Shown one piece after another: positions 1-64,000 of a DNA stretch of 64,000 nt. The notes under the pieces were generated by a model. It was not told the origin of the DNA and did no database searches. It was given only the letters and a program-made list of their open reading frames with translations. How positions within the stretch are numbered: the stretch's first letter is position 1; each line of letters opens with the position of its first letter. The position numbers and the translations under genes were made by a program. This stretch comes from Rhodospirillales bacterium (GTDB lineage Bacteria > Pseudomonadota > Alphaproteobacteria > Rhodospirillales > UBA2165): positions 10,214 to 74,213 of the forward strand of contig JASLNU010000108.1 of NCBI GenBank assembly GCA_030745835.1, read 5' to 3'.

Positions 1-229
1 CCGTCCTGAGTGCGTCATCGAGCCGCTCCAGGGTGCGCCCGTTGAGATGCACGATCATGTCGTCAAGGTTGGCGAACAGATTATAAAGAGTGCCCGGCGA
101 GTAGCCGATCGCCTCGGCGACATTGCGCGCCGTCAGCGCCCGGAACCCGTCTTTTTCAACGATATTCGCCGCCGCCTCCAGGGCAATATCGTAGAGCTCG
201 TCGCGGCTGTGATCGGAACGTCTGGCCAT
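1..229 (-). CDS. TetR/AcrR family transcriptional regulator (5' part; runs off the window)
   Basis: Manual translation from ATG at 229 gives MARRSDHSRDELYDIALEAAANIVEKDGFRALTARNVAEAIGYSPGTLYNLFANLDD, a classic TetR HTH. Not in the ORF track because it is truncated by the window edge. Confidence 0.9.
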   Translation of the reverse strand, partial: MARRSDHSRDELYDIALEAAANIVEKDGFRALTARNVAEAIGYSPGTLYNLFANLDDMIVHLNGRTLERLDDALRT

Positions 230-245
230 CGTATTTCCTTTAAAA

Positions 246-311
246 TAAACATTGTTCAAAAAATATATTGAACTTCGTTCAAAATCAAGCTATATAATTG
301 AACATTGTTCA
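246..311. promoter_or_regulatory. Three palindromic operators TGAAC-N3-GTTCA, probably bound by the adjacent TetR
   Basis: TAAACATTGTTCA 246-258, TGAACTTCGTTCA 269-281 and TGAACATTGTTCA 299-311 lie in the AT-rich divergent intergenic region. Confidence 0.75.
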
Positions 312-336
312 TTTAATGCGAAATAGGAGATGTTAA

Positions 337-525
337 ATGTTCAGGTCCCGGTCAGGTTCGTTCCGCCGAATGGGCGCCACTTTTGCGACCGGCGCGGTGC
401 CGCTGGTCTTGACCGTCATCGCCCTGATCGCCGGCACCATGGGTCTCGGCATGGTCGGCCACTTCTGGAACGGCGTGTTCACCGCCCTGATCTCCTTGGA
501 GCACATGGTCCGGCCGGTATTTTAG
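337..525 (+). CDS. Small hypothetical membrane protein (62 aa)
   Basis: AGGAG RBS 7 nt upstream of the ATG; hydrophobic stretch AVPLVLTVIALIAGTMGLGMVG; divergent from TetR. Confidence 0.55.
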   Translation: MFRSRSGSFRRMGATFATGAVPLVLTVIALIAGTMGLGMVGHFWNGVFTALISLEHMVRPVF

Positions 526-706
526 GGCTATTCCGGCCCGATTTTCGAATTTTTTGTCTGAATTAATGATGTTCCGAACGCCCATTGAATCCAGCCATCA
601 GAATTTTCCGGGTTCTCCCGGTTGACCCTGATTGGCGTCGATGATCAAATTGCCGCTGACTTTTGACCGTTGCCAACCGTAATTTTATCATTTCCAAGAA
701 ATCTCC

Positions 707-1993
707 ATGCCCGACACGACCGTATCCACGACCACATCTTCGCCTCCACCTGCCGGAGCGCACCGGCCGGCGAGCCTGGCCGAGGATGCGTTGACGCCGG
801 AAAAGCTCGCCCTCAAGCGGCGCTTTCCCACCGCCCTCGAGTTGCGCAAGCGAGCCCGCCGCCGGCTGCCAAATTTCGCCTTCGAATATATCGATGGCGG
901 GGCCGGCGCCGATACCGGGATCGACCGCAATTGGGCGGCGCTCGATGCCGTTGAAATGGTGCCCCGCTACGGCAAGGTGATATCGCCGCCGCCGACAGAT
1001 ATTGAATTGTTCGGCCAACCTTATTCGGCGCCCGTCGGGATCGCGCCAATCGGCGGCCCCGGAACCGGCTTCCCCGGCGCCGAAACGTACCTCGCGCGCG
1101 CGGCGCAAGCGGCGCGTATCCCTTATAGTCTTGGTGTCGTTTCCGCCATCACCATCGAGCAGGCGGTGGAATTGGCGCCGGACGTCACCTGGCTGCAACT
1201 CTACCGGTTTGCCCGCAATGAACATAAAATCGGCCTCGATCTGGTGCGCCGCGCCGAAGCCGCCGGCGTCAAGGCGCTGATGCTGACCTGCGATACGCCA
1301 ATGCGCACGACGCGGCCGCGCGAAACCAAGAGCGGCATCATGAATCCGTTCCGGCTGACCAACCGCCTGCGCCTCGACGCCTTGTCGTCGCCGCCATGGC
1401 TGTTTTCGATGCTGCGCAACGGCATTCCGCGCTTCGTCAATTTGCGGACCTATATGGACGGCAATCCGAGCCTTGAAGAGGCCGCCAAATTTATGCGCCG
1501 GGAAGGCGGCGGCGCCTTCACCTGGGAAGAAATTGCGCGCTACCGCGATCATTGGAAGGGCCCCTTGGTGCTGAAAGGCGTGCTCCATCCGGCGGACGCC
1601 GAACGCGCGGTGGCGCTCGGGCTGGACGGCATTGTCGTTAGCAACCACGGCGGCCGCCAAATCGATGCCCTGCCGGCATCGATCGACGCGCTGCCGGCAA
1701 TCGCAGGCACGGTTAGCGGCAAGGCAACCGTCATCCTGGACAGCGGCGTGCGTTCCGGCATCGACGTTGCGCGCGCCGTGGCGCTGGGCGCCGACGCGGC
1801 CTTCGCCGGCAAGGCATTCCTCTGGAGCCTTGGCGCACTCGGCGGCCGCGGGCCGGCGCATATGATCGATCTATTCAAGGACGAGATCGCGGCGAGCTTG
1901 GGACAGCTGGGCTGCCATACGGTGGCCGAACTTCGTTCCGTCAAGGTACGCCACCCGGGCGCCTACCAACCGGACGATTTTACCGGCGATTAA
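707..1993 (+). CDS. FMN-dependent alpha-hydroxy acid oxidase/dehydrogenase (L-lactate/mandelate dehydrogenase family)
   Basis: Motifs FEYIDGGA, WLQLY, LVLKG, SNHGGRQID and DSGVRSG. Confidence 0.92.
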   Translation: MPDTTVSTTTSSPPPAGAHRPASLAEDALTPEKLALKRRFPTALELRKRARRRLPNFAFEYIDGGAGADTGIDRNWAALDAVEMVPRYGKVISPPPTDIELFGQPYSAPVGIAPIGGPGTGFPGAETYLARAAQAARIPYSLGVVSAITIEQAVELAPDVTWLQLYRFARNEHKIGLDLVRRAEAAGVKALMLTCDTPMRTTRPRETKSGIMNPFRLTNRLRLDALSSPPWLFSMLRNGIPRFVNLRTYMDGNPSLEEAAKFMRREGGGAFTWEEIARYRDHWKGPLVLKGVLHPADAERAVALGLDGIVVSNHGGRQIDALPASIDALPAIAGTVSGKATVILDSGVRSGIDVARAVALGADAAFAGKAFLWSLGALGGRGPAHMIDLFKDEIAASLGQLGCHTVAELRSVKVRHPGAYQPDDFTGD

Positions 1994-2009
1994 TCCGGCA
2001 GGTTTCCGT

Positions 2010-4292
2010 TCACTTCAAATCCAGAACCCGGCGGGCGATGATATTGCGCTGAATCTCGCTGGTGCCGCCGGCGATGGTGGAACGCCGGGCGCGCAGGAAA
2101 TTGGACGCCGCATCGAACGAGCCGTCCTCGGGCTTGTGCGGTAATAGAAGCGCGCCGTCGCTGCCATAGGCTTCGATCATCAGATCGGCCAGGCGCTGCT
2201 CGCTTTCGGTGCCCAATAGCTTGACGTAGGACGCGTCGGGCCCCAATTCGCGCTCAGCCTGGTGGGTCGCGACGATCCCGGCGAAGGCGGCGGAGATGGC
2301 CAGAACCTCCAATTCCGCCCGCATCAGCCGTTCGCGGAACGCCGGGTCCTCGATGGCGCCGTTGGTCCGCGCCTTTTCCTTGATCCGCCGCAGCGCCTGA
2401 ATATTGATGCGCGGATTGGCGCTGCCGGCGCGTTCGTTGGCGAGCAATGCCGTCGCCACGCCCCAGCCCTTGTGCATCTCGCCAACGATGTTTTTCAAGG
2501 GCACGCGCACGTCGTCCAAAAACACCTCGGCATATTCATCCTCGTCGGGCAAGGTCTGGATGCCGCGCGCCGTGATGCCCGGCGTCGACATATCGACCAG
2601 GATGAAGCTGATGCCTTGCTGCTTCTTGGGCGCGTCCGGGTCGGTGCGCACCAGGGCGAACATCCAATCGGCCAGGTGGCCCCAGGTGGTCCAGATTTTC
2701 TGGCCGTTGATGACCAGGTGATCGCCGTCGATAACGCCCGAGGTTCTGAGGCTGGCCAGGTCCGATCCGGCACCCGGCTCCGAATAGCCCTGGCACCACA
2801 GCACATCGCCCGACACCATGCCCGGCAGGTGTGTCTTTTTTTGCTCGTCGTTGCCGAAGCGCAGCAGGATCGGCCCGAGATGGTTGATCGCCTGGGCCGA
2901 AATTTCAGGCGCCCCGATACGCGCCATTTCGTCGGCGAGGATGATCTGCTCGCTTAAGGAAGCATTCATGCCCTGCCATTCCTTGGGCCAGGCCGGCGCC
3001 ACCCAGCCCTGGCCGTGAAGCTGCTTGTGCCACCACATGGAATCTTCGGCGTTTGGGCGCGTCGGCAGGTTGCGCAGCCTTTCCGGCAGCGCCTTTTCCA
3101 GCCAAACGCGCACGTCTTGGCGGAACGCGGCTTCGTCATCGCTATCGACGCGGAAGTGGGGAATCTCGGCGTCGGCGTCGTTGTGCGCCGATAATGCATG
3201 CTCCGTATAACGTTTCAGATGCGCCGGCGGCGGGCCATAGAGCGCCGACACCGCCATGGCGCGCTTTAAATAGAGCCCGATATCATGCTCGTCGGTGAAG
3301 CCGATGGCGCCATGCAGTTGAATACAGGAATTGCACACCTCGATCACTGCCGGCCCGGCCTTGGCCTTGGCCGCCGAGGCCAGCCAATCGGCGTGGCCGT
3401 CGTCCCGGTCCGAAAAGCCGGCGGCCTCGAAGACCAGGGCGCGAGCCGATTCCACCAACATGAAGTTATCGACGGCGCGGTGCTGCAACGCCTGGAAGGC
3501 GCTCAAGGTGCGCCCGAACTGGCTGCGGGTCTTCAGGTATTCATTGGTCATTTCCTGGGCCGCGTCCATCACTCCGATCAGCTCCGCCGACAGGCCCAAT
3601 TGAATGACCGTATCCAGCCGCCGGCGTAAGAGCGCCGCGGCATCGCCCCGGGCCAGCACCGCCGCCTCGGCAACCGGTACCTCGCCCAAGCTAACGACGC
3701 CCAACGGGCTGCCATCGATGTTTCGCGCGGCCTCGGCGGAAAGGCCGGGCGCATCGGCCTCGACCAGCACCAGGGCACGGCTTTCGCCTTCGCCGGCATC
3801 GACGATGAAACCATCCGCGTTTGCCGCCGCCGGCACCGCCATCAGGCGGCCGGATAGCTTCAAATCGCCGCCGCTGCCGCCGGTTAGGCCGACCGGGTGC
3901 GCGGCATCGCCCCGGCTGTCGCCTTGCAGGGCGGGGACGATCAGCGCCTCGCCGGCGATGGCGCCGGCCAGGAGTTCGGCAAAGCTTTCACCGCCCTCGG
4001 CCAGGGCGAGGACGCCGGCCGCCGCCGGCACCAGCGGAAAGGTGGCCAGCGCGCGGCCGGCCTGTTCCGCCACCAGGCACAGTTCCAGCGCGCCGAGCCC
4101 GGCGCCGCCGGCACTTTCCGGCGCCAACAGGGCGAGCCAGCCATCGCCGCCGGCGTCGCCCAAGTCCTCAGGGTCGAACCCGGAGGCGCCGTCGCGCAGG
4201 GCGCGCAGCCGGTCTCCACCGCCGTGATCGGCGCCGAAGCGCTGGGCGCTTTCGCGGATCAGCGCCTGGTCTTCGCTGAGTACGGTCTGCAT
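2010..4292 (-). CDS. Fused two-domain acyl-CoA dehydrogenase (760 aa)
   Basis: N-half has RSQFGRTLSAFQALQH and QLHGAIGFTDEH; C-half has WCQGYSEPGAGSDLASL, INGQKIWTT and TIAGGTSEIQRNII. Confidence 0.9.
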   Translation of the reverse strand: MQTVLSEDQALIRESAQRFGADHGGGDRLRALRDGASGFDPEDLGDAGGDGWLALLAPESAGGAGLGALELCLVAEQAGRALATFPLVPAAAGVLALAEGGESFAELLAGAIAGEALIVPALQGDSRGDAAHPVGLTGGSGGDLKLSGRLMAVPAAANADGFIVDAGEGESRALVLVEADAPGLSAEAARNIDGSPLGVVSLGEVPVAEAAVLARGDAAALLRRRLDTVIQLGLSAELIGVMDAAQEMTNEYLKTRSQFGRTLSAFQALQHRAVDNFMLVESARALVFEAAGFSDRDDGHADWLASAAKAKAGPAVIEVCNSCIQLHGAIGFTDEHDIGLYLKRAMAVSALYGPPPAHLKRYTEHALSAHNDADAEIPHFRVDSDDEAAFRQDVRVWLEKALPERLRNLPTRPNAEDSMWWHKQLHGQGWVAPAWPKEWQGMNASLSEQIILADEMARIGAPEISAQAINHLGPILLRFGNDEQKKTHLPGMVSGDVLWCQGYSEPGAGSDLASLRTSGVIDGDHLVINGQKIWTTWGHLADWMFALVRTDPDAPKKQQGISFILVDMSTPGITARGIQTLPDEDEYAEVFLDDVRVPLKNIVGEMHKGWGVATALLANERAGSANPRINIQALRRIKEKARTNGAIEDPAFRERLMRAELEVLAISAAFAGIVATHQAERELGPDASYVKLLGTESEQRLADLMIEAYGSDGALLLPHKPEDGSFDAASNFLRARRSTIAGGTSEIQRNIIARRVLDLK

Positions 4293-4334
4293 CGGCTTAT
4301 CTCCTGTTCACGGCGTTGCTTCCGCCAATTCGCG

Positions 4335-5168
4335 TCATTCGTCTTCCAGACTGACCGGACCCAGGCCGGGGCGGTAGGTCTTTTTATCGAGGAACTCGGT
4401 CATACCGCGCTCGCGCGTACCACCGGGATCGATGGCGCGCAGCGCCAATCCCTTGGTGGCCAGATATTCGTAGGCCATGTTCATGTCCATATCGCCGACA
4501 TTGCTCATCGCCTGCTTGGTGTAGGCGAGCACCACCGGTGATTTTTCCATCAATTCGCGGGCGATGGTGGTCACTTCGTCCTTGAGCCTGTCCTTGGGCA
4601 CGGACAAGGTGGCGATGCCCATCTCCACTGCCTTGATGCCATCAAAGGTACGCCCGGTCATGGCGTAGAACATGGCGTTGCGGTGATTGGCAAGATCGGC
4701 GAAGACCTTGGAGACGTTGCCGCCCGGCAGGATGCCCCAGTTAATCTCGGACAGGCCGAAGGTGGCGTCATCGGCGGTGACGACGATGTCGCAGGCGGCC
4801 AGCGAGCAGAAGGCGCCGCCGAAGCAGAAGCCGTTGACCATGGCGATGGTCGCCTTCTGCGAGGTGGCCACATATTGCGCCCAATGGCGATGCGCCCATT
4901 GTGCTTTGAAGCGGGCCGCCGGATCGTTGTCGGTGGCGCGGAAAAATTCGCGTAGATCCATGCCGGAGCTCCAGCTTTCGCCGCTCCCGGTGAGGACGAT
5001 GATTTTGGCGTCGTCGTCGGTTTCCAATTCGGCGATCACCTCTTCCATATCGTAGTGCAGTTCCGGGTTCATGGCGTTGCGCTTTTCCGGGCGATTGAAC
5101 ATCACCCAGGCGATGCCTTCATCGTCGATCTCGTATTTGACGCAGGCGAGTTCCTTGGATTTGGCCAT
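4335..5168 (-). CDS. p-hydroxycinnamoyl/feruloyl-CoA hydratase-lyase (crotonase family)
   Basis: NRPEKRNAMNP, GMDL, FGLSEINWGILPGG and C-terminal FLDKKTYRPGLG are typical of HCHL/Ech/CouA. Start moved to ATG 5168, which follows an AAGGAG RBS. Confidence 0.88.
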   Translation of the reverse strand: MAKSKELACVKYEIDDEGIAWVMFNRPEKRNAMNPELHYDMEEVIAELETDDDAKIIVLTGSGESWSSGMDLREFFRATDNDPAARFKAQWAHRHWAQYVATSQKATIAMVNGFCFGGAFCSLAACDIVVTADDATFGLSEINWGILPGGNVSKVFADLANHRNAMFYAMTGRTFDGIKAVEMGIATLSVPKDRLKDEVTTIARELMEKSPVVLAYTKQAMSNVGDMDMNMAYEYLATKGLALRAIDPGGTRERGMTEFLDKKTYRPGLGPVSLEDE

Positions 5169-5181
5169 CTTCTTTCTCCTT

Positions 5182-5367
5182 TTACTTTGTGGTTTCCATA
5201 TTTCGCGTTCCACCTAATTGACGCATCCGCGGCAATGAACCCTGCCCTTGGAACCCCGGTTCCAGGCACTGCTGCAACGGCCGCCCGCCGATCTTCGAAG
5301 GATCGGCGGCGGCGCCGATGATGGCCACCGCCTTGGGGTAAAAGAAATTCTGCAAAATGTCGGTCAA
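5182..5367 (-). pseudogene. 61-aa stub of an NDP-forming acyl-CoA synthetase (N-terminal CoA-binding domain)
   Basis: MTDILQNFFYPKAVAIIGAAADPSKIGGRPL matches the start of ~700-aa acetate-CoA ligase family proteins. The stop lies just before the hydratase RBS. Confidence 0.75.
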
Positions 5368-5540
5368 GGCTACCCCGGTTTATGTTTTATGGTTCGCCGC
5401 TGTATGTTCCTACATTTCCCGAGCCGCGACAAATAGATAAGGGTGCCGGCCCCCGCCATCCATCCGCGCATGCCTTGTTTGCGGTGAAAATTTGCTGAAC
5501 AATTGCGTAAAGTGAAACCCAACCGGGAGAATACAGCCAG

Positions 5541-6089
5541 ATGGCCAGATTGAAGACGCTCGCCTACGAGGAAATGACCGAGGCGCAGCAGCGTGCCCAT
5601 GACGACATTCTCGCCGGTCCGCGTACCCGCATTGTCGGGCCGATGAACGCTTGGTTCCGCAGCCCCGAACTAGCCGGTTTGGCGCAAAGGCTGGGCGCCT
5701 TCTGCCGTTTCTCGACGTCCTTGCCGCCGCGTCTTTCGGAACTGGCGATCCTCATCATCGCGCGTCAATGGACGGCGCAGATCGAATGGTGGGCACATAA
5801 GCCGCTGGCGCTGGAGGCCGGCCTTAACGAAGCCGTCGCCGACGCCATCGCCAAGCGCCAACGCCCCGAATTCGAAAACCAGGACGAAGAAGTCCTCTAC
5901 GATTTCTCGACCGAGCTGATCGAAACCAAGGCGGTGTCGGACCGAACCTACGCCGCCGCGCTCGCCGAGTTTGGAGAAAAAACAGTGGTCGAACTGATCG
6001 CTGTCCTCGGCTATTACACATCGGTCGCCATGGTGTTGAACAGTTTTCAGGAACTGCCCGCCGACGGCAGTATGCCGCTCGATGACTGA
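5541..6089 (+). CDS. Carboxymuconolactone decarboxylase (AhpD-like) family protein
   Basis: GPMNAWFRSPELA, LSELAIL, EWWAH and VVELIAVLGYY motifs. Confidence 0.85.
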   Translation: MARLKTLAYEEMTEAQQRAHDDILAGPRTRIVGPMNAWFRSPELAGLAQRLGAFCRFSTSLPPRLSELAILIIARQWTAQIEWWAHKPLALEAGLNEAVADAIAKRQRPEFENQDEEVLYDFSTELIETKAVSDRTYAAALAEFGEKTVVELIAVLGYYTSVAMVLNSFQELPADGSMPLDD

Positions 6090-6118
6090 ACCGGCATATC
6101 AATCCTCTATGGGAGAGC

Positions 6119-6874
6119 GTGATGGAGCTTAACCTCAATGGACGTTGGGCGCTGGTGACCGGCGGATCGAAGGGTATCGGGCTGGCCTGCGCCAAGGCGC
6201 TGGCGGCAGAAGGCTGTAACCTGCATCTGGCGGCGCGCACGGCGGCGGATTTGGAAAAAGCGCGGGATGACATCGCCGCGGGCTACAACGTGGCGGTCAA
6301 TACCTATGCGACCGATCTCAGCGAAACGGACGGGCGCGCCGGTCTAGTCAAGGATGTGGGCGATTTGGATATTCTGATCAACAATGCGGGCGCCATACCG
6401 GGCGGCAATATCACCGATTTGAGCGACGATGTCTGGCGCCAGGCCTGGGAATTGAAGGTGTTCGGCTATATCGATATGGCGCGCATGATCTTTCCCGTCA
6501 TGTGCAAAAAAGGAACCGGCGTCATCATCAACGTGGCCGGCATCGCTGGCAAGCTGGCGATGCCCGACTATGTTGCCGGCGCCACCGGCAATGCCGCGCT
6601 GATCAACTTTTCCCGCTCCCTTGGGGTCGCCGGCGCCGGGCAGGGGGTGCGCGTCGTCTGCATCAATCCCGGCCCGACCCTGACCGACCGGCTGATGTAT
6701 CTGCGCCGGCTGACGGCGGAAAAGGAATTTGGCGATCCGGAACGGCACGGCGAACTGCCGGCCAATTCGCGCCTGGGACGGCCGGCCGAGCCCGAGGAAG
6801 TGGCCGACCTGGTGGTGTTTTTTGCGTCCGAGCGGGCATCGTTCATGACCGGCAGCGTCATCGACATGGAATGA
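6119..6874 (+). CDS. Short-chain dehydrogenase/reductase
   Basis: TGGSKGIG, NNAG and INPGP motifs. The active-site region YVAGATGNAAL lacks the canonical YxxxK. Confidence 0.88.
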   Translation: MMELNLNGRWALVTGGSKGIGLACAKALAAEGCNLHLAARTAADLEKARDDIAAGYNVAVNTYATDLSETDGRAGLVKDVGDLDILINNAGAIPGGNITDLSDDVWRQAWELKVFGYIDMARMIFPVMCKKGTGVIINVAGIAGKLAMPDYVAGATGNAALINFSRSLGVAGAGQGVRVVCINPGPTLTDRLMYLRRLTAEKEFGDPERHGELPANSRLGRPAEPEEVADLVVFFASERASFMTGSVIDME

Positions 6875-6933
6875 GACCCGCCATCCAATGCGGGACGGTC
6901 GCTGCCTGCTCGACCGATCAATAATATGGTAAC

Positions 6934-6948
6934 GTCTATAATACAGAC
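6934..6948. promoter_or_regulatory. Imperfect palindrome, possible operator
   Basis: GTCTATAATACAGAC lies in the AT-rich region upstream of the alpha/beta hydrolase. Confidence 0.3.
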
Positions 6949-7073
6949 CCGTTGAACTCGTTGAATAAGGGGGGGATCAAAAATGGCCGATGGTGGGTGA
7001 ATATTAATCCCGGCCTGTTTGATGCCGAGCGAGGCCACGAGGTCCACATAGATATCACCGAGGTTGATTAGCG

Positions 7074-7850
7074 ATGAACAATTCAACAGCCGCGGCGCCC
7101 AGCGCCGCATTCACCGAATCCCATGTCGAAGCCGACGGCTTCAATATCAGATACCTGGAGGCCGGCAACGGCGCGCCGCTGGTTTATATCCACGGCGCCA
7201 GCGGCGTGCGGATGTCGCGCGCCCACGATATCTTGAGCGAAAGCTACCGGGTCGTCGCCATCGAGGTTCCGGGCTTCGGCTTGTCCGCCGCCAACGAGAG
7301 ATCGAAAAACATGGATGATCTGGCATCCAGCCTGAGGGCCGCCGTCGCCGCCATCGGCATCGATGAATACAACCTGATGGGCATGTCCTTCGGCGGCAAG
7401 GTGGTGCTCACCATGGGCCTGCAGGACCCCGAAAAGATCAAGGCGCTGGTGCTGTTGGCGCCGGCCGCCATTCGGCTCTCGGACGCGCCGCCGCCCGCTG
7501 GCAGCCCCGCCGACATGAAGGCCGCCTTGCACGCTCATCCCGATCAGCATCCGGACCTTCCCAAATATCCCGCCGGCGTCCTCGAAAAGCAGCATGCGCT
7601 GGTCGGCCGCGTCATGGGCCCGCCCCGGGACGAAGCTTTCGAAACCGCCCTCGGCGGATTGCAGATTCCGGTGCTCGCCTGCTTCGGCACCGAGGACAAG
7701 GTGATGCCGCCCGAGGTCGCCGATATCTATGCCGAACTTTTGCCCAACTGCCATCTGATGATGATTTCCGACGCGGCGCACGCGGTCGATGCCGACCGGC
7801 CCGAAGCGGTGGCGTCGGCGGCCGCCGATTTCCTCGAGCGCCATAAATAA
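7074..7850 (+). CDS. Alpha/beta fold hydrolase
   Basis: YIHG oxyanion motif, GMSFGG nucleophile elbow, GTEDK acid residue and DAAH His. Confidence 0.88.
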   Translation: MNNSTAAAPSAAFTESHVEADGFNIRYLEAGNGAPLVYIHGASGVRMSRAHDILSESYRVVAIEVPGFGLSAANERSKNMDDLASSLRAAVAAIGIDEYNLMGMSFGGKVVLTMGLQDPEKIKALVLLAPAAIRLSDAPPPAGSPADMKAALHAHPDQHPDLPKYPAGVLEKQHALVGRVMGPPRDEAFETALGGLQIPVLACFGTEDKVMPPEVADIYAELLPNCHLMMISDAAHAVDADRPEAVASAAADFLERHK

Positions 7851-7918
7851 TTCATGGTGCGCCGGGATAACGATATCATCGATCCGTGAACTTTGCAGGG
7901 TGGAAGCCCGGTAACCGT

Positions 7919-8578
7919 TCATCCGGGCCTTTGGATCACCGCCAATGCCTCCGCCATTTTTACCGCCGAGGTGATGCCGTCCAGCACCGGCACGCCGAGG
8001 CTGTCCGAAAACTCGTCGACTTGATCGGCCGCCGCCGCCCCGCCAACGATCAGTACATCGGCGCCGTCATCTTCGATTGCCGCACGGCCGGCTGCCAAGA
8101 TCGAGCGGTTGAGGTCATCCGCATCGGGCGCCGCGCCACCCTCCAGATGGCAAGCCAGGCGGACCCCCGCCAGGCGCGATTGCAAGCCGTAATCGGCCGC
8201 CAGTTTCGGCATCAGGGTAAGCCCGGTTTCCTGAAAACAGATGAACGAAAACCGTGCCCCCAATTGGCAGGCAAAATGCAAGGCCGCTACGGTCATGGCG
8301 GTCACCGGCCTCGGCGTCGACCGGCGGGCCGCGCCCAATCCGGAATCGCTGGATGAGGCAATGACCGCCGCATCGAATCCACCTTCATGCCCGGCCAACA
8401 CTTCCAGCACCGCATCGACCGCATCGGCGCTTTCGGCGGGCGATGAAATATAGGCGGCGCCGTACGGCGCCGTTGCCGCAATAATTTCGGTATCCCGGTT
8501 TGCACACCGCCGGGCGATGCCGGCGATGCGTTCGGTCAGCGACACCGTCGTATTGGGGTTGACGATCAGAAGTTTCAT
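7919..8578 (-). CDS. Asp/Glu/hydantoin racemase family protein (both catalytic Cys positions substituted)
   Basis: N-terminal MKLLIVNPNTT, DGADVLI and LGVPVLDG motifs. Start set at ATG 8578. Confidence 0.82.
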   Translation of the reverse strand: MKLLIVNPNTTVSLTERIAGIARRCANRDTEIIAATAPYGAAYISSPAESADAVDAVLEVLAGHEGGFDAAVIASSSDSGLGAARRSTPRPVTAMTVAALHFACQLGARFSFICFQETGLTLMPKLAADYGLQSRLAGVRLACHLEGGAAPDADDLNRSILAAGRAAIEDDGADVLIVGGAAAADQVDEFSDSLGVPVLDGITSAVKMAEALAVIQRPG

Positions 8579-8607
8579 GATAGCCCGTGCCCGCACTGGT
8601 GATGGCG

Positions 8608-8635
8608 GCGCCTTATAGTCTAGACTATAGGGCGC
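8608..8635. promoter_or_regulatory. 28-bp palindromic operator with a GntR/HutC-type core GTCTAGAC
   Basis: GCGCCTTATAGTCT|AGACTATAGGGCGC has one mismatch and a perfect 16-bp core TATAGTCTAGACTATA. It lies between the divergent racemase and aminotransferase genes. Confidence 0.7.
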
Positions 8636-8666
8636 GGCAGGGGCGAACATTCTCGAAGGTGAAGGA

Positions 8667-10055
8667 ATGCCGGATCAAGCGGCATCGATTGCGGAAAGCG
8701 GCATCGTCGAAGCCTATAGCGAGCGGACCAAGGGATCGGCGCGGCTTTACGAGGATGCCCGGAGCCGGTTTCCCAGCGGTATCACCCATGACATCCGCCA
8801 TCAGCATCCCCATCCCTTGTATCTGGAGCGGGCCGAGGGCGCCCATAAATGGGACGTCGATGGCAATCGCTATGTCGATTACTTCATCGGCCACGGGGCG
8901 CTGATCCTGGGCCACGGCCACCCCGAGGTGGTCAAGGCGGCCCAAGCGCAGATGCGCGCCGGCAGCCATCTCGGCGGCAGCCATCGATTGGAAGTGACCT
9001 GGGCCGGGCTGATCCAGTCGCTGATGCCGAGCGCCGAGCGGGTGCGCTTCACGGCCTCGGGCACGGAGGCGACATTGCTGGCCTTGCGCCTTGCCCGGGC
9101 GCATACGGGACGCACCAAGTTTGTCCGCTTCAAGGGCCATTTCCACGGCTGGCACGATCATATGGTCGCCGGCTATAGCGCCCATTTCGACGGCACCCCG
9201 GCGCCCGGGGTGCTGCCTGAAGTGGCGGCGGCCTCGATTACGGTAGCGCCCGGCGACCGGGAAGCGACGCGCAGCGCCCTTGCCGCCGAGCCGGACATCG
9301 CCGCCGTGATTATCGAGCCGACCGGCGCCCATTTCGGCCGCACGCCGCTTGATCCTGAATTTCTAGCGTTCCTGCGCCAGGAAACGGCGGCGCGCGATGT
9401 CGTCTTGATATTCGACGAGGTGGTCACCGGCTTCCGTGTCGCGCCGGGCGGCGCGCAAGGCCTGTTCGGCGTGCTTCCCGACCTGACCGCCCTCGGCAAG
9501 ATCGCCGCCGGCGGCCTGCCCGGCGGGGCACTGGTGGGCGCCAAGGAGATCATGGATCAGCTTGATTTCACGGCAAGTGCCGAAACCGAAACCGAGAAAA
9601 TAGGCCATCAAGGCACCTTCAACGCCAATCCCGTGAGTGCCGCCGCCGGCATTGCCGCGCTTCGCATCATCTCGGAATCCGATGCCTGCGGGCGCGCCAA
9701 CGCTTTCGCCGCCGATTTGCGCCAGCGGTTGAACGGCGTCTTGGCTGAATTGTCGATCCCGTGGGCGGTCTATGGCGAATATTCGGGCTTTTATCTTTTC
9801 ACCAACGTGGACAAGCGACCGTTGATAGCCAACCATTTCGATCCCCATACCGTCGATCCCGACGAATTGGTGCGGGCGGACGCCGAGCTGATGTCCAAGC
9901 TGCGCCTCGCGATGCTGCTGAACGGTGTTGATCTGACGCCGCGCTTCAGCGGCTGGACATCGGCGGTGCATGGCGCTGATGAGGCCGCCGCCACCATCGA
10001 TGGGTTCCGCAATGCACTGCAAAAACTTAAGAGCGAATTCGGCGAGTCATTTTGA
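8667..10055 (+). CDS. Class III PLP aminotransferase (glutamate-1-semialdehyde aminomutase-like)
   Basis: WDVDGNRYVD, SGTEA, FHGWHD, IFDEVVTGFR, LGKIAAGG (PLP Lys) and HQGTFNANP. Confidence 0.88.
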   Translation: MPDQAASIAESGIVEAYSERTKGSARLYEDARSRFPSGITHDIRHQHPHPLYLERAEGAHKWDVDGNRYVDYFIGHGALILGHGHPEVVKAAQAQMRAGSHLGGSHRLEVTWAGLIQSLMPSAERVRFTASGTEATLLALRLARAHTGRTKFVRFKGHFHGWHDHMVAGYSAHFDGTPAPGVLPEVAAASITVAPGDREATRSALAAEPDIAAVIIEPTGAHFGRTPLDPEFLAFLRQETAARDVVLIFDEVVTGFRVAPGGAQGLFGVLPDLTALGKIAAGGLPGGALVGAKEIMDQLDFTASAETETEKIGHQGTFNANPVSAAAGIAALRIISESDACGRANAFAADLRQRLNGVLAELSIPWAVYGEYSGFYLFTNVDKRPLIANHFDPHTVDPDELVRADAELMSKLRLAMLLNGVDLTPRFSGWTSAVHGADEAAATIDGFRNALQKLKSEFGESF

Positions 10056-10091
10056 TAAGGTTTGTGAAAGCGGCACACGAGGGAGGTCCAA

Positions 10092-11501
10092 ATGTCCGAT
10101 ATCCTGATCCGCCAGGGTCGCATCATTACCGCATCCGATGATTATACGGCGGATATTCTGGTCTCCGGCGGCCGCATCCGCATGATCGGTGAAGCCATCG
10201 ATGTCGGCGCGGATACCGAAATTCACGATGCCAGCGGTCTTCTGGTGATGCCCGGCGGCATCGATGTGCACACCCATCTGGAAGCCGCCGTCGGCGCCGC
10301 CAACACGGTCGATACCTTCGAGACCGGCAGCATGGCAGCGGCTTTCGGCGGCACCACCACTTTGATCGATTACGCCAAGCAGGACAAAGGCGCGAGCCCG
10401 ATCGCCGGGTTTGCCGATTGGCGCCAGCGGGCGGCCGGCGCCGCCATCGATGTCGCGGCGCATATGATCATTGTCGATTTCAACGAACAGACCCTGATCG
10501 ACATGAAATCGCTTCTCGCCGATGAAGGCATAACCAGTTTCAAGATGTTCATGGTGCGCCCCGGCGAATTGCTGATCGACGATGGCCAGTTGCTCAAAAT
10601 ATTACGCATGACCGGCGACAATGGCGCGCTCTCCTGCGTGCATGCGGAAAACGGCCTGATCATCGACACCCTGGTCGAGGAAGCCGTCGCCGAGGGCCAC
10701 AACGATCCCATCTACCACGCCCTGACGCGGCCCAGTTCCACCGAGGGCGAAGCTACGCACCGCGCCATCCGCATCGCCGAGCTGGCCGAAGCGCCCCTCT
10801 ATATCGTCCATGTGTCGGCCAGCGAAGCGCTCGACAACATCACCGAGGCGCGCGACCGGGGTGTCCCCATATTCGCCGAAACCTGCCCCCATTACCTGTT
10901 CCTGACCGAAGCGGAATATGACAAGCCCGGGTTCGAACCGGCCAAGTATGTCATGTCACCGCCCTTGCGCGCCCAATCGCACCAGGACGCGCTGTGGCGC
11001 GGGCTGGCCAGCGACGATCTGCAGGTGGTGTCCACCGACCATTGCCCGTTCTGTTTTACCGAGCATGCCCACGGCCTCAAATATTCCAAGGAGGTTGGGC
11101 GCGATAGCTTTGCCCGCATCCCCAACGGCGCGCCCGGCGTGGAAACGCGCATGCCGTTGATTTTTTCGGGCGGCGTCGGGCAGGGGCGCATTTCGCTCAA
11201 CCGGTTCGTGCAACTGACCGCGACCGGTCCGGCCAAGCTGTTCGGCCTGTTCCCGAAGAAGGGCACCATCGCCGTCGGCTCGGACGCCGATCTGGTGCTG
11301 TTCGATGGCCAAGAAAGCTGGACCATCCGCGCCGCCGAACATCACAGCCGCGTCGATTACAGCCTGTTCGAGGGGCGCGAAGTGACGGGGCGCGTCAAAA
11401 AGGTGTTTTTGCGCGGCGAGTTGATCGTCGACGGGCAAAGCTGGCTGGGCCAAAAGGGCGGCGGCGAATATTTGCCGCGCGGCGCCTCAGGGAGCTTGTA
11501 G
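10092..11501 (+). CDS. hydA: Dihydropyrimidinase / D-hydantoinase
   Basis: PGGIDVHTH, ITSFKMFM, VHAENG, ETCPHYL, STDHCPF and IPNGAPGVE. Confidence 0.92.
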   Translation: MSDILIRQGRIITASDDYTADILVSGGRIRMIGEAIDVGADTEIHDASGLLVMPGGIDVHTHLEAAVGAANTVDTFETGSMAAAFGGTTTLIDYAKQDKGASPIAGFADWRQRAAGAAIDVAAHMIIVDFNEQTLIDMKSLLADEGITSFKMFMVRPGELLIDDGQLLKILRMTGDNGALSCVHAENGLIIDTLVEEAVAEGHNDPIYHALTRPSSTEGEATHRAIRIAELAEAPLYIVHVSASEALDNITEARDRGVPIFAETCPHYLFLTEAEYDKPGFEPAKYVMSPPLRAQSHQDALWRGLASDDLQVVSTDHCPFCFTEHAHGLKYSKEVGRDSFARIPNGAPGVETRMPLIFSGGVGQGRISLNRFVQLTATGPAKLFGLFPKKGTIAVGSDADLVLFDGQESWTIRAAEHHSRVDYSLFEGREVTGRVKKVFLRGELIVDGQSWLGQKGGGEYLPRGASGSL

Positions 11502-11506
11502 TTCTC

Positions 11507-11780
11507 CGGTAAAAAGTCCTTCGCTGCGCTCAGTGTACTTTTTACCGATTTAATATGGATAAATTCGTCCTTGAGGCGACTCAGCGAACGAATTTGGCAT
11601 GATATCCCGGTCCGATCTCTGATCGGGCCGGTACGGAATTGCAGGCCTTTGGGCAACTTTGCCCAAAGGCCTGCAATTATCACCATGCGAAAAAAAGGCG
11701 CAGGGCCGCACCAAGCCTTCTTTTCTCCTTGGTCATACCTGAATAAAAGTACACCGAGCGAAGCGAGGGACTTTTATTCA
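11507..11780. repeat. Composite six-hairpin element with inverted terminal hairpins (REPIN/MITE-like)
   Basis: Hairpins at 11507-11547, 11561-11595, 11607-11631, 11637-11678 (perfect 20-bp arms), ~11689-11725 and 11740-11780. The first and last are inverted copies of each other. Confidence 0.8.
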
Positions 11781-11782
11781 AA

Positions 11783-12724
11783 CTATTCCTCGGGCGGCGG
11801 CGTGATCCCGGCCTGTTCGGTGATCGGGCGGTAGGCGTCGATCTGCCGGTTGACCTCGAAATTCAGTAGGTTCTGTTTCAATCCGGCGGCCAGGTCCAGG
11901 TCGCAGTCGGCGGTGATCAACTCGTCTTCGCGGGTCGTGCATTGGGCGACGATTTCCCCGGTCGGCGCGACGATGCAGCTGCCGCCGATCAGGCCGGCGC
12001 CGTCCTCGATACCGGCCTTGGCGACGCCCACCACCCACATACAGTTCTGATAGGCGCCGGCCTGCATGCTGAGGCGGTTGTGAAAATCGGAAAGCGGGTT
12101 CTCATGCTCTTCCCAAAAAGAGCGGGTTGGCGTGTTGTATCCGAGGGCCACCATCTCGGCACCCCGGAGCGCCAGGACCCGGTAGGTTTCCGCCCAGCGC
12201 CGGTCGTTGCAGATGCAGGTGCCGAGGACGCCGCCGAAGGCACGAACGGCGGTGAAGCCCAGATCGCCGACTTCGAAATATTTCTTTTCCAGATGCTGAA
12301 TGGCGTAGTTCGGATCCGGCTCAGCCCTGCCGGGCAGGTGAATCTTCCGGTACTTATGAATGATCCGCCCATTGCCATCGACCAGGATGGCGGTGTTGAA
12401 GCGGCGTTTGCGACCCTCAGCCCGGTCGATTTCCCCATAGCCGAGATAAAACCCGATGCCCAGTTTTTTGGCTTCGTCGAACAATTGTTCGGTATCCGGC
12501 GACGGCATTTCGCTTTCGCAATAGGAATCGAGCTCGTCTTCGTCCTCGATTATCCAGCGCGGGAAAAATGTGGTCAGGGCAAGCTCGGGAAAGACCACCA
12601 GTTCGCAGCCCTTGGCGTGGGCGCTGCGCATATGATGCAAAAGCCTTGCGATGACCGACGCGCGGCTGTCATCGCGGCTGATCGGACCTAACTGCGCCGC
12701 CGCCACCGAGATCATGCGCCGCAT
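11783..12724 (-). CDS. N-carbamoyl-D-amino-acid hydrolase (nitrilase superfamily)
   Basis: Catalytic triad motifs FPELAL, YRKIHLPG and CICNDRRW, plus GYNTP and QAGAYQN. Confidence 0.9.
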   Translation of the reverse strand: MRRMISVAAAQLGPISRDDSRASVIARLLHHMRSAHAKGCELVVFPELALTTFFPRWIIEDEDELDSYCESEMPSPDTEQLFDEAKKLGIGFYLGYGEIDRAEGRKRRFNTAILVDGNGRIIHKYRKIHLPGRAEPDPNYAIQHLEKKYFEVGDLGFTAVRAFGGVLGTCICNDRRWAETYRVLALRGAEMVALGYNTPTRSFWEEHENPLSDFHNRLSMQAGAYQNCMWVVGVAKAGIEDGAGLIGGSCIVAPTGEIVAQCTTREDELITADCDLDLAAGLKQNLLNFEVNRQIDAYRPITEQAGITPPPEE

Positions 12725-12815
12725 GCCAACCTCCTCACCGTTTATCCAGATTCAGATCGTTAGCATATTAGCATTACTGCCGGGACCAATCCATCAGGCG
12801 CGCCAGGCGCCGCGA

Positions 12816-13706
12816 TCAGATGCTTCGGCGCGCGCGTTCGGTGCGCAGCAGGTAATAGCTGCTGACGATGATGATGGCGGCGCCGAGATAGCTCCATCCG
12901 GGCGGAAACTCGGCGAACCAGATCAGTCCGATTGCGAAGGCGAAAACGATGCGCAGGTAATCAAAGGGCAGCACGAAGCTGGTTTCACCCAATCCGATAC
13001 CGTGGGTGAAGAGGGTTTGGCCGAAGACGCCGAGGGCGCCCATCAGCATCAGGATCACCAACTCGGTCGGCGTCGGTGTCTGCCAAAAAATCAGGGCCGG
13101 GATCGCCGACAAGACGGTGGTGGTGGCGGTGAAATAGAAAATGATCACCATGGTATGCTCGGTCCGGCTCAAGACCTTGACCACTAGCACGACAATGGTC
13201 GCCGTCACGGCGCCGCCGATCGCCGAAAAGTACCACGGGCTGAAACCCTCGCCGAACGGCCTGGTGATGATCAGGATGCCGAGAAAACCGATAATCGCGG
13301 CGCTCGCCCGCCGCCCGCCGACCACCTCGCCCAGGAACAGGCCGGCCAGAAGCACGGTGAACAGGGGCCGCGAAAACTGAATGGTGATGGCGTCGGCCAT
13401 GACGATATGCACGATCGAAAAGAACATCGCCATATTGCCGAGGAAACCGACCGAACCCCGCACCAGATGCAGCTTGAACCTGCCGGTCTTGAGATTGGCG
13501 AAACCGAACCGCCAGATGAAAGGCAACAGAAAAATAAATCCGGCCAGGAAGCGCATGAACACCATCATCGGCACCGTCAGGGAATCGCCCAAAAATTTTG
13601 CCAGGGAGGCCATGACAGTGAGGAGAAAGGCGCCCGCTATGACGTAGAGGGCGCCCCGGTAATTGGCATTGGCCGCCGGACTTGGCGGTTGGACGGCATC
13701 GGTCAT
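12816..13706 (-). CDS. DMT (EamA) family transporter
   Basis: About 10 hydrophobic segments, FLGEVVG and PFDYLR. Start set at ATG 13706; the upstream in-frame extension does not look coding. Confidence 0.88.
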   Translation of the reverse strand: MTDAVQPPSPAANANYRGALYVIAGAFLLTVMASLAKFLGDSLTVPMMVFMRFLAGFIFLLPFIWRFGFANLKTGRFKLHLVRGSVGFLGNMAMFFSIVHIVMADAITIQFSRPLFTVLLAGLFLGEVVGGRRASAAIIGFLGILIITRPFGEGFSPWYFSAIGGAVTATIVVLVVKVLSRTEHTMVIIFYFTATTTVLSAIPALIFWQTPTPTELVILMLMGALGVFGQTLFTHGIGLGETSFVLPFDYLRIVFAFAIGLIWFAEFPPGWSYLGAAIIIVSSYYLLRTERARRSI

Positions 13707-14142
13707 GGGGTCTACTCGGCGGATCAAGCCGCATCGAGAGGCGCGGCGGTAGGAATGGATATCCGATATATGAGGGAATGCAACCGCTTCGACGAATGCC
13801 AGCCTAGGGCGGTTCCGATTTAATCTGGCGCATGGCATCGGCGGTACGGGTTTCAGGCGCTTGATATGGGCCTTGAACTTAGAGACCGCCGGCCCCCGGC
13901 CATGCCCAATACGCATGGCCGATGCGACATGCGACACCGGTTTTCGTCATGGACATCCTACCCTTTTATACCCATTCATACCCTTTTGGGGACATTTAAG
14001 CTTGGCCGCCCCCCGCCCAACCCGCCAAAACCGGCAGCCGGCCATGCGGCAACCGCATGGCTTGAGCGGGAGGGCATCGGAGACGGGCGGCACCCCTCGG
14101 TTCGCGCCCCTTGGGCGCTCCGTCAAACTTCCTTATTCACGA

Positions 14143-14154
14143 TGTTAAAGAGCA
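14143..14154 (-). promoter_or_regulatory. boxA antitermination element
   Basis: The minus strand reads TGCTCTTTAACA (then TCGTGAAT), an exact match to the rrn boxA consensus. Confidence 0.75.
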
Positions 14155-14159
14155 GAGAC

Positions 14160-14189
14160 ATGATATAGAACGTATGTGGAACAATGCAA
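14160..14189 (-). promoter_or_regulatory. Sigma70-like promoter overlapped by an alphaproteobacterial LexA box (GTTC-N7-GTTC)
   Basis: Minus strand CTTGCATT-GTTCCACATACGTTC-TATATCAT; the LexA box at 14168-14182 fills the -35/-10 spacer. Confidence 0.7.
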
Positions 14190-14273
14190 GGGGCCGGGAA
14201 CCTTTAGGGGACCAACATAGGGGCAAAATCATCCCGGTCAAATGGATCCTATCAATCCGGAACCGCTCTGGAT

Positions 14274-16871
14274 TCAGGCCGCTTCCGCCTCGATCTCCTG
14301 GCCGTTTATGGTCAGTCCGTCGGTGCCGGCGCCGATATGCACGGTTTCGCCCTCTTGGATGGAGCCATCCAGGATCATGCTGGCCAGCGGGTTTTCCAGG
14401 TTGCGCTGGATCACCCGTTTCAGGGGGCGGGCGCCGTAGACCTGGTCATAGCCGGCATCGGCCAGCCAGGCGCGCGCCGGGCCGTCCAGTTCGAGCGCGA
14501 TATTACGGCTCTCCAGGCGGGCGACCAGGCGCGCCAGTTGGATATCGACAATGCCGTCCATATGTTCGCGGAACAGGCGGTGGAAGAGGATGATCTCGTC
14601 CAGCCGGTTGATGAATTCGGGCCGGAAGGCGGCACGCACCACCTCCATCACCTCGTCCCGGACCTCTATCGAATCATGGCCCTCGTCCTGGGCCGCCAGG
14701 ATATCGCCGCCGAGGTTGGAAGTCAGGATGATCAGCGTGTTGCGGAAATCGACGGTGCGCCCATGGCCGTCGGTCAGGCGGCCGTCGTCGAGAACCTGCA
14801 GCAAGATGTTGAAGACGTCCGGATGCGCCTTTTCCACCTCGTCGAACAGGATCACCTGATAGGGCCGGCGGCGGACGGCTTCGGTCAGGGCGCCGCCTTC
14901 GTCGTAACCGACATAGCCGGGCGGCGCACCGATCAGCCGCGCCACCGAATGTTTTTCCATGTATTCCGACATGTCGATGCGCTGCATGGCGCTTTCGTCA
15001 TCGAACAGGAAGGCGGCCAGCGCCTTGGTCAGTTCGGTCTTGCCGACGCCGGTGGGGCCGATGAACAGGAACGATCCCAGGGGCCGCGCCGCATCCTGCA
15101 GCCCGGCGCGGGCGCGGCGCACGGCATTGGAAACCGCCGCCAGGGCTTCCGATTGGCCGATCACCCGTTCAGCGAGACGGTCTTCCATCTGCACCAGCTT
15201 TTCGCGCTCGCCTTGCAGCATTTTGTCCACCGGAATGCCGGTCCAGCGTGAAACGATGGCGGCGATATGTTCGTCGGTGACCGCCTCTTGAACGATGTCG
15301 CGGTGCTCGGCCTCATCGGCGGCGGCAAGCTTTGCCTCCAACCCCGGGATCAGGCTGTATTGCAATTCGCCCGCCTGTTCCAGTTTGCCGTCGCGCAACG
15401 CCTTTTCCAGCTCGATCCGTGCCTGGTCCAGATGTTCCTTGATCTTGTGGGCTTCGGCGATTTCCTCTTTTTCGGCCTGCCATTGCCGGGTCAGGCGGTG
15501 GCTTTCCTCTTCCTGCTCTGCCAGTTCGACTTCCAGCTTCTCCAGCCGGTCCTGCGAGCCTTGATCGCTTTCCTTTTTCAATGCCTCGCGTTCGATCTTC
15601 AATTGGATGATGCGGCGGTCCAATTCGTCGATATCCTCGGGCTTCGAATCGACCTCCATGCGCAGCCGGCTGGCCGCCTCGTCCATCAAATCGATGGCCT
15701 TGTCGGGCAGGAAACGGTCGGTGATGTAGCGGGCCGATAGGGTGGCCGCCGAAACCAGGGCGCCGTCGGTGATACGCACGCCGTGGTGCAGATCGTATTT
15801 TTCCTTGACCCCGCGCAGGATCGAAATGGTGTCCTCGACGCTGGGTTCGGCCACGAACACCGGCTGGAAGCGCCGCGCCAGCGCCGCGTCCTTTTCCACA
15901 TGCTGGCGGTATTCGTTGAGGGTGGTGGCGCCGACGCAATGCAGCTCACCGCGCGCCAAGGCCGGCTTCAACAGGTTGGAGGCATCGATCGCCCCTTCCG
16001 CCGCGCCGGCACCGATGAGGGTGTGCATTTCGTCGATAAAGAGAATGACTTCGCCGTCGGATTCGATGACTTCGCTGAGCACCGATTTCAGCCTTTCCTC
16101 GAACTCACCCCGGAACTTGGCGCCGGCCAACAGCGCGCCCAGATCGAGAACCATCAGCCGCTTGCGGCTCAAGGCCTCGGGCACGTCGCCATTGACGATG
16201 CGCTGGGCCAGGCCCTCGACGATGGCGGTCTTGCCGACACCGGGCTCGCCGATCAGCACCGGGTTGTTCTTGGTGCGCCGCGCCAGGACCTGGACCGTGC
16301 GCCGGATTTCCTCGTCGCGGCCGATGACCGGGTCGAGCCTGCTTTCGCGCGCCTCCTCGGTCAGGTCGCGGGCGAATTTATTGAGCGCGTCGTAGCCGTT
16401 TTCGGCGGTCGGCGTATCGGCGGTGCGGCCCTTGCGCACTTCCTCAATGGCTTGGTTCAGTTTTTGCGGTGTCACCCCGGCCTTTGCCAGGATTTCGTGG
16501 GCCTTGGTTCCGGGCACCAGCACCAGCGCCAAGAGCATGCGTTCGACGGTGACGTAGCTGTCGCCGGCTTTCTCGGCGATTTCCTCGGCGCGTTTCAGGA
16601 CATTCGATGTTTCCGAGGACACGTAAACCTGACCGGCGCCCGATCCTTCGACACGGGGCAGGTGTTTGATCGCTTCCGTAACTTGGGCGAGGCATTGGGC
16701 GGCGTCCGCGCCAGAGGCGGCGAGCAGCCCCGCCGCCAGGCCTTCGCCGTCTTCCAGGAGCACCTTCAAGAGATGTTCGGGCGTCAGCTGTTGCTGATTG
16801 TCTCCGGAAGCGGCGGAATGGGCGGATTGGATGAAACCGCGCGCGCGCTCGGTATATTTTTCAAAATCCAT
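14274..16871 (-). CDS. clpB: ATP-dependent chaperone ClpB
   Basis: Two Walker A motifs ([16 protein letters not shown]), middle coiled coil, [11 protein letters not shown] and GARPLKR. Confidence 0.98.
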
Positions 16872-16935
16872 TCTAATCCTTTCCCGCGACCGGTTCCGCC
16901 CCTTCGATGAGCGGGATCGTCGATCACGGTCTATT

Positions 16936-16964
16936 TATATGGCGCGTTTCAAATTGGCCGCAAG
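16936..16964 (-). promoter_or_regulatory. RpoH (sigma32)-like promoter of clpB
   Basis: Minus strand CTTG-N18-CCATATA resembles the alphaproteobacterial RpoH consensus. Confidence 0.5.
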
Positions 16965-16982
16965 ACTGGTAATGCTTTTGCC

Positions 16983-17741
16983 ATGCCTATTATAGTCGAA
17001 CATATCTACCGCTATCCAATTAAGGGGTTGTCGCCGGAACCGTTGCAAACGGTAAATTTAGAGGCCGGCGAGTGCCTGCCCGGCGACCGCGCCTATGCCC
17101 TGGCGCGTCCCGGCGCGCCGTTCGATGCATCGAAGCCTGCGCATTTGCCGAAAACCCATTTCCTCATGCTGATGCGCGACGAGGCATTGGCGTCACTGGA
17201 CACCGCGTTCGATGATGCAACAAAGACGCTGCTGATTTCCGAGGGTGGCGTCACGCGCCTCGAGGCATCGGTTGAGAGCGATGAGGGGCGCGCCGCGATA
17301 ACCGCTTTTTTCAAACCGTTTTTGGGATCGGGCGCGGCGTCGGCGCCGGACCTGGCGCACGCGCCCGGCCACACATTTTCCGACAAGCCGGCCAAGGTGG
17401 TTTCGTTGATCAATCTGGCGTCGGTGGATGCGCTGTCGAAAGTGGTGGGGCGCACCGTCGATCCGCTGCGTTTCCGCGCCAACATCTATTTTCAGGGCGC
17501 GCCGGCCTGGGCCGAGTTCGAATGGCTGGGACGAAATTTGACGGTGGGTGATTGCGCCCTGGAGGTTATCGACCGCATTCCGCGGTGCGCGGCTACCGAT
17601 GTCGATCCGCAAACGGCGCGCCGCGACATGCACATTCCGAAAACGCTGATGGACAGCTACGGGCATATGGATATGGGACTCTACGCCCGCGTCAGCGACG
17701 GGGGAGCTTTGGAAATCGGGGATTTGATCGAAGTAGATTAA
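16983..17741 (+). CDS. MOSC domain-containing protein
   Basis: YRYPIKGL, GDRAYAL, RFRANI and RCAAT. Confidence 0.9.
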   Translation: MPIIVEHIYRYPIKGLSPEPLQTVNLEAGECLPGDRAYALARPGAPFDASKPAHLPKTHFLMLMRDEALASLDTAFDDATKTLLISEGGVTRLEASVESDEGRAAITAFFKPFLGSGAASAPDLAHAPGHTFSDKPAKVVSLINLASVDALSKVVGRTVDPLRFRANIYFQGAPAWAEFEWLGRNLTVGDCALEVIDRIPRCAATDVDPQTARRDMHIPKTLMDSYGHMDMGLYARVSDGGALEIGDLIEVD

Positions 17742-18358
17742 GCGACGGCGCTATCGCGGTCGCTGTCTTCGTTATCGGATGCCGTATCGGCATCGTTGGT
17801 GGCTGCTTCGGCGCTATCGGCGGCCGCTTCCGGCTGTTCCGCCGGTTGTGGCACATTTGTCCTCTCGACCACCGCTTCGCCATCGCCCGGCGGTATATCG
17901 ACGCTGGGCTGTTCGCTGCCCGCCAAATCGGCCGTGGCCGGTTCCTGGATGGTTGTTTTAGCGGTTTCCGGCTTGCTTTCAGGTGTAGCGCTTGCCGAGC
18001 TGTCCTGCGGATTACCCTGGGATGGCGCTTCCTGCTGCTGCTGATTGCGGTTTCGCCGGCCGCGCCCGCCATCGCGTCCCCCGTCGCGTCCCCCGTCGCG
18101 TCCATCGCGCCCGTCGCCGTTTTCCTGGGCGCCGAGGACACGGAAATAATGTTCCGCGTGCTGGAAATAATTCTCGGACGAGATGCGATCCCCCGACGCC
18201 ATCGCGTCGCGCCCGAGGGTGAGGTATTTCTCATAGACCTGCTGCGCGCTGCCGCGAACCCGGACCTCTGGCCCGTTGCTGTCAAAGCTGTTGTTTTTCG
18301 ATTGCCGTTTACCATTTCCACGGCCGCGCGGCCGCCGAGAATTCGAGCTTTGCTTCAT
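17738..18358 (-). CDS. DUF4167 domain protein
   Basis: FDSNGPEVRVRGSAQQVYEKYLTLGRDA...ENYFQHAEHYFR; usual position next to prmC; (GRDG)n repeat and acidic tail. Confidence 0.9.
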   Translation of the reverse strand: MKQSSNSRRPRGRGNGKRQSKNNSFDSNGPEVRVRGSAQQVYEKYLTLGRDAMASGDRISSENYFQHAEHYFRVLGAQENGDGRDGRDGGRDGGRDGGRGRRNRNQQQQEAPSQGNPQDSSASATPESKPETAKTTIQEPATADLAGSEQPSVDIPPGDGEAVVERTNVPQPAEQPEAAADSAEAATNDADTASDNEDSDRDSAVA

Positions 18359-18569
18359 GTTACCCTTACTTCATTGCTCTAATTTGATTTGTCCGGTCCC
18401 CGCCGCATAACTGCTAACCGCGCGCCATCTTGGCGCAATTCCCTCGGTTTCCATCGGCATTAAGGAGCGGAGTTTTTTTCCGTCAAACGGAGCGGGATAC
18501 TTCCTATCCCGCGCAATCCCCACAATTTGAACCTAGTTATCCCAGCCATCTTTTCAAACCTTTTTTTAC

Positions 18570-19447
18570 CTAAATATCATGTTTTTTTAGTGTTGCTAAA
18601 AGGCAACGGTCGTGACCGGCAAGGTCTTTTAGCGGTTTTTGAACCTTAAGTCCCTCAAATTTAAGGATTTCGGCAACCTGGTGGGCCTGCCTGGCTCCGA
18701 TTTCCAGGATCGCGAGCCCGCCCGGCGCCAATAGGCCGGGCAGGCGCCCGGCGATCTGGCGATAGGCGTTAAGGCCGTCGGTCCCGCCAAGCAGTGCCCG
18801 GGGCGGCTCAAATTCGCGAACCGTCGGCGCCAGATCCGGCCATTCATCAGCCGAAATATAGGGCGGATTGGAGACGACAATGTGAAATTCGCCTGGCTTG
18901 GTGCCGCTGTTCAGGCAATCCGCCCAATTTCCGCAAAGGATGCGCGCCCGATCCGAAAAACCCAGCCGCTCGGCGTTGGCGCGGGCGACGGTGGCGGCGC
19001 CGGCATCGATATCGACGCCGACGCCGGTGGCATCTTTGAACTCGCTGAGCAGCGCCAGAAGCAGGCAACCGGTGCCGGTGCCGAGATCGAGTATGCGGGG
19101 CCGGTCCGGCAATCGCGCGCGATTGGCGAGGGCCGCTTCGACCAGGCATTCGCTGTCGGGTCTGGGAATCAGCGTTTGCCGCGTGACCAGGAAATCAAGG
19201 CTCCAAAATTCGCGCGTTCCGATGAGATAGGCCAAGGGCTCGCCCCGCGTTCTGCGCGCCGCCAGCTTGGCAACGGCGGCGGAGGCGGCGGTTTCGATGG
19301 CGCGCTCCGGCGCGCCCAGCGCCGCCATGCGCCCAAAACCGGTCACATGTTCCACCAATAGGCCGGTCTCCAGGCGCGCCGCTTCGATCCCGGCGGCGGC
19401 CAGGGTTTCGGTCGTCTTGCCCATGAGGGTGCCTAGATTCACGGGGC

Positions 19448-19451
<4 letters not shown>
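18570..19451 (-). CDS. prmC: Release factor glutamine methyltransferase
   Basis: [16 protein letters not shown] and VSNPPY; overlaps the prfA stop. Confidence 0.95.
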
Positions 19452-20533
<1,082 letters not shown>

Positions 20534-20556
20534 ATCGGACTATCCAAGTAAAAGTG

Positions 20557-21738
20557 TTAGCGGTTTCGTTTGCCGCGAAAAAACCGGTCGATCAAAAGCC
20601 GTGTTGCCTTGTCAGCGTCACCCTCGGCTTCCTCAAGCACTTTGCGGCGCATTAATTCCAGATTATCGGATTCGGCGCGCGGCGCTTCCGGATTTCCCGG
20701 TTCGTCGGCATATTTGGAGGCTGCCTGGGACACCAGATCGCGCGCGCTTTGCGCATCGGCCTCGCGTGACGACCGGCCCTCGCGGGTGACACGTTCAAGA
20801 TCATCAAGGGTATAAAGAAAGGCATCCTCGATGGATTCCACGGATTTGTCGATATCGCCCGGAACGCCGGTATCGATCAGGAATTGGGGACGCCGCCGGC
20901 GCGCGCGCAACGCCGCCGCAACCATTGCCTTGCCCAGCACGAAGCGCCGCGTATTGACCGAAGTGATTACGATATCGGCTTCTTCCAGCCTTTGCGGCAG
21001 GCTGTCGAAGGCGACCGCGTGGCAGTTCAATTGCTGGGCCATAGCTTCGGCCCGGGTTTCCAGTGAATGGGTGACGTTAAGATCGCCAAGGCCGGTGGAC
21101 AAAAAGCTGGACCCCAGAAGTTCGCCCATTTCACCGGCGCCGATAAGCAAGCCCCGGCAGCGCGCCAGATCGCCATGTATGTCGCGCGCCACCTCGACGG
21201 CGGCGGCCGAGATGGAAACCGGGCGCTGCCCGATGCCGGTCTTTTTGTAGACCTGTTCGCTGACTTGGATGGCGGCGTCCATCAATGGGCCGAGCACGGG
21301 TCCGGCCACGTTTTCCCGCGTCGCCGTAGCGTAGGCGGTGCCTACCTGATCCAGGAAACGCGCATCGCCGATCACCAGGCATTCCAAACCGGAGGCGACG
21401 GCGAAGGCGTGCTTTACCGCTTCGCCGCCCGACAGGAGATAGCTTTGGTTCTCGATATCGGAACGGCTGACGCCGGCGTTGGCGGCCAATAGTTTTCGAA
21501 TTTCGTCGCCGGTTTCGAGGGGCTCGTCGGCGATCGTATAAATCTCGGTTCGGTCAATGCTCGACAGGACCAGAACCTCGTCCAGGCCGGCGCGCCTGAG
21601 GCGGCCATAAAAGGCCGGCAGTTCGCTGGCATCGAGAAACAGCCGGTCGCGCAATATCATCGTCGATGAGCGATGGTCGGCGCCCACCACCATCAAATGC
21701 TGGATAGGACTGTTCCCTTGTTTTTCGGCGTCGGTCAC
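20557..21738 (-). CDS. hemA: Glutamyl-tRNA reductase homologue with a degenerate active site
   Basis: GADHRS, VSISAAAV, IGAGEMG, FLIDTGVPGD and the hemA-prfA-prmC order support the family. STCNR reads SSIDR and GEPQI reads GDARF. Confidence 0.8.
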   Translation of the reverse strand: MTDAEKQGNSPIQHLMVVGADHRSSTMILRDRLFLDASELPAFYGRLRRAGLDEVLVLSSIDRTEIYTIADEPLETGDEIRKLLAANAGVSRSDIENQSYLLSGGEAVKHAFAVASGLECLVIGDARFLDQVGTAYATATRENVAGPVLGPLMDAAIQVSEQVYKKTGIGQRPVSISAAAVEVARDIHGDLARCRGLLIGAGEMGELLGSSFLSTGLGDLNVTHSLETRAEAMAQQLNCHAVAFDSLPQRLEEADIVITSVNTRRFVLGKAMVAAALRARRRRPQFLIDTGVPGDIDKSVESIEDAFLYTLDDLERVTREGRSSREADAQSARDLVSQAASKYADEPGNPEAPRAESDNLELMRRKVLEEAEGDADKATRLLIDRFFRGKRNR

Positions 21739-21742
21739 GCGT

Positions 21743-22990
21743 TTATTCTCCCGCTCCGGTCAGATGTTCGGCAACCTGATCCAAGGATACCTCGGATTGG
21801 GCTCCGGAATCCATATCTCGTAGCGTCGCCGCGCCGCGCGCCAGTTCATCGTCGCCTAGCAATACCGCCCAGCGGGCATTGACCTTATCGGCGCGCTTCA
21901 TGCGTTTGCTCATATTACCCGAATATCCAAGATCCACCGCGATGCCGGCGCGGCGCAGGTTTTGCGTCAAATCAAGGGCTGCCGCTTCGGCGTCCTTGCC
22001 GACCGGAACGACCGCAACGGGACGCTTCGCGGTGTCCGCCTCGCCGGTCAAAAGGGCCAGCCTCTCGACACCCGCCGCCCAGCCGGTACCCGGCGTTTGG
22101 CGCCCGCCCATCTGCTGAAATAGGCCGTCATAACGCCCGCCGGCGAGAACCGTTCCCTGCGCGCCCAACTCATCGGTCGTGAATTCGAAGGCGGTATGAC
22201 AATAATAGTCGAGCCCGCGCACCAGCCGGTTGTTGATTTCGTGGGCAACACCCAGCTTTTCCAGGCCTTCGCGGACGCTGTCGAAAAATGCGCGCGACGT
22301 ATCGTTGAGGCAATCGGTCAAGACCGGCGCGTTCTCGATCACGCCGCGGTCGCCATCATCCTTGGAATCGAGGATACGCAGCGGGTTGCGCTGCAGCCGC
22401 TCGCGGCTGTCGCCGGACAGTTCATCCTGGCGGCCTTGCAGATAATCGACCAGGAGGTCCCGATAGGCGGCGCGGCTTTCGCCGTCGCCGAGAGTGTTTA
22501 ATTCCAGGGTCACCTTGTCGCCGACGCCGAGCTGGCCCAGAAACTGATTGGCGAGGGCGATCACCTCGATATCGGCAAGTGGCTGGGCTACGCCGATCAG
22601 TTCGACACCGACTTGATTGAACTGGCGGCGGCGGCCCTTTTGCGGCCGCTCGTAGCGGAACATGGGTCCGCGGTAGAAATATTTAAGCGGCAGATCCTGC
22701 TGCAACCCGCCGGACATGACGGCGCGGGCAACGCCGGCAGTGCCCTCGGGCCGCAGCGTAATGCTATCGCCGCCGCGATCCTCGAAACTATACATTTCCT
22801 TGGTCACAATGTCGGACGTATCACCGAGGGTTCGCGAAAAGACCTCGGTGAATTCGAATATGGGCGTCGTGATCTCGCCATAGCCATAGAGTTCGGCGAC
22901 ATCGAAGGCGATGCGCTCGACGCGCCGCAATTGGCGGCTTTCGCTGGGAAGCACGTCCTGGGTGCCGCGAACGGGTTTAAGAGACGCCAT
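21743..22990 (-). CDS. hisS: Histidine--tRNA ligase
   Basis: LRPEGTA, FRYERPQKGR, RGLDYY and GGRYDGL. Confidence 0.97.
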   Translation of the reverse strand: MASLKPVRGTQDVLPSESRQLRRVERIAFDVAELYGYGEITTPIFEFTEVFSRTLGDTSDIVTKEMYSFEDRGGDSITLRPEGTAGVARAVMSGGLQQDLPLKYFYRGPMFRYERPQKGRRRQFNQVGVELIGVAQPLADIEVIALANQFLGQLGVGDKVTLELNTLGDGESRAAYRDLLVDYLQGRQDELSGDSRERLQRNPLRILDSKDDGDRGVIENAPVLTDCLNDTSRAFFDSVREGLEKLGVAHEINNRLVRGLDYYCHTAFEFTTDELGAQGTVLAGGRYDGLFQQMGGRQTPGTGWAAGVERLALLTGEADTAKRPVAVVPVGKDAEAAALDLTQNLRRAGIAVDLGYSGNMSKRMKRADKVNARWAVLLGDDELARGAATLRDMDSGAQSEVSLDQVAEHLTGAGE

Positions 22991-23099
22991 GAACCGAACT
23001 TGCCTTAAACACTGTAAATGAATTGAAAATAATTGCGGGCGCTACCGTTTGATAAACAACGCGGCCGGGTCCGCGTCAAGCGCTGTCCTGCGGTTCGGA

Positions 23100-24731
23100 T
23101 TATTGGGTGACGGCGGTGCCTTTGGAAAGCTTTTCGGCATCCAAGGCCACGTTGCGGCGGACCGTGCCCACCGGGCCGATCGAGGGAACGATTTTGCCAT
23201 CCACTTCGATTTCCAGGGCGCCGGCATTTCCGGTCAGAAGGCTGAGACCGCGCCGTGCCGGAACTTCATAGGTATCGCCGCTGCGTAAGAGTCGGGTCAT
23301 TACCAGTTGGTTGGCATCGATATCGCGTACCTGGATCCAGCTATCGATGACCGCCCGGATAATGATTTGGCGCGGCGCCGGCTCGGCGGCGGGTTGCGGC
23401 GGCGCTTCGGCACCGGTTTCAACGGCCGCCGTGGGCGCCGCTTCCGGTTCAGCCCTATTATCGCCGGCAGCCGGCGCATCGGTTGCCGCCGGCTCCGGTC
23501 CTTGGCGGGCATCGGATCCGCCGGGAAGCGCGGCAAGCTGTTCGCTGGCGGGTTCGCGGGCCGCCGGTTCCGGGGCTGTTGGCTCGGTCGCCGGTACAGA
23601 TGGCGCCGGTACAGATGGCGCCGCTTCGGATGGCGCCGCTTCGTTGGCGGCCGGGACCGGGGCTGGTTGTTCGGGCGCCGCCGCCGTCGCTTCCACCGGC
23701 TCCGGCTCGGATGCGGGCGCTACGGGCGAAGCTTGCGGCGCGGGTTGCGCCGGCCCGGAGGTTTGCCCGGACGCTATTTGTTCAGACGGCGCCTGCACTT
23801 GCGGCTGAGATTCCGGTGCCGCCGGCGTTTCGCTCACCGCCGAGTTTTCGCCGAGCCGTGCCGCGGCGGTTGTCTGCGGCGTTTCTGGTGCGGATTCTGG
23901 TGTGGATTCTGGTGTGGATTCTGGCGGCATTTCTGGTGCCGTCCGTGCCGTGGCCTGTTGGCGGATGGCCGGTTCCGGGATCGGGGCCGTTTCCGTCTTT
24001 TCCGGTGTCTGATCTTGAACAGCCGACGCAGCGAGCCTTCCGGTACCGGTTTCGACTGCGTCTTGAGACGAAGCGTTATCGGTTTCTGAGGCGGGCGGCA
24101 GGCTGTCGGTTGCGGCGGTTGTGGCGGCCGTACCCGGCGCCGGCGCCTCGGTTTTTTCGCCGTTGCCGGTGCCGGCCGAAGCGGCGGCGGCACTGGACGG
24201 TTGACCCAAATTGGCGGGGCGTACCGTCACCGGCGTTCCCGCCGCCGCGCTATCCGCGACCGAGCCGGCAATTTTCTGGGGAACGGGTTCGACTGTCGCC
24301 ACCGCGAAGCGGTCCGAGGTATTCAGGAAATACCAGGCACCGTAGCCGACCGCCACAACCAGCAGGCCGACCATCACGATGGCGACGCGCGGAATTCCGT
24401 TTTCCGGGACGACGGTCGGAAAGGCGAGGTCTTGCGCCGCGCCGTCGGACAGGATTTCGCCGCGATAGCGGTCGACCACCAACTGGCCATCGAGCCCGAG
24501 ATATTCGGCGTAGGTGCGGATGAATCCGACGGCATAAGTGTTACCGGGCAAAGCGTCGAAGCGGCCATCCTCGATGGCCTCGAGATAGACCAAGCGGATA
24601 CGCAACTGGGCGGCGACATCGGCCAATTCCTCGCCGCAGCGCAGGCGCGAAGCGCGCAGAAAGGCGCCTACATCGGCGCCGGTTTTAGCGCCCGCCTCTG
24701 CGTCCATTTGATGATGTAACATATCGTTCAT
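23100..24731 (-). CDS. rodZ: RodZ-like cytoskeleton protein (HTH, TM, Pro/Ala-rich linker, DUF4115)
   Basis: YLEAIEDG, YAVGFIRTYAEYLGLD, a single TM segment and C-terminal SWIQVRD...TGNAGAL. Confidence 0.85.
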   Translation of the reverse strand: MNDMLHHQMDAEAGAKTGADVGAFLRASRLRCGEELADVAAQLRIRLVYLEAIEDGRFDALPGNTYAVGFIRTYAEYLGLDGQLVVDRYRGEILSDGAAQDLAFPTVVPENGIPRVAIVMVGLLVVAVGYGAWYFLNTSDRFAVATVEPVPQKIAGSVADSAAAGTPVTVRPANLGQPSSAAAASAGTGNGEKTEAPAPGTAATTAATDSLPPASETDNASSQDAVETGTGRLAASAVQDQTPEKTETAPIPEPAIRQQATARTAPEMPPESTPESTPESAPETPQTTAAARLGENSAVSETPAAPESQPQVQAPSEQIASGQTSGPAQPAPQASPVAPASEPEPVEATAAAPEQPAPVPAANEAAPSEAAPSVPAPSVPATEPTAPEPAAREPASEQLAALPGGSDARQGPEPAATDAPAAGDNRAEPEAAPTAAVETGAEAPPQPAAEPAPRQIIIRAVIDSWIQVRDIDANQLVMTRLLRSGDTYEVPARRGLSLLTGNAGALEIEVDGKIVPSIGPVGTVRRNVALDAEKLSKGTAVTQ

Positions 24732-24956
24732 CGAATCGTTTCCGGCCTCATTTGCGAATATTTCTTATTGCAAATGGTCAGCCGCCCGAAACAAGCGCCG
24801 AATAACCCAGACCAATTATGTAGCCGCCTCACTTAAGCGCCTACAATCACACAATATTTCGCGAAATACCAAATACTCTCATTCGAGATGTGAATTTACA
24901 GATAAAACGCGAATCCCACAAGATTCTTTTATAAGCGGCGCCGAATATTAACGAAC

Positions 24957-27227
24957 TTAAATCATCACACCATGATCGACGGCGAATTCTCTCAATTTTT
25001 CGCGCAGACTATGTTCGTGCGACTGCAGGAGCGTGTCCAGGTAACGCTTCAAATCGCTCGCCGAAAGGCTTCTGATCATGGCCTTTACCGGCCCGATCGC
25101 CGATGGTGTCATCGACAGATTACGGAATCCCAGCCCGACCAGCGCCATCGCGTCGAGCGGACGGCTCGCCATTTCACCGCAGAGGCTTATCGGTTTTCCG
25201 GCTTCGTCGCACTGGCGCACCAACTCGCCAAGCAGGTTGAGCGCCGGTGGCGACAATGGATCGTAGCGGTCGGCCAGGAGCGGGCTGCCGCGATCGCTTG
25301 CGAACAAGAATTGGAATAGATCGTTGCTGCCGACGGATACAAAATCAACGCGTTGCAACAGCGCTTTCATCTGAAAGGCGAGCGCCGGAACTTCCAGCAT
25401 GGTTCCCACCTTCAAGAGCCGGGGCAATTTACGGTTGCGCTCTTCAGCCGTCTTCAGTTCTTGGTTCAGGATCGCGACCAATGAATCGAACTCCGCGACC
25501 TCGGTGATCATCGGAAACATAACACTCAGATCGCGCCCCTCGGCGGCACGGATCAATGCGCGGAACTGATGACGCAGCAGCACCGGCCGGTCCAATGCGA
25601 CGCGCACCGCGCGCCAGCCCATCGCCGGGTTTTCGCCTTCGTCAACCTTCCAATAGGGCAACCCCTTGTCGCCGCCCACATCGAGGGTCCGGAATATCAC
25701 CGGCCTGCCGTCCGATTCATCGATAACGCGTTTATAGAGCTCGGCCTGGCGGTCGACATCGGGAAAATCGTTGCTTTCCATGAACGGGATTTCGGTCCGG
25801 TAGAGCCCGATGCCGTCGGCGCCGGTATCCTTCATATTCTGGATATCGATAAAAAGTCCGGCATTGATGCTCAAGGACAGTCTTAGCCCGTCCTTGGTTT
25901 CGGCGGGCACGTCGTGCAGAGATGCGTAGGCCGCGATGCGCTGCTGGCGCGCGTTCAAGGTGTCGCTAAAGCTCTGCAGGGTTTCCTCCGACGGGCGTAC
26001 ATGCACCTCCGCGTTATCGCCGTCGAGAACCACAATATCGTTGTTTTCGACCGTCGCCATTACTTCGGCGGCACGCCCGATCACCGGAATGTCGAGCGCC
26101 TTGGCGACAATCGCGACATGGGTGGTGGCCGAACCTTCCTCCAGGACCAGACCCCTGAGCGCCGCGCGGTCGTAGTCCAAAAGCTCGGCCGGACCCATGT
26201 TGCGCGCGAACAGGATGATGTCCCTTGTTTCCGGTGAGTTGGGCGCGGTTTCCGGATCGCCGGCCAGATGATTGAGCAGGCGGTTGGCGAGATCCTCGAA
26301 ATCGTGCAGGCGTTCGCGAAGATAGGGGTCCATCTGCTGGCGGAAGCGGACGCGCGTATCATTGCGCACCTTGATGACGGCGGCTTCGGCGGTCAGGCCG
26401 GTTTCGATGGCTTCGTGAATGCGTGCCAGCCAGCCGGCATCCTCGGCGAACATCCGGTAGGTTTCCAGGATTTCCCGATGTTCGCCGCCGCTGGCGACGT
26501 CGGACGCCGCCAACATCCTGTCGATGGCACCATGCATCTCGCCAAGGGCGCCGCCGAAGCGGATTCTTTCGGCCTCGGTGTCATCGGCGACCAGCTTATC
26601 GATGGATATGCGCCGTTCGTGGCGATAGGCGGTGCCGATCGCCAGCCCGCCGTTGAGGCGGACGCCCTCGACGCTGACCGGCAGCATGGTCAAACCCTCG
26701 ATGGCCTGTAACTCGTCGACCGAAATCAAGCCGCCGCCGGCGATCATCTCGGCAACCACCATGGCGATGGTTTCCAGGGTTTCCAGCTCTTCCTCTGTGT
26801 ACTGGCGCTGGGTCCGGTTCTGCACCGCCAGAACGCCGGTTACGCGGCCATCGCGGAGGATCGGAACGCCAGCCAGTGAATGGTATCGTTCCTCGCCGGT
26901 TTCCGGCCGGTAAACGTAGGCGGGATGGTCCTGTACGTTGGTCAGGGCTATTGGCCGGGCGCGCTGGGCGATGATGCCGATCAGCCCCTCGCCGATATTC
27001 AGCCTGGTCCGATGGACTGCTTCCGGTGTCAGGCCCGTATTGGCGAACAGTTCGAGGATTTCGCCGGCCCTCAGCACATAGATCGAACACACCTCGGCGA
27101 CAAGATCGGCGGCAATGGTGGTGGCGATCCCATCGAGGCGTTCCTGTGCCGTCCCGGCACCGGCCATGGTGTCGCGGACGCGCGCCAGCAACCTGCGTGA
27201 TCCGGACATGTTCGGGCTGCGCGCCAT
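24957..27227 (-). CDS. ptsP: PEP-protein phosphotransferase EI-Ntr (GAF domain)
   Basis: N-terminal GAF domain, TTHVAI phospho-His, GLYRTE, RTLDVGGDK, NPAMGWR and SVGSNDL. Confidence 0.96.
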   Translation of the reverse strand: MARSPNMSGSRRLLARVRDTMAGAGTAQERLDGIATTIAADLVAEVCSIYVLRAGEILELFANTGLTPEAVHRTRLNIGEGLIGIIAQRARPIALTNVQDHPAYVYRPETGEERYHSLAGVPILRDGRVTGVLAVQNRTQRQYTEEELETLETIAMVVAEMIAGGGLISVDELQAIEGLTMLPVSVEGVRLNGGLAIGTAYRHERRISIDKLVADDTEAERIRFGGALGEMHGAIDRMLAASDVASGGEHREILETYRMFAEDAGWLARIHEAIETGLTAEAAVIKVRNDTRVRFRQQMDPYLRERLHDFEDLANRLLNHLAGDPETAPNSPETRDIILFARNMGPAELLDYDRAALRGLVLEEGSATTHVAIVAKALDIPVIGRAAEVMATVENNDIVVLDGDNAEVHVRPSEETLQSFSDTLNARQQRIAAYASLHDVPAETKDGLRLSLSINAGLFIDIQNMKDTGADGIGLYRTEIPFMESNDFPDVDRQAELYKRVIDESDGRPVIFRTLDVGGDKGLPYWKVDEGENPAMGWRAVRVALDRPVLLRHQFRALIRAAEGRDLSVMFPMITEVAEFDSLVAILNQELKTAEERNRKLPRLLKVGTMLEVPALAFQMKALLQRVDFVSVGSNDLFQFLFASDRGSPLLADRYDPLSPPALNLLGELVRQCDEAGKPISLCGEMASRPLDAMALVGLGFRNLSMTPSAIGPVKAMIRSLSASDLKRYLDTLLQSHEHSLREKLREFAVDHGVMI

Positions 27228-27316
27228 ATCGAAGCTTCCGACGTTTCCTCTTACCCCGACCTAAATATCTTTCGGGCGGCTGAATTCAACCTTTTCGCAA
27301 CGGCCGTTTGGGGCCA

Positions 27317-28534
27317 CTAATCGGTGTCGAGATCATAGGCCGCATGCAACGCGCGCACGGCCAATTCCCCGTATTCCTCGGCAATCAGAACGCTGACCTT
27401 GATCTCGGACGTCGAGATTACCTGGATATTGATACCTTTCTCGGCCAGCGTCTGGAACATTTTCTGGGCGACCCCGGCATGGCTTCGCATGCCGACCCCG
27501 ACCACCGAAATCTTGACCACGTCCGGATCCTGGACCAGCTGTTCGTAGCCGATATCGGCTTGGTTATTTTGCAATAGCCGCGCCGCCGATTGAAGATCGC
27601 CCTTGCCGACCGTGAAGGTCAGATCGGTTTTTCCGTCTTCCGATATGTTTTGCACGATCATATCCACATTGATGGCGGCATCGGCGAGCGGGCCGAATAT
27701 TCCCGCCGCGACGCCAGGCCTGTCGGCGACCCGAAGCAGGGTAATTTTGGCTTCGTCCTTGCTGTCGGAAATACCGCTTACGATTTGCTGTTCCACGATT
27801 TCATCCTCTTTGACGACGAAGGTTCCGGGCGCGTCGGAAAACGCGGACCGCACCTGTAACCTTACGCCGTGGTTCATGGCCAATTCGACCGACCGCGTTT
27901 GCAACACATTCGATCCCAACGACGCCATTTCCAGCATTTCTTCATAGGTGACGGCGGCGAGCTTTTTCGCCTTGGCTACGATCCTGGGATCGCTGGTGTA
28001 GATGCCATCGACATCGGTATAGATATCGCAGCGTTCGGCACCAAGCGCGCCGGCAAGCGCAACCGCCGTCAAGTCCGATCCGCCGCGGCCCAAAGTGGTG
28101 ATCCGGCCATCCGGTCCAAGCCCTTGGAATCCGGACACGACGGCAACCTCGCCGCCGGTAAGGCGGCGTTCCAATTCGCCGGTTTCGATGCCGGTGATGC
28201 GCGCCTTGCCGTGAACGCCATCAGTGCGGATCGGAATCTGCCAGCCGAGCCAGGAGCGTGCCTGAACGCCCAAGGTTTGCAGCGCCAGCGCCATCAGACC
28301 GGCGTTGCTCTGCTCGCCGGTGGATACGATGACGTCGTATTCGCGGGCGTCGAACAGGCTGCCCATCTGGTCGGTAAGTTCGACCATCTGGTTGGTAACT
28401 CCGGCCATGGCCGATACTACGGCCACCACTTCGGCGCCGCGATCCGCTTCCGCCTTGATCCGGCCGGCCGCATTCTTGATGCGATCGATATCGGCGACCG
28501 AGGTGCCGCCGAATTTTACAACAATTCGTGCCAT
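27317..28534 (-). CDS. lysC: Aspartate kinase
   Basis: VKFGGTSV, TLGRGGSD, YTDVDG and two ACT domains. Confidence 0.96.
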   Translation of the reverse strand: MARIVVKFGGTSVADIDRIKNAAGRIKAEADRGAEVVAVVSAMAGVTNQMVELTDQMGSLFDAREYDVIVSTGEQSNAGLMALALQTLGVQARSWLGWQIPIRTDGVHGKARITGIETGELERRLTGGEVAVVSGFQGLGPDGRITTLGRGGSDLTAVALAGALGAERCDIYTDVDGIYTSDPRIVAKAKKLAAVTYEEMLEMASLGSNVLQTRSVELAMNHGVRLQVRSAFSDAPGTFVVKEDEIVEQQIVSGISDSKDEAKITLLRVADRPGVAAGIFGPLADAAINVDMIVQNISEDGKTDLTFTVGKGDLQSAARLLQNNQADIGYEQLVQDPDVVKISVVGVGMRSHAGVAQKMFQTLAEKGINIQVISTSEIKVSVLIAEEYGELAVRALHAAYDLDTD

Positions 28535-28736
28535 ACCAACTCACCAAGCCAATGACGCGCCCGCATACCCCTTGATTTCTTTAAAGAGCATAAAAATGCC
28601 GCTCGGTGGAAGGCGATAAATCCAAAGAGCGGTCCGGATCCGAGTTGCCGAAGTGCGGGCGCGCGTATACATACTCTTTATGCCTGTCCGATGGCAAGTG
28701 AAGGCGTCGGCGGCAGGTTATTCTCGAGGCACGGAA

Positions 28737-29504
28737 ATGAACCCGGCAGACCGCATTGAAGGCGCGCAATCCACCATATCCAGGGCCGAAGTGGACCATT
28801 TCGGCGAATTGGCGCGGCAATGGTGGGACTCTGAGGGGGATTTCAAGGCCCTGCATCGGATCAATCCGGCGCGCATCCGTTATATCCGCGACCAGCTTTG
28901 CCTTCGTTTCGGACGCGATGCCGCCAGCCCTGATCCGCTATCGGGCCTCAAGGTCGTCGATATCGGCTGCGGCGGCGGCTTGATCACCGAGCCGCTGGCC
29001 CGTCTCGGCGCCGACGCCATGGGCATCGATGCTTCGCCGGACGCCATTGAAATCGCGCGCGCCCACGCCGACACAACCGGGCTTGCCGTCGCCTATGAAA
29101 ACGCGGCGCCGGAAGACCTTGCCGCCAGAACCCAAGAATTCGATGCCGTGATTTCGATGGAGGTGATCGAGCACACCGATGATCCGGGCGCCTTCATCAA
29201 TGTCTCGGCCAAGTTGATCCGGCCGGGCGGCGTGTTTGTCGGCGCCACCCTCAATCGAACATTGAAATCACTGGCGCTCGGCAAGTTCGCCGCCGAATAT
29301 GTGCTCGGTTGGGTGCCGCCGGGAACCCACGATTGGAGCAAATTCGTGCGCCCCTCGGAATTCGCCGGTTATCTTCGCCGCGCCGGGCTCGATGTCCTGG
29401 ATTTAAAGGGGCTTTCATATGCGCCGCTGGACAATTCCTGGACGCTGTCGGGCGACCTCGGCGTGAATTACATGCTCACCGCCGCCAAACCCGGTGCCGC
29501 CTAA
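28737..29504 (+). CDS. ubiG: Ubiquinone biosynthesis O-methyltransferase
   Basis: WWD, LHRINPAR, DIGCGGG, MEVIEH and GTHDWSKF; divergent from lysC as usual in Alphaproteobacteria. Confidence 0.93.
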   Translation: MNPADRIEGAQSTISRAEVDHFGELARQWWDSEGDFKALHRINPARIRYIRDQLCLRFGRDAASPDPLSGLKVVDIGCGGGLITEPLARLGADAMGIDASPDAIEIARAHADTTGLAVAYENAAPEDLAARTQEFDAVISMEVIEHTDDPGAFINVSAKLIRPGGVFVGATLNRTLKSLALGKFAAEYVLGWVPPGTHDWSKFVRPSEFAGYLRRAGLDVLDLKGLSYAPLDNSWTLSGDLGVNYMLTAAKPGAA

Positions 29505-29526
29505 AGAATCAATGATCGCAGAAAGT

Positions 29527-29985
29527 TTAAGAATCGCGGCGCGGTCCAAAAGGCAGGCGATGGACCGGAATATCCTCTTCCTCCAGCTCACTCGCTTCTT
29601 CCGATGTCGCTTCACCGTAGATGCCGCGTTCCTCGGTTTCGCCGTAGTGAATGGCGCGCGCCTCGTCGGCGAACTTGTCGCCCACATAGTCGCAATTTTC
29701 CTCCACATGCTTGTGGACTTTTTTCATTGCGGTCAGGATTTCACGCGCCACTTCGCGGGCGCGGTCCTCGGCGGGCGATTTCGGCGCCTCTGATTTTGCC
29801 GATCCCGATTTCGACAGGCCCGATTTCGACACGCGCGGCGCCATCGGCGCCTTTTGGATAATGGTATCGGAACAGACCGGGCATTCCACCTCGCCGTGCT
29901 TGGCCTGGGTGTCATAGGTGGCGCCGTCCCGGAACCAGGCTTCGAAGTTATGCCCGTTCGCGCATCTCAATTCATAAAGGATCAT
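29527..29985 (-). CDS. DUF1178 family protein
   Basis: MILYELRCANGHNFEAWF, CPVC, KAPMAP and YVGDKFADEARAIHYGE. Confidence 0.92.
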   Translation of the reverse strand: MILYELRCANGHNFEAWFRDGATYDTQAKHGEVECPVCSDTIIQKAPMAPRVSKSGLSKSGSAKSEAPKSPAEDRAREVAREILTAMKKVHKHVEENCDYVGDKFADEARAIHYGETEERGIYGEATSEEASELEEEDIPVHRLPFGPRRDS

Positions 29986-30101
29986 GTCCGCATACTCGCG
30001 ATATTCTTGTGGTTGTTCCGCTTACTCTCATTTATCCCAATATGGGGTGTTTGCCAAGTATTTGCGACATAGACATCATCTTCCGTTAACATCGGATTGC
30101 C

Positions 30102-30656
30102 ATGACCGAATTGCTGGCCTTGGGCGAACCGGCGGATTGGGTCCGGCGGTTTCTGCATTTGATACCCGCCGGCGGCACGGTGCTCGATCTTGCGGCGGGC
30201 CGGGGGCGCCATGCGCGGCTGCTGCTCGACGCCGGATTGGGCGTTATCGCCGCCGATCGCGATGCGGATCGGCTCGCCAATCTTTCGGGCCATGGACGCC
30301 TGCAAGTCATCGAGGCGGACTTCGAGACGGAAGATTGGCCTTTCGCCGCCGGCCTTTTTGCCGGGATCGTCGTCGTCAACTATCTGCATCGGCCCTTGTT
30401 CGGCCATTTGACCGATGCCTTGCAAGACGGCGGCGTGCTGATCTATCAGACCTTCGCCGAAGGCAACGAAGCGCATGGCCGGCCGAAAAACCCCGACTTC
30501 CTCTTAAAACCCGGTGAATTGCTTGCTAGCTTCGCGCCGGCGCTGTCCGTCGTCGCCTACGAACACGGGATCATCCACCGGCCCCGTCCCGCCGTGGTGC
30601 AACGCCTGTGCGCGGTCAAATCGCCGGCGCCGCAATCGCTCGGTGACGGCGCCTAG
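30102..30656 (+). CDS. Class I SAM-dependent methyltransferase
   Basis: VLDLAAGRGRH, VVNYLHR, IYQTF and FLLKPGEL. Confidence 0.85.
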   Translation: MTELLALGEPADWVRRFLHLIPAGGTVLDLAAGRGRHARLLLDAGLGVIAADRDADRLANLSGHGRLQVIEADFETEDWPFAAGLFAGIVVVNYLHRPLFGHLTDALQDGGVLIYQTFAEGNEAHGRPKNPDFLLKPGELLASFAPALSVVAYEHGIIHRPRPAVVQRLCAVKSPAPQSLGDGA

Positions 30657-30659
30657 CGA

Positions 30660-31532
30660 TTACCCGGCCGCCCGCTGGCTCCGATACCAATCGGCGATTT
30701 CGGCGCCGGTCGTCAGCCAGACCTTGTCGTGGCCGGTGATATGGGCGAGGGCCATATCCAGATATTTGCTGCGGAAGGCATGGCCGATCAGGAACGGATG
30801 CAGGGCGATGGCCATGATGCGCCCGTTGGCTTCGCCGTCGGCATACATGACATCGAATTGATCGACGATGGTTTGATAGAATTGTTCGGCGCTCCATCCC
30901 CGATCGACGAAGGCGGGAATGTCGTTCACTTCGATGGAATAGGGAACCGACAGAAGCCGCCCCGACTTGACGTTCAATTCGTGTGGTTGTTCGTCATTCA
31001 CCCAATCGCCCACATAATCGAACCCGACCTCGGCCAGAATATCGGGCGTATTGAAGGTTTCGGTCAGCGCCGGTCCCAGCCAGCCGCGCGGCTTGGTCCC
31101 GGTGTGGGTCTCGATGGTCGAGTAGACCTCGCCGAGGATGGCGCGCTCTTCCGCTTCCTCGAGGCCGGTGATCATTTCCGAATTGTTGCGCCCATGCCCC
31201 ATCCATTCCCAGCCGAGCTCGTTTCCCGCCTCGATGATGCGTGGATAATGGTGGCAGACATCTGAATTCAGGGCCACCGTGCCCTTGATGCCGTGTTTTT
31301 CCATCACCTCCATCAATCGCCAGATGCCGACACGGACGCCGAAATCACGCCAGGCGTAATTGAGCACATCGGGAACGCAGTTAACGGTGACAGAGGTGAT
31401 CGAGGTGGCGGGACGATCCACCAGGAAATGCTCGATATTAGGAATAACCCAAAGCCCCACATGGGCACCGCCCGGCAGTTTCAGCGGCGGCCGGTCTACG
31501 ATCGCCGAATATTCGAACCTGCCATGTCCCAT
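30660..31532 (-). CDS. Polysaccharide deacetylase family (PuuE-like) hydrolase
   Basis: YSAIVDRP, NYAWRDFGVRVG, EWMGHG, PRGWLGP and IALHPFLIG. Start set at ATG 31532 behind a G-rich RBS. Confidence 0.85.
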   Translation of the reverse strand: MGHGRFEYSAIVDRPPLKLPGGAHVGLWVIPNIEHFLVDRPATSITSVTVNCVPDVLNYAWRDFGVRVGIWRLMEVMEKHGIKGTVALNSDVCHHYPRIIEAGNELGWEWMGHGRNNSEMITGLEEAEERAILGEVYSTIETHTGTKPRGWLGPALTETFNTPDILAEVGFDYVGDWVNDEQPHELNVKSGRLLSVPYSIEVNDIPAFVDRGWSAEQFYQTIVDQFDVMYADGEANGRIMAIALHPFLIGHAFRSKYLDMALAHITGHDKVWLTTGAEIADWYRSQRAAG

Positions 31533-31570
31533 CACGCCCCCCCCTTTTTCCTTTTGCGTGCCCGGTCCGT

Positions 31571-32221
31571 TCAATCGCCGCGATTATCGCCGATGGACTT
31601 CAAATAACCGAGCGCATCTACGGCATCGACCACATCTGCATATTTTGCGTCGAGATCAAAGAGGCTTTGATCGTGGGCGGCGGCCGACCTGTCGCCGACC
31701 GCCTGGCGCACCACCATCGGCCGGAACCCGGACTGCACGGCATCGACGGCGGTGGCGCGCACGCAGCCCGACGTGGTGCAGCCGGTAATGATTAATGTAT
31801 CCACCTTGCGCGAGGTCAGTTGCGGCACCAGATCGGTGCCGAAAAAGCAGGACGCGTATTTCTTTTTCAATAGCGTGTCGCCGGGGCGCACCTCGAGGCG
31901 TTGGTCCACTTCGACGCTGGAGGTTCCGGCCATCAAGGTTTCCGTGCCCTTCATCTTCATGGCCCAAATGCCGGCGTCGCGCAGATCGTCGTAATCGTAG
32001 GAAACGGTGGAGAAAAAAACGGGAATGCCGCGCTCGTGGGCGGTGTCAAGAAGCGGCGTCAGGACTTCGATCTGATCGTCCAGCGGCGCCCCCAACGCCA
32101 TGTCGGGATCGGTGAAGGCGTTGATCATATCGATGATGATCAGCGCCGGGCGCGCGCCATAGCCGATGCGCAGCCCGAATCCGCGTTGCCGGAAAAACTC
32201 CTCGTCGCTTTGGTCGGCCAT
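31571..32221 (-). CDS. Isochorismatase family cysteine hydrolase (maleamate/N-carbamoylsarcosine amidase-like)
   Basis: ALIIID, KKYASCFFGT and GCTTSGCVRAT (D-K-C triad). Confidence 0.9.
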   Translation of the reverse strand: MADQSDEEFFRQRGFGLRIGYGARPALIIIDMINAFTDPDMALGAPLDDQIEVLTPLLDTAHERGIPVFFSTVSYDYDDLRDAGIWAMKMKGTETLMAGTSSVEVDQRLEVRPGDTLLKKKYASCFFGTDLVPQLTSRKVDTLIITGCTTSGCVRATAVDAVQSGFRPMVVRQAVGDRSAAAHDQSLFDLDAKYADVVDAVDALGYLKSIGDNRGD

Positions 32222-32273
32222 GCTAATTCCCCCACGGGTCTAACCGTCATCTACGAACTAGTGGCTAAAGTTA

Positions 32274-33974
32274 TTAATGATCGCCGGTATCGGGCTTGCC
32301 CTTTTCAGACGCCTCGAGCATGCCCTCGGCGGCACCGGCGATGCCATTATCGACCGTGAATCCAAGTTCTTCTCCGATCCGTTTCAAGGCCGGAAACTGC
32401 ACCGCCATATCGAGGATGGAATCAATCGCCTGATTGATCACCGGCTTGTCACCGCCCGATCCGGCGCCGTCGCCCGAGCCCCCGTCCGATCCTTGACCCG
32501 GCCTGCTGCCAAGGCCGGTCACATGGTGGATTTTGATGGAATCGATTTTTTCCGCCGGTTTGACCATCTCAGCCAAAATCTTCGGCAACGCATCCAGGCG
32601 GTTCCGGTTCATACGCATGACGACCATCCGGTCGCTTATTGTGTTATCCGCTTCGTTGAGCGCGCGCTTGCCGTCCGCTTCGGCGATCATTTCGGCCTTT
32701 TTGGCTTCGGAGCGGGCATTCTGGGCGGCGGCATCGCCCTTGGCCAGAGCCAGCGCGGCGTTTGCCTTGTCGCCGGCGGCTTCCTGTTCCGCCTTGGCAT
32801 TCATGCGGATGTGGGTGCCGGCGATTTCCGCTTCCTGCTGCGCTTCCAAGAGCGCCAGTTCCTTGCGCCGCTCGGCCTCGGTCAGACGCTTGACCGTGGA
32901 TATCTGCTCCGATGCCTTGACCGCGTCGGCCATGATCAGATCGGCCACGGCGCGGGCCTTGTTGGTTTCCTGCGATTTCTGCGCCAGGGTGATCTGCCGG
33001 TCCTGATTGGCCACTTCGATATTCAACTCGTTGGCGATTTCGGCCTGGCGAACTTCCCGGTCCTTGGTAATTTCGGCTTCGCGGATGGTTTGTTCGCGGG
33101 CGATATCGGCGGTCCGGATATTCTGTTCCATCTCGATGCGGGCGTGGGCGGCTTCGCGCTCGCCATCCGCCTTGCGCCGCGCCACCTCGGCCAATTGGGC
33201 CGCCTTCAGGGATTCGATCTGTTGAACCTGGGATATTTCGGCTTCCTGTTCCTGCAGATCGATCTCCAGCCTTTGCCTTGCCGCTTCCATGGCGGCCCGG
33301 CGTACCGACACATCGGCATCGGCATCTATTTCGGCCCGGTCCTTCTTCGACTTGGCGACCACTTCGGCCAATCGGCGCATGCCGACCGCGTTGAAGGCGT
33401 TGTTTTCATCGAGCGCCGCAAACGGCGTCTGATCGAGCCCGGTGAGGGAAACCGAATCCAGCTCAAGGCCGTTGCGCGACAATGTATCCGTAAGGCTGGA
33501 CCCGACCTCAGCGACAAAGCCGCCACGGTTTTCGTGCAATTCGTCCATGGTCATGGTCGCCGCCACCGAGCGCACCGCGTCGATCAATTTACCCTCGATC
33601 AATTCGCCGAGCTGTTGCGATTGAAAGGTGCGGTTGCCGAGGGTTTGGGCGGCAAGGGAGATGCCGTCCTTGTCGGGTTTGACGGAAACGTAAAACTCGG
33701 CCCCGACATCGACACGCATGCGATCCTTGGTTATCAGCGCCTGATCGCCGGAACGTTCCACATGCAGCCGCAAGGTCTGCATATTTACGCGGCTGACTTC
33801 ATGGAAATAGGGTACGGCGATGGTACCGCCGTCCATGATCACCTTGCGCCCGCCGACTCCGGTCTTGATCAGGCTGACTTCCCGCGTCGCCCGTTTATAG
33901 AACCGCGCCAATACGACAATGATAATCGCCAATACGATTACGGCAAAAATCACCCAACCCATTGCTTCAGACAT
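32274..33974 (-). CDS. Flotillin (SPFH/band 7, YqiK-type) protein
   Basis: N-terminal TM, ITKDRMRVDV, NGLELDSVSLT, NNAFNAVG, a long EA-rich coiled coil and VKPAEKIDSIKI. Confidence 0.88.
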   Translation of the reverse strand: MSEAMGWVIFAVIVLAIIIVVLARFYKRATREVSLIKTGVGGRKVIMDGGTIAVPYFHEVSRVNMQTLRLHVERSGDQALITKDRMRVDVGAEFYVSVKPDKDGISLAAQTLGNRTFQSQQLGELIEGKLIDAVRSVAATMTMDELHENRGGFVAEVGSSLTDTLSRNGLELDSVSLTGLDQTPFAALDENNAFNAVGMRRLAEVVAKSKKDRAEIDADADVSVRRAAMEAARQRLEIDLQEQEAEISQVQQIESLKAAQLAEVARRKADGEREAAHARIEMEQNIRTADIAREQTIREAEITKDREVRQAEIANELNIEVANQDRQITLAQKSQETNKARAVADLIMADAVKASEQISTVKRLTEAERRKELALLEAQQEAEIAGTHIRMNAKAEQEAAGDKANAALALAKGDAAAQNARSEAKKAEMIAEADGKRALNEADNTISDRMVVMRMNRNRLDALPKILAEMVKPAEKIDSIKIHHVTGLGSRPGQGSDGGSGDGAGSGGDKPVINQAIDSILDMAVQFPALKRIGEELGFTVDNGIAGAAEGMLEASEKGKPDTGDH

Positions 33975-33987
33975 CTCTAATCCTCAC

Positions 33988-34031
33988 CTCTTCTAGCGGT
34001 AGCGGAACCGAACTTCGGTTCAGCCGCTACG
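33988..34031. terminator. Stem-loop between the aldehyde dehydrogenase and flotillin genes
   Basis: GTAGCGG-AACCGAACTTCGGTT-CAG-CCGCTAC. Confidence 0.4.
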
Positions 34032-34069
34032 TTTCCTTGGCCATGTAAATTTACGCAACAATATTCCCG

Positions 34070-35530
34070 TTAAAAGCCAGGCGGAAAATTACGCCCGCCC
34101 CGTTCCAAAGTTATCCACCGTGTTTCGGTAAATGTTTCGGTGGCCCATCGCCCGCCGTGCCTGCCGACACCGGAAGCCTTGGAGCCGCCGAACGGCGCAT
34201 GCGGCTCGTCGTTCACCGACGAGCAGTTGATGTGGCACATACCGGTTTCCAGCCGCCGGGCAATCCTCAAGCCCCGGTATTCGTCCCGCGTGATCACCCC
34301 TGACGAGAGGCCGTATTCGCTGTCGTTGGCGATGGCGATGGCATCATCGTCGGTCTTGAATGGGATGACGGGAATTACCGGCCCGAAATTTTCCTCCTGA
34401 TAGATTTTCATATCCGGCGTAACGCCGAGCAAAATCGTCGGCTCGACAAAGCGGCCATCGATATTGCCGCCGAGCACCACCTCGGCGCCCTTGGCGACCG
34501 CATCCTCGATTTGGTCCCTGGATTTGGCGGCCTGCTTGTCGTTGATCAGCGGGCCGATGACATTGGCTTTGTCCTGGGTCGGATCGCCGACTTTCAATTT
34601 CGAGGCGCGCGCGACAAATCCCTTCAGGAATTCGTCGAAAATGGGTTCCTGCACCAGCACCTTCTCGACCGACATGCAAATCTGCCCCTGGTGCATGAAG
34701 CTGCCGAAATTGGCGGCGCCGGTGGCCCGGTCCATATCGGCATCGTCACAGACGATCAGCGCGTCCTTGCCGCCCAGTTCCAGGCAGCATTTTTTCAAAT
34801 GGGCGCCGGCGCGGGCGCCGATTTGGCGCCCGACCGCCGTCGAGCCGGTGAAGGATATGCCCTTGGTCAGCGGATTTTCGATCAATTCGTCACCGACCTC
34901 GGCGACATTGTCCCTGGAGCAGGTCACCACATTCAACACGCCGGCGGGGATGCCGGCTTCCTCGAACACCTCGGCGAACAGAAGCCCGCCGCAATAGGGG
35001 GTTTCTTCCGACGGCTTGAGCACCACCGTATTGCCCGCCGCGATGGCGAAGGCGAGGCCGCGCGCCGTCAACAGGACCGGGAAGTTCCACGGGCTGATGA
35101 CCGAAATCACACCCAGCGGCCGGCGCATGGCCATCGACAGCTTGCCCGAATCCGATGGAATGACCTCGCCGATCGGCGCGTAATTGGATGCCGCCGCCGC
35201 GTAGAATATCTCGGGCACATAGCCGGTTTCGAACATGCCTTTTCCGAACCAGCCGCCGCCTTCGCCTTGCAGCGCCTCGGTGATATCGGCCTGGCGCTTT
35301 TCGAAAACCTCGGCAATCTTGATCATGTGATGGGCGCGTTCGTTGAATTGCAGCGCCGACCAGTCATTGAAGGCCGCCTCGGCCGCATTGATGGCGGCGC
35401 GCGCTTCCATCCGTCCACCGTCCGGAATTTCGGCCCAGACCGAGCCGTCTGACGGATTAAGATCGGAAAAATTCCGGCCCGTCGACGACCACCTGCCGCC
35501 CACATACATACCGTCAAACATCTTATTCAT
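34070..35530 (-). CDS. Aldehyde dehydrogenase (aromatic aldehyde dehydrogenase-like)
   Basis: SPWNFP, FTGST, LELGGK, GQICMS (catalytic Cys), EENFGP and PFGG. Confidence 0.93.
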   Translation of the reverse strand: MNKMFDGMYVGGRWSSTGRNFSDLNPSDGSVWAEIPDGGRMEARAAINAAEAAFNDWSALQFNERAHHMIKIAEVFEKRQADITEALQGEGGGWFGKGMFETGYVPEIFYAAAASNYAPIGEVIPSDSGKLSMAMRRPLGVISVISPWNFPVLLTARGLAFAIAAGNTVVLKPSEETPYCGGLLFAEVFEEAGIPAGVLNVVTCSRDNVAEVGDELIENPLTKGISFTGSTAVGRQIGARAGAHLKKCCLELGGKDALIVCDDADMDRATGAANFGSFMHQGQICMSVEKVLVQEPIFDEFLKGFVARASKLKVGDPTQDKANVIGPLINDKQAAKSRDQIEDAVAKGAEVVLGGNIDGRFVEPTILLGVTPDMKIYQEENFGPVIPVIPFKTDDDAIAIANDSEYGLSSGVITRDEYRGLRIARRLETGMCHINCSSVNDEPHAPFGGSKASGVGRHGGRWATETFTETRWITLERGGRNFPPGF

Positions 35531-35656
35531 CTTGCCCTCTTTTCACCCCAACGGGGCCTCCTGGTCTTGCCCGGATTGTTGCCTTCGGCGGCGGCGTTAT
35601 TCAAACCTGGGTTTATTACAATCCTCGATATTTTGATAGGGTATCATGGCTTTCCA

Positions 35657-36805
35657 TCAGTGGCTGTATTTGTCGGCTTCGGAACTGGCGGGTCCGCCGC
35701 CGCCCACTGCATCGGCGGCGGCCTTTTCCATGCCCGCAAGCATGGCCTGTAACTCGGCGCTGGCGCTGGGCGCGGCGCGGTGTCTGGGCGCGGCGCGGTT
35801 TGGGGGCGGCGCGGGTTTGCTAATTTCGCCGGTTTCAACGGAACCGGGCACCGGTTGCGCCGGTGCCGCATCAGGGTGAACCTTGCGGACATCGCGGACA
35901 TGCTCCGATTGGATATGCGTCGCCTGGTCGACCAGATCGGCAATGCTGACCGGCAGCACCTCTTCCAGCCGCGTCCTGGCGCTGGCGCGGCTGCCGGCGG
36001 TAATCGCATAGGGGTTTTCCGCCGCCTCGGCGGCGGCCTCGGCAGTGGCTTCGTCGGGCGCAACGATTGGCCGGGCGGGCTTCCCGATCTTGGCGTCGGT
36101 GCCGCCGAGATAGGTGTTTATCACCGTTTGGTCCTTGGATAGCTCCTCGGCGCTGCCGGCGCCGGTGACATGGCCGTTGTCCAAGAGATAACCGCGATCG
36201 GCGATGGCCAGGCTTTGCTTGGCGTTCTGTTCCACCAGGAAAATGCCGACGCCGGTTTCCTTGACATCGGTCAGTGACCGGAAAAGCTCGCTGCACAACA
36301 GCGGCGACAGGCCCAACGACGGCTCGTCGAGCATCAGGATCGACGGGTGCGACATCATCGCCCGGCCGATGGCCACCATCTGCCTCTCGCCGCCGCTCAT
36401 CGTGCGGACGGCTTGATTTTGGCGCTCACCGAGCCTCGGAAACAGGCTCAGAACGCGATCCAGATTTTCAGCCTCGTGCGGGCGCGCCCGCTCCGGATAG
36501 GCGCCCAGCAATAGATTCTCGCGCGCCGTCAGATCCGCGAATATGCCGCGGTCCTCCGGAACCGTCGCGATGCCGGCTTCGACGATGTCGTCCGGCGATT
36601 TACCGGTGATGTCGATGCCATCCATAGTGATGACGCTGCCTTCCGCCGCCGGCGTCAGGCCGGCAATGGCCCGTAAAAAAGTGCTTTTGCCGGCGCCGTT
36701 GGCGCCGAGCATGACGACGATCTCGTTCTTGTCGACGGTAACCGATGCGCCGTCGAGCGCGTGGTGGCTCCCGTAAAAGACCGAAACGTTCCGGGTTTCA
36801 AGCAT
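35657..36805 (-). CDS. LivF-type ABC ATPase with a ~145-aa C-terminal extension
   Basis: GANGAGKST, MSGGERQM and LDEPSLG; the normal end (YLGG) falls at about aa 235. Confidence 0.9.
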   Translation of the reverse strand: MLETRNVSVFYGSHHALDGASVTVDKNEIVVMLGANGAGKSTFLRAIAGLTPAAEGSVITMDGIDITGKSPDDIVEAGIATVPEDRGIFADLTARENLLLGAYPERARPHEAENLDRVLSLFPRLGERQNQAVRTMSGGERQMVAIGRAMMSHPSILMLDEPSLGLSPLLCSELFRSLTDVKETGVGIFLVEQNAKQSLAIADRGYLLDNGHVTGAGSAEELSKDQTVINTYLGGTDAKIGKPARPIVAPDEATAEAAAEAAENPYAITAGSRASARTRLEEVLPVSIADLVDQATHIQSEHVRDVRKVHPDAAPAQPVPGSVETGEISKPAPPPNRAAPRHRAAPSASAELQAMLAGMEKAAADAVGGGGPASSEADKYSH

Positions 36806-37556
36806 GCTCGTCTCCGAGATAGGCGCGGATCACATCTGCATCGGCCAGCACCTCGCCGGGCGTGCCTTCGGCGATCTTGGCCCCGCTATTCATTACCACG
36901 CAACGGTCACAGAGAGAACGGATAGCATCCATCACATGCTCGACGACGATGATCGTGCGGCCTTCGGACCTGAGCTCTTCGATCAGTTCAATGCCGGTCA
37001 AAAGCTCGCTCGGGTTGAGCCCGGCGAGCCACTCGTCGAGCAACAGGACCCGGGGATCGGAAACCAGGGCGCGCGCCAGTTCCAGGCGTTTTTGGTTGAT
37101 ATAAGTGAGCCCCGAAACCGGGCTGCGCTCGGCGCCTTCCAGGCCGACGCGATGCAGCATCTGGCGGGCATGATCCTCAAGGTGCGTGCCCCAGCGCCGG
37201 TCATAACCGAAGACGCCGCCGGCGGCCACGTTTTCCAGAACCGTGAGGGTCGGAAGAATGCGGACGATTTGAAAGGTGCGGGCGATGCCCAGGCGCGCGA
37301 TGAAATTGGCCGGCTCTTGGGTAATGTCTTGGTTATAGAGGCGTATGGACCCGCCGTTGGGCTTCAGGGCGCCGGAAATCAGGTTCATCATCGTGGTCTT
37401 GCCCGACCCGTTCGGTCCGATCAGGCCCAAAACCTCGTTCTCCGCCAAATCGAAGGACATGCTGTCGACGGCGATCAGGCCGCCGAAATTCCGGGTGACG
37501 CCGCTGACCGCCAGCGCCGTTTGGTGAACCGTTTTCTGGGCTACGCCGTTAGCCAT
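36798..37556 (-). CDS. LivG-type ABC ATPase
   Basis: GPNGSGKTT, ARTFQ, LLDE and VEHVM. Confidence 0.92.
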   Translation of the reverse strand: MANGVAQKTVHQTALAVSGVTRNFGGLIAVDSMSFDLAENEVLGLIGPNGSGKTTMMNLISGALKPNGGSIRLYNQDITQEPANFIARLGIARTFQIVRILPTLTVLENVAAGGVFGYDRRWGTHLEDHARQMLHRVGLEGAERSPVSGLTYINQKRLELARALVSDPRVLLLDEWLAGLNPSELLTGIELIEELRSEGRTIIVVEHVMDAIRSLCDRCVVMNSGAKIAEGTPGEVLADADVIRAYLGDEHA

Positions 37557-38478
37557 GCCCTCGCTTCCTTTTTTGATATGCGTCCTCGATCACCCCGACC
37601 ACGCCGTGCGGAATAAAATAAACGATGAGCAGGAAGGAGATACCCAAAAGCAGCGTTGTTTGCGTCGGGAAATTGGAATTGATTATTTCCCACAGGATGG
37701 TGAACGGAATAACCCCGACAAGCGGCCCCCACAGCCTATGGGCGCCGCCCAACAGCGCCATGATCACCACCTGGAAGGAAATGAACGGGCTGAAAGCCAG
37801 GGTCGGTTCCACATAGTTCCAGCGCGGCGCCACCAGCGCGCCGGTCAGGGACGCGAAGATCGCCGATATCACGAACAAAACCACCTTGGCGCGCGCCGTG
37901 TTGATGCCGGCATGGACGGCCACCACCTCGTCGTTGCCGATGATGCGCAGCGCAAAGCCGAGCCGTGAGCGGCCGATCCCCCAGCCGACCAGGTAAACCA
38001 GCGCCGCCAGGACGATCAAAAACCAGAAGATCATGGGCTCGGTGAGGTCGGTCAGCACATAAAGGCCAGCTCCCGTGCCGATGGTCGACTGGCCCCAGGA
38101 TACGATCTGGCGGACCAATTCCGAGAGGCCAAGGGTGAAGATTACGAAATAGACGCCCGAGATTCTGAGAGTCGCCAATCCGACAATCGCCGCGACTATG
38201 GCGCCGGCAACGCCGGCCAGAAGAACCAGCACCGGATAGGGCATGATATCAAGCCCGCCGGCCACCACATACATGCCGATCCCGAAGAACGCGGCGGGAG
38301 CCAGGGAAATGTATCTGGTCGGCCCCGAAAACAGCGCCCAGGAAGTGGCCAGCACCGTATACATGGCTATGGAAACGGCAATCGAAAGCCAATAGCCGGA
38401 ATCGACCAGCGGCAAGAGCGCCGCCAGGATGAACAGCACACAGGCGATGGCTAGATTGCGCTTCTCGGTCTCGCTCAT
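37549..38478 (-). CDS. LivM-type ABC permease
   Basis: Polytopic membrane protein with LRISGVYFVIFTL and ALLGG. Confidence 0.9.
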   Translation of the reverse strand: MSETEKRNLAIACVLFILAALLPLVDSGYWLSIAVSIAMYTVLATSWALFSGPTRYISLAPAAFFGIGMYVVAGGLDIMPYPVLVLLAGVAGAIVAAIVGLATLRISGVYFVIFTLGLSELVRQIVSWGQSTIGTGAGLYVLTDLTEPMIFWFLIVLAALVYLVGWGIGRSRLGFALRIIGNDEVVAVHAGINTARAKVVLFVISAIFASLTGALVAPRWNYVEPTLAFSPFISFQVVIMALLGGAHRLWGPLVGVIPFTILWEIINSNFPTQTTLLLGISFLLIVYFIPHGVVGVIEDAYQKRKRGHG

Positions 38479-39341
38479 GCCGCGCGCCTCCCGAAGAGAC
38501 CCTCGGGGCGCACCAAAAGAATGACCAGGAATAGAACGTAGGCGGCCGCCAAGGTCAGGCCCGGATCGATCAGAATCGCGACCGTGGTTTCGGCAAGGCC
38601 GAGGATAAAGGCGGCGAGGATGGTCCCCCTGATATCGCTGACGCCGCCCATGATGACGATCACCAGCGCCTTCAAGGTGAAGATGACGCCGAGCGATGCA
38701 TCGAAGGTCAGGAACATCGACAGCAGCATGCCACCCGCCGCCGTCACCGAGCCGCCGAGGGCAAATGCCAGCGCCGAAGCGTTGATAACATTGATGCCGA
38801 CCAGGCCGGCGGCCGCCGGATTGACGGCGACGGCGCGCAATGTCAGGCCGGCCCGAGTGCGGATCAGCCAGATATAGAAGCCGATGCTGAGCACCGCCGC
38901 GGCGATGAAGGCGGCGACCCGGTTGAGGCCGTATTTTTCGCCCAGGATGACAAAGGCCTCGTCGAAGTATGAATAGCTGAGATAATCGCCGCCGAAAACG
39001 GCGAGCAGGATGCCGATGAAAATGAAACTGATGCCGAAGGTCGACAGAATGCTGTCGACCTCAAGCTGCCCGTGGCTCTTGGCGCGCTTGACCAGGGGCA
39101 GCATCAAATAGCGGTAGATCGCCCAATTCACCACAAAGGCCAGGGGAACGATGAAAAAGAGGGCCCAAAAGGGGCTCATTTTGAAAGCGGTAAAAAACCA
39201 GAAGGTGCCGAACGCCCCGGCGACCAGAATCTCGCCATTGGCCAGATTCATGATGCGCGCAACCCCATATTGGAGTTGCAGGCCCATCGCCATCAGGGCG
39301 TAAGTGCCACCGAGCAGGATACCGATTATGATGATTTCCAT
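38475..39341 (-). CDS. LivH-type ABC permease
   Basis: GGTYALMAMGL, NLANGE and VRPEGLFG. Confidence 0.9.
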   Translation of the reverse strand: MEIIIIGILLGGTYALMAMGLQLQYGVARIMNLANGEILVAGAFGTFWFFTAFKMSPFWALFFIVPLAFVVNWAIYRYLMLPLVKRAKSHGQLEVDSILSTFGISFIFIGILLAVFGGDYLSYSYFDEAFVILGEKYGLNRVAAFIAAAVLSIGFYIWLIRTRAGLTLRAVAVNPAAAGLVGINVINASALAFALGGSVTAAGGMLLSMFLTFDASLGVIFTLKALVIVIMGGVSDIRGTILAAFILGLAETTVAILIDPGLTLAAAYVLFLVILLVRPEGLFGRRAA

Positions 39342-39418
39342 GGCGAATGCGGCGGAATATTATTGTCAAAATGAAGTCGGCACCGCGAACGACGACGCCG
39401 GATTTTATTTAATTACTG

Positions 39419-39574
39419 TTACCAGCCGGTTTTGAGGTTCACCTCTTTGCCGCCGGCAACGCCGATACCGACAATGCCGGTCTTGAACGGCCCGGAAGCT
39501 CGCGCCGCGCCGGCATCAATTGCGGCGGCCGGCGCCGTTCCCACGGCCAGTTGAAGTGGTGCAGGTTTCTGCAT
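39419..39574 (-). pseudogene. 51-aa in-frame internal-deletion stub of an ABC substrate-binding protein
   Basis: Manual translation gives MQKPAPLQLAVGTAPAAAIDAGAARASGPFKTGIVGIGVAGGKEVNLKTGW*, preceded by GAGGAGG. Both ends match the 398-aa SBP at 40029-41225. Confidence 0.8.
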
Positions 39575-40028
39575 GAACCCCTCCTCTGAATTCGATTAAA
39601 CGGACGAGAAACTACGTCTTCTTTTGGCCAAGCCGAATCAAAACCTTCAGTTCAACCTCGGACTGCTTCAATTTGTTCGCTGTCTCACAATCAACGGCAA
39701 AATTAGTGCTTGATGACGTTATAATGGTAAAATCCCAATTGTAAATCCGGCAATTCAATTTTTATTGGAATTTGGAGCTAATTTTTTGCTAATCAGCCCG
39801 TATTCGGCCTGTAAATGGTGAAAATCATTTTTGTTTTTATAATTAAATTCCGATTACGTTCGAAACGCCACTTGAATGGGTTGCATTCCCGATTCAATCG
39901 GTTTCCAGCCGGAGGTTAGGTTGGCAAACGGCCGCAACGCCCGGTACGCCAATGAATCCGCGCATTAAATGACGGCCCCGACCTGACGTGATAGAGCCAA
40001 GCCGGGGCCGCACAAATTTGATACTCGA

Positions 40029-41225
40029 TTACCAGCCGGTCTTAAGCTTGACCGACTTTTCGCCGGTGGTTCCGACTCCCTTGACGCCCTCGAACACACC
40101 GTTCTGCCATTGGCCGACGGTCCAGAACACCGGATGATTCTGTTTGCGTAGGTCAACCTTGCCGATGATGGTATCGAAAGTGCGGGACTTGATGTACTTG
40201 GTCACCGCGCGGCGATCGAGACCCACCGCTTCGATGGATTCGCTAAGAAGCTGTGTCACCGCATAGTAAACGGGGCTGCCCCAGAAATCGGCGTCCACGC
40301 CGGTCACCTGCTTATGGGCCTTCATGTATTTTTTCACCGCGGGCGTATTGAGCACGCCGCCGGCGCCGAGGATATTTTCAGCCGATTTGCCGTACACCTT
40401 GCCAAATGCCGGAAAAGCGGTGGCGACGGCTGAATAATAGACCTTGACGTTGAGCCCTTCGATTTTGGCTTGCTTGGCAAGGCCGAAGCTGTCCGGCGGG
40501 TAGGACCAGGCAACGAAAGAATCAGGTTTGGCCGCCTTGGCCGCCTTGATCACCGGCGCCAGATCCTGGGTGCCCAGCGGGTAGGACTTGTCATAGACAA
40601 TGTTGAAGCCGAACTTCTTGAACACCGGGCGGGCCGCGTTGGCCAGTTCGATGCCGAAAGTGTCGCCCACATTGACCATGGAAACTCGGCTGTTGATTTT
40701 GCCATTCTTGCGCAGCTTATCCATAACCTCTGCCACCGAACGGGCGTAGGAGGTGGTGTCGCCGATAAAGAAGAAAATGGTCGGAAAGCGCTTGATCAAT
40801 TCGTTGATCTTGTCGGTAACGGCGGCCACGGCAAATTGCGGATAGCCGTATTTGGCGTAAATAGGCGCCGTCGCCAGGTTAAAGCCGGTGCCGTAGGGGG
40901 CCATGATGAAATCGGCCTTGTCCTGGGTGGCCAGGCGGTTGACCGCCTTGATGGTTTCGCCGGGGTTGGTGCGGTCGTCATATTCGATCAGCTTGATCTT
41001 CATCTTCCCCTTGCCCTTGACGTTGAGGCCGCCACGGGCGTTGACCTCATGCGCCCAGAGCTTGAAGTTGGGGAAGTGGGTGACGGCGGCGCCGCCGGCG
41101 AGCGGGCCGGTCTTCGGTCCAACGACGCCGATCTTGATTTCTTCGGCGGCTTCAGCGGGGCCAAAGCCGACGATCAAGGCCAGCGCGGTACCGGTGGCAA
41201 GTTGTAGAAAAGTGCGTTTTTGCAT
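40029..41225 (-). CDS. Branched-chain/aromatic ABC substrate-binding protein (LivK family)
   Basis: Signal peptide, IKIGVVG, NARGGL, YDDRT and APYGT. Confidence 0.9.
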   Translation of the reverse strand: MQKRTFLQLATGTALALIVGFGPAEAAEEIKIGVVGPKTGPLAGGAAVTHFPNFKLWAHEVNARGGLNVKGKGKMKIKLIEYDDRTNPGETIKAVNRLATQDKADFIMAPYGTGFNLATAPIYAKYGYPQFAVAAVTDKINELIKRFPTIFFFIGDTTSYARSVAEVMDKLRKNGKINSRVSMVNVGDTFGIELANAARPVFKKFGFNIVYDKSYPLGTQDLAPVIKAAKAAKPDSFVAWSYPPDSFGLAKQAKIEGLNVKVYYSAVATAFPAFGKVYGKSAENILGAGGVLNTPAVKKYMKAHKQVTGVDADFWGSPVYYAVTQLLSESIEAVGLDRRAVTKYIKSRTFDTIIGKVDLRKQNHPVFWTVGQWQNGVFEGVKGVGTTGEKSVKLKTGW

Positions 41226-41377
41226 GTGACTGCTCCCAATTGAGTGAAATGTGCGTCCCGGGTTTTCCGCGCCCGCATTATTATGTTGGGGAGGTTGCTC
41301 CCGTTGAATTCAGTTTTATTACATTTTGCTGCCTTTTAATCCAAGTCTTTATATGCGCCACGGCCATTGTTGATGGA

Positions 41378-42526
41378 CTAGCCTATATTGCGAAGCTCCT
41401 TGGCGCATTGAAATTCCGCGCCGGTGCGGAAGGGAAGATGGTGATCGTCCTTGGAAACCGGGGATACATCGTCGGCGATGCAGGTCCAGCCGGCGCCGCC
41501 ATCCTCGCTGATATAAACCTCGCCGGTCGCCGTGCCGATGCTGAGCATCATGCCGCCATCCCAGTGATATTGGCTCATCGCCTCGAAGGCACCGGCCACC
41601 GGGTCCGGCATCCCCGCCATCATTCCGGTCCAGCTGTCGCCCGCGTCGGTGCTGCGCAAGATTGAGGAATCGGCGATGCCGGTCTCATACCAGACGGCGG
41701 GATTTTTGTAGGAGCCGCCCATGAACAGGGTTTCGTGGTCGTTGGGATCAAAAAACAGGAAATCGGGATAACCCAGGCGGTCACCGCGCCGGGTCAGCTG
41801 GTCCCATGCGGTACCGCCATCGCGGCTCCGGTAAAGGCCCTCGCCGGTCGCCAGGAACATGTAATCGGGATCATTCTCGTCGATCAGAAGGCGGTGCAGG
41901 TCCCGGTAGGCCAACTCGTCAGGCTCGGAATAGCTGGCCAGCTCGGTCCAGCTCAGGCCGTCGTCGGTGGATTTGAAAAGGCCCCCCTGCTCGACCAGGA
42001 CAAACAACGTTTGCGGGTCATCGGGGTGGATCACGATGTCCTTCACATGCGGAATGTGCGGCGGCGGCGGAAAGGTCCATTTGTCGGTATCGGGCACATC
42101 CAGAAGGCTCGGGATTTCGCGCCAGCTTTCGCCCAGATCGTCGCTGCGGTAGAGCGCCGCCGGCGAGGTGCCGAGAAACAGGGTGACGTCATCGCCGATG
42201 CGCCGGGGGGTTAAGGAATAGACGTGCGGCCGGTCGAGCCCATTGCCTGTTTCCCGCCAGCTTTCGCCGGCGCCGTCGTCGCTGACCCAGATGCCGCCAT
42301 CGGCATGGGCGCCGGCGAACAGTTTCCCCGACCCGGCCTCGTAGACCAGCGAGCCCACATGGCGATGGCTCAGCGAGCGGCCGGCCAATTCCCAGTTGCC
42401 GCCGGGACCGTCGCGTTCGAGGCTGGCGACGCCTTCCAGGGTGGCCACCACGAGCTGCGTCGCCGGGCCGGCGCCTGAAGCCAGGTTAAGGCCGTTCGGA
42501 GACAGATAGCTAGTGGCCTGTATCAT
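41378..42526 (-). CDS. BNR/Asp-box beta-propeller protein
   Basis: Repeated SxDxGxxW boxes (SDDLGESW, STDDGLSW, SRDGGTAW, STDAGDSW, SEDGGAGW) and WTFPPPPHIPHV. Confidence 0.82.
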   Translation of the reverse strand: MIQATSYLSPNGLNLASGAGPATQLVVATLEGVASLERDGPGGNWELAGRSLSHRHVGSLVYEAGSGKLFAGAHADGGIWVSDDGAGESWRETGNGLDRPHVYSLTPRRIGDDVTLFLGTSPAALYRSDDLGESWREIPSLLDVPDTDKWTFPPPPHIPHVKDIVIHPDDPQTLFVLVEQGGLFKSTDDGLSWTELASYSEPDELAYRDLHRLLIDENDPDYMFLATGEGLYRSRDGGTAWDQLTRRGDRLGYPDFLFFDPNDHETLFMGGSYKNPAVWYETGIADSSILRSTDAGDSWTGMMAGMPDPVAGAFEAMSQYHWDGGMMLSIGTATGEVYISEDGGAGWTCIADDVSPVSKDDHHLPFRTGAEFQCAKELRNIG

Positions 42527-42761
42527 CTAATTTCCTCCCGTTTATCGCGCCCGGCCATCTTGTCTATGTCGGTTGCAGGCCGGATCGTTCTTCTATTGAG
42601 ATTGGCTCACAAATCCATGGGTCTTGTCAAATCGTAAGCGCCGGATTTCGAAAGCAATTGTCCGGCATCACAAATGCGCTGTATTATGGTGGGCAACATT
42701 GAATAAGACGCGCCGATCGCCCGGCGAAAGGTTTGAGCCGGAAGTCACGGGAGCAGTGGTT

Positions 42762-43682
42762 ATGGATATGTATGCGGGATGGCCGAGGAAGACGCGGGAA
42801 TATCAGATTTTCTGCATCGATTCGACCTACTGGAACGATTTCAAATTCCGCGACGATGACATCATCATCGCCACCTGGGCGAAATCGGGCACCACTTGGG
42901 TGCAGCAGATGGTCGCCCAGTTTATCTTCGATGGCCAGACCGACGGCCTGCCCATCGGCGACATGTCGCAATGGGTGGATTTCCGTCTGCCCCCGTGGGA
43001 GGTGAAAAAACCGATGATCGAGGCGCAAGAGCATCGCCGTTTCCTGAAAACGCACCTGCCGGTGGATGCCCTGGTCTTTTCGCCCAATGTCAAATACATC
43101 TACATCGCCCGCGACGGCCGCGATTGCGTCTGGAGCATGTACAATCACCACGTCAATCTGAACAATGTCCTTTACGATGGCCTGAACGCCCTGCCGGAGA
43201 AATTCGGCCCGATGATCGAGCCGCCGAGGACCGACGATCTCAGGGAATATTTCAACGACTGGCTGCGCGACGACGGTTTCCCGTTCTGGCCGTTCTGGGA
43301 AAACATCCGTACCTGGTGGGAAATCCGGCATCTGCCCAATATCCATTTCATCCACTACCAGAGCCTGAAGAACGATATGGAGCGGGAAATCCAAAAAATC
43401 GGCGAGTTTCTTGGCTACGACGTGGGCGGCATGACCAAGGGTAAGTGGGAGGAACTCGTCTACCATTGCACCTTCGATTACATGAAGAACAACGCCACCG
43501 CTTCGACGCCCTTGGGCGGCGCCCTTTGGGACGGCGGCGCCCAGGTGTTCGTCAACAAGGGCACCAACAAGCGCTGGACCGAAACCCTGACCGCCGAGGA
43601 TATCGAAGCCTACGAAAAACGCGCGCTTGAGGAATTGGGCCCCGAATGCGCCTATTGGCTGGCCACCGGCATCGGCGCCTGA
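42762..43682 (+). CDS. PAPS-dependent sulfotransferase (SULT-like)
   Basis: TWAKSGTTW (5'-PSB), KTHLP, ARDGRDCVWS (3'-PB) and NKGTNKRW. Start set at ATG 42762. Confidence 0.9.
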   Translation: MDMYAGWPRKTREYQIFCIDSTYWNDFKFRDDDIIIATWAKSGTTWVQQMVAQFIFDGQTDGLPIGDMSQWVDFRLPPWEVKKPMIEAQEHRRFLKTHLPVDALVFSPNVKYIYIARDGRDCVWSMYNHHVNLNNVLYDGLNALPEKFGPMIEPPRTDDLREYFNDWLRDDGFPFWPFWENIRTWWEIRHLPNIHFIHYQSLKNDMEREIQKIGEFLGYDVGGMTKGKWEELVYHCTFDYMKNNATASTPLGGALWDGGAQVFVNKGTNKRWTETLTAEDIEAYEKRALEELGPECAYWLATGIGA

Positions 43683-43725
43683 GCGCCGTATCCGGGTAAC
43701 CGGCGAAACAGGGAGACCAGCCGCA

Positions 43726-45222
43726 ATGGACGTGAATTTTATCGACACCACATTTCGTGACGGCTCGCAGAGCCTGTGGGCATCGGGCATGCGGGGCGGC
43801 ATGATGGAGGCCGTCGCCGAAGACATGGACCGGGCCGGCTTCTATGCCATCGAGGTTCCGGCCAACGCCATCTATTTCAAGAAATTCATCCGCGATCTCA
43901 AGGAAGACCCCTGGCGCCTGCTGGCATCGCTCGCCGAGAAAATCCGCAACACCAAAAAAAGCTGCATGGGCGGCACCTTCAATCTCAACATGTTCGGGCC
44001 ATCGACGCCGCCGGAACTGGGCAAGCTGTTCTATAAAATGCTGGCCGAGATGGGCGCCCTCGACCGCATACAGTCGATGAGCAACACCCACGATCAGATG
44101 ACGCGGGAATACCCGACGCTGGTGCCGATTATCAAAAGCCTCGGCATCGAGGTCGCGCTGGCCATCTGCTATTCCATTTCGCCGCGCCACACCGACCAGC
44201 ATTTCGCCCAAAAAACACGCCAGGCGGCGACCTTCGAGCCCGAAGTTATCTACCTTAAGGACGCGGGCGGGCTGCTCACCCCCGATCGCATCCGCACCCT
44301 GATCCCGATCATCGTCGAAAACGCCGGCGGCATTCCGGTCGAGCTGCATTCCCACTGCACCACCGGCCTGGCGCCGCTGGTCTATATGGAGGCCTTGAAA
44401 CTGGGCGTGCCGACCCTGCATACCGGCATACCGCCGCTGGCCGAAGGCTCGGCCCAGCCGTCGGTGCTGGCCGCCGCCCGCAACGCCCGGCTGATGGGCC
44501 ATAGCCATAATCTGGACGAAGACCTGCTGCAATCGGTATCCGAACGCCTGACCGCCATCGCCCACCAAGACAACCTGCCGGTCGGCGAGCCCACGCAATA
44601 TGACTACTGGCAGTACATCCATCAGATCCCGGGCGGCGTCATCTCCAACTTGAGGTTCCAGCTTGCCGGCATCAACATGGATGACCGCCTCGACGAGGTG
44701 ATCGAGGAAAGCGTGCGCATCCGCGAAGACCTCGGCTATCCGATGATGATCACCCCCCATTCCCAATATATGTGCACCCAGGCGGCGCTCAATGTGAGCA
44801 CCGGGGAACGCTACAAGATGGTGCTCGACGAATTGATCCGCTTCGCCCAGGGCGCCTATGGCGAGGATGCCGGCTATTTGGAAATGGACCCCGATTTGCG
44901 CGACAAATTGCTCGCCAACCCGCGCGCCGAGGATCTGGCGGGAATGTCCTCCGACCGCTTCGCCGATATGTCGCTGAAAGACGCCCGCGCCCTATTCGGC
45001 GGCGCCGGCGTTTCCGACGAAGAAATGCTGATGCGCGCCATCATGCAGGGCGATCAAGAAATCGAAGCCATGCGCGCCGCCGGTCCGGCACGGCAGTACC
45101 TCACCGCCGGCCAGCCGCTCAAAACCCTGATGCGGGAACTGGAAAAGCACAAAAGCGTCCGCTACATCCAGGTGCAGCGGGGAAGCGATTCGCTGATGCT
45201 GCGGAACGGAGCGGCGGGGTGA
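43726..45222 (+). CDS. Stand-alone pyruvate carboxylase B / oxaloacetate decarboxylase alpha-like carboxyltransferase (no biotin domain)
   Basis: DTTFRDGSQSL, YLKDAGGLL, LHSHCT, HQIPGG and GYPMMITPHSQ; GGGAG RBS before ATG 43726. Confidence 0.85.
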   Translation: MDVNFIDTTFRDGSQSLWASGMRGGMMEAVAEDMDRAGFYAIEVPANAIYFKKFIRDLKEDPWRLLASLAEKIRNTKKSCMGGTFNLNMFGPSTPPELGKLFYKMLAEMGALDRIQSMSNTHDQMTREYPTLVPIIKSLGIEVALAICYSISPRHTDQHFAQKTRQAATFEPEVIYLKDAGGLLTPDRIRTLIPIIVENAGGIPVELHSHCTTGLAPLVYMEALKLGVPTLHTGIPPLAEGSAQPSVLAAARNARLMGHSHNLDEDLLQSVSERLTAIAHQDNLPVGEPTQYDYWQYIHQIPGGVISNLRFQLAGINMDDRLDEVIEESVRIREDLGYPMMITPHSQYMCTQAALNVSTGERYKMVLDELIRFAQGAYGEDAGYLEMDPDLRDKLLANPRAEDLAGMSSDRFADMSLKDARALFGGAGVSDEEMLMRAIMQGDQEIEAMRAAGPARQYLTAGQPLKTLMRELEKHKSVRYIQVQRGSDSLMLRNGAAG

Positions 45223-45408
45223 ATGGATTTATCGGAGCGTTTTAGGGGGGTATCCGTAACTGTTCCCGTGTCGGGATCGAAGGCCTGCGCCACGAGCCAT
45301 TATTGGCGCGGGCGCCGTCGACGTCGGGGCACGAAGTCAAACCGACGCCCTCGGCGCCAACTTCAGCGTCTCGGTGACATCATCCGCCCGCCCGCTCAAC
45401 CGGGATAA

Positions 45409-46362
45409 TCAGCCCTCCTCCGGACCGAATTTTTGCGCAATCCTGGCGGCATCGGGCCTGGCGCCGGCCGGGCGCTTATCGAGCGCCTCCCTGATCGCCG
45501 CGAGATGGGCCGCCGTCGTGCCGCAGCAGCCGCCGATTATGCGCGCGCCGGCATCGCGCGCCAATTGGGCGTAATCGGCCATCACCGCCTCGGTGCCGTC
45601 ATATTGGATGCCGTTCGCGGTCAATTTGGGCACGCCGCAATTCCCCTTGGCGATGATGATTTCGCCGGCCTCCGCCGCTTCGGCCAGCTGTACGATGGTT
45701 GCGACCAATTGGCGTGGGTGGGAGCCGCAATTGGCACCGAAGGCGGCGGGCGGCTGGTCCATCGCGCGCGCCGCCTCGAGGGCGGCCTGGGGTTTGGTCC
45801 CCATCATCGTCCGCCCCTTGGTATCGAAGCTCATGGTCGCGACGAAGGGAAGCCCGGTGGCCGCCGCGCCCCGCGAGGCTGCCTCCATCTCCTCGATGGC
45901 CGACATGGTTTCGATCCACAGCATATCGGCGCCGCCATCGGCCAGGGCGGCGGCCTGCTCGGCATAGGCTTCTTCCGCCTCTTCGGCGGTGAGCGGGCCG
46001 ATCGGTTTGAGCAAAAAGCTGGTCGGTCCCAGGGAGCCGGCAACCAGGACCGGGCGGCCGGCGCCGTCGGCGGCGGCCCTGGCGAGACCGGCCGCGGCGC
46101 GATTGATCTCGCCGGTATCCTCGGCCAGCCCGTAGCGGTCGAGCGCGATCCGGCTGGCGCCGAAGCTGTTGGTCAGGATGATATCGGAGCCGGCCTCGAT
46201 AAAGGACTGGTGCAGGGCTGAGATGCGCCCGCCGTCGGCCAGGTTCCAGCCTTCCGGCGGCTCGCCGCGCTTGAGGCCCGCCGCGATCAGGTTGGAGCCT
46301 ATGGCGCCGTCGGCCAGCACCACATCCTTGTTATCGAGCATCGGTTGCAAACTCGTCGGCAA
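45409..46362 (-). CDS. Homocysteine S-methyltransferase (stand-alone MetH Hcy domain / Bmt-like)
   Basis: LADGAIG, TNSFG, VAGSLGP, IETMS, GANCG and IGGCCGTT Zn ligands; TTG start with an AAGGAG RBS. Confidence 0.88.
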   Translation of the reverse strand: MPTSLQPMLDNKDVVLADGAIGSNLIAAGLKRGEPPEGWNLADGGRISALHQSFIEAGSDIILTNSFGASRIALDRYGLAEDTGEINRAAAGLARAAADGAGRPVLVAGSLGPTSFLLKPIGPLTAEEAEEAYAEQAAALADGGADMLWIETMSAIEEMEAASRGAAATGLPFVATMSFDTKGRTMMGTKPQAALEAARAMDQPPAAFGANCGSHPRQLVATIVQLAEAAEAGEIIIAKGNCGVPKLTANGIQYDGTEAVMADYAQLARDAGARIIGGCCGTTAAHLAAIREALDKRPAGARPDAARIAQKFGPEEG

Positions 46363-46618
46363 GGTGTCGCTCTCCTTATTCGCCTGCGGCTGGGGGCGTG
46401 CGCTGGGATGGTCATAGCCGGGGCGCGGGCGGAAATCAATGGACTAACGCTTGATATCCGCCCGCTGTCTTCTGGCCGCCAATGATGTAGATTTTACCGC
46501 CGGCTGCCGCCGCCATGGCATGATTGAGGGGGCGCGGTAGCGCTGGCGGAGCGAACGCAACTGGGTTCGCGTGATTGGACGCGATTCGCCCGAGACCGGG
46601 AATTGGCTGATTTTACAA

Positions 46619-48354
46619 CTAATCTCCGGTTAGCGGCCAGCCATCGGTATTCGGCATCCACGATCCCTGAACCAACGGCCAATCGATCTCGGAAACGGGA
46701 GGCGCCACCGATTTGATTTCAGCCGCGTCGGGTATCACCGGAAGCAGGAGATGCGAGCTGTGCTCGGCGTCGTGATGAACGGAATTTTCCACCGGCCAGG
46801 GCAGCAGTTGGACGTCGATCTGGCGTTGCGGATTTCCATATTGGATGTCCTCGCTGGCAATCTCGAGGCGCAGCCGGTGGCCCGCCGGCAAGGTATGGAA
46901 AATGGGCCGCAGTTCGATCTGGAATTCATAAATGACGCCCGGTTCCAGCAGGTCCATCCGTTCGAAGGGATGAAACGGCTGCCCGGGATTGGATCGCGCG
47001 GCATCTACCTCGCGGAACGACGCCTTGAGGACGCCGCGGCTTAGCGGGCGGACCGCGGCGTCCGGCAAAATAGCCGTTAATTTAATGTGCCAGGCGGTAT
47101 CGATTTCGGTCGATGACGCGTAAAGGACCAGGCTGAGCGGACCCCAGATCCTCAAATCCGCCTCCAAGGGCGGTGTGACATAGGCGAGCACCGGTTCACC
47201 AGAGACCAATTGGGCATAAGAATCGGGCATCCGATAGCTGTCCGGTTGCTCGTCTCCGGGCGCCTCCTCATGCAGTTGACCCGAGGCCGGACCGGTTGCC
47301 GCACCGGCGCGCAGAAAATATTTTTTCCATTGAGTGCGGGCGAGCGGATATTCGTTTTCATATCGCCACCGCCGGGTGCCCGAATCGAAGATCGCCACCT
47401 CGGGTTCGTCCATGATACCGGTGTCGATACCCTTCAGCCAATGGTCGAACCAGCGCAGCATTTGGCGGTTCAGCGGCCGGTTCGTTAAATAGCGCAGATG
47501 CGACCAAAATCCCGTCGGCGGCACCACCATCAGCTTTTTGGGGGCGTCAATGCGCGGGTAACCCCAGAGCTGGCCACGGAAATGCATGGCGCCGCCCTGC
47601 GGGCAAATGGCCATCGTCGGGGTCTTGATCCGATCCAGTTTGGTCCACGCCGAGCGCTCCCGGTACCAGGCGCCGTCATGGGGATGGGTGGCGACTTCGT
47701 AGTGCAGATTGATCGGCGGCAGCTTGCCCTCGACCCGCCCCGGCCAGGCCGTCTGGGAGGTGATGTATTGGGCCCAATTGCCCAGGAATTGATGCTGAAA
47801 AATACCGCCTTGATAACAGACGTCGCGGTAAAGATCGGTGGTGCCGTCACATTGACAGATGCATTTGAGATGCGGCGGCTGAGCGATGGCGGCGGCGTAT
47901 TGCGACCAGCTCCAATAAGAATCTCCGATCATGCCCACATTACCTGTGCACCAGGGCTGGGCGGCGATCCACTCGATCAAATCGTAGCCGTCGGTCCGTT
48001 CCCTTTCGTCGAGCCAGCGCCATTGTCCTTCGGACAGCCCGCCACCCCGGCCTTGGGCAATAACGTGAACGTAGCCCTTGGCACGTAAAACGAGGTGGCG
48101 CCGGATTCGATGGCGTGGCTCCAATGCGGCGGCTTGCGCTGGATATCCTGCATGTAGGGCGCCAGCGAGAGCAGCGCCGGGTAACTTCCCTCCGCTTCGG
48201 GCCGGTATACATCCACCGCCAGCCGCACGCCGTCGCGCATGGTGACATAGATGTTGGCGTCAAGCCTGGCGCCTTCGGGCGGCTGCGGCGGGCTCACCAG
48301 TTCCTTGGGGTAGATGAGATCGACCGCCGGCTTTGAATTCCCGTCATCTGCCAT
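46619..48354 (-). pseudogene. CocE/NonD family hydrolase split by a 1-nt frameshift
   Basis: The N-part (MRDGVRLAVDVYRP) and C-part (KGYVHVIAQGRG, GMIGDSYW) are in different frames. The minus strand reads GTG CC AAG GGC TAC at 48080-48081, one base short of VPKGY. Confidence 0.85.
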
Positions 48355-48456
48355 TGCTTGCACCTCGGATTCTGGCGCCGATAATACCGGCGCCATGCCC
48401 GGATTTCCGGTAGTATCGGTTATTGGAAATTATACTTGGCATCCAGGACAAAGGCG

Positions 48457-50070
48457 ATGATCGAAGCAACGGTCGATCCGGCAAGCGTCTCCCAACCCGA
48501 ATTCGGGTTGATCGTCGAAAAGGACATCGATATGTCGGCGCGCGACGGCCTCTGCCTGAAATGCGACATCTTCAGGCCCGACGGCGACGGCCGCTTTCCG
48601 GTCATCATGACGCTCGGCCCTTATCCCAAGGGAGACCATATCGACTATGGCGATCGGGCCGAGGAATCGGGTCCCTACATGCATTGGGAATCGGCCAACC
48701 CGGAATGGTGGGTGCCGCGCGGCTATGTGCAGATCAGGGTGGATGCCCGGGGATCCGGCGCCTCGCCCGGATATTGCGACATTTTGTCCCGCCAGGAGAC
48801 GGAGGATTATTACGATTGCATCGAATGGGCGGCGGTTCAGTCTTGGTGCAACGGCAATGTCGGGCTGATGGGAATATCCTACTTTGCCGTCAATCAGTGG
48901 AACGTCGCCGCTATGCAGCCGCCGCATTTGAAAGCGATGATCCCCTGGGAAGGATGGGGGGACCTGTATCGCGACGCCTGCTACCATGGCGGCATATTCA
49001 GCGACGGCTTTTTCGGCACCTGGTACTGGCCGCGGGTGGTGGAGAGAACGCTCGGCGAAAACCCGGAAAATTGGCAGCAGCAATTCCTGCCTTTCTACGA
49101 CATCATTCAGGAGATCGGTCTCGACGACGATTTTTACCGGGAAAGGAGCGTTGATTGGGACCAAGTGCAAACACCGTTCCTCAGCGCCGGAAACTGGGGA
49201 AACCGCGAATTGCACCTGCGCGGCAACACCGAAGGATACTTTCGCGCCGCCGCGGCGGACAAGCGGCTGCGGATCCATACCGGAACGCATATCGCGCCCT
49301 TCTACCGCCTTGAAGGCCGGCTCGATCAGATGCGCTATTTCGACTATTGGCTCAAGGGTATAGATAACGGTCTTGATCAGGATCCGCCGGTGAAACTGGC
49401 CATCCGGACATCGGCCGATGAGGAGCAATGGCGGTTCGAGAACGAATGGCCGCTGGCCAGGACCCGGTGGACCAAATTATTCCTCGATGGCCGGGGTGGC
49501 GGCCGGTTGGCCGATAAGGCGGCGGCGGACAGCGGTTCCGTTACCTATTCGGCTGCCGGGCCGCGTGGCGATGAATTCAGGGGCGCCAGGTTCCACACCG
49601 AGGCGATGTCCGGCGACGTCGAAATCACCGGCCCGGTGAGCCTGGTTCTGTGGGTGTCTTCGTCAACCGAGGATATGGATATCTTCGCCAGCCTCCACAA
49701 TATCGATCCCGACGGCCGCGAAATCAGTTTCCCCAATGGCATGCACGAACCCGCCCCGGTGTCGAAAGGTTGGCTGCGCTTGTCCCATAGGAAGCTCGAT
49801 GCGGAACTGTCGGAGCCCTGGCGGCCTTACCACGCGCATGATGAGGTTCAACCACTGTCCCCCGGCGAGGTCGTCAAGGCAGAAGTCGAAATCCTGCCGA
49901 TGAGCAATATCCTCAAAAAGGGCCACCGGCTCAGATTGGATATCCAGCCATGGGATGACAGCCATCAAACCCGGTATTCACATGACAATTCGGCTCGCTG
50001 GCGCGGCGAGAACACGGTTTATTTCGGCGGCCCCACCGCGTCCTGTCTGTTGTTGCCGTTTATCCCTTGA
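48457..50070 (+). CDS. CocE/NonD family serine hydrolase
   Basis: RDGLCLKCDIFRP, VDARG, GLMGISYF, DLYRD and a C-terminal PepX_C-like domain. The start may be 48436. Confidence 0.9.
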   Translation: MIEATVDPASVSQPEFGLIVEKDIDMSARDGLCLKCDIFRPDGDGRFPVIMTLGPYPKGDHIDYGDRAEESGPYMHWESANPEWWVPRGYVQIRVDARGSGASPGYCDILSRQETEDYYDCIEWAAVQSWCNGNVGLMGISYFAVNQWNVAAMQPPHLKAMIPWEGWGDLYRDACYHGGIFSDGFFGTWYWPRVVERTLGENPENWQQQFLPFYDIIQEIGLDDDFYRERSVDWDQVQTPFLSAGNWGNRELHLRGNTEGYFRAAAADKRLRIHTGTHIAPFYRLEGRLDQMRYFDYWLKGIDNGLDQDPPVKLAIRTSADEEQWRFENEWPLARTRWTKLFLDGRGGGRLADKAAADSGSVTYSAAGPRGDEFRGARFHTEAMSGDVEITGPVSLVLWVSSSTEDMDIFASLHNIDPDGREISFPNGMHEPAPVSKGWLRLSHRKLDAELSEPWRPYHAHDEVQPLSPGEVVKAEVEILPMSNILKKGHRLRLDIQPWDDSHQTRYSHDNSARWRGENTVYFGGPTASCLLLPFIP

Positions 50071-50172
50071 CCGACCCGGAGGCATTGCCGGAACATGCAG
50101 AACTGCTGGATTCTGAAAGAAGACCGGGGTCGGGCAAATTAATTTGACCACCAAATCGGCGAGGGGGAAAAG

Positions 50173-51909
50173 ATGGCGACGCTGATCGAGATAATGGATT
50201 CATCGGCGGGTGGAATTGTCCTTGACCATGACGTGGACGTGCTCATGCGCGACGGGGCACGGCTCAAGGCCAACGTCTTCCGGCCCGAACAAAATGGCCA
50301 ATATCCGGTGCTCATGACCTTCGGGCCTTACAGCAAGGACATTCATTTCAGCACGCATCGCCTCGAATCGTGGGAATCGATGACCAGCGACAACCCGGCG
50401 ATACTCGAAAATTCTTCCGGCAAGTGGATGGTGTTCGAAACTCCGGATCCCGAGGTTTGGGTGCCCCACGGCTACATCGTCATCCGCGTCGATTCGCGCG
50501 GCGCGGCGAAGTCGCCAGGCATGCTCGACCCCAATTCGCCGGCTGAGTTCAGTGATTTTCACGATGCCATCGAGTGGGCCGGGGTGCAGCCCTGGTGCAA
50601 CGGCAAGGTCGGGCTGCTGGGCATCTCTTACTATGCCTGCGGCCAGTGGATGGTCGCCGCCCTGCGCCCGCCGCACCTCGCCGCCATCCTGCCGTGGCAG
50701 GGCACCTGCGATTTCTACCGCGGCCGCACCCGGCAGGGCGGCATCTTTTGCGACGGTTTCATCGGCCTGTGGTGGAACCGGATCGTCGAGGCGCGCCAGC
50801 ACGGCAATCCCGAATGCACGCATACCGACATGATCACCGGCGCGCCGATCACCGGGCCGGAACGGTTAGGTGCCGACCAGCTGGCGGCCAATCGTGCCGA
50901 CTATATCGGCAACATCCTGGCCCATCCGCTGAACGACGCGTGGTATCAGGCCCGCAGCGGCGATCTGTCGCAGATCGATATCCCGGCGCTGGTGGTTGCC
51001 AATTGGGGTGGGCTAGGGCTGCACCTGCGCGGCACCATCCGGGGGTTCATGGATATCGCTTCCAAGGACAAGTGGCTGAAGGTGCAGGCGGGCTCCTATT
51101 TCGCCACTTTCTTCGACCCGGCCAGCGTCGCCTTGCAGCGGAAATTCCTCGATCGATACCTGAAGGACATCGACAATGGCTGGGAAGACGAGCCCCGCGT
51201 CGAGGTCATGGTCCGCGCCTCCGACGATACCGTCAAGCGCATCGTCCGGGGCAGCCAATGGCCGCTCCCCGAAACCGATTGGCGGCAGCTCTATCTTGAT
51301 GCATCGGACTGCAGCCTGAAGTGGGAGCCGCCCGGAGACGCCGCCGCGCTCAGCTATCAAGCGACCGGCCAAGGGGTCAGCTTCGCATCCGGCCCGCTGG
51401 CGGCAGACACCGAGCTTGCCGGTCCCATCAAGGCGCGGCTTTGCGTTGCCTCCGATGTCGAGGACATGGACCTGTTCGTAACCCTCCGCGTCTTCGGCGC
51501 CGACGGAAAAGAGGCGACGTTTTTCGCCTCGGACGAGGCGCAAATGCCGGTCTCGCAGGGCTGGCTCCGGGTTACACAACGCAAGCTCGATCCCGGCCGT
51601 TCGACCGAGTTTCAACCCTTCCACAGCCACGACGAGCGCCAACTGCTGGCCGCCGGCGAAGTCTACGAGGTTGATGTCGAGGTATGGCCGACCAGCATCG
51701 CGCTGCCGGCGGGCGGGCGCTTGGAGCTGCTAATCGCCGGGCGCGATTTCGAACGGCCCGGCGCAACCGGCCCACGCAAGGGCTCCGGCCCATTCACCCA
51801 CAATAGCCCCAGCGACCGTCCGCCGGAACGTCATTCGGGCAACCATACGATCCATGCCGGCGGCGAGCACCGGTCCTACCTGCTGCTGCCGTTCCTGCCG
51901 CCGGATTGA
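50173..51909 (+). CDS. CocE/NonD family serine hydrolase
   Basis: MRDGARLKANVFRP, VDSRG, GLLGISYY and LHLRG. Confidence 0.9.
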   Translation: MATLIEIMDSSAGGIVLDHDVDVLMRDGARLKANVFRPEQNGQYPVLMTFGPYSKDIHFSTHRLESWESMTSDNPAILENSSGKWMVFETPDPEVWVPHGYIVIRVDSRGAAKSPGMLDPNSPAEFSDFHDAIEWAGVQPWCNGKVGLLGISYYACGQWMVAALRPPHLAAILPWQGTCDFYRGRTRQGGIFCDGFIGLWWNRIVEARQHGNPECTHTDMITGAPITGPERLGADQLAANRADYIGNILAHPLNDAWYQARSGDLSQIDIPALVVANWGGLGLHLRGTIRGFMDIASKDKWLKVQAGSYFATFFDPASVALQRKFLDRYLKDIDNGWEDEPRVEVMVRASDDTVKRIVRGSQWPLPETDWRQLYLDASDCSLKWEPPGDAAALSYQATGQGVSFASGPLAADTELAGPIKARLCVASDVEDMDLFVTLRVFGADGKEATFFASDEAQMPVSQGWLRVTQRKLDPGRSTEFQPFHSHDERQLLAAGEVYEVDVEVWPTSIALPAGGRLELLIAGRDFERPGATGPRKGSGPFTHNSPSDRPPERHSGNHTIHAGGEHRSYLLLPFLPPD

Positions 51910-52172
51910 CGCGGCGTTCGCTGGAGCGAGTTCTTAAAAGTGCTCCAGAATTGTTAAGAGCATTTGACCTTGAACCACCTGATAGGGCCGGCCAGGCGAA
52001 TACGACAGAAGCGGTGCGTCCGGACGACAATAAATTAGCCAAACGGACTTCCGAACACGGCCAAACCGCCAAGATCAAACCTTCGGATGGCCACAGGAAA
52101 ATTTGCCCACCCCTGAGGGTGGCATGTTGGTACGGCCCGACCTGGTACATGGGTAACAGATTGGACCGGCGG

Positions 52173-52590
52173 TTTGATCGCAACAAAGCGCATCGTCGGC
52201 CGCGTCACCGCCTCCGAGATGGCCTCCGCGTCCGCCGCATCGGTTTTGCCCCACTTCACATAGGGCTTCACATAGGCCGGCGGCATCAGTTTGAACTGGT
52301 GCCTCAACGTAGACAGCTGCCGCGCCCAGTAGTGGCTGGTGGCGCAGGCCTCGATGCCAACCAGACAGGGCGCGAGCTTATTGAAGAACGGCAGCATCTG
52401 GCGCCGACGCAACGTTCTGCAGACAACAACATCGCCCGCTTCATCAATGGCGTGGACTTGAAAAACATTCTTGGCCAGATCGAGGCCGACGGTGGCAATC
52501 TTCATGATGGATGGCTCCTTTTGCTCGTGGTTGAATATGACAACCACACTTTGGCACCTAGATGCCGGGAGCGGGAGCCATCCACCCCAT
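52173..52590 (-). mobile_element. Truncated IS110-family element (left end plus N-terminal DEDD domain)
   Basis: From ATG 52505: MKIATVGLDLAKNVFQVH...GIEAC...KTDAADAEAI...RPTMRFV, after which similarity stops. An 11-bp inverted repeat lies at 52508-52518 / 52574-52584. Confidence 0.88.
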
Positions 52591-52612
52591 CTGCTTTGCC
52601 CCAAACCAGACT

Positions 52613-52738
52613 CTCGCCTTGCCGAAGGAAGTGGAACATTGGTCGCCGACCACGCTGTATGAAAAGCCGGTCAAAATCGGAGCCAGGGGCGTCCGCCATG
52701 GCCGGTATACCACCTTCCAATTGGCCGTTCCGGCGTAG
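52613..52738 (+). mobile_element. IS1380-family transposase C-terminal fragment
   Basis: Manual translation LALPKEVEHWSPTTLYEKPVKIGARGVRHGRYTTFQLA resembles the conserved IS1380 C-terminus (recalled pattern, not searched). Confidence 0.7.
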
Positions 52739-53002
52739 GCCGAGGGAATTGACGGCGAGGTGAAAAATGCGGGAGAGGTACGCCAGGATGGCGGAAAATA
52801 TGAGAATATGGCCTACCAGGCACGGCCGGCGCACGAAAACCAGGCTATCGTTCGGCTGCGGAAGGAAAACCAATTCTACAGGGCGCAATTTTTGTAAGGT
52901 CGAAGTGGATTTCAAGCCTATTTGAGAAATCTCAGATTGTTATATTACGAAAATTGTTCAATTATTTTGGCATCTTCATCAATTTACTTTAGGATATCCG
53001 AT

Positions 53003-53019
53003 GGACCGTATTATGGTCC
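53003..53019. promoter_or_regulatory. Palindromic operator upstream of the second ABC operon
   Basis: GGACCGTA-T-TATGGTCC (one mismatch) lies about 50 nt before the SBP start. Confidence 0.5.
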
Positions 53020-53070
53020 GGTTCAGTTCATCTGAACTTAGAGACAATTAAACCCAGGGAGAATATTCAA

Positions 53071-54258
53071 ATGAAAACCAAGCTGTTAATGACGGCCGCG
53101 CTTGCGGCCCTCACTGCTCTTCCGATGCAGGCCCAGCCAGCATCGGCAGAGGACAAAGAAGTCAGAGTTGGCTTCATGAATGGATTTCCAGGTGGACGCG
53201 GTATTTTCGGCCGCGACCAGCGTGACGGTTTCCTGCTGGCGCTCGATCATCTGGGTGGCAAGCTGGGTGGACTGCCGGCCAAGGTCATCATCGGTGACAC
53301 CCAGCACAAACCCGACGTCGGCCGTCAGGTCATGGACAAGTTCATCAAGAAGGACAAAGTCCATTTCGTGGTCGGCATCACCTGGTCCAACGTCCTCGCC
53401 GCCGTCTACAAACAGGCGCTCAAGAGCAAGACGTTCCTGATCAGCTCCAACGCCGGATGGTCGGCAATGGACGGCAAGTTCTGCAATCCCTACTTCTTCC
53501 GCTCGTCCTGGAACAACGACGCGACGCCGGAAGCCATGGGCAAGGCCCTGCAGGACGAGAATTTGAAAAGCGTGTATCTGCTGTCTGCCAACTATCAGGC
53601 GGGGAAGGACATGCTGACCGGCTATCTGCGCTACTACAAAGGCAAGGTGGCCGGCCGCACGCTTTACAAGCTCGGCAATTCAGACTGGCAGGCGGAACTT
53701 TCCCAGATCCGGGCGGCCAAGCCGAGCGCCATTTTCGCCTTCGCGCCAGGCGGCATGGGGATATCGCTGGCCAAGCAGTTCAACGCCGCCGGGTTGAACA
53801 AAAAGATGAAGCTGTACACGGTGTTCGCCGTCGACTGGATGACCCTCAAGGCCTATGGCAAGGCCGCCATCGGCACCTTCCATACCAGCTTCTGGGATGC
53901 CGACTCCAAAAACCCGGCGAATGTCCGGTTCAAGCGGGATCATGCCAAGAAGTATAAGCGCGCCGGATCCATGTTCGGCGTGCAAGGCTATGATGCGGCG
54001 CTGCTGATCGATCTCGGTATCCGCGGTGCCAATGGCAACCTCGAGGACCATGACTCGATCCGGGACGCCATGCGGACCGCCAACATCAACTCGCCCAGGG
54101 GCAGTTTCATATACAACGTCAACCACAGCCCGATCCAAAACTACTACAAGCGCGAAGTGGTCGCGGATGAGAAAGGCAACGCAAAGATCGTGACGCGGGA
54201 GACCGTGTTCCGGGGTCACAAGGACGCCTATTACACCCAGTGCAAGATGAAATGGTGA
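53071..54258 (+). CDS. ABC substrate-binding protein (LivK family, aromatic-acid binding type)
   Basis: Signal peptide, GGKLGG, SNAG, YQAGKD and SPRG. Confidence 0.92.
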   Translation: MKTKLLMTAALAALTALPMQAQPASAEDKEVRVGFMNGFPGGRGIFGRDQRDGFLLALDHLGGKLGGLPAKVIIGDTQHKPDVGRQVMDKFIKKDKVHFVVGITWSNVLAAVYKQALKSKTFLISSNAGWSAMDGKFCNPYFFRSSWNNDATPEAMGKALQDENLKSVYLLSANYQAGKDMLTGYLRYYKGKVAGRTLYKLGNSDWQAELSQIRAAKPSAIFAFAPGGMGISLAKQFNAAGLNKKMKLYTVFAVDWMTLKAYGKAAIGTFHTSFWDADSKNPANVRFKRDHAKKYKRAGSMFGVQGYDAALLIDLGIRGANGNLEDHDSIRDAMRTANINSPRGSFIYNVNHSPIQNYYKREVVADEKGNAKIVTRETVFRGHKDAYYTQCKMKW

Positions 54259-54302
54259 CATCGGGCTAGACGGAACTCGAACAGACCGGCCGACGGAGGT
54301 GA

Positions 54303-54329
54303 CGGATGGGGAAGAACCTTCCCCATCCG
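54303..54329 (+). terminator. Intercistronic stem-loop after the SBP gene
   Basis: CGGATGGGGAAG-AAC-CTTCCCCATCCG, a perfect 12-bp stem. Confidence 0.55.
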
Positions 54330-54384
54330 CACCTGTTTCGCCTGCGCCTTCCCAACCTTTCCCCGATGACGGTGATCGATCTCC

Positions 54385-55308
54385 ATGAACTTTCTGCTGT
54401 TCCTTGAGCAAATCCTGAACGGCCTGCAATTCGGCGTTTTCCTTTTCCTGATTTCGGCCGGACTGACCCTGGTGCTGGGAATCATGAACGTGGTCAATCT
54501 CGCCCATGGCGCGCTCTACATGATGGGCGCCTATTTCGCGGCGACGTTTTTTGCCTGGACCGGCAGCCTCTGGATCGCCTTTTTTCTGATGATCCCGGCC
54601 TCCCTGGCCATCGGCATGGCGGTGGAGGTCATCACCCTTCGCCGGCTCTATGATCGCGATCACATGGACCAGGTTCTGGCGACGTTCGGGCTCATCCTGT
54701 TTTTCAACGAGGGCGTAAAACTGATCTGGGGCGTCGAATCCCAGAACATGCCGATCCCCGAGGCCCTGAGCAGCGGTGTCGAGATCTTTCCCGATGCGCC
54801 CTATCCGACCTACCGGCTGGCGATCATCGGGGTGGGCTTGCTGGTTGCGGTGGTTCTCTATTTTTTCATTTCCCGTACGCGGACGGGAATGCTCATCCGA
54901 GCGGGCGCCAGCAACGGCCCCATGATCCGGGCCTTGGGAGTCAACATCCGCCTGCTCTATACGGTGATCTTCGGCATCGGCGCCTTTTTCGCGGGTCTGG
55001 CGGGGCTGATGGCGGGGCCCATCCTTTCGGTGGAGCCGGGGATGGGCGACGACATGCTGATCCTGGCCTTCGTGGTCATCGTCATCGGCGGCATCGGGTC
55101 GATCCGGGGCGCCCTGGTGGCCTCCATCCTGGTCGGGGTGTTCGAGGTGGTCGGGCGGTCTTATTTGCCGGCGCTCCTGGATGAGCTGCTGTCTTCCGAC
55201 GTCGCCCAGACGGTGGGGCCGGCCCTGGCCTCCATGCTCATCTACATTCTGATGATCCTGGTGCTCTTCTTCCGGCCCCAGGGGTTGTTCCCGGCGCGGA
55301 CGGGATAG
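54385..55308 (+). CDS. LivH-type ABC permease
   Basis: NLAHGALYM, VVIVIGGIGS and RPQGLF. Confidence 0.92.
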   Translation: MNFLLFLEQILNGLQFGVFLFLISAGLTLVLGIMNVVNLAHGALYMMGAYFAATFFAWTGSLWIAFFLMIPASLAIGMAVEVITLRRLYDRDHMDQVLATFGLILFFNEGVKLIWGVESQNMPIPEALSSGVEIFPDAPYPTYRLAIIGVGLLVAVVLYFFISRTRTGMLIRAGASNGPMIRALGVNIRLLYTVIFGIGAFFAGLAGLMAGPILSVEPGMGDDMLILAFVVIVIGGIGSIRGALVASILVGVFEVVGRSYLPALLDELLSSDVAQTVGPALASMLIYILMILVLFFRPQGLFPARTG

Positions 55309-55311
55309 GCT

Positions 55312-56259
55312 ATGAAACTCAATCGTTTAAAGATATGGATCCTGATCGCCACGGGCGGCCTGCTCCTGGTGGTGCCGCCCCTGGCCCTGGTTTTCGACGA
55401 GCCCTTCTACCTCACCCTGCTTGGGCGAGTCATGATCTTCGCCATCGCGGCCCTCAGCCTGGACCTCATCCTCGGCTTCGGCGGCATGATCAGTCTGGGC
55501 CATGCCGCCTATCTCGGCCTCGGCGCCTATGCGGTGGGCATTCTGTCGTTTCACGGCGTCGACAACGGTTGGCTGCAACTCGCCATCGCCATCGCCGGCT
55601 CCGCCTTCGTCGCCGTGATCATCGGCGCGATCTGCCTCAGGACCAGTGGAATCTACTTCATCATGATCACGCTGGCCGTGACCCAGCTGCTGTTCTTTCT
55701 CGGCATCAGCCTGGAAACCTATGGCGGTGACGACGGGCTTCCCCTCGACCGGTCCGTCTTCCTCGATGGGTTTGATCTCGGCAACGAGGTCAACCTTTAC
55801 TATTTGATTCTCGCCTTTCTCGCGATCATGACCTACCTGTCGTGGCGCCTGATCAACTCGCATTTCGGCATGGTCATTCGCGGTGTTCACGAGAACGAGA
55901 TGCGGATGCGGGCGATCGGCTTTCCGGTTTTCCGCTACAAGCTCGCGGCCTTCGTGATCGCCGGCGCCATGTGCGGTGTCGCCGGCTTCCTGCTCGCCAA
56001 CCTGACCGAATTCGTGACGCCGGAATTCATGCATTGGTTCCGCTCGGGGGAAATCATGGTCATGGTTCTGGTGGGCGGCATGGGGACGCTGTTCGGACCC
56101 TTGTTGGGGGCCGCGGCCTTCTTGTTGTTCGAGGAAGTGATTTCGGGCTGGACCGAGCACTGGATGGTCATATTCGGCCCGCTGCTCGTAATCCTCGTTT
56201 TGTTCGCCAAAAAGGGATTGTGGGGGTTCTTGCCCGGCAGTGCGGAACATGATGACTGA
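55312..56259 (+). CDS. LivM-type ABC permease
   Basis: SLGHAAY, IYFIMITLA and VGGMGTL. Confidence 0.92.
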   Translation: MKLNRLKIWILIATGGLLLVVPPLALVFDEPFYLTLLGRVMIFAIAALSLDLILGFGGMISLGHAAYLGLGAYAVGILSFHGVDNGWLQLAIAIAGSAFVAVIIGAICLRTSGIYFIMITLAVTQLLFFLGISLETYGGDDGLPLDRSVFLDGFDLGNEVNLYYLILAFLAIMTYLSWRLINSHFGMVIRGVHENEMRMRAIGFPVFRYKLAAFVIAGAMCGVAGFLLANLTEFVTPEFMHWFRSGEIMVMVLVGGMGTLFGPLLGAAAFLLFEEVISGWTEHWMVIFGPLLVILVLFAKKGLWGFLPGSAEHDD

Positions 56260-57016
56260 GGCGACGCTGAAAGTCGAAGGGCTTACCAAAAGTTTCGGGG
56301 GCGTCGTCGCCACCGACAATCTCTATTTCGAGATCGAGCCAAGAGAAATCCACGCCGTCATCGGCCCGAACGGGGCCGGCAAAACGACCCTGGTCGCCCA
56401 GCTTTCGGGCATGCTGAAGCCGGACGGCGGGCGCATTCTCTTTCTCGGTCGTGATATCAGCCGCTTATCGGCGGATGCGAGGTCCCATCTGGGGCTTGCG
56501 CGATCATTTCAGATCACCAGCATTTTCAGGAAATTCACCGCGCTGGCCAACGTCGCCTTATCGATCCAGGCGCACCGGGGCCACAGCTTTCGTTTCTGGA
56601 AGCCAGCCGCGACGGATTCCGCCCTCACCGAACCGGCACGGAAAATCCTGGACGACGTGGGTCTCGGGAAACGTGCCGACATGATCGCCGGCAACCTCGC
56701 CCATGGGGAACAGCGCCAGTTGGAAATTGCCATGGCGCTGGCGACCCGACCCAAGCTCCTTTTGCTAGACGAGCCCACGGCGGGCATGGGTGCCGAAGAT
56801 ACCGATCGCATGTGCGATCTGCTCTCTTCCATGAAGGGCGAAATTTCCATGCTCCTGATCGAACACGACATGGACACCGTGTTCACGCTCGCCGATAGGG
56901 TGACGGTCCTGGTCTACGGTACCGCGATCGCCACCGGCACGCCCGAGGAGATCCGACGGAACGATGAGGTGCGAGCGGCATATCTCGGCGAAGACGACGT
57001 GGTCGAAAATGCTTAA
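56249..57016 (+). CDS. LivG-type ABC ATPase
   Basis: GPNGAGKTT, ARSFQ, LLDEP and IEHDM. Confidence 0.92.
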   Translation: MMTEATLKVEGLTKSFGGVVATDNLYFEIEPREIHAVIGPNGAGKTTLVAQLSGMLKPDGGRILFLGRDISRLSADARSHLGLARSFQITSIFRKFTALANVALSIQAHRGHSFRFWKPAATDSALTEPARKILDDVGLGKRADMIAGNLAHGEQRQLEIAMALATRPKLLLLDEPTAGMGAEDTDRMCDLLSSMKGEISMLLIEHDMDTVFTLADRVTVLVYGTAIATGTPEEIRRNDEVRAAYLGEDDVVENA

Positions 57017-57710
57017 GCTCTCATCCATCGAGACCTCCTATGGATCGAGGCAGGTCCTTTTCGGACTGTCCCTAGAGGTCGAAGAAGGCCAGATGGTTAC
57101 CTTGATGGGCCGCAACGGGATGGGTAAGACGACGACGGTCCGCTCGATCATGGGCCAGGCGCCGGCCCATGGCGGTTCGATCACCTTCGACGGCGTCGAA
57201 CTGACCAGAATGGAAGACTACAAGATCGCTCAACTGGGCGTCGGGCTCGTTCCCGAGGGCCGCCAGGTTTTCCCCAACCTGACGGTGCGCGAGAACCTGG
57301 TCGCCACCGCCGACAATCGATCCGGTTCTAGCGACCCCTGGACACTGGAAAAAGTGCTCGACTTGCTGCCGGGGCTCAACGAGCGACGCGATGCCATGGG
57401 CAATCACTTGTCGGGTGGTGAACAGCAGATGTTGGCGATTGGCCGGGCGCTTATGACTAACCCGAAGATGCTTATCCTGGACGAGGCGACCGAAGGCCTG
57501 GCGCCTCTGATCCGGAACCAGATCTGGAGATGCCTGGAGGGCCTACGGGCCCACGGTTTGTCCATCCTGGTGATCGATAAGAACGTCGACACGCTTGCCC
57601 GCATTGGTGACTACCATTACATCGTCGAGCGCGGTCGCGTCGTGTGGGAAGGAAATTCGGACGAGCTGCGCGCAAACGATGAGATCAAACACCGGTATCT
57701 GGGTGTTTAG
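57009..57710 (+). CDS. LivF-type ABC ATPase
   Basis: GRNGMGKTT, LSGGEQQM and LDEATEG. Start set at ATG 57009. Confidence 0.92.
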   Translation: MLKLSSIETSYGSRQVLFGLSLEVEEGQMVTLMGRNGMGKTTTVRSIMGQAPAHGGSITFDGVELTRMEDYKIAQLGVGLVPEGRQVFPNLTVRENLVATADNRSGSSDPWTLEKVLDLLPGLNERRDAMGNHLSGGEQQMLAIGRALMTNPKMLILDEATEGLAPLIRNQIWRCLEGLRAHGLSILVIDKNVDTLARIGDYHYIVERGRVVWEGNSDELRANDEIKHRYLGV

Positions 57711-57839
57711 CCGCCAAGGCGCCGCGCGTCACGTGTTCTGCCCAAAGATTCCGCTTAGATGAGGTCGACGGCTCCGACCCAAAGGCATCGCAAATTGCCA
57801 ATTTGCACAATAGGCTATAAACGGCGAATGTCCGCTTCT

Positions 57840-58012
57840 GGCGGTGGTCTCAACTGATCGACGCAACACTTTATCTTAAACGGCAAGATGGAGTGTCTGC
57901 AGATGAAGCGAATATATCGGCGAGGATTCAGTGCGGCAGAGAAGACGGAGCTTTGGGATCGCTGGCAGCGCGGGGATTCATTGAAAGCGATTGGGCGGGC
58001 GTTTGGCAAACG
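57840..58012 (+). mobile_element. IS30-family remnant (left end plus first ~37 codons of the transposase)
   Basis: End sequence GGCGGTGGTCTCAACTGATCGACGCAACA; from ATG 57903 MKRIYRRGFSAAEKTELWDRWQRGDSLKAIGRAFGK (HTH start). Confidence 0.7.
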
Positions 58013-58179
58013 GCTGAATATTTCGCCTTCAAAGCGGTCGGTTTAAACCCTTGGTAAATCACCGAACGACAAGTTAATATTTACTCATATAATTCACACT
58101 CCACCCCCTCAAGAAACTTGAATCGCTATACTGCGGCAGAATTTCGGCGTGGGGTTAATCGGGAGAGAGGTTCGCCTGA

Positions 58180-59034
58180 ATGATAATCCATAAACCCACC
58201 ACGCTGGAGGAAGCGGCAAGGCTGCTGGCCGCCGACGATGACGCGCAGTGCATTGCCGGGGGCGCGACATTGGTGGCGATGATGAACAGCGGCGTGGTTG
58301 AACCTCGAACCTTGATTTCTCTGGGCGGGATCGACGGATTGAACGCCATCACCGGCGCAACCGACCGAACCGTGACCATCGGCGCGACAGCAAAACACAG
58401 TACCGTCGCCGCCCATGACGCCTTCACCGGCGCACAATCCATCGTTGGGCTGGCCGCCGGAAAAATAGCCCATCCACCGATCCGCAACATGGGCACGATC
58501 GGCGGTTCGCTCGCCGTCGCCGATCCGGCCACCGATTATCCGACGGCCCTGTTGGCGGCCGGCGCTGCTTTTGACGTCGTCGGGCCGGACGGTTCGCGGA
58601 CCATTGCCGTCGATGACTTCTTTACCGGTTTTTTATCGACGGCCCTGGCCACGGGCGAATTGATCCGGTCGGTCGAACTGCCGGCGGGGCCGGAGAACGC
58701 GGTGGCGGTCTATGACAAGATTTCAAAAATCGACGGCGATATTGCGATCCTCTCGGTGGCGGTGGTGATGGTCATGGCTGATGGCCGGTGCTCATATCTG
58801 AGGATTGCCGTTGGCGGCTGCGGACCCACCCCTTTTCGTTCACCGCAGGCGGAAGAAGAACTAATTGGTTCGGAACTTTCAGGCACCGATCTGGACATCG
58901 CCGCCGACTTGACCGTGGCGGCAAGCGATCCGATGAACGATGTGCGGGCCACCGCCGATTATCGCCGCAGGGTATTGCCTGGGGTGGTTCGCCGGGCGCT
59001 TGGCTTTGCACGGCAATTAACGGAAGACGAATAA
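58180..59034 (+). CDS. Molybdenum hydroxylase FAD subunit (CoxM/XdhB-like)
   Basis: AGGATL, IRNMGTIGGS and ATADYR. Confidence 0.9.
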   Translation: MIIHKPTTLEEAARLLAADDDAQCIAGGATLVAMMNSGVVEPRTLISLGGIDGLNAITGATDRTVTIGATAKHSTVAAHDAFTGAQSIVGLAAGKIAHPPIRNMGTIGGSLAVADPATDYPTALLAAGAAFDVVGPDGSRTIAVDDFFTGFLSTALATGELIRSVELPAGPENAVAVYDKISKIDGDIAILSVAVVMVMADGRCSYLRIAVGGCGPTPFRSPQAEEELIGSELSGTDLDIAADLTVAASDPMNDVRATADYRRRVLPGVVRRALGFARQLTEDE

Positions 59035-59519
59035 TGACCGAACCAGCGAGCTACGACATAAAGGTGAATGGCGAGATCGAAACCGTCATCGCGCCGGCCG
59101 AAGAGACGTTATTGACCGTGCTCCGCGAACGATTGAATCTAACCGGCGCCAAGCGCGGTTGCGATCAGGGCGTCTGCGGAACCTGTACAGTATTGATTAA
59201 CGGCGAGCCGGTGCGCGCCTGCCTGACCTTGGCGGCGCTTTGCGAGGGCGTTGAGATCACCACCATCGAAGGCCTGGGCAGGCCCGACCAGCTAAGCGCC
59301 GTTCAACAATCTTTTATCGACGCCGGCGGCATTCAGTGCGGCTTTTGCGCTTCGGGTATGATCCTGACCGTAAGCTCGATCCTCAACAACAACCCGGAGG
59401 CAAATGAAGACGATATCCGCGAAGCCATTTCGGGCAATATTTGCCGTTGCACCGGTTATGCAAAAATTGTCGAGGCGGCGGTAAATGCCGCCGGCCAAAT
59501 GGGCGGAGCGTCGCGATGA
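59034..59519 (+). CDS. Molybdenum hydroxylase 2x[2Fe-2S] subunit (CoxS-like)
   Basis: GCDQGVCGTC, QCGFC and NICRCTGY. Confidence 0.92.
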   Translation: MTEPASYDIKVNGEIETVIAPAEETLLTVLRERLNLTGAKRGCDQGVCGTCTVLINGEPVRACLTLAALCEGVEITTIEGLGRPDQLSAVQQSFIDAGGIQCGFCASGMILTVSSILNNNPEANEDDIREAISGNICRCTGYAKIVEAAVNAAGQMGGASR

Positions 59520-61852
59520 ACGAGGTTTTCGATACCATCGGCCAGCGCGTGCCGCGCATAGAAGGCAAGGACAAAGCCACCGGCCGCGCCCAATATACAG
59601 ATGACATGAGCCTGCCCGGTATGTTGTTCGGCGCCATCGCTCACAGCCCCCATGCGCACGCCCGAATCCTCTCCTACGACATTTCGGCGGCTCTTGAGGT
59701 GCCTGGCGTCAAGGCCGTGATTACCGCCGACGATTACGATTGGTTCCGGAGCGGCGGCCACGTTAAGGACGAGACCCTGCTCGCCAAGGGCAAGGTCCGC
59801 TATATCGGCGAGCCGGTGGCGGCGGTGGCGGCCCGCACCCAGAAGGCCGCCGAAGAGGCGGCCCGGCTGGTCAAGATCGAGTATCAAGTTCTCGACGCCG
59901 TGCTCTCGATCGACGACGCCATGAATCCCGACCTGCCGATCATTCACGAGGAATTTTCGACCTACCAGATGAATGTGACCGACCTCGAGGTCAGCGGCAA
60001 TGAATGCTGGGCGACCTCGGCCGAGGAAGGCGATGTGGACGCCGCCTGGAACGATTGCGATGCGGTTGTCGAGGAAACATTTGAGACCCAGGCCCAGCAT
60101 CATTTGTACTTGGAACCGGCCTCGGCGCTCGCCGATGTCGACGCCAACGGCAAGGTGACCGTGTGGGGCCCGAACCAGGGGGTTCATTTCGTTCAGACCC
60201 GGACCGCCGACTATCTCGGTCTGCCGCTGACCAAGGTGCGGGCAATTTCGCCAACCGTCGGCGGCGGGTTTGGCGGCCGGGCGGGCCCGCATGTCCAGCC
60301 GATTGCCGCCGCGTTGGCGCTGAAGGCGGACAAACCGGTAAAAATTACGCTATCCCGTTCCACCGATTTCGAAATTTGCCGGTCCCGGCATCCGTCTCGA
60401 ATCCGAATGAAAATCGGCGCCAAGAAGGACGGCACCCTGATCGCCCAGGAAGCCGAATTGCTGTACGATGGCGGCTCCTTCACGGACGAAACACCGGCGG
60501 TGGCGAGTTTCGGCTTGATGATGGCCCGGGGACCTTACCGGGTACCAAACTTCAGGGGCTCGGCGCGCGCCTTCTATACCAACAAGTTGCGTGCCGGTTC
60601 GTTCCGCGGCTTCGGTAATCCGCAAGCAGCGTTCGCCCGCGAATGCCTGATCGATAGCCTGGCAAAGGCACTTGAGATACCGCCGATCGAGGTGCGTCGG
60701 ATGAACGCCATGGTGGCCGGCGATAAATGGTTGGGCGGACAGCAAGTACCGGCCTGTGGTTTCGACCAATGCCTCGACGAGGTTTTCCAGGCCGTCGACG
60801 GGGATCGCGATCAATTGCCGCCGCCGGCACCCGGCAAAAAACGCGGTTTCGGCTTTTCCGGTTTTGCCCATATCAGCAGTTTTCTGGCCAGCGGCGCCAG
60901 CGTCCAATTGCGCGAGGACGGCACGGTGACCATGAATACCGGCGGCATCGAGATCGGCCAGGGCGCCAGCACCATTCTGACGCAAATTTGCGCCGAGGCC
61001 CTAAAACTGCCGGTTGAGGATATTAACCTGACCGAGCCCGATACCGACACCACGCCCTATAATTACAAATCGGTCGGCAGCCGCACCACTTATACCACCG
61101 GGCGGGCGGTTAAGGCGGCGGCCGAAGACGTCGCCAAGCAAATCATCGAACATGCGGCGGCGATTCTCGGCTGCGAGCCCTCGCACCTGACCTTGCTGGC
61201 GGGCGGCCAAGTGGCCGTCAAGGAGGACGTCACCGACATTCCGTTGATCAACCGCACGGTGACCTTCAAGGAAGCTTCATTACGCGCCCACTACGGTGTC
61301 GGCGGTCCGATTATAGGTACGCATACATTCGTCTTCGATGGACCACCCTTCGACCGCACGGGTTCGAAAATGAAGTCCGTCGTGTTCGGCAACATGGGGG
61401 CATATATATTTGGCGCGCAAGGCGCCGCCGTCGATGTCGACGAAGTGACCGGGCAGGTCGATGTGGTGATGGCGTGGGCCGCCGCCGATGTCGGCCGAGC
61501 GATCAATCCGACCAATATCGAAGGACAGGTTCAGGGCGGTTTCGCCCAAGGCATGGGCTATGCCCTGTTCGAGGAAATGGTCTGGGATAATGGCCGGCTG
61601 GTGAACCCGACATTGATGGAATATGCGGTTGCCGGCGTCAAGGAAGTGCCTGAGATTCGCACGATCATCGTCGAAGAACCGGAGCCGTCCGGTCCCTTCG
61701 GTGCAAAAGGAGTGGGCGAGCCGGCAATGGTCGGTGTCGCCCCGGCAATCGCCAACGCCATCGCCAACGCCATCGGGGGGCGTCCCAACAAACTGCCAAT
61801 GACTCCCGACCGGGTTTTGGATGCAATTGAGGTAGATAAAACAGCGGATTAA
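59516..61852 (+). CDS. Xanthine dehydrogenase family molybdopterin-binding subunit
   Basis: GGGFGG, GSFRGFGNPQ, IGQG, GSRT and GAKGVGE. It lacks the CO-dehydrogenase AYxCSFR motif. Confidence 0.92.
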   Translation: MNEVFDTIGQRVPRIEGKDKATGRAQYTDDMSLPGMLFGAIAHSPHAHARILSYDISAALEVPGVKAVITADDYDWFRSGGHVKDETLLAKGKVRYIGEPVAAVAARTQKAAEEAARLVKIEYQVLDAVLSIDDAMNPDLPIIHEEFSTYQMNVTDLEVSGNECWATSAEEGDVDAAWNDCDAVVEETFETQAQHHLYLEPASALADVDANGKVTVWGPNQGVHFVQTRTADYLGLPLTKVRAISPTVGGGFGGRAGPHVQPIAAALALKADKPVKITLSRSTDFEICRSRHPSRIRMKIGAKKDGTLIAQEAELLYDGGSFTDETPAVASFGLMMARGPYRVPNFRGSARAFYTNKLRAGSFRGFGNPQAAFARECLIDSLAKALEIPPIEVRRMNAMVAGDKWLGGQQVPACGFDQCLDEVFQAVDGDRDQLPPPAPGKKRGFGFSGFAHISSFLASGASVQLREDGTVTMNTGGIEIGQGASTILTQICAEALKLPVEDINLTEPDTDTTPYNYKSVGSRTTYTTGRAVKAAAEDVAKQIIEHAAAILGCEPSHLTLLAGGQVAVKEDVTDIPLINRTVTFKEASLRAHYGVGGPIIGTHTFVFDGPPFDRTGSKMKSVVFGNMGAYIFGAQGAAVDVDEVTGQVDVVMAWAAADVGRAINPTNIEGQVQGGFAQGMGYALFEEMVWDNGRLVNPTLMEYAVAGVKEVPEIRTIIVEEPEPSGPFGAKGVGEPAMVGVAPAIANAIANAIGGRPNKLPMTPDRVLDAIEVDKTAD

Positions 61853-61939
61853 AGAGTATTTGGCTTGGTTATCCGGGACCGCCCCAATCCAATTTGAGCA
61901 AATCGAAATCCTTGCGATCCGCCAAAATAAAGATGGGTT

Positions 61940-62030
61940 GGTTAGCAATCGGTTAGCAAAAACGGCTGATACAGTTTTTGTTCCGAAAGAAGAATGGCGG
62001 AGGGAAGGGCGCTGGGATCAAACCTTCTCT
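61940..62030. other. Possible integration (att) scar: GGTTAGCAA direct repeats plus a degenerate tRNA 3'-end-like sequence
   Basis: GGTTAGCAA occurs twice at 61940-61959. TGGCGGAGGGA at 61995 is the reverse complement of ...TCCCTCCGCCA. GC content falls shortly downstream. Confidence 0.35.
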
Positions 62031-62599
62031 ATGCCGGGTGCGAAATGATCAGAGAGCGTTTTTGATGGCCGATCGGTAGGCGAAGGATACCGGCGTCGAA
62101 CCCGCACCGTTATATTTCAAGCACTCGGCATTTTCTCCGGTACGGTTGCACTCGCGCGTTGCCGTAAGCCGTCCGGCACGGCGAAGGTTCGACCCCAGGT
62201 TCTTTCGGTAGGCGGTCGCATCCTCGAACTTCTTCTCGAACTCGTAGGGCCTTGCGACAAGGTTTATGGCGGCCGTCTGTATACAGTAGACGCTATCCGG
62301 CATCATCTGGGAATACCAGAATTTCCGCGGCAGATGGAATAAATGGGAGCCACAGGTGGTTTTCCAGGCTTTTCCACTGGCATCCTATCCTCGGTCGGCC
62401 CTGCCGCCGGCCCGCAAAAAGTCTCCCCAAAATTGGACGTTTCACTTCCGCAAGGCGAATTCCCTAATCGTTTCAAGGGCCTCCCCCAAAATCCACCTCG
62501 TTTTTAGGGAATGTCCTGCGGCCACTTCACTTGATCCAACCGGGTTGAGCAGTTATAATAATTGTCCTTCGTTTTTAATTTCAAAAAAGGAGAAACCAT

Positions 62600-63013
62600 A
62601 TGATTAAGAAACTTTGTATCATGGGAATTGTTGGGTTGGCTATAATACTCTACGGAGGCATCACCGTATCGGCAATCTCCTGGGATGACCTAAATCCTGT
62701 TACAGTCGTAAAACACGCCGTTAAAACAGGGGGAGATATCGTTACAGTCGTAAAACACGCCGTTAAAACAGGGGAAGATATAGGAAACTCAGCCGTCCAC
62801 ATCATCTCCCATCCAAAACATAGCTTCAATGTCGTCATCCACAACGCTGAACACCCAGATCAACTTATCAATAAGCTCGTCGATATCTGTAAAACTACCT
62901 GTGGTGCAATCAGCTGTACAAATACAGCACTGGGTGTACTTCACCCAGGGGTAGGAATGGGTATGGTTAAATCATTCACGACAGACCAAATTTGTAAAGC
63001 GGCGGGGGGATAA
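62600..63013 (+). CDS. Exported hypothetical protein with a 14-aa tandem duplication and 4 C-terminal Cys
   Basis: AAGGAG RBS, signal peptide MIKK...VSA, AT-rich codon usage and a downstream hairpin. Confidence 0.75.
   Translation: MIKKLCIMGIVGLAIILYGGITVSAISWDDLNPVTVVKHAVKTGGDIVTVVKHAVKTGEDIGNSAVHIISHPKHSFNVVIHNAEHPDQLINKLVDICKTTCGAISCTNTALGVLHPGVGMGMVKSFTTDQICKAAGG
62699..62782 (+). repeat. 2 x 42-bp in-frame tandem repeat
   Basis: GTTACAGTCGTAAAACACGCCGTTAAAACAGGGG(G/A)AGATAT(C/A), 40 of 42 positions identical. Confidence 0.95.
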
Positions 63014-63042
63014 GAATTCGCTTTCGGCAGATGGAGGGATTT

Positions 63043-63082
63043 GACACCCCTTACGGTATTTTCCGTGGGGGGTGTTGTTCTC
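63043..63082 (+). terminator. Probable intrinsic terminator
   Basis: GACACCCCTTACGG-TATTTT-CCGTGGGGGGTGTT followed by GTTCTC. Confidence 0.6.
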
Positions 63083-63158
63083 GGTAGATAAATGATTAGA
63101 CTTGAAAAACAATGATCATGTACCTCCTAAAATTTCCGGGAGAGAGGGAGCTGGTCCC

Positions 63159-63752
63159 GTGAAAGCGAAGACGATTAATGGGATTTTGGTTATGGCGTTG
63201 ACTGCGCTGATAGGATGCGGCACGCCTTTTGGGCCTTCCTTGCGAACAGAAAGGATAACAGATAATGCGATAATTTCTGGTACACCAAGTTTATCCAGAT
63301 ATACGGTGAAGCAGCAAAATGACGGAAAGGTCGTATGCCTGGGCCGGGGATCTGATGCCACTTTCGAGCAAAGCGAATCCGGAGATTTTTCCATCGCTCC
63401 TTTCTCTACAGGTGGGACTGATGCTGGGGGAGAGTCTGAGAGTACGGGTGAGCAGGAAATGGCAGGAAGAACCCCCAGTGTTCTGATGGCGAGGGAAATT
63501 TTCTATCGTGTTTGTGAATTGTCCAGTAACTATAATTTAGACAAAAAAGAGGCATTGGCACTATTTGAACAGGCCCTTGAAAAGGTGTCAAAAAGCTGGC
63601 TAAAAGAAACTGAAAATACGACTGTGACAATAGGTGACCAGGTCATTACTAAGGCTACTACTGATAGGTCAGATAAGGTTATTAACAGCATGGCAGATAA
63701 GATCACCACCAGTAAAACTGAAAAAGATTCTTCCAGTAAAACAGAAAAATAA
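63159..63752 (+). CDS. Putative lipoprotein; the stop codon may be premature
   Basis: GTG start after a purine-rich RBS; lipobox LIG-C; the TAA falls inside a 24-bp tandem repeat. Confidence 0.65.
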   Translation: MKAKTINGILVMALTALIGCGTPFGPSLRTERITDNAIISGTPSLSRYTVKQQNDGKVVCLGRGSDATFEQSESGDFSIAPFSTGGTDAGGESESTGEQEMAGRTPSVLMAREIFYRVCELSSNYNLDKKEALALFEQALEKVSKSWLKETENTTVTIGDQVITKATTDRSDKVINSMADKITTSKTEKDSSSKTEK

Positions 63753-63776
63753 TCTTCTAGTAAAACAGAAAATAAA
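63705..63776 (+). repeat. 3 x 24-bp tandem repeat (xxSKTExx)
   Basis: ACCACCAGTAAAACTGAAAAAGAT / TCTTCCAGTAAAACAGAAAAATAA / TCTTCTAGTAAAACAGAAAATAAA. Confidence 0.85.
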
Positions 63777-64000
63777 TCAAGGGCGAGTGCTGATCAATCT
63801 AGCGGTGGTAATGCATCGACTTTAGGAAGTACGTCGCAGGACAATAGCTATGATTCTGGTGAAAGGCTTATCCCGTTCGCTCAGGTAGCCCGCATTTCTC
63901 ATACCTCTCGACCAGGAATATACCGCAGGTCGCAGCCTGTATCGGAAAAAGGGGTGAGAAACAGTTTTCAAATTTCTGACAATCTGTTCACCCGCAAAGA

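Follow-up and report, generated by a model that had tools for sequence, protein, structure and literature searches.

A copy of an orphan, patchily distributed MITE family with hairpin ends fills the gap between two convergent genes of a Rhodospirillales bacterium

Nearly the whole gap between two convergent genes on contig JASLNU010000108.1 of a Rhodospirillales bacterium can be folded into hairpins, which raises the question of whether this structure serves the neighbouring genes, is a structured RNA or is a piece of mobile DNA. The window referred to below is the whole analysed stretch of 64,000 nucleotides, and positions are counted from its first letter. The gap between the two stop codons (TAG at 11499-11501 on the left, CTA at 11783-11785 on the right) is 281 nt long, and the entire interval is taken up by a repeat element. 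The features of the locus are as follows.

10092..11501, + strand: dihydropyrimidinase gene (hydA-type), its stop codon completed by the first base of the element
11501..11782, unstranded: whole element, a diverged copy of a MITE-like repeat of about 300 bp, its first G common to the dihydropyrimidinase TAG stop
11507..11547, - strand: left terminal hairpin with an AT-rich outer stem and 11-nt perfect arms CGGTAAAAAGT/ACTTTTTACCG
11561..11596, unstranded: module A hairpin, stem AAATTCGTCC / GAACGAATTT, conserved loop TTGAGGCGACTCAGC
11607..11631, unstranded: GC-rich hairpin CCGGTCCGATC-TCT-GATCGGGCCGG, belonging to the variable central region
11637..11678, unstranded: central perfect palindrome, 20-nt arms and a 2-nt gap
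11689..11725, unstranded: inverted module A, stem GAAAAAAAGGC / GCCTTCTTTTC, loop GCAGGGCCGCACCAA, terminator-like on both strands
11740..11780, + strand: right terminal hairpin, inferred functional orientation TGAATAAAAGTACACCGAG-GCGAAGC-GAGGGACTTTTATTCA, 11-nt perfect arms TGAATAAAAGT/ACTTTTATTCA
11783..12724, - strand: convergent nitrilase-superfamily amidase gene (carbamoylase-like)

In the profile search, the left gene matched the dihydropyrimidinase model TIGR02033 with 567.6 bits (cut-off 393). The best model for the right gene was aguB with 106 bits, which is under its cut-off of 410 and shows only a nitrilase-superfamily amidase; judged from its sequence, a carbamoylase is plausible. 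The pair had been named hydA and carbamoylase in the initial annotation, and of these names the first is well founded, while the second has to be widened to the superfamily. The element itself is crossed only by short ORFs overlapping the flanking genes, and is small and non-coding.

The strong folding of the gap was clearly visible in comparison with shuffled sequences. The region 11496-11790 folded with z = -11.9 as DNA, -12.1 as RNA of the + strand and -11.4 as RNA of the - strand, and in each of the three cases none of 200 shuffles folded as well. The six consecutive hairpins described at first are, however, one of two alternative folds, since the fold of minimum energy has the two terminal repeats paired to each other, with four local hairpins between them. 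The repeats reported earlier were all recovered. The inverted 31-nt cores of the terminal hairpins lie at 11512-11542 and 11745-11775 and are 90% complementary (3 mismatches); at up to 3 mismatches the 31-mer occurs twice in the window and not once in 100 shuffles. The arms of the central palindrome, at 11637-11656 and 11659-11678, are perfect, and the GCGAAGC mini-hairpin is found at 11758-11764. The outer stems of the two terminal hairpins differ in sequence, yet both are perfectly paired over 11 nt. In the left hairpin, the invariant core AAAGTCCTTC...CTCAGTGTACTTT is accompanied by the inner mini-hairpin GCTGCGC, which reads GCGCAGC on the - strand. Moreover, three terminator-like sites were found in the region against 1.1 expected, two of the three in the inverted module A.

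The genome to which the contig belongs (hereafter the own genome), a draft of 163 contigs, was searched for the whole element and by profile (nhmmer). An element of 280-300 nt was found again at C67, C16, C79, C33 and C103, and halves of it lie at four contig ends. The ten nhmmer placements at E <= 1e-45 correspond to eight elements, the window copy included, once flank repeats matching across contig ends are used to join C160 to C103 and C162 to C39. Six contig ends of the assembly fall within element copies, and two solo ends are also present, a right one at C60:4117-4167 and a weak left one at C103:33709-33734. The main copies are 97-98% alike. The window copy shares 90% identity with C33, 87% with C67, 86% with C103 and 85% with C16, and 72-73% with the chimeric C79 copy. 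Part of the interior of the latter (C79:13142-13191, locus L008:1574-1623) is a 50-nt segment of a second repeat family, which has 86-94% matches at 17 places in the sister genome G003 and at one place each in G001 and G002. Judged from its sequence, this 50-nt repeat appears to be nested in the MITE or recombined with it.

The comparison with relatives provided direct evidence of insertion. In G003, which belongs to the same genus, the same gene pair is present on contig C59; its members are 86% and 83% identical, and their stops are separated by just CGG (TAG-CGG-TTA). The window locus was not recovered from the other two genus genomes. The site of the C79 copy is empty in all three genus relatives, and there the insertion converted a TAA stop to TA|G; the window copy likewise begins with TA|G. 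For the C67 and C16 copies the flanks are repetitive or missing from the relatives. The multiple copies and the empty orthologous site agree with the initial suggestion of a repeated, non-autonomous mosaic that exceeds what a terminator needs, and the dispersed copies together with insertion differences among relatives are a characteristic feature of MITEs. These results demonstrate that 11501-11782 is an insertion of a non-autonomous transposable element (MITE), the family of which is patchy in the Alphaproteobacteria.

The typical family member is 220-300 bp long, and the paired elements of other genomes span 71-420 nt. Their architecture is a terminal hairpin, a module A hairpin, one or two variable GC-rich palindromes, an inverted module A and an inverted terminal hairpin. 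Module A recurs in other genera with altered stems, as seen in the comparison of related loci. The GC-rich hairpin at 11607..11631 is kept in the main-family copies, while other taxa have different GC-rich palindromes instead. In the central palindrome the main-family copies read AAGCTTTTGGGC... where the window copy reads AGGCCTTTGGGC..., and the opposite arm is altered at the matching positions. The termini are 5'-GTYGNYCGTGAAAAAGTCC...GGACTTTTTCACGNNNGAC-3', so that across taxa an imperfect inverted GTYGNYCGTGAAAAAGTCC stands at both ends; with the 90% complementary 31-nt cores, these tips make up the terminal inverted repeats of a MITE. The consensus of the own-genome copies begins with GTTCCCCGTTAAAAAGTCC... 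and ends with ...GGACTTTTATTCACGGACGAC.

A short repeat of the target at the junctions is a further property of the family. A junction repeat of 5-6 nt was present in all five testable non-window elements of the own genome (TAATTC, CCAATA, AAATTA, TAAGAT, TAGGC(G)). In Magnetospirillum fulvum it was seen in all seven two-ended copies displayed (TGACCA, TAGGGC, GAATTA, TATTCG, TGGTCA, TTTTTA, CTCTTTA). Across taxa, at least 16 of 41 distinct paired elements carry a duplication, 13 by an automated rule (the longest flank repeat located at the canonical junction) and 3 by eye; in about 25 of the 41 the 6-bp duplication is absent or unreadable, and these are presumably old copies. One case was verified against an empty site: an M. 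fulvum copy has GAATTA on both sides, whereas a single GAATTA is found at the corresponding site of the closest relative (flanks 89% identical), and the element is missing there from all 12 other genomes of the genus. At one of its ends the target hexamer mostly carries TA, which in many cases belongs to a stop codon. The copies of the own genome lie 0-80 nt from the stops of convergent genes, and this accumulation can be explained by the fact that TA-ended target sites are mostly stop codons in these GC-rich genomes.

The window copy departs from this pattern. The last ~8 nt of the family consensus on the right (CGGACGAC) and the target duplication are absent from it, and its right terminal hairpin misses 12 nt of the inner stem-loop in comparison with the main family. 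Its 85-90% identity to the main family, the loss of the right tip and the missing duplication are the reasons why it is read as old and disabled. Within the species no polymorphism was observed: in all three marine DNA runs (X2, X10, X12) the contigs that leave hydA continue into the element with 0 differences, and there is none in which the element is skipped. The window copy is probably an old, immobile, fixed and inert relic. As it has neither a duplication nor a canonical right tip, its own mode of insertion would be that of its relatives, from which it is deduced. Any present role would be no more than passive, that of a structured spacer or terminator separating the two genes. What occupies the gap is selfish DNA, inserted at a stop codon and retained since, and it should not be annotated as a regulator of pyrimidine or hydantoin genes.

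The ends of the element are conserved as a shape and not as sequence alone. The core AGTCCYTC...TCRGTGTACT does not change in 138-139 distinct terminal hairpins, whereas their stems vary, with 94 distinct 9-nt arms in the outer stems of 138 hairpins. At positions 4-9 of the outer stem 4.88 of 6 positions are paired, compared with 3.04 (maximum 3.29) with shuffled partners. The inner stem is self-complementary in every case, although it occurs in many sequences and in lengths of 7-21 nt. In a gap-free alignment of 57 distinct hairpins, 97.1% of the cells are paired against 80.3% in shuffles, a value reached by none of 500 shuffles; 170 cells are changed on both sides against 48.7 in shuffles, 10 of the 16 pairs change on both sides, and in slid registers only 33-52% are paired. 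All these counts come from related copies and not from independent events. The stems of module A behave in a similar way (5.69 of 8 paired versus 3.47 with shuffled partners), in a set that includes some chance matches. The compensatory change first noticed between the two ends of the window copy is thus a family-wide covariation. Covariation in DNA palindromes, and perfect palindromes as such, can arise without selection through hairpin-templated repair. However, the invariant bulges and G.A mismatches persist, although they would tend to be lost through repair of this kind.

The hairpins are also asymmetric with respect to the strand. At the Y..R position the counts are 70 for T-A, 45 for C-G, 21 for C-A and 2 for T-G, and in the outer stem, read in one orientation, there are 34 A.C mismatches versus 7 G.T; the C-A and A.C mismatches become wobble pairs on the opposite strand. 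The favoured strand reads 5'-AAAGTACAC-Y-GA-[stem-loop]-GA-R-GGACTTT-3', with a G-N-A loop whose last A is invariant (57 of 57). The commonest loop forms on this strand are GCGAAGC, GCGTAGC and GCGCAGC, and GCGAAGC is the commonest inner hairpin in the whole family (GCTTCGC on the other strand, 23 of 139). This heptamer is reportedly a compact and very stable DNA mini-hairpin, said to have been described by Hirao and colleagues. At both ends the favoured strand is the one whose 3' end lies at the tip of the element, a few bases past the stem. In the left hairpin of the window copy, this family-wide asymmetry of sequence points to the - strand as the folding strand. A transposition complex fits the symmetric arrangement of a favoured 3'-ending strand at both ends better than a transcript does. 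That the inner hairpin varies in length speaks against a recognition of two half-sites along a straight DNA duplex. For the invariant AGUAC/GGAC, a reading similar to the sarcin-ricin motif was dropped, because the covarying outer helix sets an incompatible register, as the slid controls indicated.

The element could be a MITE whose hairpins are nonetheless kept by the host as RNA, for mRNA 3'-end protection, termination or insulation, or as a processed small RNA. This reading is unlikely, although several observations agree with it: the copies of the own genome sit in the 3' gaps of convergent genes, module A is terminator-like on both strands and the terminator-like sites exceed the expected number, GNA/GNRA-type loops and tandem G.A pairs are stable in RNA too, and the strand asymmetry is compatible with any single-stranded form. 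However, the same core and the same covariation are found in near-identical recent copies and across orders, which indicates a constraint on spreading and not on local use. Moreover, a favoured strand that is 3'-ending at both ends has the two-fold symmetry of a transpososome, while a transcript is one-directional. No Rfam family matches the element: the search of Rfam 15 with this region of the window, at E <= 1, yielded no more than two matches, both at chance level and on the central palindrome, and the search with 20 related loci at gathering score returned tRNAs only. The RNA run X19 covers only 12096-12251.

The initial annotation had proposed a REPIN/BIME-like mosaic, or an element handled as single-stranded DNA by an HUH-type enzyme. 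A REPIN/BIME-type element consists of two inverted REP hairpins moved as ssDNA by a RAYT (Y1 HUH) enzyme with no target duplication. The design of the present element is indeed similar, with two inverted imperfect hairpins around a spacer that can fold into one long hairpin; solo hairpins exist, mostly directly after stop codons, as in Asticcacaulis, and RAYT-like genes are encoded in the own genome. Such an origin is nevertheless very improbable, as typical copies have 6-bp target duplications, one of them confirmed against an empty site, and enzymes of the HUH type, RAYTs among them, do not produce such duplications. Furthermore, the RAYT gene of the own genome at C49:14272-14598 is flanked by a different 41-nt palindrome (AAAAGTAAACTGTCACCG...), other palindromes lie near the RAYTs at C38 and in G045, and the G043 RAYT has no adjoining palindrome with arms of at least 10 nt. 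None of the RAYT loci examined was bracketed by the AAAGTACAC...GGGACTTT hairpins. Y1_Tnp was not found in two of the five hairpin-bearing genomes searched, M. fulvum and Asticcacaulis, the first of which has the largest recent burst of the element (about 35 copies). On these three grounds, the duplications, the different palindrome and the missing Y1_Tnp matches, an HUH mobiliser is not supported. The C49 locus (C49:13900-14710, L181), in which a Y1 RAYT-like gene lies between two copies of the perfect palindrome AAAAGTAAACTGTCACCG...CGGTGACAGTTTACTTTT, is a separate REP/RAYT system of the own genome, and the same 41-nt palindrome is found at C103:33650-33700, where it adjoins a solo MITE end. 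An ordinary bidirectional terminator region with locally arisen palindromes would suit the position between convergent genes and the terminator-like hairpins, but it is refuted to near certainty by the absence of all 281 nt from the orthologous site of the sister species and by the presence of the element at seven other places in the genome with 72-90% identity.

The reading that probably accounts for these results is a MITE insertion in which a DDE/integrase-type transposase, acting in trans, reads the hairpin ends, the window copy being old and probably immobile. The type of enzyme is deduced from the fixed 6-bp duplication, which means staggered integration, a hallmark of that class. The element would thus be moved in trans by a transposase cutting the target with a 6-bp stagger, and this transposase would recognise the ends in the form of folded hairpins, in each case on the strand that finishes 3' at the tip of the element. 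It is conceivable, though rather doubtful, that the mover is a new type of enzyme, which would recognise, at about 6-10 nt from each 3' end, a single-stranded hairpin in its folded form, with its bulged As, tandem G.A pairs and GNA mini-hairpin, and integrate by a 6-bp staggered cut. If so, structure-specific end recognition, so far a matter of HUH/ssDNA transposons, would be joined with a DDE-like target duplication. Whether hairpin ends can be read by an enzyme that duplicates its target would become clear from the identity of the transposase.

Four of the five features of a MITE are present in the family, the target duplication being a property of the family and not of the window copy, which has no junction repeat; the missing one is an identified parent insertion sequence. 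A complete insertion sequence sharing these ends was sought without success in the own genome, in M. fulvum and in about 190 retrieved loci, these assemblies being drafts. No partner transposase lies beside the 80 genome, about 80 metagenome and 27 viral loci, and none was found among the element-type termini of M. fulvum (terminal 17-mer, up to 2 mismatches) in about 100 listed of 125 matches. In the own genome neither a partner nor an assembled multi-copy insertion sequence was found; its draft state, like that of the other assemblies, leaves room for an unassembled partner. When the ORFs around the 80 genome loci were clustered, the biggest cluster comprised 7 loci, and 12 after the metagenome loci were added; the recurrent neighbours were ABC ATPases, short-chain dehydrogenases, enoyl-CoA hydratases and LeuA. 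Two long-range hairpin pairs were rejected as candidates, L221 as a chance match within an ABC gene and L293 as two separate elements around a DUF5060 glycosidase gene. The rve-type genes of five genomes were rejected as partners as well, as they are IS3-like or IS481-like and have unrelated TG/TGT termini. An IS3-family element at C72:13690-14930 has the ends TGGAGTTCCCCCGGTTT, partly like the left tip of the own-genome MITE (GTTCCCCGTT); this likeness is probably due to chance, as the right tip and the tips of other taxa mismatch. The self-comparison of the genome gave 1618 pairwise matches of at least 200 nt, mostly ~300-nt repeats of several other families, such as those at C108:6228-6644 (about 3.6 kb upstream of the window start), C122:1-341 and C105:5179-5489.

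Bacterial MITEs without a known partner include the Correia/CREE elements of Neisseria and the ERIC elements of enterobacteria. Like them, the present element is small, gene-less, multi-copy, intergenic and strongly folding, with terminal inverted repeats and a target duplication, and in such MITEs, as here, the transposase has often not been identified. Unlike in them, the duplication comprises 6 bp, with TA at one end, and is more than a bare TA, both terminal repeats are themselves hairpins that combine covarying stems with an invariant, asymmetric core, and the interior consists of recurring hairpin modules common to several orders. Bacterial MITEs are dealt with in two reviews (PMC10969869; PMC3184786). 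With respect to REPINs and other REP/BIME elements, the likeness lies in the two inverted imperfect hairpins with a spacer, the solo hairpins after stops, the variable stems around a conserved core and the mosaic organisation. The differences are the target duplications, the lack of a RAYT linked to the motif and the other palindrome of the own-genome RAYT. REPINs, that is, REP/BIME elements with RAYT transposases, are said to have been described by Bertels and Rainey in 2011, and REP elements have a 5' GTAG-type tag.

Among integrase-like DDE transposons, the target duplication has a modal length of 6 bp in the IS481 family, and 5-6 bp are found in the IS1202 group (PMC10045372). The present element resembles these transposons in its 6-bp duplication, and IS481-like genes occur in the own genome and in M. 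fulvum. Unlike the TGT...ACA ends of IS481, it ends with GT...AC, with A or C before the GT in the junctions read, and the IS481-like copies seen here have unrelated termini without hairpins. In IS200/IS605 elements and their miniature derivatives (PATEs), both hairpins are on the same strand and no duplication is made. A trait in common is the subterminal hairpin that is recognised on a single strand, at a distance of a few bases from the point of cleavage, whereas in the present element the strand favoured at one end is not the one favoured at the other, and insertion duplicates 6 bp. The inverted hairpins and a wobble and loop asymmetry favouring the 3'-ending strand at each end set the element apart from IS200/IS605 derivatives.

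Intergenic repeats have also been recognised in Alphaproteobacteria, namely the RIME elements of rhizobia and the CIR repeats of Caulobacter, the latter reportedly described by Chen and Shapiro in 2003. Both are similar to the present family in being intergenic, longer than 100 bp and organised as inverted repeats. Unlike CIR, neither the core nor the modules of the element contain a conserved GANTC (CcrM) site. Identity of the family with CIR or RIME is possible. In the literature on alphaproteobacterial, Magnetospirillum and 6-bp-duplicating bacterial MITEs, a scope that lies outside ISfinder and Repbase, no description of the family was found, and searches of the literature for its core strings returned unrelated papers only. 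The element belongs to an orphan MITE family, at whose ends the shape of a hairpin is conserved on the 3'-ending strand.

The strict hairpin pattern was found in at least 119 stretches of the species-genome collection, in at least 121 stretches of metagenomes and in 27 of viral contigs. Among the matches listed, the named hosts are nearly all Alphaproteobacteria, such as Thalassospiraceae, Magnetospirillum, Phaeospirillum, Kordiimonas, Asticcacaulis and other Caulobacteraceae, and further Rickettsiales MAGs, Rhodobiaceae and Methyloligellaceae. The exact pattern was present in 3 of 400 other genomes that form an even sample of the class. M. fulvum carries 69 hairpins (0 with the reversed-pattern control) and about 35 near-identical elements, and the hairpins that stand alone in it come from copies with truncations or mutations; among 13 genomes of the genus, no other has the element. 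Such a patchy and bursty distribution is the pattern of a mobile element. In a blastn search against plasmids neither the window copy nor an M. fulvum copy had a match. The family is a good test case for the biology of mobile DNA, since it is an orphan that has recently multiplied in a cultured strain (M. fulvum DSM 13234) and has ends conserved as shape on a defined strand. Some of the contig breaks in MAGs of marine Alphaproteobacteria are also due to the family.

Outside the Alphaproteobacteria, the hairpin core was observed at five loci (L042, L047, L059, L088, L117) in Dehalococcoidia, Coriobacteriales and Christensenellaceae MAGs and an unclassified bin. At these loci GGGGYCC precedes the core and the stems are of the type CCCC.../...GGGG, and three of the five (L042, L088, L117) have tRNA genes within about 200 nt. 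These cores may reflect contamination, transfer or an independent use of the motif. At two IMG/VR loci (L186, L208) family hairpins, a solo one and a 140-nt pair, fill intergenic gaps between large ORFs on contigs classed as viral in that database, with no transposase nearby. Finally, in at least three M. fulvum copies (L171:1-300, L166, L167) an element of about 150 nt is nested in a terminal hairpin; with its TACCA...TGGTA ends and a TCA duplication, it is another miniature element.

Follow-up and report, generated by a model that had tools for sequence, protein, structure and literature searches.

What occupies the 567-nt gap between a clpB-like gene (14274-16871) and the start of an EamA/DMT-type transporter gene (13706), both on the minus strand, and why does it contain motifs like those of a damage-responsive promoter and of an antiterminated leader? 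The gap lies in the window, by which we mean the whole 64,000-nt stretch of contig JASLNU010000108.1 (Rhodospirillales bacterium) that was analysed; within it, the transporter gene is followed downstream, again on the minus strand, by a carbon-nitrogen hydrolase (carbamoylase-type) gene. The source organism is a marine alphaproteobacterium. The initial annotation had picked out TTGCAT, GTTC-N7-GTTC, TATATCAT and TGCTCTTTAACA on the minus strand, all of which were found again in their places, and had proposed a single locus for an SOS-induced, Nus-antiterminated RNA. The stretch is in fact one member of a dispersed family of modular non-coding elements, of which the genome contains at least 38 complete copies, and the single-locus reading was given up. 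The features of the locus are the following, from upstream to downstream.

14274-16871, minus strand: clpB-like gene, 865 aa (open reading frame; Pfam AAA_2, ClpB_D2-small, Clp_N), upstream neighbour, outside the element.
14208-14269, minus strand: REP-like dispersed repeat of about 50-62 nt, separate from the element (about 38 own-genome BLAST matches).
13891-14202, minus strand: whole repeat element, window copy, aligning with seven other full-length copies.
14128-14195, minus strand: 5' module, promoter plus leader box (nhmmer match C108:24341-24408, E 7.7e-18; one of 41 in the genome).
14184-14189, minus strand: -35-like TTGCAT, read from the sequence.
14168-14182, minus strand: GTTC-N7-GTTC, a direct repeat of the alphaproteobacterial LexA type in the promoter spacer (GTTC-CACATAC-GTTC).
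14160-14167, minus strand: -10 region TATATCAT (TAWAT/TATAC kept across copies).
14128-14154, minus strand: rRNA-leader-type boxA box (TGCTCTTTAACATCGTGAATAAGGAAG), from alignment with the 16S leaders and spacer of relatives.
14143-14154, minus strand: boxA 12-mer TGCTCTTTAACA, read from the sequence.
14104-14118, minus strand: hairpin 1, GCGCCC-AAG-GGGCGC (changes one-sided only, no compensatory pair).
14041-14061, minus strand: hairpin 2, GCCATGC-N7-GCATGGC (arms invariant in 7 of 7 aligned copies).
13948-13997, minus strand: iteron array of five repeats of about 10 nt (cores GTCC, GGGTA three times, GTCC) with A-rich spacers, of mixed class.
13923-13936, minus strand: terminal box TGTCGCA, doubled in the window copy; this box ends all 75 3' modules of the genome.
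13898-13920, minus strand: hairpin 3, GGCCATGC-N7-GCATGGCC, where homology among close copies stops.
13770-13790, minus strand: intergenic stretch GCGGTTGCATTCCC..., resembling the short clpB-transporter spacer of a sister species (G002).
12816-13706, minus strand: EamA/DMT-type transporter gene (Pfam EamA, E 2.5e-24), downstream neighbour, outside the element.

The region was recognised as dispersed DNA by a search of its own genome and of 40 relatives. BLAST against the genome itself returned seven further full-length copies (eight with the window copy) at 71-84% identity over window positions 14202-13891. Looser members of the family have only the two ends in common; profiles built from these two end modules and searched against the genome found 41 5' modules and 75 3' modules, and a 3' module follows within 700 nt on the same strand after 38 of the 41 5' modules. 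The resulting unit is 190-410 nt long, with a middle part that differs between subfamilies. Its modules are arranged, on the minus strand of the window, as a promoter with a LexA-type box, boxA, GC-rich palindromes and finally the iterons with TGTCGCA. All copies are intergenic, some are nested with other repeats, several lie near contig ends and one is interrupted by about 290 nt. The REP-like repeat next to the window copy was found as well in relatives of the same genus and in one other genus.

That both motifs of the 5' end occur together elsewhere, which the initial annotation had asked about, was borne out: the combined pattern (GTTC-N7-GTTC, YAWAT, 12-28 nt, GTGAATA) has 19 matches in this genome and its reversed control none. 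The pattern has a narrow distribution. The same pattern matched twice in one genome of the genus and three times in one genome of another genus, and had no match in the other 36 genomes of the family; 3 of 401 genomes sampled from the order had a match. A scan of 185,579 species genomes led to 80 loci that were examined, of which five, in two records named 'Rhodospirillales bacterium', are family members and the remainder are chance or unrelated. Ten metagenome loci carried the combined pattern, and five of these come from another lineage in which the same 5' module is followed by different downstream repeats.

Comparison with the sister species reveals an insertion. In G002 the spacer between the aligned flanks of clpB and the transporter gene measures about 70 nt and the element is absent; since that spacer is so short and partly like 13770-13790, the REP-like repeat, the element and about 95 further bases are extra in the present genome. 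The likeness of 13770-13790 to the G002 spacer was read by eye, in a place where BLAST gave no alignment; this stretch is possibly the transporter's own promoter region. The start codon of the transporter gene aligns with the start of the G002 gene, and about 185 nt of unrelated sequence lie between the end of the element and this start. A crude gene call was made for the neighbours of 29 copies. The downstream gene runs in the same direction as the element in 12 of them, is convergent in 16 and was not called in one; upstream, 15 genes are co-directional and 6 divergent. The unit thus stands on its own.

These results bear directly on the proposal that the locus is a single SOS-induced, antiterminated leader extending into the EamA/DMT and carbamoylase-type genes. 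The element and both genes are on the same strand with no terminator-like site between them (none was found in 13300-14500), and an antiterminated polymerase could read on; in the copy that continues contig C99, which is cut after the box, an open reading frame comes directly next. The genome nevertheless holds at least 38 copies, 16 of 28 with a convergent downstream gene, and neither the sister species, which has the transporter gene without the insert, nor the unrelated stretch before the transporter start fits such a leader. The element is not a leader for the transporter gene, and the wider proposal is quite improbable.

As had been noted initially, there is no convincing gene in the stretch. 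The 59-codon TTG frame is non-coding, aligned copies differing by indels of 1, 2 and 4 nt; the 23-codon frame and a 100-codon plus-strand open reading frame were rejected with it, since none is kept among the copies and the indel lengths are not divisible by three. Copies also differ by one base in the spacing of the ATG and the TGTCGCA box. Several further identities were considered and dropped as poor fits, namely Tn7, Mu or IS21-type transposon ends, IS91/ISCR origin ends, integron attC/attI, plasmid centromeres, oriT, a DnaA box, and a second promoter that reads the opposite strand from TGCGACA.

A perfect GTTC-N7-GTTC is present in 37 of the 41 5' modules, in agreement with the initial call of a LexA-type box, and 36 of the 41 keep the frame of TTG, box and YAWAY (-10). 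The motif is described as that of alphaproteobacterial LexA in PMC3323433. Its position between -35 and -10 is that seen in the genome's own lexA promoter (upstream region TTGACG-N8-GAAC-N7-GAAC-ATATAT), and the recA upstream region contains GAAC-N7-GAAC. Genome-wide, with both strands counted, GTTC-N7-GTTC occurs 165 times, where base composition alone would give about 124. A simple sigma-70 scan did not call the promoter, TTGCAT agreeing with the tool's first hexamer at only 3 of 6 positions. A second type of 5' module carries the box inverted, as GAAC-N7-GAAC, just after the -10 region. The occurrence of a LexA-type box in two module layouts suggests that LexA binding, and not a single fixed sequence, has been under selection, and LexA would be expected to bind at the box of the window copy.

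Conservation of this kind has to be set against the view that the element is a selfish miniature (MITE-like) repeat without host function, in which promoter, boxA and iterons are relics of a parent cassette and are conserved through recent spread or the needs of mobilisation. Such a repeat would be expected in many copies, all intergenic and with a patchy distribution, as the three matching genomes among the 401 of the order indicate; the insertion relative to the sister species, the nesting with other repeats, the interrupted copy and the missing orientation bias toward downstream genes are equally in keeping with it. It accounts less well for the fact that the middle is unalignable between subfamilies, yet both end modules, exact LexA half-sites included, are conserved, and that both types of 5' module keep the box. 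In the copy alignments the ends are two dissimilar modules in which no terminal inverted repeats were seen, and no linked transposase gene was present among the neighbours examined. For two copies compared with three genomes of the genus, only one flank is syntenic, and neither exact boundaries nor a target duplication emerged. In another species of the genus, an element occupies the same locus, at 65% identity. We regard the MITE-like explanation as unlikely.

The leader box that follows the promoter has a recognisable source. The assembly itself is without 16S or other rRNA genes, and rRNA operons were read instead in three relatives of the same family (G045, G022 and G004), whose 16S leaders, together with the 16S-23S spacer of G045, contain the same motif over about 20-27 nt; the boxA call of the initial annotation is thereby upheld. 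GCTCTT, CAT, GT and ATA are invariant in all seven rows of the alignment of the box with the rRNA motifs. The 20-mer pattern GCTCTTNNNCATYGTKRATA occurs twice in G045 (leader and spacer), once each in G022 and G004 (leader) and once in G011 (site not placed); in the present genome it occurs 15 times, always within the repeat family, and the reversed control is absent. Within the family the best-kept part of the box is (T)TGRACATYGTGAATAKG: GCTCTT is found in 23 of the 41 5' modules and the flanking ACAYYGTKRAY in 26, while the exact 12-mer is found in 2. On this evidence, the element's box is a copy of the motif that the clade uses for rRNA antitermination. It starts 5 nt past the -10 region, and the region downstream is non-coding. 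According to one review's account, boxA recruits NusB/NusE and shields untranslated transcription from Rho (PMC12360218), and Nus factors would thus be predicted to bind here.

An identical box could also mean that the locus is a decayed or orphaned rRNA-operon leader, a possibility that the initial annotation had itself named as fatal to its proposal. The absence of rRNA genes from the assembly and the position of several copies near contig ends might be taken in the same sense. Against this, the motif is present in 15 or more copies, and iterons, not 16S, follow in every copy near a contig end that is long enough. In addition, the rRNA promoters of the relatives are different: they are without GTTC-N7-GTTC, and the box there lies more than 100 nt downstream of a promoter-like TTGACA. 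A decayed leader is a very improbable origin for the element.

The 3' module was absent from the initial annotation, as was its link to genes resembling those of terminase small subunits. Four to six repeats of 10-11 nt, set apart by A-rich spacers, make up its first part; a T-rich spacer and then TGTCGCA come after them. The 75 modules of the genome fall into four iteron classes, CGGTA (26), CCCT (20), GCCT (15) and GTCC (14). The mixed array of the window copy is below the threshold of the 3'-module profile; a sister copy on C54 reached E 0.004. Three 'solo' 3' modules each lie directly against the 3' end of a coding gene with a match to Pfam Terminase_2, and the gene of a solo module matches phrog_51 ('terminase small subunit') at E 6.4e-16. 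There are four such terS-like genes in the genome, each followed by an iteron array (4 of 4): those on C43 and C117 by the GTCC class, with the stop codon inside the first repeat, that on C67 by the CCCT class and that on C84 by the CGGTA class. Three of the four classes thus match resident terS cassettes, and for the GCCT class no terS-like gene was found in the assembly. TGTCGCA is also found downstream of terS-like genes in relatives, and many terS-like genes carry SOS-type boxes as well. The initial statement that no rRNA, phage or CRISPR sequence is present here must consequently be amended in its first two parts, the box being an rRNA-leader motif and the 3' part the apparent cognate site of terminase-small-subunit-like genes.

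Of 39 genomes of the family, 18 have homologues of the TerS-like proteins, and genomes of this genus have 4-5 each. Pfam Terminase_2 (PF03592) is present in all 18 aligned members (the first at 28.8 bits against a cut-off of 26.1) and in 55 of 57 database homologues, which are annotated as 'phage terminase small subunit' or 'hypothetical' and originate in metagenome bins of the Rhodospirillaceae type. An AlphaFold model (pLDDT 82) has small terminases of the SF6/SPP1 type as its top three fold matches, at E 0.09 or worse. Periodic arrays are located downstream of the gene at 21 of 30 terS loci, upstream at 0 of 28 and inside at 2 of 30, for an autocorrelation of at least 0.58, a threshold read from the result table; at 0.7 the counts become 11, 0 and 0. 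The TerS tree has three well-supported clades, each with one iteron class across 3-4 species, an agreement that could be due to shared descent of physically linked terS and iterons.

The terS cassettes are located among genes for thiolase, hisD, chemoreceptor, TctA/B, SelB, epimerase, recA and PrpF, and no integrase, repressor, replication or capsid-remodelling gene was found near them. Large terminase and HK97 capsid families (PF03354, PF03237, PF04466, PF05065) were not found in the 93%-complete assembly. Among phages, neither tblastn against INPHARED nor a search of IMG/VR viral contigs with one peptide pattern found TerS relatives; two 3'-module patterns gave 16 and 21 matches in viral contigs, all chance-like and without periodic repeats upstream (best 0.42). 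PADLOC returned no defence-system match for three TerS proteins and a divergent neighbour. A set of short elements connects the cassettes with the non-coding copies: those on C13, C153 and C102 retain promoter, SOS box, ribosome-binding site and start codon as at the C84 terS gene, but the gene body is gone, and that on C85 has kept only promoter and box. By their architecture, these four are apparently terS-less derivatives of terS-iteron cassettes.

A rather different role would be that of SOS-induced small RNAs acting as RNA, with boxA protecting the transcript and the repeated RNA motifs binding or titrating a TerS-like or other protein, in the manner of CsrB. The hairpins described initially are real, GC-rich palindromes with invariant arms, and a separate check confirmed that the second and third have common arms; many copies have a hairpin after TGTCGCA, promoter and boxA are placed at the 5' end as such an RNA would require, and some units are self-contained between convergent genes. 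Structured RNA is nonetheless not supported, in line with the lack of covariation: a consensus fold computed from seven copies gives a covariation term of +1.4, with 4 compensatory pairs of 66, and the window copy folds only a little better than its shuffled versions (z -1.87; 11 of 200 shuffles fold as well). The Rfam search suggested initially gave 0 families at gathering score in the 64-kb window, its weak matches all lying outside the element and none within 13707-14189, and a tRNA/tmRNA search of the region found none; the missing terminator-like site is a further point against. Furthermore, a phasing of 10-11 nt with A-tracts suits DNA wrapping better, and the same arrays follow terS genes, where a separate RNA is not needed. 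We consider RNA action improbable.

The sequences establish the modular anatomy, the copy number, the conservation of the motifs, the identity of the box with rRNA leaders and the linkage of terS and iterons. In our preferred reading, to which we give a probability of about one half, SOS induction yields an untranslated transcript that Nus factors protect from termination and that extends into a loading (pac-like) site for TerS. Binding by LexA and Nus factors, transcription, binding by TerS and packaging are what we infer from these features. Several results speak against the reading: the four large-terminase and capsid families were not found in the 93%-complete assembly, no TerS relative turned up in INPHARED or IMG/VR, the array of the window copy is mixed and below the profile threshold, GCTCTT is kept in only 23 of the 41 5' modules and the exact 12-mer in only 2, and the fold matches are at E 0.09 or worse. 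No listed RNA run contains the stretch and two metatranscriptome contig sets gave no match to it, which speaks neither for nor against transcription. The promoter would be held shut by LexA until DNA damage allows RNA polymerase to start near 14150-14155; the nascent boxA would then recruit NusB/NusE and partners, and the untranslated transcript would escape Rho and continue through the iteron array. The boxA-type 5' module of the window copy would fit an untranslated unit in need of such protection. TerS-like proteins would bind iterons of their own class, and the most likely outcome would be the loading of a packaging/terminase complex from a helper phage. The element would thus serve as a pac-like site without a terS of its own, akin to the terS-iteron cassettes and probably descended from them. 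The nearest precedent for this function is the terS operon of SaPIs, which is presented as LexA-regulated in PMC3152322.

A bolder extension, which we advance as a speculative and rather unlikely one, is that the chromosome is studded with dozens of damage-switched packaging-initiation sites, in which Rho-proof transcripts run into class-specific TerS arrays and TerS paralogues direct headful packaging, amounting to satellite-like or GTA-like transfer. SOS induction or infection by a helper phage would be the trigger, packaging would proceed from many chromosomal points, and the only parts of its own that such a system would need are terS genes and non-coding sites.

If the preferred reading is true, it would provide a natural case of boxA antitermination copied from an rRNA operon and placed, in many copies, under LexA control. 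With such units, what Nus factors do outside rRNA could be tested directly in an alphaproteobacterium. Should the iteron arrays prove to be true loading sites for TerS, large parts of the chromosome could be transducible without a prophage, through the genome itself or a minimal phage parasite, with consequences for gene exchange between marine bacteria. Should they prove otherwise, the family would be a clean example of modular promoter-carrying repeats, which can subject adjacent genes in either orientation to transcription that is induced by damage and resists termination.

A search of the literature, mostly at the level of titles and abstracts, found no published description of this family or of an SOS box, a boxA and a terminase site in one unit, and the element is best situated by comparison with known systems. 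Like MITE and REP repeats, it is short, non-coding, multi-copy, intergenic, lineage-restricted and nested with other repeats. It differs from them in that its ends are two different functional-looking modules, with no terminal inverted repeats seen in the alignments, and in that its internal part is replaced between subfamilies.

Antitermination through boxA is also known from some CRISPR arrays and from phage nut sites. With the boxA leaders of rRNA operons the element has in common the same motif of about 20 nt as in the relatives' 16S leader and spacer, here right after the promoter, and an untranslated downstream RNA, the setting in which boxA shields from Rho as outlined in the review cited above (PMC12360218). 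In contrast to these leaders, it has a LexA-type promoter instead of a growth-rate promoter, the genome has dozens of copies of it, and a terminase-type iteron array takes the place of the rRNA, spacers or phage genes downstream.

The SaPI/PICI satellites have a LexA-regulated operon I, their own terS and a cognate pac site. As in the account of them given in PMC3152322, a small-terminase gene with an SOS-type box is found here with a specific DNA site nearby, and terS stands apart from large terminase and capsid genes and would therefore depend on a helper. However, the terS cassettes of this genome are only about 0.7-1 kb long and lie among housekeeping genes, without integrase, repressor, replication or capsid-remodelling genes, and most copies are terS-less, non-coding units of 190-410 nt spread across the chromosome, with no known helper.

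Known phage pac sites contain repeats. The likeness of the arrays to pac/cos sites extends to phased short repeats with A-rich spacers beside terS and perhaps to a repeat class that tracks the TerS clade. Unlike such sites, these putative TerS-binding arrays number up to 75 per genome and lie outside any phage, and many have an SOS-type promoter and boxA of their own. Three well-studied parts, an SOS box, a boxA and a terminase recognition site, thus appear to be joined in one small unit.

The element (window copy 13891-14202, minus strand) is a dispersed non-coding repeat of the window's own genome (G000, whose contigs carry C-numbers), and its upstream edge appears to attract other repeats. 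Two of these were distinguished:

Window 14208-14269: REP-like repeat of about 50-62 nt, between the clpB stop codon and the element.
G000 C138:1-70, C70:29400-29490, C108:6560-6640 and C99:11886-11930: palindromic repeat CACTAAAAGTAAACTGTCACCG..CGGTGACAGTTTACTTTTAGTG, adjoining element copies on their upstream side.

The first has about 38 matches in its own genome by BLAST, and is also present in genomes of the same genus and in one other genus; the second is distinct from it, a perfect palindrome lying immediately 5' of several element copies. On the downstream side, the short motif ATGCGCCAGATTAAATCGGAA (window ~13815-13837) is found again right behind the element copies on C138 and at C108:6265-6560. 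In one close copy of the element, at C10:49975-50534 (locus L023), about 290 nt of AT-richer DNA splits the iteron region.

The 3' modules of the element, made of iterons and TGTCGCA, often stand in tandem in G000, with modules of unlike classes spaced 100-270 nt apart and the intervals commonly occupied by hairpins made from CACAGAG-type repeats:

G000 C16, C91, C109, C126, C6, C41, C85 and C116: tandem iteron/TGTCGCA modules.

The 5' module, which joins the SOS box (GTTC-N7-GTTC) to an rRNA-type boxA, is also found in another lineage, represented by the metagenome contigs L181, L183 and L185-L187. In these contigs the 10-11-nt iterons are replaced by an irregularly spaced repeat of about 23 nt, CGCTGGGCATGGGGTCCATCGTC, and no terS lies within 1.5 kb. 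In a further metagenome contig, L184, which matches the end of C99, the 5' module is cut immediately behind the box and an ORF directly follows; here the SOS/boxA module may drive a gene. A GTTC-N7-GTTC box followed by CATAT was also noted at C37 ~12162 (minus strand). The ORF downstream of it contains a CxxxCxxC motif, typical of radical-SAM enzymes, the gene being named by eye. This is probably a genuine SOS gene that does not belong to the repeat family.

Transcribed in the opposite direction, away from the GTCC-class small-terminase-like (terS) genes, is a 198-aa gene (L148:4209-4805 on C43, with a paralogue on C117), which belongs to no known family, its sole match being a weak one to peptidoglycan-binding (E 0.008). 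Between them, the 198-aa gene and the GTCC-class terS share a control region that is AT-rich and carries GTAC-N7-GAAC motifs, and a similar start of gene is seen in the relative G003. The CCCT-class terS cassette is located about 2.4 kb from recA (L150, C67:11000-21000). In another genus (G004 and G016; loci L174, L175 and L180), TGTCGAT/TGTCGAG is repeated up to about ten times behind the terS-like genes, with a spacing of 10-12 nt. The single terminal TGTCGCA box of G000 looks like a relative of these repeats.

Follow-up and report, generated by a model that had tools for sequence, protein, structure and literature searches.

A selected glutamyl-tRNA reductase homologue without its nucleophilic cysteine in a hisS-prfA-prmC cluster of Rhodospirillales-type bacteria

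Textbooks and reviews hold that ALA synthase (ALAS) replaced the C5 route in alphaproteobacteria. According to a passage of PMC9356726, the alphaproteobacterial ancestor 'lost the C5 pathway'. The enzyme glutamyl-tRNA reductase (GluTR) forms its thioester on the nucleophilic Cys of the S-T-C-N-R motif, as set out in part of PMC7242693. A 64,000-nucleotide stretch of DNA from a Rhodospirillales bacterium (GCA_030745835.1 JASLNU010000108.1:10214-74213), referred to here as the window, carries an intact gene for a GluTR-like protein in which Ile stands in the place of this Cys. What keeps such a gene, and what could its product do?

The GluTR-like gene and its product

The earlier note on this DNA had described an intact 393-aa ORF in the hemA-prfA-prmC slot, and the reading frame is indeed open, with prfA and prmC scoring above their cut-offs. 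The motifs SSIDR, GLEC and GDARFLDQ and the codons ATT and TGC reported there are likewise borne out by alignment and codon reading. The features of the locus are the following:

20557..21738, minus strand: GluTR-fold ORF (P0001) of 393 aa that starts with GTG and is free of internal stops; an orthologue of glutamyl-tRNA reductase lacking the Cys
21556..21558, minus strand: codon ATT for Ile61, where GluTR has the Cys that forms the thioester; SSIDR replaces STCNR (alignment and codon reading)
21379..21381, minus strand: codon TGC for Cys120 at the position of a conserved pocket Ser; GLEC replaces GLDS (alignment and codon reading)
21346..21369, minus strand: GDARFLDQ (residues 124-131), replacing GExQILGQ (alignment); D125 is the clade's fixed substitute for an invariant Glu
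21463..21504, minus strand: stretch from E79 to R92, a new clade-specific residue pair (conservation; helices 73-88 and 92-97 from the AlphaFold2 model)
21124..21141, minus strand: GAGEMG dinucleotide-binding loop (residues 200-205), retained; each of G200, G202 and G205 reaches 90% or more in the Cys-less and in the Cys-bearing group
21749..21753, minus strand: GGGAG, Shine-Dalgarno-like, about 10 nt before the GTG and within the 3' end of hisS (direct sequence reading; putative function)
21743..22990, minus strand: hisS (histidine-tRNA ligase), directly upstream; TIGR00442 471.6 bits, cut-off 286.75
19448..20533, minus strand: prfA (release factor 1), downstream; TIGR00019 506.5 bits, cut-off 423.25
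18570..19451, minus strand: prmC (RF N5-glutamine methyltransferase); TIGR03534 257.9 bits, cut-off 199.1

The cluster is tightly packed: the TAA stop of hisS (21745-21743) is separated by 4 nt from the GTG of the GluTR-like ORF, 23 nt lie between the stop of this ORF and the start of prfA, and prmC overlaps the end of prfA by 4 nt. On the minus strand, the codons of SSIDR read tcg-agc-att-gac-cga, and an alternative ATG start is found at codon 16, just ahead of the first conserved strand. A terminator scan found no terminator-like site between the four genes, which suggests that hisS, the GluTR-like gene, prfA and prmC are co-transcribed. The promoter scan was uninformative (6 promoter-like sites with 2.8 expected), and Rfam gave no matches within the window.

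A sequencing error, which the earlier note had considered as a source of the missing Cys, is ruled out by public runs and a second assembly. For the interval 20400-21900, 18 public runs from about 10 studies contain half or more of the words sampled. Contigs of an independent DNA run (X11) span all of this interval with one difference (21352), and another run (X17) represents a variant strain with 18 listed differences; the codons of Ile61 and Cys120 are unchanged in the contigs of both. Public contigs hold 19 natural variants, 12 of them synonymous and 7 non-synonymous, and a protein from another assembly, 98% identical, carries SSIDR and GLEC as well. Two metatranscriptome libraries of two studies contain three 151-nt contigs that match the gene over its corresponding parts at 100% identity, and one of the three spans codon 61; these are only a hint of transcription because DNA may occur in such libraries, and their coverage consists of the three pieces alone, the uncovered parts being uninformative.

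The product is recognizable as a member of the GluTR family. Pfam assigns it GlutR_N (5.9e-29) and a Shikimate_DH-type Rossmann domain (2.5e-29), while the C-terminal dimerisation domain (PF00745) has no Pfam match in this protein. It passes TIGR01035 (261.9 bits, cut-off 209.55), and six NF-series glutamyl-tRNA reductase equivalogs all score under their cut-offs. An AlphaFold2 model built from a 138-row alignment reaches a pLDDT of 92.1, and its best Foldseek match is 1gpj (E 5.8e-25, TM 0.68), with Arabidopsis GluTR entries also among the best. A homodimer prediction for two copies with the Cys-less alignment scored 0.01, which says nothing either way. In phmmer searches against solved structures, GLEC lies opposite GLES of M. 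kandleri 1gpj and GLDS of Arabidopsis 4n7r, and GDARFLDQ opposite GEQEILRQ and GEGQILAQ of the same two entries; SSIDR lies opposite STCNR of 4n7r and falls outside the printed alignment for 1gpj. The phmmer alignment also confirms what the earlier note had said of the Arg, the His, the final Gln and the dinucleotide loop: R63, H110, Q131 and GAGEMG are retained in the window protein.

Orthologues, haem pathway context and selection

A look through the window's genome (93.4% complete) for ALA synthase and hemL, as the earlier note had proposed, found one ALAS (646 bits, cut-off 338.55) and no HemL (TIGR00713) above cut-off, the best match reaching 305.9 bits with a cut-off of 527.3. This best HemL-like match sits in the window itself at about 8736-10022 (NF000818 314.4, cut-off 398). 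HemL-like aminotransferases of 260-390 bits are patchy among carriers of both the Cys-less and the Cys-bearing form, and absent from 2 of the 3 other genomes of the window's genus; because of this patchy distribution they are not a consistent partner. No second GluTR homologue was found in the window's genome.

Our sample of the order comprised 41 genomes including the window's own, of which 39 had a match and 38 loci were examined; HemL scores above cut-off in 1/41 and ALAS in 37/41. The orthologue has hisS upstream in 30/30 and 6/8 loci and prfA downstream in 29/30 and 8/8, the misses being mostly contig ends, with one locus (L046) lacking hisS within its 1.5-kb flank. The window's own family (f1) is represented by 25 genomes of 13 genera, and the gene is present in 24 of them; the exception (G020) is a genome of 66% completeness. 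In 23/23 orthologues of this family with a visible N-terminus the Cys is absent in the same gene slot, its position being taken by I, T, V, S, H, G, K, P or D, with the caveats that counts across related genomes are not independent and that every carrier of the Cys-less form is an uncultured metagenome-assembled genome. The 24th orthologue (G009), truncated where its contig ends, has a canonical-like GEPQILGQ. In the other families of the order, 14/14 readable orthologues have [SA]TCDR with GEPQVLGQ, and one Cys-bearing orthologue (G035) carries a frameshift. Unforeseen in the earlier note, these Cys-bearing orthologues of sister families are likewise 'orphans' in ALAS-positive, HemL-negative genomes.

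In a 36-row tree of the order, the 13 rows with Cys (including L048 with ATCDR) form one clade with a support of 99, so that within the order the loss of Cys amounts to one change. A rooted tree of 77 rows, with STCNR sequences from other phyla as outgroup, places two alphaproteobacterial STCNR sequences as sister to an STCD clade (support 100). Inside this STCD clade lies the Cys-less clade of the window protein, whose 17 rows have a support of 90 and whose core of 14 a support of 99.

A wider sample of 201 alphaproteobacterial genomes at least 90% complete contained a GluTR homologue (match threshold E<=1e-20) in 37, with 30 of the 37 above cut-off; as 164/201 genomes have no match at this threshold, most members of the class can do without the gene. 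Leaving aside the window's own, 36 of the 37 genomes were typed by the motif of their homologue:

STCNR type: n=2; HemL above cut-off in 2 (600-606 bits); ALAS in 0
Cys followed by D or E: n=27; HemL above cut-off in 0; ALAS in 24
Cys-less or degenerate (ORFs of 379-434 aa): n=6; HemL in 0; ALAS in 6
No usable alignment: n=1; HemL in 0; ALAS in 1

The sampled homologues are thus mostly Cys-bearing (STCDR) and yet, unexpectedly, reside in ALAS-positive, HemL-negative genomes. The same holds for five named genomes, with records titled Paramagnetospirillum marisnigri, Terasakiella sp. PR1, Fodinicurvata halophila, Virgifigura deserti and a Tagaea MAG, where ALAS is above cut-off in 5/5 and HemL in 0/5. 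In the wider sample, prfA adjoins the homologue in 34/36, and GxGxxG, too, is gone from some of the six homologues of the Cys-less or degenerate type. Across the class the Cys was lost more than once, because a Cys-less (G072) and a Cys-bearing (G224) genome share a family; the 77-row gene tree requires at least 2 changes of Cys, though its long-branch joins are unsafe. The top representatives at 50% identity include 141 others that reach 330 aa; 19 of these are without Cys, and a further one has a truncated N-terminus.

The Cys-less clade shows a modest acceleration, not a release from selection. For within-genus pairs, NG86 dN/dS of the GluTR-like gene is 0.083-0.220 (15/16 pairs computable, L017/L033 having no NG86 value, and with dS saturated for some pairs), compared with 0.021-0.192 for prfA and 0.042-0.209 for hisS; the least saturated pairs give 0.17-0.22 at dS 0.17-0.54. 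By domain, the values are 0.09-0.27 for the N-terminal domain, 0.03-0.22 for the NAD(P) domain, which is under the strongest constraint of the three, and 0.11-0.25 for the C-terminal part, apart from a single small pair that reaches 0.53. Scaled to the mean of prfA and hisS, protein distance is 2.21 for Cys-less (210 pairs) versus 1.64 for Cys-bearing orthologues (55 pairs). The frame is open in 23/23 family members, which span 13 genera and dS-saturated divergences. Relaxed selection or simple decay, one of the two outcomes offered in the earlier note, does not survive these values, and purifying selection favours the other, a retained or new role behind the coordinated changes. The pattern named there as a sign of decay, close relatives with STCxR and dN/dS near 1, is not what the family shows, its members with a visible N-terminus being Cys-less and the gene constrained. 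With the fold kept, the essential catalytic residue absent and purifying selection acting across many species, the protein is a candidate pseudoenzyme.

Residue changes and possible roles of the Cys-less protein

Set beside GluTR (GtrR/HemA, EC 1.2.1.70; PDB 1GPJ, 4N7R/5YJL/5CHE), the window protein has the fold and domain order in common (GlutR_N, Rossmann, spinal helix), and shares with it the passing of TIGR01035, GxGxxG, H110, R63 and Q131 as well as the place beside prfA-prmC. Unlike GluTR, it has no nucleophilic Cys, carries C for S120, D for E125 and R for Q127, has K161, R164, R225, R294 and H388 replaced, lacks a PF00745 match and is encoded in a genome with no HemL above cut-off. Its closer counterparts are the STCDR homologues (Terasakiella, Paramagnetospirillum, Fodinicurvata, Virgifigura, Tagaea), which occupy the same hisS-X-prfA-prmC slot, also in ALAS-positive, HemL-negative genomes.

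We compared residues between 38 Cys-bearing and 110 Cys-less proteins (148 distinct sequences of at least 350 aa, leaving out shorter ones, L039, L044 and L049) and among three groups, namely 60 genuine STCNR enzymes (A), 109 alphaproteobacterial STCDR homologues (B) and 109 Cys-less proteins (C); the related-locus scan with the Cys-less alignment relied on two peptide patterns and is a biased sample, not a census. The catalytic Cys is present in 60/60 of group A, 109/109 of group B and 0/109 of group C. Groups B and C have several replacements in common: N62 to D, E31 to D, F188 to H, R225 to P (P in 80% of clade C; S in the window protein) and R294 to G (100% of clade C, including the window protein). 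Because R225, the presumed 2'-phosphate binder, and R294 are invariant in genuine GluTRs and replaced in both groups, NADPH binding may be altered. The only clade-wide Cys is C239, and the C239-H240 pair is equally conserved in B and C; it is not a replacement nucleophile because the Cys-bearing relatives conserve it as well. Three ancestral residues, H110, V292 and D312, are better kept in C than in B.

Other changes set the Cys-less clade apart. Lost in C only are C61, S120, E125, Q131, K161, R164 and H388 (Q131 across the clade, though the window protein keeps it), whereas the STCDR homologues keep all of these and a full C-terminal domain. K161 and R164 are present in 97-100% of genuine enzymes and Cys-bearing relatives, H388, invariant in genuine enzymes, is lost together with the P390 motif, and Cys-bearing relatives are longer at the C-terminus by a median of 35.5 residues; by their invariance and position, K161, R164, H388 and the C-terminal end probably serve tRNA binding or dimerisation. 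Conversely, E79 (100/110) and R92 (102/110), found together in 99/110 Cys-less proteins, both occur in 0/38 Cys-bearing ones, and N238, N262 and D305 are new near-invariant residues (110/110). The exceptions to E79/R92 are mostly early-branching, longer forms, which suggests an order of events: loss of Cys, then E125D, the E79/R92 pair and C-terminal truncation.

The former glutamate pocket presents a mixed picture. Its old rim is still conserved in the clade (S59, T60, D62, E65, H110, D119, G124, D125), with D125 in 104/110 Cys-less proteins opposed to E in 38/38 Cys-bearing ones. Position 61, however, is variable (T/I/S/H/V/G/N/K and others), R63 is retained in only 73/110, the commonest residue at positions 126-131 reaches only 25-55%, and position 120 holds S in 54, G in 31 and C in 20 of the 110, with C120 present throughout the window's genus and the genus sister to it. 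Of the SSIDR and GLEC motifs, whose conservation the earlier note had wished to see checked, the absence of Cys is what relatives share, and the residues at 61 and 120 are not.

Since ALA is made by another route, the Cys is lost and selection is clear, the GluTR-like protein must do another job. Our leading explanation, to which we attach about even confidence, is a selected pseudo-GluTR with a regulatory or scaffolding role that acts by binding and not by thioester catalysis. An orthologue of GluTR in the same hisS-X-prfA-prmC slot would have lost its nucleophilic Cys in the ancestor of the marine Rhodospirillales-type family; loss of part of the glutamate pocket, of three basic or His residues and of the last ~35 residues of the dimerisation domain would have followed, and the remainder would have been kept by purifying selection. 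GluTR thioester chemistry would be impossible for such a protein, and it would have no part in ALA supply, which comes from ALA synthase. Judged from sequence, binding is the most likely mode of action and a dinucleotide a candidate ligand: that one is still bound is suggested by the Rossmann loop, which is intact, and by the middle domain, which is under the strongest constraint, and the invariant E79/R92 face together with the remodelled acidic pocket (D62, D125) may point to a new ligand or partner. The protein would be expressed from the hisS-prfA-prmC translation-gene cluster. Its faster evolution relative to prfA and hisS than in Cys-bearing relatives counts somewhat against the pseudo-GluTR reading, as do the gene's dispensability in most of the class, the replacement of R225 and R294 and the origin of all the evidence in metagenome-assembled genomes, and the conserved pocket residues S59, T60, D62, E65, H110, D119 and G124 could equally mean a small-molecule active site.

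It is this conserved rim that keeps a thiol-independent enzyme as the main rival, to which we would give a minority but appreciable chance. Here, the protein would be a neofunctionalised NAD(P)H-dependent oxidoreductase that takes a new substrate, other than tRNA, into its remodelled N-domain pocket. The NAD(P) domain with its GxGxxG is under the strongest constraint, S59, D62, E65, H110, D119, G124 and D125 are near-invariant in the clade, and the fixation of D for both E125 and N62 resembles retuning more than loss. However, one shared new substrate is argued against because the centre of the former glutamate pocket (61, 63, 120, 126-131) varies within the clade, where such a substrate would normally fix it, and no new metabolic neighbour gene travels along in the related loci.

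A protein that binds tRNA(Glu) or Glu-tRNA, recognizing it without catalysis and sequestering or sensing the charged tRNA, is in our view unlikely. Descent from a tRNA-dependent enzyme, the retained fold and the slot between aminoacyl-tRNA synthetase and translation-termination genes would all fit, but the protein lacks K161, R164, H388 and some 35 residues at its C-terminal end, the glutamate-pocket residues vary and the protein is acidic (pI ~5.1), all of which weakens the tRNA-binding role that the earlier note had listed among its options.

Still less probable is that the protein has no function and that the frame is a relic being lost or is held for cis reasons such as a promoter of prfA or translational coupling. 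This would agree with the closeness of hisS and prfA, which lie only 4 and 23 nt away, with the absence of the gene from most alphaproteobacteria and the more degenerate copies of other lineages, and with the modest rate acceleration. Yet dN/dS of 0.08-0.22 resembles that of the essential neighbours and extends to every domain, the frame is open in 23/23 family members, new invariant residues have been gained, and cis constraints do not select amino acids.

Finally, a GluTR that still works with Cys120 of GLEC as its new nucleophile, the relocation suggested in the earlier note, is very improbable and conceivable only in the window's own subclade, where C120 replaces the pocket Ser throughout both genera and R63, H110 and Q131 are present in the window protein, since C120 is absent from 90/110 Cys-less relatives under the same constraint, K161, R164 and H388 are lost, and ALAS is present with no HemL above cut-off to use the product.

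A possible second function of the GluTR lineage

The pseudo-GluTR reading concerns the Cys-less family, and a broader possibility, which we put forward tentatively and think rather doubtful, is that the whole hisS-X-prfA GluTR lineage of ALAS-using alphaproteobacteria, STCDR and Cys-less forms alike, has a second function for which HemL and thioester chemistry are both unnecessary. The Cys-less clade would then be the evidence that this function can proceed without the thioester. One candidate for it is a regulator that senses a dinucleotide or charged tRNA and is linked to the cluster of translation-factor genes.

A full-text literature search, covering papers outside subscription, found no description of a Cys-less GluTR or of GluTR homologues in ALAS-using alphaproteobacteria. 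The retrieved passages of PMC11480375, PMC9356726 and PMC7242693 make no mention of a Cys-less GluTR or of GluTR homologues in alphaproteobacterial ALAS genomes, and a term look-up matched no passage of PMC13564367. In contrast to accounts of C5 loss, 37/201 alphaproteobacterial genomes keep a GluTR homologue, nearly all of them with ALAS and without HemL. There is also a practical side: because the protein passes TIGR01035 and its relatives carry the source name 'glutamyl-tRNA reductase', a C5 step will be assigned in error when these abundant marine genomes go through automated metabolic reconstruction.

For the family itself, the Cys-less proteins are a natural experiment in that what keeps the gene does not require GluTR chemistry, and a second function of GluTR thereby becomes directly testable. 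If true, such a function would explain why the gene outlived the change to ALA synthase, and it might also account for the long-standing linkage of hemA and prfA.

Cys-bearing orthologues of the STCDR type

Across the match regions of the Cys-bearing alphaproteobacterial set (L029, L031, L032, L036-L041, L045-L048, L081, L090, L094, L107, L122, and L131-L158, all loci with GluTR homologues), every orthologue carries STCDR at the catalytic-Cys motif, i.e., the Cys is followed by Asp, whereas other phyla have Asn at this position. These proteins also have R225P, R294G, F188H, and the C239-H240 pair in common (numbering of the window's protein). The genomes that carry them encode ALA synthase and lack HemL, and the STCDR orthologues are putative "orphan" GluTRs. 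One canonical copy is interrupted:

L049:1504-2644 (genome G035), STCDR orthologue split by a frameshift

The split may mark a pseudogene or reflect an error in assembly; ALA synthase was not found in the G035 genome, which is 85% complete. Another STCDR orthologue, adjoined by hisS, prfA, and prmC, lies at locus L103 in a record titled as a Verrucomicrobiia MAG. Its gene neighbourhood resembles the alphaproteobacterial loci, and the contig was probably mis-binned or the segment transferred.

A HemL-like aminotransferase in the window

8736-10022, + strand, HemL-like class-III aminotransferase gene

This gene is the top TIGR00713 match in the window's genome but stays under the cut-off (about 305 bits versus 527.3), as it does for NF000818 (314.4 versus 398). 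Relatives carry comparable HemL-like genes of 260-390 bits only patchily; within the window's genus, two of the other three genomes have none.

Degenerate ORFs and a possible intermediate

Additional GluTR-like ORFs of 379-425 aa, degenerate and apparently independent, still occupy the hisS-prfA interval at L159, L160, L162, L163, and L165 (genomes G096, G243, G072, G201, and G192, respectively). All have lost the Cys and most also the GxGxxG loop. Several reside in small genomes (1.5-2.5 Mb). The 429-aa protein P0065 has Trp in place of the Cys (STWDR) and is otherwise canonical for the STCDR type, being full-length with GEPQILGQ kept; its sequence may capture a snapshot of the first step in Cys loss.
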